DNA of 64,000 nt from positions 91,142,001 through 91,206,000 of the forward strand of contig NC_086108.1 in assembly GCF_963921235.1 (NCBI RefSeq). Reading direction: 5' to 3'. The notes beneath the pieces are model-generated. The model ran no database searches, was not told where the DNA came from, and worked only from the letters and a program-made list of their open reading frames with translations. The stretch is from Mobula hypostoma (lineage: Eukaryota). Position 1 is the first letter of the stretch, and every line of letters starts with the position of its first letter. The translations under genes and the position numbers were made by a program. Below are positions 1-64,000 of the stretch, in pieces.

Positions 1-390
1 GAATGTCCCAACTGACGAAGGCAAGTGTGTTCTCTTTCTACCACTTTGTCGACACATGTTACACTTTCCGGGAACTATGAACTTGTACCCCTTGGTCTCT
101 CTGTTCTACAGCGCTCCCGGGGCCCTTTCATTTACTATTTTAATTTCCCAAAATGCAACATTTTGCACTTTTCTGAGTCAAATTTCATCTGCCATTCCCT
201 TACCCACTTTCATTGTTGATCGAGATCCTGTTGTAATCTTGGACAATCACCTTCACTGCCCACTGCACTATCAGTTTCAGTGTCATCCACAATCCAGCTA
301 CGTTCTTATCCAAATCATTGGTATATATGACAGACAAAAGGGGACCAAACATTGATCACCTTGGCACATCACTTGTCACATGTGCTCAAT
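1..390 (-). mobile_element. Degenerate CR1-type LINE RT fragment
   Basis: Minus strand resembles ..GPLL.VIY.NDLD.. and KC..LHFG region of CR1 ORF2. Confidence 0.6.
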
Positions 391-1624
391 GTGAGGAAAA
401 AAATTTGCAGTGCTTGTGGAGCATGTAATCCAGTACCCAAAATATATAATGTTCTACAGCTATAGTTTAACTCGCTCTTTTCATTTAAGCCAAGTGAAAT
501 CTCTGCTACAAACCTAAATTGTTGGGGGAGAAATCTATTAAAAGTCTATCAAATCAGCAATAATTAATCTGGGAACCCAATTGTATGTCACCAGCAATAT
601 AAAAGCTATTTTCATCTAACAATAAACAGGCAGCATGCATCAAAAAGCTACAAACTCTCTAATTTAATATAATATTCTTGCAGTCTTTTGAAAACATGTT
701 GTACCTCCAACCATCTCAAAACAATCTGCAGGAATAGCTCAGAAACAATCTGATTCCGAGCTGCAATAATGCATACTAGGCATGTGTTCAAATGCTGGAG
801 CACCAAATTATGTTTTAAGGAGTTACTTAAAGGACAGGCTGTTTAACCAACTGGAACTACAGATGTTCATTGTGACAGCAACAATAATTTCCAGGTTATT
901 CTTTCTATCCATTTACTTCAACATAATTATGAGGCTATGAGTTTTGAATACTAAATGCTGTAAAAAATGTTGTAAGCATTTGGAACCAAGGATACAGTCT
1001 AAAATAAAAAATAAGTTTTTGTACCTTTCAAAGACTGATGCTCTAGGTACAGTATTTGCATGTGAGAAATTGGCTGCACAGTTGAGAATCTTAGTTTCAA
1101 ACATTTTGCCAGCTTTGCTAGTCCCCGTCATAAAATTTGAACCAAAAAACTGAACACACTCTTACCTCGCCCCATGCATTAGATATTAAGGGTAGGTTCT
1201 GAATGGTGAAGATGTTCAGCGATTTTTACCTGCCAAGTAAAATCAATGCTAAATTTGATCAAAACCTGAAGAGGATGATATATATTCCTGTCACTAAGCT
1301 GCATTGCGGTGTATCCTGCTCCCATCATTTTTACAACAGTCAGCCTACTCATCTTATAAGAAGTCAAAGAAGGTTTATTTACCAATGCAATCTGTTAAAA
1401 AAAGATGCACAGTGTTAAGATACAAAGGACCTATACCCTAAGGTTGATGCAACACTCACAATACGCTGGAGGAACTCAGCAAGTCGGGCAGCATCCGTGG
1501 AAAAGCTCGGTCGACGTTTCGGGCCGGAACCCTTTATCAGGGTTGATATTGCTTGAAGGGCAGTGTTGAGGTCCTCCATCATGAAAGATGCTGGAGACAT
1601 TCTTCCAACAGAAAAAGTAGCTCT

Positions 1625-4023
1625 GATGAATACCTAAGAGATGGATTTTTAGAGCAGTTGTTGAGCCTACTAGGGGATCAGCTGCATTGTGCTGGGTGTT
1701 ATGTAATGAACTGGAGGCAATTAAGGGAGCTTAAGGTAAAAGAACCCTTAGGAACCAGTGATCACAATATGATTGACTTCAATTTGCAATTTAATAGGGA
1801 AAAAGTAAAGCCTGATGTGGCAGTATTTCAGTGGAGTAAAGGAAATTACAGTGGTATGAGAGAGGAGCTGGCCCAAGTAAACTGGAAGGAGCTGCTGGCA
1901 GGGATGTCAGCAGAGCAGCAATGGTGTGTTTCTGGGGAAAATGAGGAAGGTGCAGGACATGTGTATTCTAAAAATGAAGAAATACTCCAATGTTAAAAGA
2001 GTACAACCATGGCTGACAAGGGAAGTCAAAGCTATTGTAAACGCAAAAGAAAGGGCAAACAAATAAGCAAAAATTAGTGGGAAGATAGAGGATTGGGAAG
2101 TTTTTAAAAACCTACAGAGAGAAACTAAAAAATCATTAGAAGGGAGAAGATGAAATATGAAAGCAAGCTAGCAAATAATATCAAAATGGATAGAAAAAGT
2201 GTTTTCAAGTATGTTAAAAATAAAAGAGAACTGAAAGTGGACATAGGGCCACTAGAAAATGAGGCAGGAAAAATAATAATGGGGGACAAGGAGATAACTG
2301 ATGAACTAAATGAGTATTTTGCATCAGTTTTCACTGTGGAAGACATTAGCAGTATGCCTGATATTGTAGCGTGTGAAGAAAGAGAAGTGGGTGCAGTTAC
2401 TATTACAAGGGAGAAGGTGGTCAAAAAACTAAAGGACCTAAAGGTACATAAGTCACCCAGACCAGATGAACTGCACCCTAGGGTTCTGAAAAAGGTAGTG
2501 TTACAGACAGTGTGGTATTAGAAATGATCTTTCAAAAATCATTGGACTCTGGCATGGTGTCAAAGGACTGGAGAATTGCAAATGTCACTCTACTCTTTAA
2601 GAAAGGAGGATGGCAGCAGAAAGGAAATTATAGACCAGTTAGCCTGACCTCAGTGGTTGGGAAGATGTTAGAGTCAATTGTTAAGGATGGGATGATGGAG
2701 TACTTGGTGACACAGGACAACATAGTACAAAGTCAGCATGGCTTCCTTCAGGGAAAATCCTGCCTGACGAACCTGTTGGAATTCTTTGAGGAGATTAAAA
2801 GTAGGATAGATAAAGGGGATGTAGTGGATATTGTATATTTGAACTTTCTGAAGACCTTTGACAAAATGCCACACATAAGGCTGCTTACCAAGTTGCAAGC
2901 CCATGGTATTACAAGTTACTAACATGGTTGGAACATTGGCACTTTGGTAAGGGGGAGCAAGTGGGAATAAAAGGATCCTTTTCTGGTTGGCTGCCGGTGG
3001 TGTTCCGCAGGGGTCAGTGTTGTGACCACTTCTTTTTATGGTGTATATAAATGATTTAGATGATGGACTAGATGGCTTTGTTGACAAGTTTTCAGATGAT
3101 ACGAAGATTGGTGGAGGGGCAGGTAGTGCTGAGGAAACAGGAAGGATGCAGAAGGACAGACAGCTGGGAGAATGGGCAAGAAAGTAGCAAATGAAATACA
3201 ATGTTGGAAAATGCATGGTCATGCAATTTGGTAGTCAAAATGAATGTGTGGACTACTTTCTAAATGGGGAGAAAATCCAAGAATCTGAGATGGAAAGGGA
3301 CTTGGGAGTCCTTGTGCAGAATACCATAAAGGTTAACTTGCTGGTTGAGTCAGTGGTGAGGAAGACAAATGCCATGCTAGCATTCATTTCAAGAGGTCTG
3401 AAATACAAGAGCAAGGATGTGATACTGAGGCTCTATAAAGTACTGCTGAGGCCTCACCTTGAGTATTGTGAACAGTTTTGGGACCCTACATCTTAGAAGA
3501 GATGTGCTGGCATTGGAAAGGGTCCAGAGGAGGTTTGCAAGGATGATTCCAGGAATGAAAGGGTTATCATACGAGGAATGTTTGATGGGTCTGAGTCTGT
3601 ACTTGCTGGAATTCAGAAGGATGAGGGGGGATCTCATTGAAACCTTTCAAATGTTGAAAGGCCTAAACAGAGTAGATGTGGAAAGGATGTTTCTCATGGT
3701 GGGAGAGTCTAGAAAAATAGGACACAGCCTCAGGATAAAGGGGCACCCTTTCAAAACAAAGATGCGGAGAAATTTCTTTAACCAATGGTGGTGAATTTGT
3801 GGAATTTGTTGCCACATGCAGCTGTGGAGGTCAGGTCATTGGGTGTATTTAAGGCAGAGATTGATAGGTTCTTGATTGGACATGGCATCAAAGGTTATGG
3901 GGAGAAGGCTAGGAACTGGGGTTGAGGAGGGGGGAGAAAAAAGGATCAGCCATAATTGAATGGTGGAGCAGACTCAATGGGCCAGATGCCCTAATTCTGC
4001 TCCTATGTCTTATGGTCTTATGA
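1625..4023 (+). mobile_element. CR1-type LINE, 5'-truncated ORF2 (endonuclease end, RT) and 3' UTR
   Basis: EPLGTSDHNMI, NYRPVSLTSVVGK, QHGF..GKSCLTNL, KFSDDTK, RPHLEYC, LERVQRRF; tcttatgg-type tail; several frameshifts. Confidence 0.93.
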
Positions 4024-4844
4024 TATCTTACCAGTATCCAGTGTATGCACAAAGTTTACATTTTCGCTAATTTAACATTGGTATTTAGAACTACATCCCA
4101 GCATACAAGTTTTGTCTTTCCACATTCCTATATTCTGTTCATCAAAAGTTGGGTATCTTTCCATCTTTTTAATCCTTTTCTTGGTCATTTATCAGCTGCA
4201 AGCATGGAAGTTAATGAATCCCTTGGAACAGACACTGGCTGCACTGCTCTGAACCAGCAGTTAAACAACACATGAGACAGAGCCAGAAGATAACTCACTC
4301 ATCTGGCCTGTGCTGACTGTACATTGTGTGATGCCACTGTAATCAGTAATAGCAAAAGCAAACCTGTTTCTCCAAACTGTCAGATAATTCACCAGCCATC
4401 TTGTAGACTTTGAGATTGACAGTGATCAAAGGGAAGCATAAAGAGATGGAATTAAGACCATGAGACCATAAGACATAAAGCAAAATTAGACCATTTGGCA
4501 CATTCATGTCTGATCTGCCATTCCATCATGACTGATTCATTACCCCTCTCAACCCCATTTTCCTGACTTCTTTGCATAACTTTTAACACCTTGACTATTC
4601 AAGAACCTATCAACCTCTGCTCCAAATATACCCAATGATTTGGTCTCCACAGACATCTATGGCATTGAATTCCACAGATTCACCATCCTCTGGCTAAAGA
4701 AATACCCCCTTATCTCTATTCTCAAGGAAAATTCTTCTATTCATAGGCTGTGTCCTCTGGTCCTAGACTCCCCCATTATAGGAAACATCCTTCCCACATT
4801 CACTCTACCTAGACCCTTCAATATTCAAAAGTTTTTAACAAGAT

Positions 4845-5367
4845 GCCCAGTTCTGGTTACCTCACTACAGGAAGGACCTGGAAACCATAAAAAGGATGCA
4901 GAGAAGATTTACAAGGATGTTGCCTGGATTGGGGAGCATGCCTTATGAAAATAGGTTGAGTGAACTCAGCCTTTTCTCCTTGGAGCGACGGAGGATGAGA
5001 AGTGGCCTGATAGAGGAGTTCAAGATAATGAGAGGCATTGATTATGTGGATAGTCAGAGGCTTTTTCCCAGGGCTGAAATGGCTAGCATGAGAGAGCATA
5101 GTTTTGAGGTGCTTGAACGTAGGTACAGAGGAGATGTCAGGGGTAAGTTTTTTACACAGAGAGCAGTGAGTGCATGGAATGGGCTGCCGGCAGCAGTGGT
5201 GGAGGCGGAAACGATAGGGTCTTTTAAGTAACTCCTGGATGGCTACATGGAGTTTAGAAAAATAGAGGGCTATGGGTAAAGCCTAGGTAGTTCTAAGGTA
5301 GGGACATGTTCAGCATAGCTTTGTGGGCTGAAGGGCCGGTATTGTGCTGTAGGTTTTCTATGTTTCT
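4845..5367 (+). mobile_element. CR1 3' fragment nested in the opposite-strand CR1
   Basis: QRRFTRMLPGL..LFSLERRRMR..FFTQR..WNGLP; tail ttctatgtttct; TSD AAGAT at 4840-4844 and 5368-5372. Confidence 0.88.
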
Positions 5368-7200
5368 AAGATCCCCTGTCATACTTCTAAATTCTAGTAA
5401 GTACGAGCCCAGAGCCATCAAACACTCCTCATACATTAACCCTCTCCTTCCCTGAGTCATTATCATCAACTTTCTCAGGACCCTGTCCAATGCCAGCACA
5501 TCTCTTCTTAGATAAGGAGCCCAAAACAGCTCACAAAACTCCAAATGCAGTCTGACCAATGCCTTGTTTACCCTCAGCATTACACCATTGGTTTTATATT
5601 CTAGTTCTCTCAAAATGAGTGCTAACATTGTTCTTATCTCTCTTACTACTGACTGAACCTGCAAGTTAAACTTTATGGAATCCTACATGAGGACTCCCAA
5701 TTTCCTTTGCACCTCTGATTTTTGAATTTTCTTTCTATTTAGGAAATAGCCTATGCCTTTATTCCTACCAAAATATATAACCATACACTTCCCTACACTA
5801 TATTCCAACTCCCATTTCTTTACCCATTTTCTTAGTCTGTCTAAGTCCTTCTGCAGACTCCTTGCTTTCTCAGCACCATCTGACCCCCCACCTATCTATC
5901 TATCTTATGCAAAACTGGCCACAAAGCTATCAATTCTATCATCCAGATCATTAACATTTAATGTGGTCCCAACACCGACACCTGCAGAGCACCACTAGTC
6001 ACCAGCAGCCAACCAGAAAAAGACACATTTTATTCCCACTCCTGCCAGTTAGCAATCTTTGATCCATGCTAGTATCTTTCCTGAAATAGCATGTGCTCTT
6101 ATCTTGTTAAGCAGCTTCATGTGAGGGACCTGGTCAAAGGCTTTCTGAAAATCCAAATAAACAACATCCATGTCTCTCCTTTGTCTACCTTCCTGTTATT
6201 TCCTCAGGTAATTCCAACAGATTTGTCAGGCAAGATTTCCCCTTATGGAAAACATGCTGATCTTGGTCTATTTCATCATGTGCCTTCAAGTATCCTGAAA
6301 TCATATGGTTAATAATGGACTCCAGCATCTTCCCAACCACTGAAGTCAGACTAACTGGCCTATAATGTCCCTTTTCTGCCTCCCTCACTTAGAGAGTGGA
6401 GTGACATTTCAATTTTCCGGTCCCCTAGAACCATCCCAGAATCTAGTGATTCTTGAAAGATCATTACTATTGCCTTCACAAACTCTTCAGTTACCTCTGA
6501 GAACCCTGGACTGGGATGCATCTGGTCCAGGTGACTTACCTACTTACAGATCTTTCAGCTTCCCAGGCATCTTCTCCTTAGAAATAGCAACTACATTCAC
6601 TTCTGCCCTATGACACTCTTGAATTTCTGGCATACTGCTAGTGTCATCCCCAGTGAAGACTGATGCAAAATACTCATTAAGTTTCTTTTGCCTTTTCTTT
6701 CTCCCCCATTACTACCTCTCTAGCATCATTTTCAAGTGGTCCGAAATCCACTCTCACCTCTCTTTTACTCTTGATATATCTGAGAAAAACATTTTGTATT
6801 TTTTATTTTATTGGCTACTTTACCTTCATATTTTATCTTTTCTCTCCTTCTGGCCTTGCCTTCTGTTGGTTTTCAAAAGCTTCCCAAACCTCCACCTTCC
6901 CACCAATTTTTCCTGTATTATATGCCCCCTCTTTTGCTTTTATGCTGTCTCTGACTTACTTTGTCAGCCATGGTTGCATTATCCTCCTTTTACAATACTT
7001 CTTCATCTTTGAGATGTATCTATACTGCACTTTGCAAATTGTTCCTAGGAACTCCAGCCATTGTGGCTTTGCCATCATCCCTGCTGGTGTTTCCTTGCAA
7101 TCAGTTTTGGCCAGCTCCTCTCCATGCCTCTCTTGACTATTCCCTTTTTTCACCACTGTTATACTGATACATCGGGCATTAGCTTCTCGTTTGCAATCTG

Positions 7201-8792
7201 TATCAGAATCATGTTTATTATCATTGGCATATGTCATGAAATTTGTTAACTGAGCAGCAGCAATTCAATGCGATACATAATATACAATAAATAAATAAAT
7301 TACAGTATATGTATACTGGAGATTAAAAATCGTACAAAAGTAGAAATAATATATATTGAAAAAGAGAGGTAGTGTTCACGGGTTCAATGTCCATTTAGGA
7401 AAAAAATGGTAGCGGGGAAGAAGCTGTTCCTGAATCCTGAGTGTGTGCCTTCAGGCTTTTGGTAACAATGAGAAAAGGGCATGCCCTGGGTGCTGGGTCC
7501 TTAATAATGGACGCTGCCTTTCTGAAACACCATTCCTTGAAGATATCCTGGGTACCTTGTAGGCTGGTACCCAAGATGGAGCTGAGTAAATTTATGACCC
7601 TCTATAGCTTCTTTCGGTCCTGTGCAGTAGCCAGCCTGTCAGAATACTCTCCATGGTACATCTATTGAAGTTTTTGGGTGTTTTTTGTTGACATACTAAA
7701 TCTCTTCAAACTCCTAATGAAGTATGGTCACTGTCTTGCCTTCTTTATAGCTGCATCGATATGTTGGGACCAGGTTAGGTCCTCAGAGATCTTGACACCC
7801 AGGAACTTGAAACTGCTCACTCTCTCCACTTCTGATCCCTCTATGAGGATTGGTGTGTGTTCCTTCGTCTTACCCTTTCTGAAGTCCACAACCAACTCTT
7901 TCGTCTTACTGACATGGAGTGCAAGTTTGTTGCTGTGACACCACTCCACTAGTTGGTATATCTCGCTCCTGTGTGCCCTCTTGTCTCCATCTAGGATTCT
8001 ACCAACAGCAAATTAATGGATGGTATTTGAGCTATGGCTAGCCACACAGTCATAGGTGTAGAGAGAGTAGAGCAGTGGGCTAAGCACAAACCCCTGAGGT
8101 GCACCAGTGTTGATCGTCAGCGAGGAGGAGATATTATCACCAATCCACACAGGTTGTGGTCTTCCAGTTAGGAAGTCAAGAATCCAATTGCAGAGGAAAG
8201 TACAGAGGCCAGGTTTAATAACTTATCAATCAGGGTTTTGCGAACAATGGTGTTAAATGCTGAGCTACAGTTGATGAACAGCATCCTGAGATAGGTGTTT
8301 GCATTATCTAGGTGGTCTAAGGCTGTGTGAAGAGCCATTGAGATTATGTCTGCTGTTAACCTGTTGTGGCGATAGGCAAATTGCAATGGGTCCAAGTCCT
8401 TGCTGAGACAGAAATTCAGTCTAGTCATGACCAACCTCTCAAAGCAGTTCATCACTGTAGATGTGAGTGCTACCGGGCAATAGTCATTAAGGCAGCTCAC
8501 ATTATTCTTAGGCACTGGTATAATTGTTGCCTTTTTGAAGCAATAGGAACTTCTGCCCGTAACAGTGAGAGGTTGAAATTGACCTTGAATACTCCCGCCA
8601 GTTGGTTGGCACAAGTTTTCAAAGTCCTACCAGGTACTTTGCAGGGCCTTCCGCCATGCAACGGTCCACTCTCTTTAAAGACGGAGATCACAGGGTCACC
8701 GGGTGCAGCAGGGATCTTCACAGCTGTAGTTATATTCTCCCTTCCAAAGTGGGTATAGAAGGCATTGTGTTCATCTGGTAGTGAAGCAGGTG
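7201..8792 (-). mobile_element. Rex1/Babar-type LINE RT and 3' end, nested in CR1
   Basis: [53 protein letters not shown]; possible TSD AATCTG at 7195-7200 and 8793-8798. Confidence 0.88.
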
Positions 8793-10649
8793 AATCTGGT
8801 GCATTCTATCATATTATCATCACTTCTCCTAAGGGTTCCGTTACCTTAAGCTCCCTAATCAAATACAGTTCATTACATGACAGCCAATACAGAATTGGAA
8901 TTTCCATAGTGAGCTCTAACACAAGCTGTTCTAAAAAGACATCTGCTAGGCATTCTATAAATTCTGTCTCTTGAGATCCAGCACCAACTTGATTTTCCCA
9001 ATTTACAGACATATTGAAATCCCCCATGACTATTATAACATTCCCCTTTTTACATGCCATATAGAACTCCTGTGTAATTCATAGCCCACATCCTGGCAAC
9101 TGTTCAGAGGCCTGTATACAACTCCCATCAGATTACTTTTGTCCTTGCAGCATCTTAACTGCAAGGATTCTACATCCTCTGATCTTATGTCATCTCTTTC
9201 TAAGATTTGATTTTTTTAATCAACAGAGCCACCCCACCCCCTCTGCCTACCTGCCTGTCCTTTCAATACAATTAATATCCTTGGATGTTAAGCTTCTAAC
9301 TATGATTTTCTTTCAGCCATGACTCAATGATGCCCACAATGTCATACCTGCCAATCTCTAACTGCACTACAGGATCATCTATCTTATTCTGTATTCTGTG
9401 TGCATTCAAATATAACACCTTCAGTTCTGTTTTCATCACCTTTTTCAATTTTGCTCCATATTACACTTCACCTCATTCCACTGAATGCAATTTTGTCCTA
9501 TCCCCACAGTCTCACTCCACACTGCACTTACTTGTATACCAACTGCCCCATTCTCAGTTCTAACACTCCATTTCCACTTCCCTGTCAAATTAGTTTAAAC
9601 CCTCCCCAAAAGCTCTTACAAGCCTGAGTACAGGGATATTAATGCCCTTTGATTTCAGGTGTAATCAATCCTTGTTGTATAGGTCATACATTTCCCAGAG
9701 AAATCCTAATGATCCAAAAATCTTAAACCCTGTCCCCTGCAATAATTCCCCAACCACACATTCATCAGCCAAATCATCCTATTCTTACCCTCACGGGCAC
9801 TTGGCACAGGCAGCAATCCAGATTAATACTTTGTTGTCCTGCTTTTCAGCTTTCTACCCAAGTCCCTTTATCTCTTTTCAGGACCTCATCCCTTTTCTAC
9901 CTAAATCATTGGTACCAATATTTACCGCCACTTCTGGCTGTGCACCCTCCATCTTTGGAGCACTGTGGACCCAGTCCAAGATATCCGTGACCTTGGCGCC
10001 TGGGAGGCAACCTAACATCCGGGTATCTCCTTCACATCCACAGAACCTTCAGTCTGCTCCTCTAACTATGGAATCCCCTATCACTACTGTACTCCTCTCT
10101 TTCCCCTTCTGAGCCACGGAGCCAGACTCAGTGCCAGAGACCCGGTCATTGCAGCTTCCCCGAGTTAGTTCTTTTCCTCCCGACCCAAAAATGTCCAAAG
10201 TGGTATTCTTATTATTCAGGCGAATTGCCACAGGGCGTACTCTTCACTGGCTTCCTATTCCCTTTCCCTGTCTTGACAGTCACCCACCTATCTTCCTTCC
10301 ATATCTTAGGGACAACTACCTCCTTATAGTTCCTATCTATCACCTCCCTCATTGTCTTGTATGAACCAAAGTTCATCAAGCTGCAGCTCCAGTTCCTTAA
10401 CACAGTCTTTAAGGAGCAGCAGCTCAGTACACTTCATTCAGATGTAGTTACCAAGGAGGCTGGAGGTCTACCAGAGTTCCCACATCTCACACAAAGAATA
10501 TGCCACTATCCCTGGACCAATTCCAGATGAGAATGAAGTTTTTTGAAAGTTATGGTTTTTAATTCTCATGTGACAATTATCTGGAAATGTAACATTATGG
10601 TGTTAAAATTGGGACCTTGGGAATATTGAATCCACAGATTGGAAAGATT

Positions 10650-10940
10650 GGGTGCAGCACTGTCGTACAGCAGTAAGTGTAATGTTATGACAGTGCCAGC
10701 TATAAGATCAGGGTTCGATCTCTGCTGCGGTCTGTAAGGAGTTGGTATGCTCCAGTGTCCTCCCACATTCCAAAGATGTATAGTTTGGGATTGAGAGTTT
10801 TTGGCATGCTATGTTGGTGCTAGAAACGTAGCAACACTTCCAAGCTGCTCTGCACAATGCTCGCTGATTTGTTTGACACAACTGATGCATTTCACTGTAT
10901 GTTTCGATGTACAAGTGACAAATAAAGCTTATCTTTATAT
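10650..10940 (+). mobile_element. SINE-like repeat with tRNA-derived head
   Basis: GGGTTCGATCTC B-box-like motif and gacaaataaagc tail; related copies near 49700-49900, 51760-51960 and 54560-54690. Confidence 0.55.
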
Positions 10941-13454
10941 TTGGTCTCACTGACCATGAAATTGAAGGATAGAGCAAAAATCACAAACTGCAGGGAGAGA
11001 GAGATATGGGTGAATTCAGCTCAATACAGAAGACAATTAAACAGGTAGAGAGGGAAATTGGCTTAAGAAAGAATTTACGAAAAAAGGTAATATGAAACAA
11101 ATTCATATTTAATTATCATTCAACCATATATACATGAATACCCATGAATATAGCCAAACAAGACAGCGTTCCCCCAGAGCTAAGGTGTAAATAAGTACCA
11201 ACAGTCATACGCTGCACAAGGCACATATAGCACATATGAGGTAGCAACTAAAATACAGTCACACAAAAAATATATATCCCAATTCTCTGAGTGACGTATC
11301 CTGCATGGGTGTTATTGGCAAGATAAGTAGTTTGCTGCAGGAGTGCGCAGATAAACGTACACATGCACACACACAATCCAGCTTGTCATTCCACCAGTCG
11401 AACACTGGAGGGCAGCACTGATGGGAGGGGCCAGCCCCCAACCCAGCATGATTACTGTGCTACACCACTTCTAGAGTCCCCTATCCTGACTGCTGCAACA
11501 GGCAGGCACGCGGCTTGAGGCCTATTCCTCACTACAATCGAGACCACACAGCACCCCGCAGTCTCACCGATATATAAGGGAAACAGACTTGCAGCAGTTT
11601 ACATTACCAGTGTCCAATGGGGTCTTGCAATCGTAAGAGAAGCATCCAAGACAATCGCTCACTGTTTGACTGCACATCAACTCCAATTCCTTCCTGTAGC
11701 AGGCAGTAACATGGTCTGCACCAAGTTCCAACAAGCAGCTCACTGATGGGGTAGTTCTGCAGTACCTGAAGTTCTTCATGTCCATCATTGTCTTGTGATC
11801 ATAAAAAAGACAAAAACGTGCTTGGTTGGCCCCCGAGAGGCTGCTTCTGTGTTTGAACGTACCACCACTTTAAGAACAAGAAGTAAAATATAAGAATTGG
11901 GAAATCTGGAAACAATTTAGTACCTATAAGGAGTCAATTGCTCCCTTCCCTGGTCATGCAGTTTCAATGGTAAGTCAGAATCATAGATCATGTCATTCAA
12001 AGTGGTGCTTACAATATGAAAAGCTAGCCTTGGATAGCTCCAACTCGATCCATTCATAACAGAGGCGTGCTTTTATAATCCTTGGGAAAAATGAAATGCA
12101 ATTTTTGATGCTTACGAAGAAGGAAGTTGTGCAGCAACAAATAAATTTGAAAATCATTTCCTTGCACAAATTGCTGATTTTTTTTCATTGCTAATAGTAA
12201 TGCTGGACTACCACTTTTTCTGTAATTTTTTCAGCTATTTTTGAACTAATAAACTCACAATGTTAATTTCAGTGAACCTTTCGATTTTGATACCATACTT
12301 CTTATGCCCATCACTACCCTCCCCCCACCCCCATCTGGGGGATAGGCTACCGACAGCAGTTTGTCAGAGTCCTCTGTCCTGGGCCAGTCTTTTACGTTGT
12401 CCTCAGGTGTAGACCATCATCAAAGATCTTTCTTCTCCCAGGAATGAGATTTGAGGAGCTTCCATTGGTGTTTCTGTAGCTATAAGTTTTTTTTTAATGG
12501 GATGGGGTTGCTAGCCCCATGCCCAACCCTCCTTTCCCAGCTAGGCTTGGGACCATCCACGGTGGAGTTATTCTGATACCCTGACTTCTTATAAATGTTG
12601 CTGATGGGATGTGGGCAAAGCTGAAACAGCCACTTTTACAGCCCAAGTCTGGTTTCCCAGGAAAGGAAATATGTTATGTCTGCAGCCTGTTATACAACTA
12701 TAGCGATGGAATGGATTTTGGCTACATGCTCTTATCACACAAGATAAGTGCATCAACATAACAAGTATGAAATTGAATTGAATGGTGGACTGATCTCATG
12801 TCACAAATATGACCATTTATAGAAGCACAGTTGAAGTTTTATCAATCTGAGTATGATTAAACTGAAAACTTAACAGAGAAAAATTACTCACCCGTTGGTG
12901 GTATTCTTTGATGTGTAAAATCATGTTACATCACATCATGAAGACTTAACATCTTTTTTTCATACTTCCACTTATCTAAAAATGAATGCTTTTGAGGGGC
13001 TTTCAATCTGGCATAAGCAATATATGTTGAGTTTCGTGGCTGAAATTTATGTGTCCACTGTGGTACTACCATCTGAAAGTCTGAGACAGGCTGAACCTCA
13101 CAACGATACAATCTAGACTAACAGATGGACATTTTTTGGAAGAAAAGGGATTAGAAATGTACAGTTTGGATAATGAATGCAGAGGAAGAGGTGCAATTGA
13201 CTCAGAATCAAATTCAAATTCAGAATTAGGTTTATCACTGACATATATTGTGAAATTTGTTGTTTCATGGAACAGTGCAGTACAAGATATAAAAATTACC
13301 ATAAATTACAAAACTAAATAAATAATGCAAAAGAAAAATAACCATTTAGTGTTCATGGATTCATGGACCATTCAAGAATTTTACGGTGGAGGGAAAGGAA
13401 CTGCTCTTAAAACACTGTGTGAGCCTTTAGTCTCAATGACCTCCTCCTCAGTGG

Positions 13455-14050
13455 TCACAGAGCATCGAGTACCACAGCACAGAAGCAGGTCCTTTGGCCC
13501 ATCTACTGCATGCTAGCCTATTTCTCTGCCTAGTTCCATCTACCCACACTTGGATCATAGCCCTCCAAATCCCTTATATCTGTGTACCTATCCAAATTTA
13601 TCTTAACTGTTGCAGCTCATTCCACACTCACGCTACCCCCTGAATGTAGAAATTGCCCCTCAAATTTTCCCCTTAAATATTTCACCTTTCACCGTAAACC
13701 TAGTTCCCATCTCACCCAACTTCAGGAGATAAACCCTGTATTATTTACCCTATCTATAACCCTCATAATTTTATATACCTCTATAAGATCTTCACTCATT
13801 ATCCTGTGCTCTGGGAAATAACGTCCTAACCTATTCAACCTTTCCCTATAACTCAGGTCCTCAAGTTCAAAGGTTCAATTTAAAATCAGAGAATGTATAC
13901 AGTATACAGTTTGAAATCCATACTCTTCACATACATCCACAAAACAGAAGAAAAAAAACCCAAAGAATGAAGTCCCAGCAACATCCTTGTGAATTTTCGC
14001 TGCAATGTTTCAAGCTTATTGATACCTTTCCTGTAGGTAGGTGACCCGAA
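13455..14050 (-). mobile_element. CR1 3' fragment
   Basis: SPTYRK.INKLE.LQRKFTRML on the minus strand plus CR1-like 3' UTR. Confidence 0.7.
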
Positions 14051-14059
14051 TTCAGCCTC

Positions 14060-14560
14060 ATATGAAGAGGGCATATCCGGGATGATGGGGATCATTTCTA
14101 AGGAATGCCATCTTGAGGTACTGCCTCTTGTGGATGTTCCTGATAACAGTGAGTGTTGTGCCGATGATAGAGCTGACTAAGTTTAGAGCCCTCTGCAGCC
14201 TCTTGTGATCCTGTGCATTGGAGCCTTCATATCAGAGAGTGATGCAACCAGTTAGAATGCTCTCCACTGTGTATTTGCAGAAATTATCATGAGTCTTTGA
14301 TGATATACCAAATTGCCTCAAAATCCAAATGAGGTAGAGCTGCTGGTCTGTTTCATTGTAATTACATCAATGTGTTGAACCCAGGATAGATCCTCCGAGA
14401 TGTTAGCACCCAGAAACTTGAAGTTGCTCGCTCTTTGCACCACTGAACACTCAAAGACGACTGGTGTGTGTTCTCCAGACTTCTTCGTAAAGTCCACAAT
14501 CAAGTCCTTGGTTTTCTGACAGTGAATGCGAGGTTGTTGTTGTGACATCACTCAACCATC
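14060..14560 (-). mobile_element. Rex1-type LINE fragment
   Basis: KTKDLIVDF..FKFLGANISEDLSW; similar to 7500-7950. Confidence 0.8.
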
Positions 14561-14850
14561 TAAAATGTTTCACTGGGTCTTTTTACGAGACTTTTCATGG
14601 GAATTTCATTACAGCTGAGTCAAATGAAAGACTGCAGGTCAGAATGAGAAAAAAAATTAAGGACTCATAGAAAGATCCAATCAGAGAAAGGAAGGGAGAC
14701 TTTCTGTTTGTCGCTGGGCTGGATATGCTGAATGTAATTTCCAGTTATAAATTATTAATCCCAACACAAACCCTCTGGATTCACCTATTTCATCCAATTT
14801 CCTACCAATTTCCTATGAAATGATAACTTGACTTTAACAGTTTCATCACT

Positions 14851-14903
14851 GAAGAGAGAGAGGGAGAGAGAGAAAGAGAGAGATGGAAAAGAGAGAGAGA
14901 GAG
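14851..14903. repeat. Imperfect (GA)n microsatellite
   Basis: gaagagagagagggagagagagaaagagag... Confidence 0.8.
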
Positions 14904-16389
14904 TGGGAATCATGAGAGAATCAAAAATGGGATTAATGTAGAATGTAGGATGTAGAATTAGTATAAATGGAAGATCAATGCCAATCGATGGGCTGAAAGG
15001 TCTGTTTCCTTCTTTCTCTCTGTGACTCCATGGCAGTAGAGAAGGGTCATAAAATTTCTTCGATATATCCTAATCAAGGCATAGCAGGCATAGATTGTAC
15101 CCTTTACATAATCAAAACAAATTAACTTTACTTATCCCCAATGAACTGACAGTATTTTACTTAGATTATTTATACCATTAATTGATAGCTAAAAAGATCA
15201 AAGAAATGCAAAATAAAAATGGCATGCAAGAATAGATGCATTATAAATCTACAATGCAGCTTTGCCAGGCACAAGGCTACCAAAGTCGCCAGTAAAGCAA
15301 CGTTCAGAAGTTCCATTACTATGGTAACAATTAAAAGTGGAGTCATTTCCAGGAGTAGCCAAGCAACTGAACCTAATAACAATTAGTGCCAATTAACTGC
15401 CCCATTAATCATTGTTGTTTGTAGAGTTTTTCCTCATGAGAGGATGAAGAGAAAGACTTAATTATCCCATACTGTGACTATCTTTAATTCAAATACTCTT
15501 TTAATATATTTCCTAACTTCTTCCCGGATATTTAACCTTCAAATAACTGTGGCTCTGCCTTTGACAGAATAAAAGGATGAAAGAATTCAAACTCTTTCAG
15601 TGTCTCGAGATTTTGAAACATTTTCTGTATAAGCTCTTCTGTTTAATTTATTTAGCATTTTCAAAAAATACCTTGCATTATTTATTGGAAAAAAATGCAG
15701 GAACAATCAATGCATTGTAGATAAGCAGCCATATGCCCCAATGCAAAAATAAAAACCAGTTTACTTCATAAACAAAGGCTAAAAATGGGAGGGAACAAAA
15801 TTTCTCAAATAAAAGGAAAATGCTTTCTTTAATAACCTGAAGTGAGTGAGGAATCCAAATATACAACCTATGCGTATAAAATCAACTCAGTTAATTACAA
15901 ACAAGAGAATATCTGCAGATGCTGGAAATCCAAGCAACATACACAAAATGCTGGAGGAACTCAGCAGAGCAGGCAGCATCTATGGAAAAAAGTACAAAGT
16001 TTCGGGCTGTACAAATTAAATCCACTATGATTCAATGTTGTAAAGCAATAAAACATGAAAACTTCCATCGGGGTGGTGAATACTTTTTATAGGCACTGTA
16101 TTCATGAGACAACAATGACCAATTAACCTATCCGGTACATCTTTGGACTGTAGGAGGAAACCAGAGGACCTGGAGATAGCCCATGCATTCCACAGGAAAG
16201 ATGTACAGAGACTCCTTACAAAGCAGCACCGGAATTGAACTTCAAACCCCAGAACGCCCTGAGCTTTAACAGCATTGCACTTACAGCTGCTCTTTAATCA
16301 GATCTGTCTTTGATTATGAATGTGTTGCTTATGGGTCGGTCTTACCAGCAGCCTTAAGCCTCCAGGTAAAGTTCAAGCTCGAACATTGA

Positions 16390-17755
16390 AATTATGCTGT
16401 GGCGCTATTAAATCATCCCCAGTGTTGCTATTACTGGTAGAAATGATTGAGTTACCTTTATATCTATACATGTTACTGTTGGTAATGGTTTAATGATCAA
16501 CGTAAGAGGGCATAAAATTGGTCATCCGAAATTGGCAATATTAGTAGTGTTTGGAGCACTTAATTCATAAGGTTTTAGTTTTGAGTGGATGGGAAATGAA
16601 TGGGTACAAAATCTTGGGTTGTTTAACATGGAATATGGTCCCAATGTAACCTTTTCTGTCACTCTTCCATGTTTTTTCCCTTTGCATGTGGTTGATTTAA
16701 GCCTTCAATAAAAGATCAAGATGAAGATTGATTACATATCAGTGGTAAAAGTAGTTTAGCAATACATGCAAGGCAGATATTATGGTTTCTTACATATCTT
16801 TACAGATGGTTCAAATGATCCATTGGCAAGTTATTCAGTTGTTTCTGTTTATGTACCAAAGTTTCAGATGACTATGAAGATAAGATTATCAGACAAAGTA
16901 TCAGTATTCACATCTGAGATGTTGCTGTCATTTTAGCCTTGGAATGCAAAAGTACAACCTGATTATGTACTTCTATGCTCTGATCATTTTCGGTTTTGTC
17001 ATCTATGAAAGCAGGTACTTCAAATTGTAGGCCAGACATTCTTCTAAAGACTGGACAACATCTGTTGAAGCTGTAGTTGTTAAGGCGTATACTCAGTTTC
17101 TTATGGGTTTCTTATGGGTCCCTGCTCTTGTTGGGAAATGGCAGATATTCTAGCCAAGCAATCACTAAAGATCAAGGATGGTGGCTTTGCATAAAAGGGA
17201 GGTGAAAGCCATTATTATAAAGTTCATTTGATTACAGTGACAACAAAGTTGCGATAAGGAAAAGAAAGTACAGCATTTATATAAAATTCAGAGGATGGAA
17301 GATGGGTATAACAGAAGGAAAGAAGCTTTTCTTACACGTTTACATATTGGACATAATAGGTGGAATAATTCCTTGTTTAGAACTGATATGCATGATACAG
17401 CATTAATAGGGATTGTACTTGTCAAGAAACAGTGCAGCATATTTTGTTTGAATGCAGATACTATGAGGTGCAAAGGAAACTTCTAATTGCTAAATTGAGA
17501 TCTTTGTGACAGACACAGTTTAACATGGAAAGTTTGTTCGGATATCATTGTCTTTGTAATATATATATGTGCAAATTTGACTTTCTGAAAAGCATTAGAG
17601 TTTTTGATATTATTTTAGTTGTTCTTTTGGGTGGGGATTAAAGTGGGTGTACCTCCTATCTGTTTGGTCCACTTTCCAGCTCAGCAGGTGGCAGTAATGC
17701 ACCTTACTTTGGTCTGCCAGCCACCATTAAACTTAACCAGAAGAAGATAAAGAAG
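16390..17755 (+). mobile_element. I/Nimb-clade LINE remnant with RNase H domain
   Basis: FTDGS at ~16800, SVFTSE, LWVPA, TRLHIGH; 3' end ggtggcagtaatgcacc followed by a gaagaaga tail. Confidence 0.75.
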
Positions 17756-18094
17756 ACAACTCACCAATCTTGATGAGGTGAGGATTATCCAATCACTTGC
17801 ACTCTGATTTGCTGTGATGTTGGCACTACGTATGTAGCTTTAAAGCAAAACCTTTCATGACCTTAGTGAATTCTGATATGCTTTATAGACATGAAGTACT
17901 CTCTAAAGGTTGGTACAAAAACCACCTTCCTTTGTTTGAATAGGATTACCATTGTTTATTAAAAAGTAAGCTGATATAATTATTAAAATTAATTTTTTAT
18001 ATTGTCCAAATTTATCTTTTTTTTTCTAAATTTTATTGATTGATTAATTTTTAACTTAAATCCATTTAAACTATTTCAACATGTCTTTGAATAT

Positions 18095-18515
18095 TAATGA
18101 TCAGGTGGTCATGGTAGAACTGGCAGTGCCTGGGGAAGATCAGATTGATGAGGTGATCAAGGATAAGAAGGCCACATACCTGGAACTAGTACAGCAGTGC
18201 CAGAGGCGAGGGTGAGGGGCAAGATCTGAGCCTATAGAGGTGGGGTGTAGAAGTTTTGCTCGCTACTCGCTCTGTTGAACTTGCTTCCTCCTTGGCATTA
18301 TGGGGGTGCAACGAGCCATCAGAACTATCATGGAGCATTTCTGAGCAAGCCTCCAGATAGTTATGGACCAAGAGGTGTCACCGCTGGACCAATACTGCTG
18401 GAGTACAGGCCGGGGCCTGGTCAATCCTGGCTGGGTCACCTGGGTAAGGGTGTCTGTTGTTGAAAGGCCCAAAACACCCGATGACCCCGGGTTATATCAC
18501 TGATGATGTGTCCCA
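18095..18515 (+). mobile_element. HERO-like LINE 3' end with restriction-like endonuclease remnant
   Basis: VVMVELAVP..KKATYLELVQQC..EPIEVGCR; characteristic 3' UTR gggtcacctggg...cactgatgatgtgtcc. Confidence 0.75.
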
Positions 18516-21500
18516 TCACATCTTAGGATGCATCTCAGCATCAATTAGTTTATCATTGTCACATCCACCCAAATACAGTGAAAATCTTTTGGTTTGCATG
18601 CCATCCAGACTGGTCATTCCATACATAAGTGTATCAAGTTATGAGAACTGAAAATAACTAGAATGCCGTATTCAGTGGTAGAGTTACAAAGGAAGTGCAG
18701 CACAGGTAGATGAATGAAGTAGAAGAGTGATGATGAGGTAGAGGGAGAGGTGAAGAACTCATCTTACTGTATAAGATATCTTATAACAACAGGATAGAAG
18801 CTACCCTTGAGCCTGGTGCTACATGTTCTGAAGCTGTTGTATCTGCTGCCTGATGAGACGGCACTCAGGCCCCAGGCTAAACGCTTGGCCCAGAGAATGT
18901 GAGTATCACAGGCAGCGACAGACAGAAAACCCTAATGGCAGTACCGGTGCAGGGGTTCGGGTTCCTCCAGCTGAAGCCGAACAATCCCCTCGAGAGCCAG
19001 GGGCTGCTCCTTGCACAGGTGCTGTGGACGCAGTAGCAGTGGCCAAGAGATTAGCCCAGGGGCTGGGAGCAGACAGACTTTCAGCAGTCAATTAGCATAC
19101 AGAGCAGTACAGTAATGACTGGATTACCTGTTTCTGTGATTTTTAATTAGGGATAAACTAGGAGAATTAAATTGTTAATCCTAGTCACTTCTGTGGGTTA
19201 CTCTTCTGAAGCATCATTTATTGCAACAGTATTAAGCAACCTGACAATTCTGTTTCTCGTATTGTATGAAGGTGGCAGCCTCTGGTTGCTGGAGCCATTT
19301 TATACATGCCCTACCCTCTTACACTGGAGAGGTGCTGAGCTGCAGTACACTGCACTGAATCACCTCTGCATAATCAGTGTCAACTTCCAAAGAATAGTGT
19401 GTCCAGGCCCATGCTGTAAGGAGCAATACGGTCCGAAGCCAGGCAGCATGGTACATTTTTGACTTCAGTAGGAAATCTATCATGTCAATGATTTTTGCAG
19501 TGTCTGACTCGAAGATCTTAAACATGATTCTGGCGTGCCACTCTGAATGACTAAGTGGAGCCATTGATGACGTGCAAGCAATGCACGTCATTTCAAATGA
19601 GAGCCGGTGAAAAGAATTGTTATATTGCACTGATTGGGGAAGTTAGGGGTCTGGTTAGGGTTAGGGGCAGGGAGGAGGGAAGCGAAAACTCAGGGGTGGC
19701 AAACAAAGCATAAGAGGAAGGAACTGAAGGTCAGAATTCAAGTCAGAGTACTCCGAGGTTGCAGGCCCACGATCCCTGAGATGGACGTTCGAGACCTTTT
19801 GGGCCCCTAAGAATGAGAGTCATTGAGTCCTGGGGTTGGAGGCTTGAGGTCAGTGGGAGTTCCAGTATTAGTGGGCCAAGATCATTTGGCAGGTCCTAAG
19901 GTCGGCGATCAGTGAGTCCTGAGGTTGAACACCAGAAGATGGTGAGTCCAGAGGTTGAAGTCCTGAGGCTGGTGTGTCTGTGACCATGGCATGGAGGTCA
20001 GAGGTCCGGAGGTGGGCCGTCCTGGGTTTGGAGACCTTTCTGCGTGTGCGGTTGGGGGTGGGTTGTTTATTGCAGCTACTATTTATAACTATTTACGATA
20101 CGCTTTGATTCCCCAAAGCTAAAAATATAAATGTAATTAAGAATATTAATGTCAGGTGCGAGTAAGTGTCACTTAGCTCATCAAATGTGATTCTACCATG
20201 ATACAGTCCAGCACAATTTTGAATAACCAGGTTTTTTGGTTCCATAGCTCTGTTTAAAGAGTTAGTTCTTAAGTGATAGAAAAGGCACAGGTATATTGTT
20301 GTCATTATGTTAATAGTATAATAGTACAATTGTAATTAATATTCAAAAACGGAATCTAACAGTGAACAGATAGAAAGTGAAAATGCTTTGAAGTTTTGTA
20401 CCGTTTTTCTGTACTCTGTTGCAATAGGAGTTTTTAAAGTGATCCACTAATTTTGCTGACAACTAGTTGTATCCATTCTGGAAAAAAAAAGCTTTTTGCA
20501 TCTTGAACTAAGTGTGCAAATAATTTTGAAAAATTGAAATGTATGATTAATATCAAAGCCTTTGACTTTTACTGTCCTTGGCAGTCATATTATAGTTCTT
20601 TAATGTTGCATCAGTATGATATTTTAACTTATGAGCATTTCAATTAGCTAAAAGCTGATTGCAAATCAATTACAATAGAGAGGATTTTTTTTTGTCCTGT
20701 GATTGTTGTAAAAGCTTTCCTAATTCAGGACTGCTCTGGTGCATCAGATGATTCATTATGTTGTCAGCCTCTAACTAAAGCCTAATACCTTTCAGAAGAT
20801 GGAGAGAGGTTGCAACTGAAAGTGCCCATTATCTGCAGATGGGGTGGATTTAGCACTTCTATTGGGACCACATACATTAGTGATGTTCCCCAAGGGAAAA
20901 GCATGGCTAAAATAACTTATGCTGTCTGAATGTGTGCATCTGTCACAAAAACTGCTTTGATCGTTCTAAGTGAACAACAAGAGAAAAAAAAGTTGTGTAA
21001 TGTGCATAATTTTCTAATTCCTAAACCTTTTTGTCTCAGTGGGCAGCAACCAAAATTGCTCTGTTGGGAAAAAAAAACTGTTGGCAGTAATAAAAGTTCT
21101 GCTAAAGCCCTGTGCGTGGCTTTAGAATAAACACATTTCTTGAATTCCAATTATACTTAGGTGGTTTAATGTGTCTCTATTAGGCATACATGTGGTCTAA
21201 TGCACAACCGGTCTTATTGCTCTACAAGAAGGGATGTTTCTGGTTTTGGACCTCGAACGATTTGTTAGTTTTTGATTCTGGGTGACATTTTCGGTGAAAT
21301 TGACAACCACGCTGGGCACAAGTAGTTCAGACCTTGGCTGGAGCAACAGATTAAGTGCTAGAGGAACTCAGTGGGTCATCCGCTGCAGATCAAGATCCTT
21401 CACCTGACTGGTCTCAATATGAAATGTCAACTGCTCATTTCCCTGCACAGATACTGCCTGAGCCACCGAGTTCTTCCAGCGCTTTGCATGTTGCTTCAGA

Positions 21501-23084
21501 TTCCAGCATCTGCAGCCTTTTATGTCTCTGACTTTTGCTTCGTCACATTCAAATTTGTTTAATTGTCATTCAACCATACACAAATACTTATGAATACAAC
21601 CAAATGAAACAGTGTTACTCTGGGGCCAAGGTATAAAACACAGTACCAACAGTAATACACAGCACAAGGCACATATAGTGCATATAAGACAGCAATCACG
21701 TCTAAGGTATCAGTAAAATACAATCACATTAAAATATAGTCCAAGACCTTGACTCCATGAATGTTGCTGCAGGGTGCAGTAGAACACAATATGCCTTGTC
21801 TTCTGCTAAGTGAGCACTTGGATGCAGCACCGACTCCAGCTCAGACACCATGCCACAATGCCCCCAGCTCTTTGGTGGAGCACACCAACTGTAATGCTTC
21901 TGTCCTGTAAACAGACGGCACCGCAGCTTGAGGTCCGGTCCTCACTAGACCGAGACCACGCAGCTTTTCCGCCTTCCATTTATGCCGTCTGCCAAGAAAT
22001 CAGTGAATCGGACTTGCAGCATTAATAATCAAAAAAACTGAATACGCTGGAAATGAACAACAGGACAAAGTATATGGGGAGCAAAGCAGAGTTTCTCTCT
22101 GCACATGTGCGTCCTCAGCTGTTGAGATTTCCAAATTTTTCTGCTTTTGTTACAGATTTACAGGAGCATGTGTGTATAAAATCCTAGCTCTATTCCTAGC
22201 ATGTTGCATACCCCTAATTTGGCTTTTATAATCTTAATTTTATGTTAAAAGTGCAAAGAATACAGATTACAGAAACATGACCAATCTGATTATTTAATAG
22301 ATTAATGTAGAGAGAGTTCCATTTATCTTAAGTTTTGAATGTTTGCATGTGTTGAGTTTTGAGGTTTATGCTTATAATGTTTGTTTATTAAGAGTTATAA
22401 AATAGCTGACAAAGAGAGAAAGATAGGCAGGGAAATAAAATGATGCCCAAGATCACAAGTCCGGCTATACACGCATCATAGTGGAACCATTTTTGTAGAT
22501 GCAAATCCAACTAGCATCTGATAATTTAGCGCCTCGTGACCTAAGATGAATTTCACCCTCTTGCCACTGTGCTATTGAATTGACAAGTAGAGGAAATAGA
22601 TTTTATCAGCAAATCTGTGGAACACTCTCCATTTACCTGGATGGGTGCAGTTCCAACAATTCTCAAGAATCTTGAGGACAAAGAAGAGCCTCGAAGATTG
22701 CAACACATTGTACATCACCCATCTTCCAAGCTGCACATCATCCTGCTTTAAAAATATATCACCAGTCTTTCATCTCTGCTGGTTCCAAATCCTGGAATCC
22801 CCTCTCAAAATTCAAAGTTCAAAGTAAATTTATTATTAAATACGCATATGAGTTTCATTTTCTTGCAGGCATTCACAGTAGAACAATAGAATCAACACAA
22901 AACATACAATAGAATCAATGAAAAAGTACACACAAACACTGACGAACACTTACAGAAGACAGTCTATCTTCTTTTGCACATACAAAAAAAGCAAATAAAA
23001 AATAAATAAATAGTACTGTAAAGGTGGGTTGTAGAGTCCTTGAAAGTGACTCTTCAACAGCAACACCTAAAAGAGGCACCACGA

Positions 23085-23370
23085 TAGCATAATGATTCAT
23101 GCAATGGTGTTACAGCTCATGGCATTCCCGAGTTCAGAGTTGAGTTCCGACGCATTGTGTAAATTGTTTGTACATCTTTCCCCCTTCCCATAAGTACATG
23201 GGCTGCCTCTGGTTGCTCTGGTTTTCTCCCACGTTCCAAGGGCGTACTGGTTGGTAGATTAATTGGTCATTGTAAATTGTCCTGTGATTAGGCTAAGGTC
23301 GCTAGGTTGTGTGACTCATTGGGCTGGAAGGGCCTTGGTCTGTGCCTTGTCTCTGTATAAATAAATAAAA
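23085..23370 (+). mobile_element. SINE-like repeat
   Basis: ggttttctcccac..aattggtcattgtaaattgtcc core and (taaa)n tail; opposite-strand copies at 57350-57590, 60600-60870 and 61700-61985. Confidence 0.6.
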
Positions 23371-24353
23371 ATTTAACCAGTGCAGCTCCAGCACTAAAAC
23401 AGTGGCTTACCATTATCTCCTCCAGAGCAGATATTTAAATATATTTATCAGATTTTTGCATAGTTGGGGAATTAAGGGTGGTGGAGAAAAGGTTGGTAGG
23501 TGGAGATGAGTTCATGGCCAGATCAGCCATGATCTTATTGAAGGCGGAGCAGGTTTGACAGACCAAATAGCCTACTCCTGCTCCTATTTCTTATGTTCGT
23601 ATATTGATTGGTGTGGCTGGCGATATCCATATTCAGAAGAATGAATAAAAATTTAGCTATCTCATTAGTATTTAAAGATCTCAAGAACTGTTTATGGAGA
23701 GCCTTCTCAGAAGCTTCCCACATCAGAAGTGCATTCAAAGAATAATGGAAAATTTGACTGAGTAATGCAAACAGAAGTATCAGAACACTGCCATCATGTG
23801 AAAAAAATTAAATTTGGTAGATTTAGTAACTGTGTATCAATATATCTGGGGTTGATTTCTACAACATATTACACAGTTTCATTTCTCTACATTACACAGC
23901 CAGTTGTAATATCCATTCAATATCATCTTAGGGAAAAAAGTGTTTAATTATTTAGGGTTCCAAGCTCATCCCTAACCAGGAATGAAACTTACACCAGCAT
24001 ATCTACCTTTATAGTGTACGTTAATAATACCTTCTATTCTAGCATCTTCCCCCTTCGTTTCTAGTCTTAATGAAGGGTCGCAACCTAAAACATGGACTGT
24101 TTATTCCTCTCCATAGATGCTGCCTGACCTGTTGAGCGTTCCTCTGAATTTCCAGCATTTACAGAATCTCGTATGTTTATACTCTGTTGGTACTTTTATA
24201 AAGTACAATAGGAAATCAAAATATGTTCTTTAGAATTTCTATTAATCTATACGCTTAATATTATGCACTCACTTGTCAAGACAAAATGTGCAGGGGAAGT
24301 TATAGAAAATACTCTAATTCTATTATGTTTTTCTTCCAAATGCTTTGTTTCAG

Positions 24354-24497
24354 CATTTGCCCAACTTTGGCCCTTACCTGGAACAGCGTAAGAAAATTAT
24401 AGCTGAACAAAAGCTCAAGCAGACAGAATTGAATGAAGTGGTGCAGGAGAGTGATGGAGACTTATACACCATCAAGAAACCCATTCCAAGGGTCCAG
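24354..24497 (+). CDS. DPYD: Dihydropyrimidine dehydrogenase internal exon (equivalent to human exon 21)
   Basis: Translates [23 protein letters not shown]...KKPIPRVQ, homologous to human [20 protein letters not shown]...KRPIPTIK. Acceptor tttgtttcag|, donor cag|gtaatg; 144 bp, phase 0/0. Confidence 0.96.
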
Positions 24498-25309
24498 GTA
24501 ATGAACAGAGTTATAAAGTCATCAAGAACTACAACATAGAAAAAGGCTCATTGGCCACCTAGTCAATGCCGAACTGTTATTCTGCTTTGTCCCATCGACC
24601 AGCACAAGGAACATAGCCCTCCAGACACACCCATCCATATAATTATTATTGTTTTGTTATTGCTGAGACAGATAGTTCAACAGAAATAACAGAGACCTGC
24701 TAGTTAAGAAAGGCACTCCAGAGTGATTCAGAAACAAACTGGGGTGCGAAGAAAACAAAGTACAAGCCAAAGATTTGAGATTTAATGGAAAAGCCGCAAG
24801 ATGAATGTTAAAGAGGAGTTTAAAAGAGGGGAATCAGGTGGATGAGTTTCGAAGTGTATCAGAATATGGAGTCAAGTGGCTGAAGATGTATAATTGCCAA
24901 TATTGCTACAAACATAGGTGGCTGAATTCTGCAGATGTTTGAAATCTTAAGCCACACATTTTGTGTGTGTGTGTTGAACTAAGCAAAGTTTTTCCACAAT
25001 TGAGGAGGACAAGGCACAAAATGTTCCCATGCTAATCAGCATTCTTTACCTAAATCCTGGTGTCCCCACTGACTTGGGATGGAGCAGGCACTAAACTGGT
25101 GGATTGAGAAGGGGTGCAAGAGAGCATGTGGGATTAGGGGAGGGCAGACAAAATAACCGTGAAGAATGTGAGATGAAAAGAGAGGAAATTGTCAATTGGT
25201 TTTGCATTTCAGCTCAGCCAAAGCTGGAAGGGACGGAGGTATTCAGGTAGGCACTGAACTCTACAGGCTTTACGGCAGCTCTTAAGGGAGACATCTGGTG
25301 TCTTGGTTA

Positions 25310-25880
25310 AGCATCAGGATCAGGATCAATTTTTCTTGTTATATACATTTACATGTACGGTATTAGAATTTGCTGTGGGGTGTTGGAGCAACATCAATTT
25401 TTCAGAATAAAGAATTAGATAAAAATAAAGCTGTAAGAGCAGATATGGAATGAAATGTGCATAAATGCATAAATATCAGCATGTATTTACCATGTAAACA
25501 GCATTATAAAAAGTGATTTATGTGATCACATTGCAGTGTAGTGAAGGGGTAATAGATAAAGGGAGGTGGGGGACAACTAACTAGAATGGTTGATCAGATT
25601 AACTGGGGAAAGAAACATTTAAGATGGTGTGGAGTTTTTGTTTGAATAGCTCTATAATGCTTTCCAGAAGGGAGCTTTCAGAAAAGGCAGTTTGTAGGGT
25701 GGGTAAGTGTTTGCAGTGATTTTTCCTGCCTGCTTCTTTGTCCTGGACATAAGTCCTGCAGTGATGGTAGACTGCAGCCAATGATGGTTTGTTGTAGTTT
25801 TTGTATATTGTGAGAAGATGCTGCACCAAACCAGACAGGATGCTCTCTATAATGGTAGTGTACAATTGCACCAGTTTGTT
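25310..25880 (-). mobile_element. Rex1-type LINE 3' fragment
   Basis: YTTIIESILS motif and 3' UTR with gatcag-type tail. Confidence 0.6.
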
Positions 25881-25986
25881 CAGATTAAGGGGCTGTTCTT
25901 TGAATGTGCAGATAGACGGGGATCAACAGGGTCAGGCTTGGCAGTCAATAACAATCGGCTTTTTCACTCTGTTCTTTACGCTACAC

Positions 25987-26059
25987 CAGGGGTTCCCAAC
26001 CTCAATTAGCTCTCAGTTAATGGTAAGGCTCCAGGGCATAAAATAGTTGGGAACCCCTG
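25987..26059. mobile_element. 73-bp hAT-type MITE
   Basis: Perfect 14-bp TIRs caggggttcccaac / gttgggaacccctg; 8-bp flanks cgctacac / ccctatac match at 6 of 8. Confidence 0.85.
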
Positions 26060-27119
26060 CCCTATACTCATATGTATTACAAATGCATTGGCAGGAGAAC
26101 TGGAGTAGGAATTTTGGCTTTTATCTTTGTTATTCCAAGTTCACAAGAGTTTAGGTGGAGCTTCTTTCTTGCTGAGGCCATGAAATCAATCAATCATGAA
26201 GAGATGATTTGGAGATGTACTCAGTTTACACTAAGAATAAACTAGTTGCCTTATTTGCAACAGATAAGGAAGTTGTGTTCTTGCCCATTGCAGTGTTAGA
26301 GGGATTTTTGGGTTTCTCCCTCCCTCTGCCTCTCTTGTGACTCCAAAGGCTGTCAGTTTATTTGTGATATTTTGTTGAATAGAGTCTGCTTCATGTCTAC
26401 TACTCACCGGTGAATTCACACAGAGCAATAGCAGTTTAGAAGAAAAGGTGGTGAACTTACTGAGAAAGCTGAGGTCCTGAGTGTGCTTGGCAGGGTGGAC
26501 ACAGAAAGGGTGTTGTCTCCCTAGTAAGAGAACCAAAAACTAATGGACACAGTTTCAGAATAAAACTGTATTCCTCTCGGCTGATTTCATGGCCCCAGCA
26601 AGAAAAAGCTCCACCTAATCTCTTGTGAACCTGGAATAAAGGGTTGGCCATTTAGCTAGACAGTCAGGAAGAACTTTCTCTCTCAGGTGGTCATGAATTA
26701 TTAGAATTGATGAAATTAGATCATCAGATGTTGAAGATTAGGAAGCCGAGGGTCATAGGAACTGCTGGAATCTGATGCCAAGTCTAAGATCTTACGAAAG
26801 TTGGAACAAGTTCAAAGGGCCTCTAGCTGATTTCTCCTTCAAAGATGCAGCAGATAAGGGGACAATGAGAAAACAAATTGTCGTGCTACCATGGATGCAC
26901 TTGAGCCCTAAGGACAGACAACACAGTACAGACCCTTTGGCCCACAATGTTACATATGTCTTTGTGCTATGGTAGGGTGGAATCTTGTTGCCGTGCATAA
27001 CTACTAGAAAGATTGACACAAATTTAGGAAACAGCAATCTTGAAAGACGAAGAGTTGAGGAATATCGCAGTAGTCTGCAAGAACAAATAGATAGAGAATA
27101 AATTGTTCAAATGGAGGTG

Positions 27120-27575
27120 AGGATGAGTTTAGAGGGGATGGGGCTGGTAACAGATGACATTATACTCTGCACATTGTCATCCAGCAGAAGGGGATGTCTG
27201 ACACATTGGTCTGTAGTCTTGTTGTTCCAGAGACAGGACAGGTGGATTGAATGAGTCAGTTTCACACACAACCTCTCATGGTCCCAGAACACATCCACAG
27301 GAAATCTCACCAACATCTCTACTTTCTGAGGAGCCTGAAGAGAGCTGGACTTTACACGTCCATACTCATGTCATTCTACAGAACTGTAGGAGAGCACATC
27401 CTGACAAGCTGTATCACTGCTTGGTATGGAAGCTGTACTGAGGCAGGCTGCAAGGCTCTACAACAGGTAGGCAAGGCTGCCCAATCCATCACTAGCACCA
27501 GCCTACCTGCCATCAAGGATATATATACAAGAAGGTGCCAAAAAAGGACCAGTAACATCATGAAAGATCCCACAC
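27120..27575 (+). mobile_element. Rex1-type LINE C-terminal fragment
   Basis: HLYFLRSLK..FYR..ILTSCITAWYGSCT..ALQ; continues after nested repeats to a (aatcttg)n tail near 28345. Confidence 0.8.
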
Positions 27576-28997
27576 AAAGATTGAAGGATTCAAAGGTTCA
27601 AAGTACTTTTATTATCAAAGTATGGAAGCAGTATACATCCCTGAGATTTGTCTTCCCGCAGACAACAACAAAACAAAGAAAACCATGGAATCCTACAAAG
27701 AAAGACATCAAACCCGCAACATGCAAAAAAAAAGAACAAATCACACAAATGGCAAAATCCCTCCTCAAGCACTGTATGTCCCACTCTCATCAGGGAGGAA
27801 TCTACTTAGCACTCATGTCAAGTCTATCTGACTCAAAAACTCGAGAAAGTCTGCAGATGCTAGGAATCAAAGCAGCACACAAAATGCTGGAGGAGCTCAG
27901 CAGGCCAGGCAGCATCTATGGAAAAAAATAAGCAGTCAACACTTCGGGCCGAGATGTCGACTATTTCCTCTTTTCCATACATGCTGCCTGGCCTAGTGAG
28001 TGTCTCCAGCATCTTGTGTGCGTTGAGTCGAAAACAGGTACTTTCCCCAAGCAGTAAGGCTGATCAACACCTCCACTCACTAACTCCACCACTACTTTAT
28101 TATTTCCTGACAGTCACCTTATGTACTGCCTAGCGTCACTTTATGGATATACAATCAATCTATATCTATAAGCTATCTTATGTATTTATATTTATTGTGT
28201 TTTTTATTACCTTATTCTTTATTTTTTCTCTATTTTTCATGCTGCACCAGATCTGAAGTAACAATTATTTCATTCTCCTTTACACTTACATATTGTCCTT
28301 TACACTCATAGGAAATGACATTGAACAATCTTGAATCTTGAATCTTATTAGATAGGGTCAATATACCAAGGGTTATAATTGCTCTGTAAAATGATAGTCG
28401 ATTCAAGCATGGATTTGCCAGAACAGGTCAGTTAGATACAGCTCTAATATAGACAGCAGATGCTTCTCTATAATCCAGGGGCCTTGTAGCAGATGCGCTT
28501 AGAGAACATTCACAAATACAAAATAATGTGCATTGCAACTTTATACAGTTTTATGGCCATTGTAAAGTTCTTTTCAAGACTGTGTATCTTTTTAACAACT
28601 GTATAATGTGCATCATAAAACAGGGATAAGATATAGCTGGAAGATCTTTTTAAAAGTGGCCTTTCACAGTTGTCAGCAGAGGTTCTAATTTATAACCATC
28701 ACTGGTGATTCCTTCAGGGCTCCTACTGATTAGCCACTCCCGCATCCTCCAAGGAGATGGAGACAATCGTGTAAAATTGACTTACTGTCCTCCATAATGA
28801 AGGAGAGTGAATATTATTCAGTGTGCTAATGGGGTACTGTTCAAAATGGGCCTGAGATTAAAACAAAAGCATTAAGTTTAAAAACTGAAAGGAATTAGAA
28901 AGCAGGGGGTTGGGGAGAAAGGTGATGTTGGGGAAAGTTTTATTAAGTCAAGGACCTGCCTAATGAATTACACTTAAGAAACAACTAGACGTAGTTG

Positions 28998-29186
28998 CTT
29001 CACACACAAACTGCTGGAGGGACTCAGCAGGCCAGGCAGCATCTATGGAAAAGAGTACAGTCGATGTTTTGGGCTGAAACTTTAACTGTTTACTCTTTTC
29101 CACAGATGCTGCCTGACCTGCTGAGTTGCTCCAACATTTTGTATGTGGTGCTCGGATTTCCAGCATCTGCAGATTTTCTCTTGTTT
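28998..29186. mobile_element. Palindromic Penelope-derived short element
   Basis: ctcagcaggccaggcagcatctatggaaaagagta is followed by its reverse complement tactcttttccacagatgctgcctgacctgctgag; similar elements at 27840-28025, 36490-36750 and 46545-46732. Confidence 0.75.
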
Positions 29187-29230
29187 GTAGATATATTTGC
29201 TTGTGCTTTGTTAAAAACCAAGGTAAAATA

Positions 29231-29798
29231 CACTCACTGCCCACTTTATTATGTACAGGAGTTTACCTAATAAAATGGCCACTGCAGTAGAACCCAGTGT
29301 AGTCTGCTGCTGCTGTAGCCCATCTACTTCAAAGTTCGATGTGTTGTGCGTTCAGAGATGCTCTTCTGCAGAGCGCTGTTGTGACACATGATTATTTGAA
29401 TTACTGTCGCCTTCCTGTCAGTTTGAGCTAGTCTGGCCATTCTCCTCTTTCCTCTCTCATTAACAAGGCATTTTCACCCACAGGACTGCTGCTCAGCGGA
29501 TTTTTTTTTTTGTTTTTCACACCATTCTCTGTAAACTCTGGAGACTCGTGTGCATGAAAATTTCTGGAGATCAGCAGTTACTGAGATACTCAAATCACCC
29601 CATCTGGCACCAACAATCATTCCACAGTCAAAGTCACTTAGATCACATTTCTTTGCTAATCTGAGGCTTGGTCTGAGCAACAACTGAATCCCTTGACCAT
29701 GTCTACATGGTTTTGTGCATTGAGTTGCTGCCACATGTTTGGCTGAGTAGATATTTGCATGCATGAGCAGGTGTACCAGATAAAGTAGCCACTGAGTG
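29231..29798 (-). mobile_element. Tc1-type non-autonomous DNA transposon
   Basis: TIRs cactcactgcccactttatt / taaagtagccactgagtg with TA at the left end; transposase N-terminal remnant CDLSDFDCGMIVGAR..VSRVYREW. Confidence 0.85.
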
Positions 29799-29965
29799 GA
29801 CTTTTATTTAAGTAGTTTGAAGAGCGGAACATTACTTGTCTTTCAAGTCATGGATAGTTGAACTGCATTGTATCTCACTGTATCAAAATTTACATGTTGT
29901 TTGAAGTTTTTTACGCATTTTTGCCTTTCCAATTTATATTGGTTATTTTTCATGCTCTTGTCTAG

Positions 29966-30106
29966 GAAGTAATTGGCAGAACTCTGCCACATATTGGACC
30001 CTATAGAGTGCTGAATAACAAGGACCATGTGGTAGCATTGATTGATGAGGAGATGTGCATTAACTGTGGCAAATGCTACCTGACTTGTAATGACTCTGGT
30101 TATCAG
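29966..30106 (+). CDS. DPYD: Dihydropyrimidine dehydrogenase internal exon (equivalent to human exon 22), contains 4Fe-4S motif
   Basis: Translates [47 protein letters not shown]. Acceptor cttgtctag|, donor cag|gtaagg; 141 bp, phase 0/0. Confidence 0.98.
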
Positions 30107-30453
30107 GTAAGGAGACATTAGTAATGAGCACAATGTGTATTATCACTTCTGATTTATGAGGCATTTAGATGTACAAATTGAAATCCATGTGTATATCTAT
30201 TATAAGCAAATCTTCAGCAGGCTGCTGTTTCCCAAGTCCAACCAGGCTGAAGGCGATACACTCCACAGTAAATCAATTCACATTGGGAATCCTGAAAACA
30301 GATAAATGGATGTGAATTACCCATTTAAATCATAAACTCTTAAACCTAGAACTTCTACTGGAAAAATTGAATCAATGAGTTAACTCTTAGTGTTTATTTT
30401 AGAACAACATTGAACTATTTAGTGATGGATTCAAAATGGAAAAAATGGATGTA

Positions 30454-30967
30454 TACTCACTGGCCACTTTATTAGGTACCTCTTGTATGTTCATGGTCTT
30501 CTGCTGCTGTAGCCCATCACTTAAAGGTTTGACACGTTGTGGGATCAGAGATGCTCTTCTGCACACCACTGTTGAAATGCATGGTTATTTGAGTTACTGC
30601 CGCCTTGCTTGAACTTGTTTCGCCCTTCTCCTCTGACCTCTCACATTAATAAGGCATTTGCACCCCCAGAGCTGCCACTCACTGGATTTTTTGTTTGTTT
30701 TTTTTTTGCTTCATTCTCTGTAAATTCTAGGGAATGTTATGCGTAAAAATCTCAGGAGATCTGAGATATTCAAACCACCCTGTCTGGCACCAGCAATCAT
30801 TCCACAGTCAAATTCACGTAGATCACATTTGTCCTCTCTTCTGCTGTTTGGTTGGAACAACAGCTGAACCACTTGACCATGATTGCATATCTTTACGGAT
30901 TGAGATGCCGGCATATTAGATATTTGCATTAGCAAACAGGTGTACCTAATAAAGTAGCCACTGAGTG
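30454..30967 (-). mobile_element. Tc1-type non-autonomous DNA transposon, same family as 29231-29798
   Basis: TIRs tactcactggccactttattaggtac / gtacctaataaagtagccactgagtg; CDLREFDCGMIAGAR remnant. Confidence 0.85.
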
Positions 30968-31358
30968 TGATTCTTTATGGAATATTTACTTAGTCAGCAT
31001 CTTGCTTATAGCTTAATGGGGAAAATCACAGTCCCATTAGTTCCACAGATCTACAGATTGGGAAGTACTGTGTCACGGGATAATCTGGTTTCCTCCTGCT
31101 TCCAATAGGCATAAAGACTGATGGATTTGCCACAGTAATACCCCCTGATATATGTAATAGGAGAGGTAACAGGGATATGTAGAGAATAAAATAGATTTTG
31201 TGTGTTTGATGGTTGGCACAGATTTAGTGGGAAGAATGGTCTGTTTCCCTCATATGTGACTCTACGGTACAACTCTCCTATGCTTTCCAACTGCTCAAGC
31301 AACTGATCTTACTTCAAACTATGCTCTTCAAAGATTCAAAGTAATCTATTATCAAAGT

Positions 31359-31575
31359 TGTTGTGTATGTGGCCTGGTTACACAACAATGCTATTGACAA
31401 AAATGCTGGAGGCGGGAGTTAAGTTTCATGGTTCTTTACTGGCATAATCCGAACTCAGCACACACGTACTGATCAATACACACCTAATAGCGCATGCTCA
31501 ATAAGCACCTAATAGCACATGCAGCGACGTGTTAATAAAACATAAAGTAGTCCGTATTATAGGCTATACGGTTCA
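31359..31575 (-). repeat. 3' LTR of the SUDS3-carrying element
   Basis: Direct repeat of 34458-34655 with one extra ~25-bp internal unit (cacctaatagcgcatgc...); PPT adjacent. Confidence 0.95.
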
Positions 31576-31588
31576 CTCCTCCCCTTTT
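31576..31588 (-). other. Polypurine tract
   Basis: Minus strand AAAAGGGGAGGAG immediately precedes the 3' LTR. Confidence 0.9.
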
Positions 31589-32100
31589 ATTTTAATAGTG
31601 TATCAACTGTTTTTTTTTACTGGGACATTATGCTAAACAAATAAGTTTATCTTTAACATACAGTACAAATGCCTACCATTTGTTTACTTAGCAACTTAAT
31701 AATATCAAATTATAACAAGCCTTTTTTTTTACTTTTGGTCTAAGACCCATTTATACTCAAGTCTCGGGGGGGGGCGGGTCTTCTCTAGATTGTCCGGCAG
31801 TGAAGCAAATAGGTCTTCACTCTATTGTCTGGAATAAATTAAACAATCGACAAATTGTTCCAGCCATAAAGAGTAGTCACCTCCATCTTGCAAAGATGAT
31901 GAAAAGGTAAATGTTATTCTTAAAAATATGTACAATCATCAAAACTGAGATAGCATTGGAAAGAGTCTTCAAATAGTGTGTTCTTCAGTCTGTCAATGAA
32001 CTTGTTTGTTTTAATACAGATTTCCATATAAAAGTCATGAAAAGTTGACCTCTGAGCATAGGGAGTTAAGAAGATGTGCGCCTCCAACTTGCTAAGAGTT

Positions 32101-33032
32101 CTAGGCAGCAGATCACCTCCGTATAATGAAGACTCCTCTGTGTAGCTGTCCTAGATATATAGCATCTTTGTGCTATCACTTGTCTTCCTTACCCATATCT
32201 CATTTGTTCCAACTGAGCTAATTACACAGCCAATCTTCGTATTCTCCTTAGATTCCAAATAGATAGCCTGACCTTTATGATACCATCTCTTATCGTAATA
32301 TGACTTTCCATCTACTAATCGTGCTTCATATCTTTGTGCTGGTGATTCAGTAGGAGTGCTGAGGAGATGCTCAGGAGAGGACAGAGATGCTGGTCTTTTC
32401 AGAAGTTTAAGCTTATTGAGAGTTTGCAGATCTTCCATTATCTGTTCATCTCTTAACAAGTAATTTAACTGCGCAGATGCAGGTTTTCATTTTTGGTCTG
32501 TAATTGGAGCAGGGTCATTAGGTCTCCTCCTTAGTTTCCTAGTTATTATTGGCTTTACCTCCATAGAATCTCCTGTGATTTCCATTGTTAGCCTCTCATT
32601 CTCAATCATCTGTTTCTTTTCTTCTAACTCAATCTTTTTATCTTCAAATTCCTTCACTGCTGCTTTCTTCTCTTTAATATAATTCCTTTCCACTTGTTCT
32701 GTCTCCAGTTGCAGAAAAAGCTCTGCATTTGGTTTTCTTTCCTTGTATTGTTGGTCTAGTTTCTTCATCCTTTTCTGGTACTTCTGCAAAGTGCCTTCCT
32801 GTAACTACTGTAGCTGTCTTTTGAGAGATGTCAATTTCTCCTGGCACATATGCTCTTTTACTTCTAGGTAGTCTTCATCATCCCGCTTATTGGCAATATC
32901 TGTCTCACTGGCATCCTCTGTATCTTCATCTGAGTCACGGCCAATACTGCGTTCGTCCTCATCGTCGACGCTGTCTAGTTCCTCCTCTTCGTTTTAATAA
33001 TCAACAATGGGTGAGAGGAGAGCTGCAGACAT
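32101..33032 (-). pseudogene. SUDS3: Processed (intronless) SUDS3/SDS3 copy, Sin3 histone deacetylase corepressor subunit
   Basis: [137 protein letters not shown]. Colinear with vertebrate SUDS3; internal stops at 32994, 32805, 32487 and ~32113, frameshift near 32160. Confidence 0.96.
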
Positions 33033-33039
33033 CTTCCCC

Positions 33040-34273
33040 GCTGAGCTGCCCTCCTTTGTTGACACATCTAGTGCCTTGATAGTGTGCCAATCCAACTGGA
33101 TTTTCCTGAGCCATTCACGTCCCAGCAAAGGTGGTCCTCCATTTTTCAGTACATAGAGGTTCAGCTGCTGTGTTTTGTCTCTGTAGGTCACTGTCACTTT
33201 AATTTTACCTTTGGGATGCACTTTCTGTCCTGTGTAAGTTTTTAGCAGTAGTTTAGTTCATTTCAGAGGTATGTGAGAAAACAGTCATTTGTAGTCGTCT
33301 ACAGAGATCACGGTTAAAGCTGAATCTGTGTCCAACTCCATTTTCAGTCTCATACCTGCCACTTATGGAGTGATCCTTATTACTCTTCGATCATCTGTCT
33401 CTTTCACTCTCTGAAGTTGCAGACAAGACAATTCACTTTCGTCTGAGTCGTTTTCATCAGAACTACTTTCTTCCATTTTGTGTACATTGTTGTATTTTCC
33501 TTTCTAAATCTAAATCTAAATCTAATCTAAATCTAAATCTGGGGTTTCTTGTTTCTCTGTATTTTTTCCTTTTTCTGCTGTTGACTAGCTTTGCATACTC
33601 TGCCAGTGTGGCCCTGTTTGCCACAATTTCTGCATTCTTTGTCTTTAAACCAACAGTCATCAGGGTCATGTGACACGTTCCCACAATGGTAACATTTCTT
33701 TCCTTCATTTCTGTTCAGTAACATTTTATTCATAGCATATTCCAGAGATTTCTGTTGTATCTCTGAAGCACCCCGTGCTGCTGTTTCTGTTGATATTGCA
33801 ATGTTCAGTGCCTTCTCTAATGTAAGGTCTTTTTCACCCAGGAGCTTCTTCTGTGTGGTTTCACAGTGCACGCTACACACTAACTTGTCCCTCAATGTGT
33901 CTGATAGACGAGCTCCAAATTGACAATGTTCTGATAATTTGTGGAATTCAGCACAATATTCAGAAATGCTTTCATTTTTGCTCTGATTCCATTTGTGAAA
34001 TTTAAATCTTGCAGCAATGACCAGTGGTTAGGGGTTTAAGTGCTGTTGGAGAGTGTCTACTATTTGCTTGAACGTTTTGTCAGCTGGCTTTTCAGGGGTT
34101 AACAAGTTCCGTAGCAGCCCATATGTTTTTGCTCCCATAATACTGAGTGAGACGCTGGCTTTCTTTTCATCATCAACACCATTAGCATCACAATATACCT
34201 CCACTCTTTCAATGTAAGTTGCCCAGTTTTCAATGCCACTATCAAACACTGTAATGGTTCCAATCATTGCCAT
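33040..34273 (-). pseudogene. Gypsy gag plus aspartic protease, disrupted
   Basis: ORF pieces MAMIGTITVFD..WATYIER, RDKLVC, zinc knuckles CYHCGNVSHDPDDC and CRNCGKQGHTGRVC, protease MELDTDSALTVIS (DTG changed to DTD) and LLGREWL; frameshifts and stops. Confidence 0.92.
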
Positions 34274-34440
34274 CTTTGTTATGTTAATTTAGCCCTGTTC
34301 TCCTCTTGCTTCCTTTTTGACTCACATATCCTTTTTGTTAGCGCAACAAGCACACTCCATCTAGATGCATCTAAATTCTCTCTCTTCTCCAAGTGCCATT
34401 GTCAACTAAAACATGGCATTCTGATAAGATGTAGGTCCAT

Positions 34441-34454
34441 AATCCTTGTCGCCA
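34441..34454 (-). other. Primer-binding site, tRNA-Ser(GCT)-like
   Basis: Minus strand reads TGGCGACAAGGATT 3 nt inside the 5' LTR boundary; near-complement of the tRNA-Ser(GCT) 3' end (TGGCGACGAGGATG). Confidence 0.8.
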
Positions 34455-34457
34455 ATT

Positions 34458-34655
34458 TGTTGTGTATGTGGCCTGGTTACACAGCAATGCTATTGACTAA
34501 AACACTGAAGATAGAAGCTAAGTTTCATGGTTCTTTACTGGCATAATCCGAACTCAGCGCACATGTACAGATCAATGTGCACCTAATAGCGCATGCAATG
34601 ACGTGTTACTAAAACATAAAGTAGTCCCCTATTATAATGTAGGCTATACAGTACA
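34458..34655 (-). repeat. 5' LTR of the SUDS3-carrying element
   Basis: Starts tgttgtgtatgtggcctggttacac and ends gtaca on the + strand; roughly 89% identical to 31359-31575 by manual count; PBS adjacent. Confidence 0.95.
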
Positions 34656-35819
34656 AAAGTATGTATGCAATATACAACCCTGAGTTACATCTTTCCATAT
34701 ACAGCCACGATACAAAGAAAACCATGGAACCCATTTAAAGAAAAACATCAGACCTCCCAACACATAAAATAAACAAATTGAGCAAACAGCAAAAAAAAGC
34801 AGAAAACACAGAGTACAAACCATCGAATCATAAAGACATCGCAAGAGTCCAAGCATATTCAGTTCAGTTCAATCCAGCAGCGCGTCTCTCACCATCTGCA
34901 CTAGTCCACTCCAAGCAAAATTGAACAAAGTAGCACAAAAAGAGCAACCAGAAACCAGAAACACATCATTATGTGAAGTAGAGTCCAATCCACAAACTGC
35001 ATCGATTAAGCCTTGCTCAAGACTCATAGAGTCCAGCAGCATCGAGCAAGAGGGAAGGAGAAGGACTGTTCTGGAAGTTTTTGCATGCGGAATCCTAAAA
35101 CATGTTCCAGCATATACATGCATCTCTCAGTTTACTCTGTTTTCTACAGGTCAGGTTGGCACTTCGCAGAGTATTGAAGGATCTTTTCCCAACCTTAAGT
35201 ATCGTAAGGAAAACATTAAAAAGTTTTTTGGGAGGCATTTATGCCTTGTCATGAGGAGGATGCTGTAGCTAGCATATTATTGCCAACACCTGACTCACAT
35301 CTTGTTAACATACAGTTCCTTTGAGCGGCACACAGACATAACTGCCCAATCACCTCTAAACACAACCTTCAAAAAGGTAGGATAGACCTTTGTCAAGAAA
35401 GATTTTAAACCCCCAACCCTGGTGAGAAGGACATAAGCCACAATTGTGGCCTCCCTACAGCTTCTTGCATGGTGTAGATTAACTGGCCTTCCTTTAACTG
35501 GGATGCTTCAGAGTGCTAAGAGAACGTCGGAGCAGCACTCCAGTTATATCCTCTCTGTGGATTTTGGTTTGTAAGCTCTCCTTCCCCATGGCTGATGGAA
35601 GGTAATACAGCCTTCACGTTAACTCTGGATCTCCTGAAACTTTTCCAATTGACTACCAGCTCAGCTGTTTTTCACTATTCTTTTTTAAGAATGGAGTATT
35701 GTGATCAATTCATTAATGGGGCCTATTACCATTTTCATTATTATTTGCTTGGATGCAATGTTTCAGAGCAGGTTAGATCCAATTAGGAAATTGTTGAATC
35801 TGTCACATACGGGGTATAT

Positions 35820-36220
35820 TAGACCATAAGACAAGGAGCAGAATTAGGTTATTTGGCCCACCAAGTCTGCTCTGCCATTCCAAAATGGCTGATTTATTAT
35901 CCCTCTCAACCCCCATCTCCTGCCTTCTCCCCGTAATCTCTGACACCCTTCCTGATCAAGAACCTATCAGCCTCTTCTTAAAACATGCACAATGACTTGG
36001 CCTTCATAGCCATCTGTGGCCATGAATTCCACAGATTCACCACCTTCTGGCTGAAGACTTTCTTCTTCATCTCTTCTAAAGGGACATCTTCCTGTTCTGG
36101 GGCTGTGCCCACTGGTCCTAGACTCCCTCACTACAGGAAACATTCTCCCCTCGTCCATTTTCCGTAGGACTTTCAACATTTGATAAGTTTCAAAGAGATC
36201 CCCCCCAATTCTTCTAATAT
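35820..36220 (-). mobile_element. CR1 3' fragment
   Basis: RRIGGDLFETYQMLK..RMFPVV.ESRT.GHS; agaccataagac tail. Confidence 0.85.
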
Positions 36221-37317
36221 CTGTATATTGATAATATATATTCTGTATCAATTCACCTGAAAAGTTTGAGGAGCTATGGACAGCCAGCCAGCCAACTTGT
36301 TTCAATCAGAATACATTCCAAAATACTTCAGCAGATTTAGTGCATTATTCCCTCCTCACTTAATAATAAGCACTTATTGTTACAGTTCAGTCATGATTAA
36401 ATATTTGTTGGATTTGCTTGCAGGGTGAAATTGGATCATAATGTTTCTGCTTTCAGCTGGATAACATGGAGAACATGAGATAAGAACAAAAAGCAGTGGA
36501 AGTACTTGGCAGGGTAGGCAGCATCTGTGGAAAGGAAAATGGAGATAACACTTCAAGTTGAACCCTTCAATAGAACAGGAAAGTGAGAAAATTGCCCGTG
36601 TTTTCTCTCCTTACCAGACCTGGTGAAAAGTTTTTGACCTGAAATGTTAGCAATAATTCTCTTTCCGCTGATGCTGCCTGACCTGCTGAGTATTTCCAAG
36701 TTTTTTGTTCTTCTAATTCTGGATGTCCAGTATCCACAATTCTGTGATTTTCAATTAATAGAGAATATGAGTCTAATTCAGAAAGGTAGCCCCCATAGGA
36801 CCAAATATTGGAGATGTATTTGACGTAACCTCAATGTGGGTGTTGCTGAGGCAACACTGATGTCATTCTTAGGAGAAGCACAATGCTGTATACATTGTTA
36901 TTAAGTGACCTCTGCCATTTTCTAAACTTCCTGGAAGTTGTTTACCTTAAATGAGGCCATTTGTGGTTTTGTTCGTCTTGAAATCACTTAGCCTACATCA
37001 GGCTTAAAGTTGTACACATAAAAATATTGCTGTAAGATGTCACCAGAGGGATAAATCTGTTTGAAAATGTTTGCTGTTTTTTTGGAATCAGGTAGTGATA
37101 TATTACTGCTGACATTACAGCGGATCTATAGTCCCTTTTACTTCATCAGCAAATTGCCTGTGGATGCCATTCAGTAAGATGCAACTTGTTAATCACTAAA
37201 TGAAAGCCAATGTTGATTGCATCTCAGGCCTACCTGCTCCGGTGGAGAAATGATCTCTTGCGTACAAATACATAATTAGACCTGCTTGTTAATTGTACAA
37301 CTTCTAAAGTTAAGAAT

Positions 37318-37848
37318 ATTGAGGCCTCATCTGGAGTATTATGAGCAGCTTTGGGCCCCTTATCTTAGGAAGGTTGAGCTGATACTGGAGAGGGTTCAAA
37401 GGAGTTTCACAAAAGTGACAGTATTGAACAGCTTGTCATATGTAGAGCATTTGATGCCTTTGAGCCTGTATTCATTGGAATTCAGAAGAATGAGAGGTGA
37501 GCTAATTGAAACCTATTGAATATTGAAAGGCCTCAATAGAGTGGATGTGGCGAAGATGTTTCCTACGATGGAATAGTCTAGGACCAGAGGACACAGCCTC
37601 AAAATAGAAGGGTGTCCTTTTAGAACAGAGATGAGGAAGAATTTCTTCAGCCAGGGTGTGGTGAATCTATGGAATTCATTGTCACAGGCAGCTGTTGAGC
37701 CAAGTCTTTACGGCAGAGGTTGATATATTCTTGACCGGTCAGGGCATGAAGGGATATAGGGAGATTGCGGCTGAGATGATGAAATGGTGAAGCACATTTG
37801 ATGGGCCAAATGGCCTAATTCTGCTGCTATATCTAATGGCCTGTGGTA
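37318..37848 (+). mobile_element. CR1 3' fragment
   Basis: RPHLEYYEQLWAPYLRK..LERVQRSFT..YSLEFRRMRGELIETY. Confidence 0.88.
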
Positions 37849-37979
37849 TTATATTATTCTTATTTATCCTTGTATAGGATTGAAATATTGTTGACGTTTT
37901 AATGTCATCCCTAATTGCATCCAGAACCAAGTGACTTGCTCAGACACTTCTGTGGGCTGTTAAGAGACAATTACATTGT

Positions 37980-39590
37980 GACACACACAAAATGCTGGAG
38001 GAACTCAGCAGGCCAGGAGCACCTATGGAAAAGAGTAAACAGTCGACATTTTGGGCTGAGACCCTGAATCAGGACTAGAGGGAAGAAGATGAGAAGTCAA
38101 AGTAAAAAGGTGGGGGAAGGGGAGGAAGGTAGGTGATAGGTGAAACCAGGGGAGGGATGAAGTGAGAGCTGGGAAGTTGATTGGTGAAAGAGATACAGGG
38201 CTGGAGAAGGGAAAATCTGATAGGAGCGGACAGAGGCCATGGAAGAAAGGGAAGGAGGAGGAGCACCAGACGGACGTGATGGGCAGGTTAAGGAGATAAG
38301 GTGAGAAAGGGAAGTGGGAATGGGGAATGGTGAAGCAAAGACGGGGGTGGGGGCACCACTGGAAGTTCAAGAAATCAATGTTCATGCCATCAGGTTGGAA
38401 GATACCTGGATGTTGTTGCTCCTCCAAACTGAGTCTGGCCTCATCGCTGTAATAGATGAGGCCATGGATGGACATGTTGGAATGAGAATAGAAAGTAGAA
38501 TTAAAAGGGTGGCCACTGAGATACCCCGCTTTTTCTGGCCGACAGAGCTTAGGTGCTCAACGAAGTAGTCTCCCAATCTACATCGGGTCTTACTGATATA
38601 CAGGAGGCCACACTGCGAGCATCGGATACGTTAGTGACCCCCAACAGACTCACAGGTAATGTGTCGCCTCACTTGGAAGGACTGTTTGGGGCCCTGAATG
38701 AAAGTGAGGGAGGAGGTGTAGCGCTTGATAAGTGCCAGGAGGGAATTCAGTGGGGAGGGACAATTGGACAAGGGAGTCAGGTAGGGAGTGATCCCTGCAG
38801 AAAGCAGAAATTGGGGGGAGGGAAAGATGTGCTTGGTGATGGGATCCCGTTGGAGATGACGGAAGTTATGAAGAAATAGGTGCTGGATGTGGAGGCTGGT
38901 GGGGTGGTAGGTGAGGGCAGAAGGAACCCTATCCCTGGCAAGGTGATTGGGAGACCACTTCACTGATCACCTATGCTCCGAAACCAGGAAAAGCGGGATC
39001 TCCCAGTGGCCACCTATTTTAATTCTATTTTCCATTCCTATTCCATCATGTTAGTCCATGCTGCAATGAGGCCACACTCAGGTTGGAGGAGCAACACCTT
39101 ATATTCCACCTGGGTAGCCTTCAATCTGATGGCATGAACATCTAAACTTCCGGTAATGCCCCCGCTCCCCCAACCTTCACCATTCCCATTCCCATTTCCC
39201 TCTCTCACCTTATTGCCTTACCTTCCCATCATCTCCCTCTGGTGCTCCTCCCCCTTCCCTTTCTTCCATGGCCTTCTGTCCTCTCCCATCCGATTCCCCC
39301 TTCTCTAGCCCTTTATCTCCTTCACCAATCGACTTCCTAACTCTTTACTTCACCCCTCCCCTCCCCCTGTTTAATCTATCACCTGCTACCTGGTATCTCT
39401 CCTACCCTCTCCCCTCCCCCACCTTCTTACTCCGACTTCTCATCTTTTTTCTCCACTCCTGATGAAGGGTCTCGGCCTGAAATTTCGCCTGTACTCTTTT
39501 CCATAGCTGTTGCCTGACCTACAGAGTCCCTCCAGTATTTTGTGTGGGTTGCTTGGACTTCCAACATCAGAAGATTTTCTCTTATTTGAG
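37980..39590. mobile_element. Penelope-like element with GIY-YIG remnant, as two inverted halves
   Basis: Minus half 37980-38940 encodes IQGPKQSFQVRRHITC..CIRCSQCGLLYI.KTRCRLGDYFVEH; plus half 38940-39590 is an inverted copy of ~37980-38580. Confidence 0.8.
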
Positions 39591-42500
39591 ATTAGACAGT
39601 TATATTGGTTGTTTTGTACTGACATTGAAGCAAGACTGAGACATTGGTAATTCTGATTTTATATTTGTGACAATCCCATAGTTTTATGATGGAGATGTAT
39701 TTGAATTTCAATTCCCTAGCTGCCTTGGTAGGATTGGAAATCCTGCCTGGATCAATTGTAAAAGCTCTTGGAGACTCATGCAGTAACTTCTGCAGTACTC
39801 AAAGCTATGTCAATCTATCATTTTGCTAACAACTTCTAGTACTTTCTATGGATTTGTTGTTACAATATTGAATCATGTCCACTTCAGTACATGGATGTTC
39901 ACCCTCTTGTACTGTCTTCTTTCCGCCAGGAATTATTTTGCTTTGAAGAGAAACAAGTATGCCATTAAACAGATATTGTGTGATTTTTTTTTCATCATTT
40001 TCTCCCAGAACTTAGACCTTTTAAATTATGACGTTTTAGAGTAGAGAGGAAAAGTGCAATATGATTAGGTAGGTGAGAGATAATGTGACCTCCGGGAATA
40101 TTTCCAATCAGATCTGGCAAGACTGAGACAGCATAGTGGTGCTTCAGTGATTCCAATGATGTGGCTGTGAGAACTCGTTCTGACAGCCCGTTCCAACTGT
40201 TCAACCTCTCCCTGCTAATCATTTCTTTTCTGTAGCCTCCACAACTCTATATACATTTTCTTCCCAAGGATATGCTAGAAACACGTCTTTAGCCATTTAA
40301 GAAAAAATTTCATAGAAATCATAATAAACAAAAACATTTAATTGTCTTTCAAACCAATCTGCTTTTCATAATTTAACTTCCCATTTTTAATTTTTATGTG
40401 TGCTTTGTAGTCTTTGCTTCAGAAGAATCAGACTCTGTTGCTATAGTAACAGTCTAGCTGACAATAAGTAACTACCATAATATTGCTATCTTCTGACTTA
40501 AGGATGTTTAAAAAAAAGAAGCAACTTTTAATTTCAGTACAAACTAGTAGAAAGAGTTGCATGGACAGTAAGCTTTGTGCAAACAAAAGAAAAGCATAGG
40601 CTTCATACTAGAGTTAATAATTATGTTTTGCTTTAACCAATTACAGTTAAAATTCAGCTTTGAGTCTTTTGTGAAAAATGGCCCTTATAGTACTGGAACA
40701 TTCACTGTTAAACTTCTCTGCATGTTATTTTTAAGAACTGACCCAACACTTTGTTATGTACAGTAGTTATCTCATAAGAGTTCCAGATTGCATTTGTTCT
40801 ATAGTATTTTATATGAAAGAAATGTAGATTAGTAGCAATGCTAATGTAATTTCTGAACTGTTATAAAGCCAGATCAACTGCAGCTGCTAACTTCAATTAT
40901 ACTTATGAATTGCAACTTAATTTACCAAAATAGTTGGTGCTAAAAGCAAGGTTTTTAATCAGACCTGATTGTATAATTTGTGTTGATGTTCTCTGAGTGT
41001 ATTAATTAGACTGAGTCAAAAAAGCAAAAGCTGCAATATAAGTAAAAGCAGTGTTCGACCTTTTTCTTGTATCGGTATACGTGGACAAACTCTGATCCTT
41101 TTGAACAGGAGAGTTTTGTGGTAGCAGTGACAGTCTGCAAGAGGAGCTTGGAGGTTTAATATCCATGAGACTATAAGATCTAGGAGCAGAATTGGGCCAT
41201 TTGGCCCATCGCGACTACTCCACTATTCTATCATAACTGATTTATTATCTCTCTCAACCTTATTTTCCTGCCTTCTTACTAATCATGAACCTATTAATCT
41301 CTGCTTTAAATAAACCCAGGACTTGGCCTCCACAGCCATCTGTAGCAATGAATTCCACAGAATCGCCACCCTGAGTATGTCTGCAGGAAAATTGCTGAGG
41401 ATGCCCACAGAAAATTGAATCTCAGGGTTGTATATAGTGATATTTATGTACTTTCATAATAAAATTTACTTTGAACTTTGAACTCTGGCTAAAGAAATTT
41501 CTCCTTATCTCTGTTCTAAAGGGATAGGCTGTATGTTCTGTCCTTCTGTTTAGCTGAGCTCATGCAAGTGGGAAGGGAAGTTTGCAGAACTAAAAGATGT
41601 TTGGTTGAAATTGGTGTTGCGTAGATTATTTGGATCATGAAGTTGCGCTTTTGCTGAATCTGCTGCTGCAGGACTTAATTCCAAGCGAGTTGGACAAAGA
41701 ATTAGGACTCCCTTTGAGTTCAAGATCAAAAGTAAGAAATTGATTAGCACCGAAATCTGTAAGGAGGTCAGAAAAGCTCTGAAAACCCAGAATTAGACAA
41801 GATTTGAAATTGCTTATTTGAGAGAGAGAGAGATGTGAACCATGAATGGAGATAGGTTACTTGGCCCTCACTGTTGCAATTATACAAAAATAACAGTTGA
41901 TTTTTTTCTTTAAAAAAGCAAAGCAGTTTCTCGAATTTGATTCACACGGGAGGTGCAACAAACATTCTTTATCTTTACTTAATCTTTTTGGGAATTATGT
42001 GGTTGTGCTTTTTAAAGTCAATTTTTATTAAATTCAAATTGTAGGCCTGTTTGCAATTAATTCAGATTAACTGTGGAATGAACCAGTCATATAATAACTG
42101 TTAAAAGGGGTGAGTTAAAATCCAATAAATTACTAGCTTGGCAGCATAATTCGTTATGTTATCGGCTGACTATCAGTCTCTGCTAAGGCCTGAAATCATG
42201 CTGTCCTGGAAACCAAGGGATTAATCTTACTTTTATCTTCAAGTGCTCAATGACAAGGAGGAATGGAGATCAAAGAAAGGGTTACTTGCACCTGCAGCTA
42301 AACCATAATTGACATTGCTGGCAGCAGCAGGTCAAACTGCTTCATGCTCTTGCCTGAAGAAGGCTGTCTGAAATGAAAGTGAGCAATTTTGGTGGAGGTG
42401 GAATTATTAAGAAAGAAAGAAAGGATGCATTTATATTGTTCCTTTGACATCACCTTCAAGAAGATTCAAAGTGTTTTTGGCCAGATAAATAGCAGTATAG

Positions 42501-42621
42501 TCATTGTCCAATGTTAGAAACATGCCAGCCAATTTTCACACAGCAAACTCCCAGGAAAGTCAGTGAGATAAAGACTGGTAACTCATTTTGTGTATCATGG
42601 AATAAAATACCAGATAGTCAC

Positions 42622-45600
42622 TGTTATATATTTAATATTTCAGAAATAGTAAAGTAATAATATAAATATATTTTTGAATAAACATTCTTTCTTGTTTACA
42701 TAATTCATTATTATGTAAGAAGTACGTGAATGGCAAACGTGATCACAGCAGAACGGCATGAGTGAGCACCTCACGAAGTAAAAATGAAGTTTACACCCCT
42801 CTCCCAGGCTCCCTTGTTTTTCTTTCAACTGATTTTATGCTTTGGAGTTACAAAACCTAGCAGAGGTGTGAGGAAGTTTTAAAATGAACCCCAGTTGAAG
42901 CACAGCAAGACATTGAAGTTAAAGAAAGTCACAGCTCATTTTTTTTTCCTTTGGAACAGCGCAGGAATGGACAGTGAGTCATGAGTGATAATAATAATAA
43001 TAATAAATAAATAAAGTAGTAATGGCTGTCTACATCAGAAAGACAGATACATTTGATTACCAAATAGATAATTAGATACTGTATACAGAGCAAATTGAGC
43101 AGTAGTTTGAAGCAAATGAAATAAAGCGAGTGCAGCATTGCTCAGTGTGCTAGGTGCAAGAACATGCCGTTTTCTTAGAGGTTTAACTGCTCTAACCAAA
43201 CCAGCTGAAATGAGCTGTGCTGACTTTGGTGAAAGTAATGCAGGAACATTTGGAACCAAAACCATTGTTGACTGCATAATACTTTAGGTTTCATAAGTGG
43301 AATCAAAAGGAAGGGGATTCCATTTCAGCATACGTGGCTGAATTGAAGAAATTGTCTGAGCATTGTCAGTTAAGTGTTGGGATTAATAATGCACCAAGAG
43401 ATCATTCAGTTTGTGGAATCTTACAAGAAAGCATTCAAAAATGGCTCCTGGCTGAAGCACAGCTTACATTTAAAAGAGCAGTTGAAATCACTGTATGAAT
43501 AGAAGCAGCTGACATAATTGAGTTGCAGTCAGGAATGAAAGTGAACGTGAACAAAGTTGCAACATCTAAACAGGAACCAGCCTTGCAATCAAGTTAAGTT
43601 ATGATTTTAGCCGGGGTTCACATACACACACCAATGCAGATTTCAAGGTGAAACTTACAGAAAACGCAACAAAGTAGGGCACATCCAAAGTGAATGTCGG
43701 GCAGACAAAAATAAATGGACTGCACTGGGAAGAGAAAAAGATAAAAAGTAAGTTTCAGTTTCAAATAGAGCACTAATCTGCTTGCTGCTGATAAAAAAAA
43801 TCTGATAATGATAAGAGTGACACAGGACTGACTAGCCTTGAGATTTACATTGTGAAAACCGACAAGAGACAGACAATATGGCTTTCACCAGAAGTGAATG
43901 CAAATTAATTAAAATGAAATTGGACATTGGCTTAACTGTTTCATTTATTCCACAAAATGAATTTGAACAGCATTTCAAAGGTACTGAGCTGAAGCCTACA
44001 GCTATCCAACTAAGAACTTATTCTGGAGAAAAGTTTCCTGTGGGAACTACATTTGTAACAGTGAAATACGACAACCAAGAAGCTACATTGAGATTGTATG
44101 TGGTGAAAACTGGAGGTCCAGTGTTGTGGGGGCATGATTGGATGAGACAAATACAGCTTGATTGCAGACCTATCCACCATTTGTATGCCACATCTCCTGC
44201 AATAGAGTCAACTGACAACAAATTAAGAAAGGTACTAGATATTGCCACAGCAGTGTTTAAGAATGGCATTGGAAAACTCAAACATATCAAGGGTAAAAAA
44301 GTGTTAAGTGAAAATGATACACCTAAGTTTTACAAAGCCCGTCTGGTTCATTATCCTGTGACAAAGTAGCCGACGATGAGATCGCATGGAGGCTGAAGGA
44401 ATTCCGTCTGAGGTTGATTGGAGCAATGCAAGTTGTCCCAGTAGCCAAGATAAATGAGTCTATCAGGATCTTTGGTGATTTTAAGGTCACTATCAACTCA
44501 GTGCTGAATGTAGATCCTCTGCCCAATATAGAGGATTTCTGGAAAGGTCTTTGCAAACCTTTCCAGAAGGAAACACCTCAACAAAGTGGACTTAACTGTG
44601 GCTTATCCACAGATGGAGATAGAAGAAAAGTCTGAAGTGTTTCTCATCATAAATACTCACAAAGGGTTTTATCACTATAATATGCATATTTGTGGGGTAG
44701 CATCAGCACCTTCTGTCACAACCACGGATTCGGCTGTGCAGTAGATACGGCAATTGCGCTTGTGAATTTGCATGTGTCAGCTAACTGTTATTTAATCGTG
44801 ATAGTATTTAACTCCATACTTGTCGTCGTAGTGCTTGTCGAGACTTGGACAGAGCACAGCAACACTTCACTGCCTGTTTGCTTTCGGCCTTCCCTGAGGA
44901 ATTGGACTTTCAAGTCAACTGACGCTGACGCGGTATTCATTTAATGTTTAGATTTTCTTTTCAGCTGCAGTGTAGGGTTCGTTTCCCATTTGAGAGTTTA
45001 ATGGACCCATTTAACCTAGCATTTATTGTTTATTTTCCCTTTAACACTGTTCACATTAACGTTTGTGAACTATCGACCTGCTTCAGTGTCTCTCACTCCA
45101 CACCTGGGCCATATCCGAACCTGGTAACTCTGTCACTCTGGCAGAAAGCGAAGGACCAGGTGCTGCAAGGCTGCCCAGGTCCTCAGTGTTACCTGGATGA
45201 CTTCATTTTACCAGTGAGGGTGACTATGAGCATCTCCAAAATCTCAAGACAGTGTTGACAAGATCATAAGATTATAAGCTCAGGGCTCAATGCAAGGAGC
45301 ATGAATTCTTTAAACCAAGTATCATTTACTGTGGGCACGCCGTTGATGCACAGGATTATATAAGTAACTGAAAAAATCCAAGGCAAGGTGGATGCCCCAA
45401 GGCCAAAACATGTCACAATGGTGGTGCTTTTTAGGATTTGTCAATTACTATAACAAATTCCTGCCAAACCGGGCTGCTGTGCTCCACCCCTTGAACTCAT
45501 TACTACAGATTGGGAAGAACTGGCAATGGACAAAGCAGTGTGAGATGGCTTTCCAAAAGACAAAGGAAATAGTGATGTCGGACACTTTACTCACACATTC

Positions 45601-46521
45601 TGATCCACATCATTTAGTAAAGCTTGCCTGTGATGCCTTGCCTTATAGCAATCATGTCAAATGTTATCAATGATGGAAGTGAACGCCCCATAGTCTTTGC
45701 ATCACTTTCCCTTTCTGCTGCCAAGACAAATTATATACTGACTGACAGACTGAGTTTGATTTCAACCAATACTCCTATTGGAGAGGGTTTACCCTCATTA
45801 CTGATCATCAACCACTAGTGTGCATTTTCAATCTACAGAAGGGAGTTCCGCTAACAGCAGCAGCCTAAATGCTCTGTTTTTTTTGGAGTACACAATTACA
45901 AGAGGACAACTAATGATGGAACTTGTTCTTGATGGAGATTGCCCTATGTGGGGATTGAGAATTGTTGTACCATACAATCTGAGAGCTAAAGTGTTGGAGG
46001 AGCTACATGATGATCATCTAGCATGGCCAAAATGAAAACATTGGCTCAGAGCTTTGTCTGATGGCCTGAGAGAGATTAGCAGATCGAGTACCTTGGTAAG
46101 CACCATTCAGGATGTCATGTCCAGTGCTGTCATAACTATTTCTGGGAGTCCCAGAGTCCATTTCTACAACAACCACAGCGGAGGCTGCAGAACCTGAGAT
46201 TGTTTCACATCCACAAGTCTCCAAGCAGAGTGATCCCCCTTGTCAGGAAAGACATCCCACAAGAGTAAATTCTACGATGTCTATTTAATATTTGAGTAAT
46301 ATTTCAGTAATATTATAAATATATTCTTTGATCAAGCATTCTTTTTTTATTTACATAATTCAGTACGGGTTATATATATGAAGTATGTAAATGGCATACG
46401 TCTCACGCCACGTCATAAATGAGCACCCCACTTAAAGTAAAAATGAAGTTTACATGCATCTCTCGGGCTCCCTTGTTTTTCTTTCAATTAATTTTATGTT
46501 TTGAAGTTACAATACATAACA
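42622..46521 (+). mobile_element. Old, degenerate Gypsy LTR retrotransposon
   Basis: Diverged direct LTRs ~42622-42857 and ~46275-46521; gag, protease (KLDIG, LRTYSGE), RT (IRIFGDFKVTIN, YLDD), RNase H (FLGFVNYYNKF, LACDA) and integrase remnant (VLEELH). Confidence 0.85.
44720..45128. mobile_element. ~410-bp insertion (possible solo LTR) splitting the Gypsy RT
   Basis: Interrupts GVASAP|ALWQKA.DQVL; bounded by the 8-bp direct repeat tctgtcac at 44712-44719 and 45129-45136. Confidence 0.65.
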
Positions 46522-47744
46522 AAAGGGCAATTCCTCCGCCCCTCATGCTGGAGGAAGTCAGCCAATGTTTTGGGCCAAGTCCCTTCATCGGGACTCATGA
46601 CTTGAAATCCTGATGAAGGGTGTTAGCTGTAACGTCTTCTCTTCATTCCTCCCCATGGATGTTGCCTGACCCGCTGAGTTTCTTCTGCATATTGTGTGTG
46701 TTACTCTGGATTTCCAGAATCTCCTGTGTTTATAATTCCTCCACCCTACTTTGAAATATCTCTTATGTGATTTTTAAACCTATCAGAGAAAGGAGAAGTG
46801 CCTCGATTTAACATCTCTTTCAAACGGTAACACCTTTGACAGTGCTGCATCTCTCCCACACCACACTTTGTGGTTCGGCTTAGATTTTGGCATCCAAATC
46901 TTTAGATTTGTGGTTTGAATGCTGAGGGCCGTGGTGATGGTATTTTAAAATGTGCCACAGCTGTCGTGATCCTTCAGTGTTTTCTTATTTTCTTGTGATT
47001 GTGATTAACATTCTCAAGCAGTTAAATAAATAATTTAAAACAAAGTATTTCATCTTCCACCAAGCTAAGACTCTGCTAATGAAATACTCTGCTGAATTCA
47101 CAGTGTCTTGGCAGCATGTTTCTCATTACTTGGAACCAGATGATCCAGAACAATGTCAAGTATTTCAGAATCAGGACAGCAGTGAATTATACCAACCTGT
47201 TCGAATTTGTGAATCAAAAATTGGCCCTTTACTCTTTATAGAAGCCAAAGCATCAGAATTGCTCTGCCCCAATTTAGAGTTGGGAGGGGGGAGAAAAACC
47301 TCCTTTATGTAGTTTTAATTGAAGTTCATGCATGAGGGAATCTCAGATAAAAATCACATTAATGTCATCTTAACACATGATTTGAAGCACGTATTTTCAG
47401 AAGGTCCAACCTTGAATCTATAAAACTGTTACAGGTTATCTATTTTGGCTATATCTGCAGTTTGCAGTGAAAGCATCTTCACTGTAATACAACAGCTGTG
47501 ATTCTTACATTGTCTAATACGAACACACAAAGCCAGTGAAAACTCATCTTGACCTGGAGAGGTCAGGTTTTGCTTGCACATTAAGAATTCTGGCATTTGG
47601 CTAACAAGTGAGACTCTTATAATCAAAAGAGATTTTCCTAGTGAAAACATATTCTGTGCTTCTGTTGTATGATTATGGGAAACAATTACTAGCGATGCCA
47701 TTGCACCTATGGTACAAGTTTTCTTTTTCATTTTCTCTCACATC

Positions 47745-48215
47745 ACACCAGCGGATAGTGAGGTCAGCTGAGAAGATCATCAGAGTGTCTCTTCCCGCCA
47801 TGAAAGATCCCATGCACCCCTCATACAAACTCTTCTTCCTCCTGCCTTCTGGCAAAAGGGTCCGAAGCATTTGGGCTCTCACGACCAGACTATGTAACAG
47901 TTTCCTCCCCCAAACCGTCAGACTCTCAATACCCAGAGACTGGACTGACACCAACCTACTGCCCTCTACTGTGCCTATTGTCTTGTTTATTATTTGTTGC
48001 AATGCCTGCACTGTCTTGAGCACTTTATGCAGTCCTGGGTAGGTCTGTAGTCCAGTGTAGTTTTTTGTGTTGTATTACGTAGTTCAGTGTAGTTTTTGTA
48101 TTGTTTCATGTAGCACCATGGTCCTGAAAAATGTTGTCTCGTTTTTACTGTGTACTGTACCAGCAGTTATGGTCGAAGTGACAATAAAAAATGACTTTAC
48201 TTGACTTGACTTGAC
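47745..48215 (+). mobile_element. Rex1-type LINE 3' end
   Basis: QRIVRSAEKII..HPSYKLFFLLPSGKR..TTRLCNSF; (tgact)n tail. Confidence 0.85.
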
Positions 48216-50499
48216 TACAAATACTCATCTTGACATCCAGATATAGTTTTATAGCTGGCTGTAAGTTAAATAAAAATTATTTACCAGAAGAATCTTTGTA
48301 AGGACAAAAATACACCATCATATTTATTATTAATATATAGTAACTATGGTATAAAGTTGAGACCTTGGGCATTTCCATTATTTTTATCCCCTTTCAATTC
48401 TATTTGCTGGTTTTACACAAGACATATGGCCAATTAATTTTATTGTTTGAAGATATAGTCAATCCAGCTCAGAAATATACTAAGCACTGTGTCTGGTACA
48501 CAATAAATTGTGACGTACAAATTGTATTGATTCCAAAGCAACTGATTTCTTAAAAGTTGCATCAGTTTAAAAGTGTTGCTATATTTATGGAGCTGGCTTA
48601 ATGACATTCTTTTTGTTCACTCAATCAAGTGCAAAAGAATCTTCACACTCTACAAAATGATCCCTTTTAAAGCAAGCCATTTTCCAAGTGTGTTCAGATT
48701 TCTTTTGTTTACAGAAGCTTTAACCTTGATAGCTAGTACATTTAACACAAAAATTTTATCTGCCTGTAATGTTATCTATCTTAGTTTCTATCTCTCTCTC
48801 TCTCTGAGCTACTGGAAAATAGTAATTCAAACTTACAGCGGGGTACTTAATTAAATCAAAGTTTGGTATCAAGACATAATTCTTTATGCTGTAGTTTTCT
48901 GTACAGACACTGGCAGTTCTGCACTGAAAAAAAATGCTGCAGGGCACAATTCTTAAAGTGGTAGCCAATGTCACACATCCAAAATATCTTCCCTCCCTCT
49001 TATAATGATGAAAAAGCAAGAAAAATAGCCTATAATATCTCTCCCGTCTGTCTTACCTTCACATGGATTTGTTCATAATATTGGTGAGTTCACAGTCAAC
49101 ATCCCAGATTTGGTCCCAGTTGCTGAGGTTTTCCCTTAGCCCGTTGTTGAGCTTTGGGCTTCTCACTGTGCAGGGTTATCAGTTCATTCTCCAGTATCTC
49201 TGCATCTGCTTCCATAAAAAAGCCCCTTTGTTGGACTTTCTGAGCTGGCGCTGGCTCTTCTGATATTGAATGCTCTCCTGAATCTATACAATCTCAGATA
49301 AGCATGTATTGAGCCACCACTTTCTCCTATCAAGTCTGATGCAAGCTTCATGTTCATTATATCTGTAATCCTTAGTACCATAATAGCATAAGAACAGAAG
49401 TAAACCATTCAGCCCATCAGGTCTGTTCCACCATTGCATCATGAATTACTTATTATTATCTCAACCCTAGTCTGCTGCCTTCTCACTATAACTTTTGATG
49501 CCCTTACCATTCAAGAACCTATCATCCTCCACTTTAAATATACCCGATGACTTGGCCTCCATGGCTATCTGCAGCAATGAATGCTCCACCCTCTGCCTAA
49601 GGGCTAGTAGGTATTTTGTATCTCTGTTATAACGGTGAGTCTGTCATTGAGTCATGCAATCACACAGCTTTCACCCTTTGGTCATTGTGCCTTCACCCAT
49701 TTACACAAAGCCCATTTTTTCCCCTACACACATGAGTTAGGGTTAGGAAGTTGTGGGTGTTCTCTGTTGGCACTGGAAGTGTGGGCAGCTCCCGCACATC
49801 TCAGACTGTATTGTTCATTGACACAAGCTACGCATTTCACTATGATGTGACATTTTGATGCATGTGTGACAAATAAAGCTAACTTTTCTTTTATCTTTAT
49901 CTCCTATGTGTTTGTGATGTGGGAGGAAACTGAGGTACCCAGTAGAAGCATATGCAATCACAGGGAGTACATATAGACTCCACATAGGCAGCATGAGATT
50001 GGGATTAAACCAAGATTGTTGGAGTTGTTAGGCCACAGCTCCATGACTTTTGTTGTTATAGATTTTCTTTTGTGCTTTCTTTTAACTGCATTTCTGTTAT
50101 TGGGAGTTGAGTTCTGACGTTGCGACCAAAAAACATTCTCTCATCGTTCCTTGACTTGGAATACTGTAGAGGTCTAGAATGACCATAGGACCATAAGATA
50201 TAAGAACAGAATTAGGCTATTTGACCCATCAAGTCTACTCCACCATTTCATTATGGCTGACCCATTTTTCCTATCAGCCCCAATTTTCAGCCTTCTCCCT
50301 GTATCCCTTCATCAACCTCTGTCTTAAATGCTCAAATAGGGGACTGAATTACTCATATCAGAAGCTGTATTGTCTCTTTTTGTCTGACAACCTCATTCTC
50401 CTGTATCAACGATGAAAGATGGAAATGCATCTTACTATACTGATGCTCAAATCCAAGATACCTCTCATGTTTTTGAGATGAATTTAGTTCAACATGTCA

Positions 50500-51180
50500 T
50501 AAACATGAGAGATTCTGCAGATGGTAGAAGTCTTGAGAAACACACAGAAAATGCTGGAGGAACCCAGCAAGGAGGGCATTATCTATAGAGGGGAATAAAC
50601 AGTCAAGATTTGGGCTGAGACCCTCCATCAAGACTGGAAAGGAAAGGGGCGGAAGGTAGAAGAAGAATGTTGCGGGAGGGGCAGGAATACAAGCTGGTAG
50701 GTGATAGTGAGACCAGGTTAGGGAGAAGATGAGTAGGTTGGTGGGTGGGGAAATGAGTAAGTACATAGAAATTAGAACAATGCAGCACAGTACAGGCCCT
50801 TTGGCCCACAATATTATACCAACCTTATAACCTACTCTAAGATCAATCCAACACTTCCTTCCATTTTTTCTTTCATCGATGTGCCTATCTAATAGTCTCT
50901 TAAAGGAGCTGGTAGGTGATGTGAAAAGAGGTCAAGGGCTGAAGAAGAATGATTCTAATAGGACTATGGGACAAGAGCTGAAGAAGAATGATTCTAATAG
51001 GACTATGGGACAAAGTGAAGGAAGAGGGGAAGCAGAGGGATGTGATGGGAAGATGAAGAGAAAAGGGGTGGAGGGTAACCAGAATGGGGAATGGAAAAAG
51101 AGAGATGTGGGAAAGTGGTATTAATTGCTAGAATATCGAGAAATTGATGTTCAGGCCATCAGATTGGAGGGTGGATTCAA
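50500..51180 (-). mobile_element. Penelope-derived non-autonomous element with a nested repeat and a tandem duplication
   Basis: Same terminal sequence as 37980-38400; nested fragment ~50764-50900; 39-bp unit duplicated at 50938-51013. Confidence 0.65.
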
Positions 51181-53134
51181 CATGTCAGCCTCTTGATCGC
51201 CTTTGACAGGAGAGAACTGAATATTTACACTGTATATTTGTTTCCTCACAGGCGTTCTTTGCAATCGCAATGCAGGTTAAATGATCACAAGTGGCTTGTG
51301 AAAGCTGTTCAAATATACCATTCTCCCACATCTACTTGATGAAACCTTGCCAGGACAAGATTGGAGCAAGTAGCACCATCACAGCTTGTGTGGCATTTGT
51401 CCAACTTATGTGCTTAATTGGCTAACCATAGATCATTGCTCTAGCATCCAACTAACTAGGATGTCAGCCCCTTCTTATCATAAATGTAATCACAATGCAG
51501 ACTCTGCATTTGCTGAACTCCTGATTTATTTGAACATTTATTCATAAACGTCCAACCAATACCATTCCCTGTCCTTCATGATCAGCTCTCTGAGCGGTTC
51601 ATCCATCTTACTCAGATGGGATGGGAACTTGATAATCAGATAGTTGATAAATCCTGTTTTACTCCTGCAAATTCCATTAGATTCAACTTTTCCTTCTCCT
51701 TACCTACCGTGTCGGTTTCCTCCAGGTAATTAAGTGAATGTACAAACTTAGCAGTAGTTTTCTGTCATATTCCAAAAGATGTATGGATTTGGGTTAGTAA
51801 GTTGTGAGGTGCAATGTTGATGCCGTAAGCATGGCGACACTACGGGCTGTTCCCAGCCCAATCTTTGGACTGTGTTTGATGCAAAATGGCACATTTCATT
51901 GTATGTTTCAATAATCTGAAATACATGCAACAAATAGATCTAATATGTATTGAAGCTAATCTTTAGAGAAAAATGAAATAAGAAAAATAAAAAGTAAAAT
52001 AAGGAAATTAAAAAATCAAATGAAGCTAGGAGGAAAATAAAGAAGAAAAAAAAATAGTGAGTTCATTATGCAGTGACAGATATATCATTGACCCTGTTTC
52101 CACATCAGTGTAGGCAAGGAGCAGAGTTTTCAATGTTTGCTCACTTCAGCATGAGATTGGGAAAGGCAGAGGTTCACTTACACACCAGCAAGCACAGGCT
52201 ACTGATTCTACTCTGCCAATGTGACTTTAATGGATTGAAAAAGAAATGATATTTTTCCCTAGTCATTAAAGTGTTAATGACTTTTATCCTTAACCTTTCA
52301 CAAGACTTTGCAGAGTCATTTTCGCCTGAGAGTCTGGGCTTTGTTGCTCGTGGTGTATTTAATGAGTTTTTTTTTAAACTTTGTGCAACAATTAAATGAA
52401 ATGATGATAGCCGGAAAGGCTGTGGTCTACTGCCAGATGTGCTGGGCAGGAGCGACAGAAGTTGTGCATCATTAATTATTTATTATCAATTTAACAATCA
52501 GGTTGCTATACCAAGAAGTACCCACGTAAGATCTTTCTCAGATTTATAAGAATAATATCTCTGACTAAGTTTTTGACATTTAACCTACTTCTTTCTTCAT
52601 TTGGTTGGCATTCATTTTCTTTCTTCCTTGAGATGGCATCTGAGTTAAATGGAAAATACTATGCAGATTATAAACACAAGTGATTCTGAAGATGCTGGAA
52701 ATCCAGAATAACATATATAAAATGCTGGAAGTACTCAGTAGGTCAGGCCGTATCAATCGAGAGGATTATACAGTCGATGTCTCAGGCTGAGACCTTTCAT
52801 CAGATCAGACCTTCTGAGTTCCTCTAGCATTTTGTTGTGAAATTGTCCATCTGCTTCCTTTTGGGAGCTTACGTCCAGCTGGGCTGCTGTCGCCGACTTG
52901 TTATTGGAGTTTGCTTATTATTGTCACAGCTGCCAAGACGCAAACGGTTTTGTTTTATGGCCCATCCAGACAGATCACACCGTGTGAAATTTCATTGAGG
53001 TAGTAAAAAGAAAATGCGGAATGTAATGTTGCATTTGCAAAGCAAGTGCAGCAGCAGCCACTGTAGCTGAACGGCAATAAAGTTCAGAGACCCCAATGAG
53101 CTAGATTGGGAGGTCAAAAGTTCATATCAGAGTA

Positions 53135-53931
53135 CAGCCTTTCTCAACCTTTTTGCCCTGGAGGAACCCTTGAAATAATGTTCAGGTCTTGGGGAATCCC
53201 TATGTAAAATTTATTATATCTACAGCTCATGGTACGTTAGTGTGATCAGTAAGTTGTAGATTGAATAATCTAAAAATAATTGTCAATGCTCTTTTGAGTA
53301 GATAATGAATTTTTAGCTAGTCTTTCTTGAAAAAGATAGGTAGTTAAGCTTAGCTCTCCTTTCTTGAAATTAATCTCTTTCTTTCCCTTCCATAAATTTA
53401 AAAACTCATAAGGCTAACATAATAAATTGCTTTTAAATAACTGGCTTAAGCCAAAATGGGATTTAACCTCTTTAAAGGTAAGCTGAGTAGATTTAATTTA
53501 AATGAAGGTTGTAAATTGATTTTAATTAATGCTATTTACAACATGAAAATTTATTGACAATGTTGAATAGTAAAGTCACTAAAAGCCATAAGCTAAAGCA
53601 GTATGAATGAAAATATAGCCTAAGGCACTATTTTATATGCTCCTCATTGGCCTACTGTCCTTCCCTCCGTGCAACACAGTGCTCACCAATCATCAACAGC
53701 CTCCCCTATCTCACAACAAAAACTGAGAATGGACTCGACCAAATAAGCATGGTCTGACTGCACACAGCCATACTGGGCTGAGAGAACTCTTAACGAGATT
53801 GTTAATGGGGCTGCTCGGTCACGGCCACCACTGCGAGTGCTAGCATGACACTTCACGCGACGTTCAAATTATTTTAATCATGACCTCTCGCGGAACCCTA
53901 GGGATCCATGGAATCTGGCTGTGAAACCCTG
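53135..53931. mobile_element. hAT (Charlie-like) non-autonomous DNA transposon
   Basis: Ends cagcctttctcaacc and ggctgtgaaaccctg, subterminal ggaaccc motifs; degenerate 8-bp flanks tcagagta / ttatagtg. Confidence 0.7.
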
Positions 53932-55759
53932 TTATAGTGTATGAGATATCCATTCAAGAGTCTGATAACACTGGGAATAGACATTGTCCTTTCTGGTGGT
54001 TTGTGCTTTTGTATCTTCAGCTCCAGGAGAGGGGGAATAAAGAATGACTGATTGACTACGTTAGCAACTAACATATTGATTATGTTATTGCTGGCTTAAG
54101 GACAGCTTCTATCCACTGTTATAAGATTATTAATTGGTTCCCTAATACAATAACATGGACTTGACACCACAGTCTACCTCATTATGAACATGCATCTTCT
54201 TGTTTACCTGCACTGCACTTCCTCTGTCACTGTTGCACTGTTATTGTATTACCTTGTGCTACCTCAATGCGCTGTGTAATGAGTTGATTTGTATGAACTG
54301 TGTGCAATATAAGCTTTTCAGTGTACCTCAGTACACGTGATTCAATTCAATTGCAAGACAGCACAAATTTTGTTTGCTTCTTGTTTCTACCACTCCAGGA
54401 CACCATGCTCAGTGGCGTCCTTTATTCTTTCCTGTCCAGTGCTCTGGCTACTGAAATCTTTATTCTAGCCCTTCATTGTTGCCGAACTCCAGCCAGTTCA
54501 CCTCTGCCTGCGGTTCCTCTGCTGCCGAACGTCTTGTTGAGGCCTTTGATGCCTCACAGCTTCAGATTTGTTTATTTATAAGGTGTACACCAAGATATAT
54601 AGTGAAAAGTGTCGTTTGCATGAACAACCAACACAACCTAAAGATGTGATGGGGAAGCCTACAATTGTCACCATACATCCTGGCACCAACAAGAAGCAAC
54701 GATGACAACAGAGCAATAACATCAAAACAAAAACAGCAAAACAACCCCTGTTCCTCACTCCCACACACCCACATACTCACTGGCTACCTGAATGCACTTG
54801 TGTTTCGTATTTAAAACAAGAGATCATTCAGCTAAATGAGTCAGTGCTGGTTCTCCAAACAATCTCGCTTATTCCCCAAGCTCATTTGTTCATTGGGTGC
54901 CATGTTGTATAACATGGGCTATCATGGCCTTTCCATGATCGGTATTTTTCTTGGCAGTTTCTTCCACAGAAGTGGTTTGCCATTGCCTTCTTCTGAGCAG
55001 TGTCTTTCCCAGCCGTTGTCTGTACCCTTCAAAGATTATCTGCCTGGTGTCAGTGGTTGCATAGCCAAAAACTGTGATATGCACCATCTGCTCATACAAC
55101 CATCCAACCATCCACACATGGCTCGACATGATGCTGACTGGGGGGCTAAGCAGATGCTTACACCTTGCCCAAGGGTGACCTGCAGGCTAGCGGAGTGAAG
55201 GAGTGCCTTACACCTCCTTTGGTAGAGGTGTATCTTCACTCTGCCACCCCATTACCCAAGCACTCATATACTTATGAACAAACCATATCAATCAGATACA
55301 ACAGGCTAATTTACCATAGCTTGTCTTTAGGATGGGGAGGGGGGAGGTAAAGAAACAGAACATCTGGAGAAAATGCACACACTGGCAGAGAGAATGTACG
55401 AACTCCGCCCAAACAGCACCAGAAGTCAGGATCGAACCCACCTATTGGAGCTGTGAGATAGCTACCCAATCTGCAGTGACATTGTACCTCTGGATGTATT
55501 CGCGATCTCCATTCCACATTCCTAAACTTCATAAGCTTCAAGACATTGGAAAATTTGTGATTAGAACTTGACGTGCACCAACCTTCCTTTATAGTTCATC
55601 CCAGTGTTTCCTCATCTACACTGGCTGATGAGAGCTCCATTCTTCTGTTCAAATTTCTCTAATGCTGTGAGATTCCATACCTCTGGTACTTCCTTCAGCT
55701 GGTGAGCCATTCAAATTATCTGTAACCTCTGGTCGTCTGTCTTAACTGCGCTACTAGCA

Positions 55760-56100
55760 GTTGTGGTTTTGAGGAGGATGCAAAGAATATCATGGACGAA
55801 ACAAATATCTAATGAGGATGTCATGAACAGAGCAAACACAAAAAGAGAAATAATGTATGGGGTCATGAAAAGGCAATGTAACTTAATTGGACATGTGATT
55901 AGGAAAGAGGAGTTAGAATTGGGAAAGATTGAAGGGAAGAAAGCAAGAGGAAGACAAAGACGAATGATGATGGAGACAGCAGCCAGAGAACTGGAAATGA
56001 ATACAATGAATTGATCCACTTGACCCGAAACAGGAGTGTGTGGGCCATGGCAGTCAAAGCTCAATCTGGGCACGGCACCTGATGATGATGATGATGATGA
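55760..56100 (+). mobile_element. RTE-clade LINE 3' end
   Basis: LRRMQRISWT..SNEDV..GHVIRK..GKIEGKKARGRQR; (gat)n tail. Confidence 0.85.
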
Positions 56101-56514
56101 CTAGCAGTTGGATGGTGGTGGAGGTGCAAGGTGCTTCTTCCCTCCGCTAGCCCGCAGGTCACTCTTGGGAAAGGTGTAACACCTGCTTACCCCTCCCCCA
56201 AAAAAGCCATGTGAGCAGGTGGTGCTTATCACAATTCCTGGATATGTGACCACTGATGCCAAGCAGACATTCTCTGAAGAGTATTGATAATGGCCAGGGT
56301 GTAACAATCCAGAGAAAGTGCAGTTCAGGTGGACAATAAGGTGTAAGGTTATAACAAGATACTTTATGAGGTCAATACTCTGAACTATACAGCACGGGAG
56401 TGAGTTATTCAACTCATTACGTTCAAGACCAATCTAGACTCTACAAGACCAATCCTATTAATGCATCGTACCTTCCTGGAACCTTGCAATTTTTTTTCTC
56501 GTCAGTACACAGTA

Positions 56515-57325
56515 TGTCAGAATTGGAATCAGAATCAGGTTTAATATCTCCGGCATATGTCGTAAAGTTTGGTAACTTTGCAGCAGCAGTACAGTGCAAT
56601 ACATGATAAATTTTAAAAAACTGAATTGCAGTGTGTGAATTAAGTAAGTAGTGCAAAAACAGAAATAATAAAAAAATAGTGGAGGTAGTGTTCGTGAGTT
56701 CAGTGTCCATTTAGAAATCGGATGGCAGAGGGGAAGAAGCTGTTCCTGAATCACTGAGTGTGTGCCTTCAGGCTTCTGTACCTCCTTCCTAATGGTAACA
56801 GTAAGAAGAGGGCATGTGCTGGGTGGTGGGGGTCCTTAATGATGGACGTCGCCTTTCTGAGGCACCGTTCCTTTAAGATATCCTGGATATTACAGAGGCT
56901 AGTACCCATGATGGAGCTGACTAATTTTACAACTCTCTGCAGCTTAGTACAATTCTATGCAGTTGCCCCCATCCCATACCAGATAGTGATGCAGCTAGTT
57001 AGAATGCGCTCCATGGTAAATCTGTAGAAACTTTCAAGTGTTTTAGGTGACAAACCAATTCTCCTCAAACTTCTAATGAAATATAGCCACTTTCATGCCT
57101 TCATTATAGCTGCATCGATACGTTGGGACCAGGTTAGGTCCTCAGGGATCTTGACGTTCAGGAACTTGAAATTGCTCACTCTCTCCACTTCTGGTCCCTC
57201 TATGAGAAATGTTTTGTGTTCCCTCACCTTACCCTTTCTGAAGTCCACAATCAGTTCTTTGGTCTTACTGACGTTGAGTGCAAGGTTGTTACTGTGACAA
57301 CACTCAACTAGCTGATATATCTCAG
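56515..57325 (-). mobile_element. Rex1-type LINE 3' fragment
   Basis: Colinear with 7201-7965; (tctgat)n-type tail on the minus strand. Confidence 0.85.
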
Positions 57326-58649
57326 TGATATTATTCTGCTCTTGAACACTCCCTGGATTTTTTTTATTTTTTATTGAAATACCACGTGGAATAGGCCCTC
57401 CCGCCCATTGCAGCCGCGTCGCCCAGCAACTCCTGACTAATCACGGGACAGTTTATAATGACCAATTAACCTACCAACCGGTACGTCTTTGCACTATGAG
57501 AGAAAACCCACACCGTCATGAGGAGAACGTACAAACTCCTTACGGGCAGCAGTGGGAATTGAACCTGGGTCACTGGTTTTGTAAGGCATTTTGCTTCCAA
57601 GTATCATCTTTCAAATATTAAGATATTGTGTACAATCCAGTGTAAAATAAGACCATAAGATATAAGAGCAGAATAAATCAGGGTTTGCTATTTGAATGAA
57701 TTAATTTTGTCAATTGAGCATTGCATGTTTCATTTCCATGAAGTGTTTCATTTCCTTTGAGATTATTTATTGACAATTAAAGCAGGATTTTTCCATTACC
57801 ACTTTGGTTCAAGTGAAACAGTACAATGGAGAAGGCTGACACCTTTACCCAGTCAGGCCGACACAGGCGGAATTGTGAAGGAGCGTAAATCACAGAGTTA
57901 GCTGAACAGCAGCAGAATGGATTTGGAGGGCTTAAGAAAGGAATGAGAAAGGAAAACCAAGAGCATTAACTGAGTAAATAAGATTGTTTTCAGACCAGAA
58001 CAACATACCTGAAGTGTCCAAAAGTGCAAAAAATAAGATTCAAAGTGCTCAGCATATCAGTAGAAGATGACTATGTGTCATTAACAACTATTCTTTTGTG
58101 AATCCTACTTCTTGTCTTGCCTTATTTTTTTTATTTCTCTGCTTCTATTTCTTTTTAACTCCTTAATGACCACTTCCCTGAAAATAAAGAAGTTATAAAG
58201 GAAGAACTGACACTCGAAAACAATTCTGGAAATCCTCTATTATCTGTAAAAGACTGAGGAATTCATGTTCAACACAACATTAAGGAAAGGTGTAGCTGGA
58301 TTATCCTGGCTGGAAACAGACCCTCTGCTCTCAAGTCTATCTGGACCATCGAGCACCCATTTACACTAATTACATCAATCGCATTTTACTCTCCTGCTAT
58401 TTCAGATTCTTCCACCAGGGATAATTTACAATGGCCAATCAATCTGCATATCTTTGGGATGCAGAAGGGAACTGGAATATTGAGGGAGTAAAACTGGCGA
58501 GGCTGGGTCTCTGGAACTGTGAGATAGCAGCTCCACCAACTGCACAACTCTACTGCCCCAATTTTCCAAAATCATTGTTAGCCATCACTGTAACTCTGTT
58601 GCAAATGCTGGTGCTGGAATCATTACTGTATCAGGACAGTGTTCAGGGG

Positions 58650-58794
58650 ATGAATCTTTTAATCAGTAAACTCGCCCTTGATTCAAAGTTCCTGTATTAC
58701 TGTCTCCGATTTCACGCAAATGGGGCACGTGAAATCGGAGACAGTAATACAGGAACTTTGAATCAAGGGCGAGTTTACTGATTAAAAGATTCAT
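58650..58794. repeat. Perfect inverted repeat, 67-bp arms and 11-nt spacer
   Basis: 58650-58716 is the exact reverse complement of 58728-58794; spacer caaatggggca. Confidence 0.95.
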
Positions 58795-59017
58795 TCTCAC
58801 AGGTTTTTGGATTTGCTCCATTGCTAGGAGGCCTAGTCATAAAGACTTCTCTTGGGCAGAAGGAGTACAATGCTTGCTCTTCTTGGATTGAGGAGAGAGA
58901 CTAAAACACCAGCTTCCCTCCATCAAAATTTACCATTGTTACACTGAAGGGTAACAGAAACTGAGCAATGCCAGATTCAAAGTTCAAAGTAAATTTATTA
59001 TCAAAGTACATATATGT

Positions 59018-59723
59018 ACTTTGGAGGAGGAGGAGAAGATGGTGGCGCGACGGCAGCGTACGCGGCCTCTCCGGTGAATGATATCTGTAATCTGTCAAGT
59101 AGGCGACTGTGCACAATTCTGAGTTGATGGAGACAGACGTAAGAGTACGGAGGAACATCTGGAAAACTTCTGAATTGCCGCTTCGCTGCCGCTGCTACTG
59201 TGTGGTAACCGGAATCTCTGGAGCAGAAGGCCCCAAATCCTCGGCTTTGCTTGTTTCAGCGGCCGGGGCTAGGTCAAAGGCGCTTGGCAGAGGATGGCGC
59301 TTGGGAGGCTGTATCCGAGGGGCTGGTCGGAGGCTTGACGTTTTCGGATGGACGGACTCAGTGTCGGCTGTGGTCGGCTGCTTCCAAGGCATTGGCAGTT
59401 GTCAGGTCCTGGAGGTTTATGGCAGGGAGTTTCTCTCTTTTGCCACCTACTATCGGGGACTTGGGAGTCAATTGACTTGGGGACTTTGACACTTTTTTTA
59501 CCGTGCCCATGATTTGTTCTTCATCAAATTACGGTATTGCTTTGCACTGCTGTAACTATATGTTATAATTATGTGGTTCTGTCAGTATTAGTCTTTGGGT
59601 TTGTCCTGTTTTCTGTGATATTACTCCAGAGAAATATTTTATCATTTCTTAATGCATGTATGCATTTCTAAATGACAATAAAAGAGGACTGAGTGTTCTC
59701 ATAATCTAAATCTAAATATCTAA
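59018..59723 (+). mobile_element. Young CpG-rich non-autonomous retroposon with (atctaa)n tail
   Basis: TSD atatatgt at 59010-59017 and 59724-59731; GC-rich 5' end agaagatggtggcgcg; aataaa followed by tandem tail; flanks rejoin into a repeat seen elsewhere in the window. Confidence 0.75.
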
Positions 59724-59929
59724 ATATATGTCACCATATACAACCCTGAGATTCATGCCTCTCCAGTTGATATCAAGAGAACTTAGAAAATAGTGGTACA
59801 GCTAATAGGGCTGCTGCCTCATAGTTCCAGTGACCCAAGATTAATACTGACCTCTGATGCCTCCTATGTGGAATTTGCACATTCTCTCTGTGATCCCAGC
59901 CTCTGCACCATCACCTCCCCCCCCATTGT

Positions 59930-60590
59930 ATTTATTCTCGGTGAGACCGACATAGATTGGGAGACCGCTTCGCTGAGCACCTACGCTTCATCTGCCGGAA
60001 GAAGTAGAAAATCCCAGAGGTCACCCATTTTAGTTCCACTTTCCATTCCCATTCCAATATGTCAATCCACTGCGGCGATGAGGTCACACTCAGGTTAGAG
60101 GAACAACACCTTGTATTCCATCTGCATAGCCTCCAACCTAATGGCATGAACATCAATCTCTTCAACTTCTGGTAATGCCCCCCACTTCATCATTCCCTAT
60201 CCCCCTTTCCCTCTCTCACCTTATCTCCTTGCCTGCCCATCACCTCCCTCTAGTGCTCCTCTCCCCCCCCCCCCGTTCTTTCTTCCATGGACTTCTGTCC
60301 TCTCCTATTTGACTCGCCCATCTCCAGCCCTGTATCACTTTCACCAATCAACTTCTCAGCTCTTTACTTCATCCCTTCCCCTCCCAGTTTCTTGTACTAC
60401 CTTGTGTTTCTCTCTCCCCTCCTCCGCCTTTTAAATCTACTCATTACCTTTTTTTCTCCAGTCCTGCCGAAGGGTCTCGGCCCAAAATGTCAACTGTGTT
60501 TTTATCCATAGATGCTGTCTGGCCTGCTGAGTTCCTCCAGCATTTTCTGTGTGCTGCTCGGATTTCCAGCATCTGGAGATTTTCTCTTGG
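59930..60590 (+). mobile_element. Penelope-like 3' fragment with GIY-YIG remnant
   Basis: GET..RLGDRFAEHLR..RLEEQHLVFHL..LQPNGMNI; homologous to 38940-39590. Confidence 0.8.
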
Positions 60591-62439
60591 TTGTTATTGT
60601 ATTCATTTATTTATTGCGATACGATGCAGAGTAAGCTCCTCCAGTCCTTCAAGCCGCGCTGCCCAGCAACCCCTGATTTAATCCTAGCCTAAGCACGGGA
60701 CAATTTACAAAGGCCAATTAACCTACCAAACACTGTGCCTTTGGATTGTGGCAGGAAACTGGAGCACCCACAGAAAACCCATGCGAGGAGGACATACAAA
60801 TTCCTTACAGGTGGCATTGGGAATCGAACCTGGGTGGCTGGTACTGTTAAGCATTGTACTAACCTCGACATTACCAAGACTCCCTGATTCTTCTCCACCT
60901 GACTCTATCTGCCAATCAACCACTCCTCACCTGGATCCACCTATTGATCCCAGCTCTTTTCACTCCCCTTTTCTTCACCTCTTTACACTAGTCATCTCCT
61001 CTCTACTCTTTAAGTCCAGTTGAAGGGTCTTGAACCAAAATGTCAAGAGTCTATTTCCCTCCGCGGATGCTGCCGGCTCATTATGTTCCTCCCTCGGCTC
61101 ACTATTCACATCGGATTCCACCAGCTGCTCCAGGATCCTCTCATATCCAAAAGACATATCAGTTACTTAATTGCCTGCTGTAAATTACTCCTGGTTTAGA
61201 ATGAAAAGTAGGATCAATGGGGAGGATGGGAATATGGGAAGAAAAATATAGAATTAGGTAGGATTGGTGACTGATTGTTGGCATGGATTTGATTGGCCAG
61301 AGGGCTTGCTATTAAGCATTATAATTCTATGATTATATTAAGTATGGACAGAAAAAGGAGTATTATTATGAAAGATACTGCAGATCATTCTCAGTACCCT
61401 TGTCAGCTTGGAGAACGTCTCAGTGTTTGACACTTGTGTAGTAATTACTCTCTGATTTTCTCTTTTCCCATTCATTTTCAATTACAGGCCATTAGTGGCA
61501 AGGCCATAATTATTGCCCATTGCTAACTATCCTTGAGAAGGTGGCGGTTAGTCACGTTTTTAAACCTAAGCCACCTTCTCGTAAAGGGTATTTGGAATGA
61601 AAACATACGCGGGTTTGGCTTTCATCCTAAAGCTACGTAATTAAATACAACAAAGCTGGAAATACTCCTCAATGCTGTTTGGGGGAGTTTTAGGATTTTT
61701 ATTTACTTATTTTTTGAGGAGCAACCTGGAGTAGGCCCTTCCAGCTCTTCAGGCCTCACCGCCCAGCAACGCCTGATTTAACCCTAGCTTAATCAAAGGA
61801 CAATTTACAATAACCAGATAACCTGCCAACCAGTTCATCTTTGGAATGAACGAGGAAACTGGAGCACCTGGAGGAAACCCCATGAGGACATGGGGAGAAT
61901 GTACAAACTCCTTACGGTCAACAGCAGGAATTGAACCTGTGTCATTTGTACTGTAAAGTGTTGTGCTCACTACTACGCTACCATTGATCCAGCAACGATC
62001 AATTACATGATGACATGGTGACCCAGTTACAAGTCAGGATAGTGCGGAGCTTGGAGGGGAATTTGAAGGTGGTGGTATTCCCCTGCACCTGAAGCTGTTG
62101 TCCTTCTTGATATTGGAAATCATGGGTTCAGGAGGTGCTGTTCCAGTAGTCGGAGCAAGTAGCTTTAGTGATCTTTGTGGCAATTACTCATGCAACCACT
62201 GTGGGCTGGTGTTGGAGAAAAAGGATATTTCAAGCATGGAGAGCCATTCAGAGTAGATACTTTGACCTGGTGAAGCTGTTTGAAGGAGCAAGTGTATCAC
62301 ATTCTTGAGTGTGCCTTGTAGATGGTGGAATGTTATTTGGGTGTCAGGAAGGGAATAACTTGCTACAGGATACTTGGCCTTAGACCAGTGCTTCTACAGA
62401 TATAAGAATACTTTTATTTTTAGGGAATAACTAGAGAGG

Positions 62440-62945
62440 TTAAGGATAGAGTCCAGAAGAGGTTCACAAGGGTGATTCTGGGAATGAATGGGTTAGCATA
62501 TAAGGAGTGTTTGGCAGCTTTGGGCCCGTACTATTGAAATTTAAAGGAATGCGGGGGAGGGCAAATCTCATTGAAACCTACTGAATATTGAAATGACCAG
62601 ATAGGGTGGATGTGGGGAGGATGTTTCCAATGGTGGGGGCATCCAGAACTAGAGGACACAGAATTAAGGGGCGACCCTTTAGAACAGGGATAATGAAGAT
62701 TTTTTTAGCCAGAGAGTAGTAAATCTGTGGAATGCTCTGCCACAGATTACAGTGGAGGCCAAGTCGGTGGGTATATTTAAGGTGTAAGTTGATCATTTCC
62801 TGATCGGTCAGGGCATCAAAGGATATGGTGAGAAGGCAAGATATGGGGTTGAGTGGGATCCGAGATCAGTTATGATGGAAAGACGAAGCAGACTTGATGG
62901 GCTGAATGGCTTAATTCTGCTCCTATGTTTTATGGGCTTGTGGCT
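62440..62945 (+). mobile_element. CR1 3' fragment
   Basis: RVQKRFTRVILGM..; 3' UTR like 3790-4020. Confidence 0.85.
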
Positions 62946-63554
62946 GGAAGTAATTCGGAACATGTGTAGCTTGGGCGACTGATGTTTGGTTTGATTAGTT
63001 CTCTAATCTTGGCAATTTACTTGCAAATGTTTTGTCACAATGCGAGGAGACATTGATTGTGATTGTGATCAACAGCACACTGACAAAACATTTGCAAGTA
63101 AGTTGGCCAAGATCAGAGAACAACTCAACCTAACTGCTACGGATACCATATGTTTACAAAAAGAAACTAAATGTTAGCAGAGTAAAAATACAAAGGTTAG
63201 GGGAACATCAAAGGAAAATAAATAATTGCAAGAGCATTTGAATTGACAATTAGAAAAAAAGTGCATGTCTCTTTGGACAGAAATTTGGATGACGATTTAA
63301 GTGCCAGGACAAACCTAATTGAGATGGCAGGGTCCAAGCCCCAGATTGTATCAGAGCAACTGAACCTGATTCTCAGATGACAATGTAGGCACCGGACCAG
63401 ATAGGAAAAGTCAGGGAGTCGGAACTGGAGGCAAGGGACAGGCCTGCTCAGCTCGCTGCTCCGCTCTGCGTTGAACCAAACGTTTGGGGACAGATTCTCT
63501 TTGTGAACTTCAGTTCAGGACACTATTGCTTGCATTTATTGTTTGTATGAGTCT

Positions 63555-64000
63555 CTCAAAAGCAGAGGTGGAGGAGTATGCCTCATTAACAACTCTTCCT
63601 GGTGCACAAATATTTCAGTGCTGTCCCAAATCTACTCACCAGACCTGGAATATCTAGCAGTTAGGTGTCATCATTTTTACCTACCATGAGAGTTCTCCAG
63701 GGTCATTTTGGTAGCAGTATACATTCCACCTCAGGCCAATATCAATCAGGCTTTTGATGAGCTGAGCAATGAGATCAACATGCATGAAACAGCGCATCCT
63801 AATGCCTTCATCATCGTTTTGGGAGATTTTAATCAAACCAGTCTGAAAACATCACTAAGCAATTACTGTCAACAGATCACTTGCAGTGCTGGAGGAAACA
63901 ACACACTGGACCATTGCTACGCCATAACCAAGAATTCCTATCGTGCTATTCCACGCCCTCACTTTGGGAAGTCTGATCAGCTGGCTGTACTTCTACTCCC
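63555..64000 (+). mobile_element. Rex1-type LINE AP-endonuclease fragment, runs off the window end
   Basis: RGGGVC..SPDLEYL..FYLP.EFS..VAVYIPPQA..GDFNQ..NTLDHCY..PRPHFGKSD. Confidence 0.85.

What the first reader, a model, noticed from the sequence alone, without database searches (positions are those of the whole stretch)
31354..34660. Gypsy LTR element that swapped its pol region for a host SUDS3 mRNA (gene-capturing retroelement)
Seen: LTR-PBS-gag-protease-[SUDS3 CDS plus probable 3' UTR]-PPT-LTR, with an exact 5-bp TSD (AAAGT) and flanks that rejoin into an intact repeat. RT, RNase H and integrase are absent. The SUDS3 copy is intronless, and I see no poly(A) tail or TSD of its own. Known: LINE-made retrocopies normally carry poly(A) and TSDs, whereas retrovirus-style transduction by RT template switching replaces internal sequence and keeps all cis signals. 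SUDS3 is a core Sin3-HDAC corepressor subunit. Inference: the chimera formed inside a Gypsy particle and integrated as one unit, so it may belong to a multi-copy family carrying a chromatin-silencing gene.
Basis: partly seen in the sequence, partly recalled or inferred. Interest (0 to 1): 0.93.

Follow-up and report, generated by a model that had tools for sequence, protein, structure and literature searches.

The report
Gypsy family carrying captured SUDS3 gene
This is one decayed copy of a jumping-gene family in a ray genome that swapped its own copying enzymes for a spliced copy of the host chromatin-silencing gene SUDS3 and then multiplied to several hundred copies with borrowed enzymes, which probably explains why SUDS3 looks so heavily duplicated in cartilaginous fishes.

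Summary
Confirmed and extended. Window 31359-34655 (minus strand, AAAGT TSD) is LTR-PBS-gag-protease-[SUDS3]-integrase tail-PPT-LTR. The cargo is 20 nt of 5' UTR, the spliced 12-exon CDS and about 340 nt of 3' UTR of the single host gene. It replaces about 2.7 kb of pol. It is a family: 342 spliced copies against 205 pol-type relatives (controls 0), each with its own TSD. The 5' switch lies in 7-10 nt of microhomology between helper and host. There is no poly(A) or TSD at the insert. New points: SUDS3 is in frame with gag-protease (19 of 20 copies); all 20 share an 8-codon deletion in the dimerisation coil; there are two 3' junctions (116 and 178 copies); gag is a mosaic with helper alleles. 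The tree is star-shaped, copies decay neutrally, and 19 of 20 have stops, so selection on the cargo is not shown. Best reading: one LTR-mediated capture, then helper-driven amplification with SUDS3 as a passenger. The kind is known (Tan 2016; Bs1, 1-5 copies); the scale is unusual. It offers another explanation for SUDS3's top-five retrocopy rank in a 2026 preprint.

The parts
31354..31358 (.). target-site duplication, left copy (AAAGT)
31359..31575 (-). 3' LTR (217 nt; carries the longer LTR variant with a 25-nt tandem unit)
31576..31588 (-). polypurine tract, same as in pol-bearing relatives
31589..31786 (-). Gypsy-derived 3' end: last integrase codons and 3' UTR, including a 36-nt A-run segment of unknown origin
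31787..32100 (-). captured host SUDS3 3' UTR, truncated ('long' 3' junction at about 31787)
   Evidence: host contig G000:C78
32101..33032 (-). captured spliced SUDS3 CDS. 5.7% diverged from the host CDS; carries the family-wide 24-nt deletion near 32625; this copy has 4 in-frame stops and a 1-nt deletion
33033..33054 (-). 5' junction: microhomology (33045-33054) plus host 5' UTR, read in frame from the protease into the SUDS3 start codon
33055..34273 (-). decayed Gypsy gag (CCHC knuckle) and aspartic protease, one reading frame by design
34274..34443 (-). leader, about 200 nt shorter than in most copies
34444..34454 (-). primer-binding site, same as in pol-bearing relatives (priming tRNA not identified)
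34458..34655 (-). 5' LTR (198 nt)
34656..34660 (.). target-site duplication, right copy (AAAGT)

Best explanation
A non-autonomous Ty3/Gypsy family founded by one capture. A spliced SUDS3 mRNA was packaged with a Gypsy genome. During minus-strand synthesis, reverse transcriptase switched onto it near the integrase end and switched back at a 7-10 nt microhomology just after the protease (anatomy shown; the switching is inferred). The product kept the LTRs, PBS, PPT, leader and gag-protease and lost about 2.7 kb of pol. Pol-bearing relatives then supplied RT and integrase in trans (inferred), and the chimera spread to at least 340 sites in one burst, recombining with the helper pool. SUDS3 was carried mainly as a passenger. 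The in-frame fusion may have helped in cis by keeping one long ORF and Gag translation from the element's own RNA (inferred, untested). All copies examined are now decaying.
For: Single intron-bearing parent: the 8-codon segment missing from the copies matches once in the genome; 12 exons over about 59 kb, including an AT-AC intron that is spliced out in the copies. Counts: exon 3/4 junction 342, 5' junction 296, 3' junctions 116 + 178, helper protease/RT junction 205; reversed-pattern controls 0, 0, 0, 1 and 0. TSDs differ per copy: 8 of 14 are perfect 5-mers, 4 differ by one letter, 1 by more, and 1 was read one base off. Helpers share LTR, PBS and PPT and carry RT, RNase H and integrase. 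5' microhomology: exact run of 7 nt in 3 of 4 helpers and 10 nt in 1 of 4. The short 3' junction falls on a shared CAGAC/CAGAY word. Neutral decay: singleton changes are 25.8% synonymous against 26.9% expected (p 0.68), and 19 of 20 copies have a stop. Star trees: host branch 0.017, median tip 0.038; LTR-LTR divergence averages 10.1% over 14 copies. Of gag-pro variants shared among chimeras, 19 of 29 also occur in helpers, against 41 of 407 singletons.
Against: The long 3' junction has only 2-3 nt of similarity (read). The order of the two 3' junctions is unresolved, and no copy with a longer host UTR survives. A 36-nt segment in 18 of 20 chimeras is absent from 4 of 4 helper 3' ends seen, so the exact donor lineage was not sampled. 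The passenger claim rests on tests with little power, because the stem between capture and burst is short. Two weak hints point the other way: fixed CpG transitions are 3 of 18 synonymous against 0 of 38 non-synonymous (p 0.03, unpolarised), and doubletons in the first 100 codons are 16 synonymous to 18 non-synonymous (p 0.009 before correcting for transition bias). The 20 full loci are the best BLAST hits to the window copy, not a random sample.
Confidence: 0.72

Rival explanations
1. Same capture, but the cargo was useful to the element. A Gag-protease-SUDS3 polyprotein was made, and the SUDS3 moiety (released by the protease or translated from its own start codon), with a shortened dimerisation coil but intact Sin3-binding and Tudor parts, interfered with or redirected Sin3-HDAC silencing. 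That helped the family outgrow its helper.
For: The whole CDS was captured in frame (19 of 20 copies; single open frames across the junction). The family-wide deletion keeps the frame and falls in the crystallised dimerisation coil (PDB 4zqa; the coil's role is from passages of PMC8800102). Chimeras outnumber pol-type copies 342 to 205. SIN3A helps repress ERVs in mouse ES cells (passages of PMC9410877). Weak synonymous excesses appear.
Against: In-frame fusion has a 1-in-3 chance, and the deletion lies between in-frame direct repeats, so it needs no selection. The 10 fixed synonymous differences (5.1% of synonymous sites) are about what the host lineage alone would gather, given 4-5% decay per copy and 10 of 342 fixed UTR differences. 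The excess among variants in 3 or more copies is all transitions in inconsistent sets of copies and falls to p 0.10 after correction. Shorter non-autonomous elements commonly outnumber their helpers (recalled). Unchecked notes report unrelated cargoes (USP35, RBM25, MYH16) that amplified in the same genome.
Confidence: 0.15
2. A LINE-made SUDS3 retrocopy, or a DNA-repair patch, landed in a genomic Gypsy copy and pol was deleted separately; that composite then spread as a non-autonomous element.
For: The long 3' junction has little microhomology, and a 9-A run lies about 30-40 nt downstream of it.
Against: The host sequence ends inside the 3' UTR, about 200 nt before the first AATAAA. The A-run is separated from host sequence by integrase-tail sequence and is not in the host locus. 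No TSD sits at the insert edges (the longest word shared by the two sides is 5 nt and is off the junction). The 5' edge is a 7-10 nt homology with the helper, and insertion and pol loss share the same breakpoints.
Confidence: 0.07
3. The copies multiplied by segmental duplication or are assembly artefacts.
For: None beyond the general risk with repeats.
Against: Different TSDs and flanks; copies 86-92% identical on many contigs; the host gene appears once; the same deletion occurs in annotated proteins of two Mobula species.
Confidence: 0.01

Closest known systems
LTR-mediated retrocopies of animals (Tan et al. 2016, Genome Res 26:1663, PMC5131818; abstract, sections 6 and 9 and passages read)
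   Same: Spliced host mRNA inside a discontinuous LTR element, microsimilarity at switch points, no poly(A) or TSD at the insert, sense orientation, secondary retroposition as a non-autonomous element.
   Different: The sections read describe single or few-copy cases. Here there are at least 342 copies, more than the pol-type relatives counted; the entire host CDS is fused in frame to gag-protease; there are two 3' junctions and a mosaic gag. Co-transcription, which Tan et al. showed, was not shown here.
Maize Bs1 (as described in PMC5131818 section 9 and passages of PMC13317346)
   Same: LTR element whose internal region was replaced by host mRNA; all copies share the switch points.
   Different: Bs1 has 1-5 copies, carries fragments of three genes and became a transcribed, translated chimeric gene. 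This family has hundreds of decaying copies of one full-length gene.
Acutely transforming retroviruses with gag-onc fusions (recalled, no call)
   Same: Replication genes replaced by a spliced host regulator fused in frame to gag; needs a helper.
   Different: A Gypsy retrotransposon with no envelope gene seen, fixed in the germ line; the cargo is a corepressor subunit and no selective effect is shown.
SUDS3 'retrocopies' of cartilaginous fishes in bioRxiv 10.64898/2026.06.26.734816 (passages and section 6 read; supplements not seen)
   Same: SUDS3 is listed among the five most retrocopied parental genes in that lineage.
   Different: The text read ties retrocopy numbers to non-LTR elements and to germline availability plus selective filtering, and mentions no LTR capture. 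Here the copies descend from one LTR capture. Which species drive their count could not be seen.

Membership tests
Ty3/Gypsy LTR retrotransposon (non-autonomous derivative) | Direct LTRs with TG...CA ends and a short TSD | tested here: met
Ty3/Gypsy LTR retrotransposon (non-autonomous derivative) | PBS after the 5' LTR and PPT before the 3' LTR | tested here: met
   priming tRNA not identified
Ty3/Gypsy LTR retrotransposon (non-autonomous derivative) | Gag with CCHC knuckle followed by an aspartic protease | tested here: met
   Pfam Retrotrans_gag E 8.5e-5 and zf-CCHC, both under the curated cut-off; protease E 0.004 in a helper; 60% identity to RT-bearing polyproteins
Ty3/Gypsy LTR retrotransposon (non-autonomous derivative) | Domain order protease-RT-RNase H-integrase in the autonomous form | tested here: met
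   helpers L056, L057, L059; absent from the chimera itself
Ty3/Gypsy LTR retrotransposon (non-autonomous derivative) | Clade placement by RT phylogeny | not tested
   named hits are 'K02A2.6-like'; no RT tree was made
LTR-mediated retrocopy (Tan et al. 2016) | Intron-less host sequence flanked on both sides by parts of one LTR element | tested here: met
LTR-mediated retrocopy (Tan et al. 2016) | Microsimilarity at the switch points | tested here: met
   5' junction 7-10 nt; short 3' junction about 5 nt; long 3' junction only 2-3 nt
LTR-mediated retrocopy (Tan et al. 2016) | No poly(A) tail or TSD of its own | tested here: met
LTR-mediated retrocopy (Tan et al. 2016) | Secondary retroposition with shared switch points | tested here: met
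LTR-mediated retrocopy (Tan et al. 2016) | Co-transcription from the LTR | tested here: inconclusive
   junction-spanning contigs came only from runs whose RNA status is a guess
LINE-made processed pseudogene | 3' poly(A) tail after the host polyadenylation site | tested here: not met
LINE-made processed pseudogene | TSD flanking the mRNA copy; independent 5' ends | tested here: not met
   one 5' junction in 296 copies
Acutely transforming (gag-onc) retrovirus | Host ORF fused in frame to gag, helper-dependent | tested here: met
Acutely transforming (gag-onc) retrovirus | Retroviridae backbone with an enveloped helper | tested here: not met
   helpers L059 and L060 end about 200 nt after the integrase tail, leaving no room for env
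Acutely transforming (gag-onc) retrovirus | Cargo confers a selected phenotype | tested here: inconclusive
   no robust selection signal; low power

The most novel reading that the evidence does not exclude
A vertebrate retrotransposon captured a subunit of the host silencing machinery and used it as an anti-silencing factor. The Gag-protease-SUDS3 polyprotein delivered a SUDS3 with an out-of-register dimerisation coil that poisoned Sin3-HDAC complexes in the germ line, and this drove the joint burst of the chimera and its helper.
Probability: 0.1. Interest if true: 0.9.

Novelty: new variant of a known kind. Interest (0 to 1): 0.6.

Why it matters
It is an unusually complete natural record of LTR-mediated gene capture in a vertebrate: parent gene, helper, both breakpoints and several hundred descendants lie in one genome. 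A host gene's apparent duplication count can therefore be a transposon's copy number. This bears directly on the 2026 survey that lists SUDS3 among the most retrocopied genes of cartilaginous fishes and reads such lists as availability plus selective filtering. It also explains spurious 'SDS3-like' protein annotations in Mobula. If the cargo was functional, it would be a gag-onc-like, anti-silencing strategy in a retrotransposon. The family itself has been noted at other loci by this scan, so this window is a further copy; the parent, helper, counts, frame and mosaic analyses are what this report adds.

Tried and rejected
Expression: no RNA holder was listed. X7, X17 and X19 are only guessed to be RNA and contigs cannot show transcription; their fragmented, diverged contigs could be DNA or intronic read-through, so nothing is concluded. 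Annotated fusion protein: none of the best 120 hits to the 560-aa frame covered more than 66% of it. Selection on SUDS3: the apparent 10:2 fixed synonymous excess cannot be polarised without outgroup DNA, and the excess among variants in 3 or more copies dropped to p 0.10 when only transitions were counted. Long and short 3' types do not form supported clades in either tree (L015 was labelled 'short' there without proof, as its match ends between the two junctions). A surviving precursor with more host UTR: only the parent matched exactly; 8 other hits had 3 mismatches and were not followed. A first estimate of about 600 copies, from 22 of 29 classified protease-end hits on C1, was dropped as biased; direct junction counts give about 300-350. 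Extending the idea to SLU7, another gene on the preprint's list: one multi-exon locus only in this genome. No later DPYD exon was found in the window with two recalled motifs. No tRNA gene in the window. Not in print as far as searched: SUDS3 + retrotransposon + Gypsy gave 0 papers; Mobula + genome + retrotransposon gave 2 unrelated listings; searches listed no description of this family. Repbase and Dfam could not be searched. No structure or complex prediction was run.
Full report
Observation. The element occupies window 31359-34655 on the minus strand between two AAAGT copies. It lies 1.25 kb after, and antisense to, a DPYD exon that ends in a splice donor, so it is probably intronic. In element order it has: a 198-nt LTR, a PBS, a leader, gag with a zinc knuckle, a protease remnant, SUDS3 sequence, about 200 nt of Gypsy 3' end, a PPT and a 217-nt LTR. 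The flanks belong to a dispersed repeat found uninterrupted at 27600. This copy is dead: gag-protease is broken into several frames, SUDS3 has four stops and a frameshift, and the leader is about 200 nt short.

Parent gene. A pattern for eight codons that the copies lack matched once in 3.48 Gb. Around it lies a 12-exon SUDS3 gene of about 59 kb. Its spliced CDS encodes the same protein as the Mobula birostris entry P0003 apart from an 8-residue alternative acceptor. All eleven introns, including an AT-AC intron, are absent from the copies. The capture starts about 20 nt before the start codon and ends about 340 nt into the 3' UTR, some 200 nt before the first AATAAA. There is no poly(A) or TSD at the insert. 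The two 9-A runs lie in the Gypsy part.

Family. A whole-element search scored 38 of 2732 candidates and returned near-full-length copies at 86-92% identity. Pattern counts, with reversed-pattern controls in brackets: exon 3/4 junction 342 (0), 5' junction 296 (0), long 3' junction 116 (0), short 3' junction 178 (1), helper protease/RT junction 205 (0), protease end of any kind 809 (8). These are lower bounds; about 260 protease ends are unassigned. Of 14 copies with both ends, 8 have perfect 5-bp TSDs, 4 differ by one letter, 1 by more and 1 was read one base off; all differ from one another. Six annotated 'SDS3-like' proteins from M. birostris and M. hypostoma carry the same deletion and the same two substitutions. 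The Hemitrygon, Pristis, Callorhinchus, Scyliorhinus and sloth proteins aligned do not, where they cover these sites. One of the six even begins with the protease tail. Five coded organisms hold at least a quarter of the sampled words. A 434-nt contig from a sixth bridges the junction, while 10.1 million raw DNA reads of a seventh gave one read.

Helper and breakpoints. Of 20 protease-end hits sampled on C1, 13 continue into SUDS3, 6 into RT and 1 is interrupted. Four pol-type loci share the LTRs, and where covered the PBS and PPT, and carry RT, RNase H and integrase; 2.72-2.79 kb of pol is replaced. At the 5' junction helper and host share an exact run of 7 nt in three helpers and 10 nt in one. 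The short 3' type leaves the host UTR after about 110 nt at a word shared with the integrase tail. The long type, to which the window copy belongs, keeps about 230 nt more UTR, rejoins about 15 nt later and has little homology. Neither type can come from the other by simple deletion. Either both derive from a lost longer precursor (none found) or one arose by a second template switch.

Reading frame. The distance from the end of the protease to the SUDS3 start is a multiple of three in 19 of 20 copies. Single open frames run from gag through the junction (560 residues) and from the protease to the SUDS3 stop (385 residues). The source element therefore most likely encoded a Gag-protease-SUDS3 polyprotein (inferred). 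All 20 copies lack 24 nt between two direct repeats, inside the coiled coil solved as PDB 4zqa, which passages of PMC8800102 describe as the dimerisation region.

History. Copies differ from the host CDS by 4.4-7.2%, paired LTRs by 10.1% on average, and both trees are star-like, with the host branch (0.017) shorter than the tips (median 0.038). Capture was thus followed soon by one burst, at about the same depth as the helpers. No calibrated age is given. Gag-protease shows linked variant blocks in mosaic arrangement, and 19 of 29 shared variants recur in the four helpers against 41 of 407 singletons. The SUDS3 part shows no such blocks. I read this as repeated recombination with the helper pool during co-packaging (inferred); shared ancestry of those alleles is the alternative.

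Was the cargo used? Singleton changes are neutral (25.8% synonymous against 26.9% expected), and 19 of 20 copies have stops. Fixed differences from the host are 10 synonymous, 2 non-synonymous and the deletion, but the host lineage alone can account for the synonymous ones. Weak contrary hints remain: fixed CpG changes 3 of 18 against 0 of 38 (p 0.03), and a doubleton excess in the first 100 codons. The excess among variants in three or more copies fell to p 0.10 after correcting for transitions. SIN3A's part in repressing ERVs (passages of PMC9410877) keeps an anti-silencing role conceivable. Unchecked notes of USP35, RBM25 and MYH16 cargoes in the same genome favour a passenger. I put a useful cargo at 0.15 and the specific anti-silencing version at 0.10.

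Comparison and verdict. It works like, and meets the tested features of, LTR-mediated retroposition (PMC5131818; abstract, sections 6 and 9, passages), except that co-transcription was not shown. It fails the tests for a LINE-made pseudogene. It resembles gag-onc retroviruses in layout only (recalled). Bs1, the amplified example given in that paper, has 1-5 copies. The searches found no description of this family; repeat libraries could not be searched. A 2026 preprint lists SUDS3 among the top five retrocopied genes of cartilaginous fishes without mentioning LTR capture in the passages and section read; its supplementary tables, not seen, may bear on which species are meant. PMC13320880 (passages) does not mention SUDS3, and PMC13317346 (passages) served only for Bs1. 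Verdict: new variant of a known kind, interest 0.6.

Noticed in passing
window 29966-30107: DPYD exon (4Fe-4S region, residues about 923-970 of the solved enzyme) on the + strand; the element lies downstream and antisense.
   Followed up: partly
G000:C78:8398853-8395737 (host SUDS3 intron 7): AT-AC (minor spliceosome type) intron in the parent gene, correctly removed in all copies.
   Followed up: yes
window about 31710-31750; L001-L020: 36-nt segment with an A-run after the integrase stop in 18 of 20 chimeras, absent from 4 of 4 helper 3' ends and from 140 kb of the host locus; origin unknown.
   Followed up: partly
LTRs of L001-L019: LTRs come in about 198-nt and 223-nt forms (25-nt tandem unit), and the two LTRs of one copy differ in form in 8 of 14 copies; this may reflect slippage or intermolecular strand transfer.
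   Followed up: no
window 29229-29798 and 30452-30967: Two diverged copies of a roughly 520-570 nt element with terminal inverted repeats, resembling a non-autonomous DNA transposon (label recalled).
   Followed up: no
window 33494-33542: A CTAAAT-type microsatellite in the gag region of this copy.
   Followed up: no
L013, L014, L020, L040, L042, L053: Later insertions of other repeats into family copies, including an apparent solo LTR of another family in L013.
   Followed up: no
G000:C76:11185889-11189615: Two long-type 3' junctions 3.3 kb apart on the same strand, suggesting a tandem array of the element.
   Followed up: no
P0004-P0007, P0075, P0121, P0193: Public 'SDS3-like' protein annotations in Mobula appear to be copies of this element rather than genes.
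   Followed up: partly
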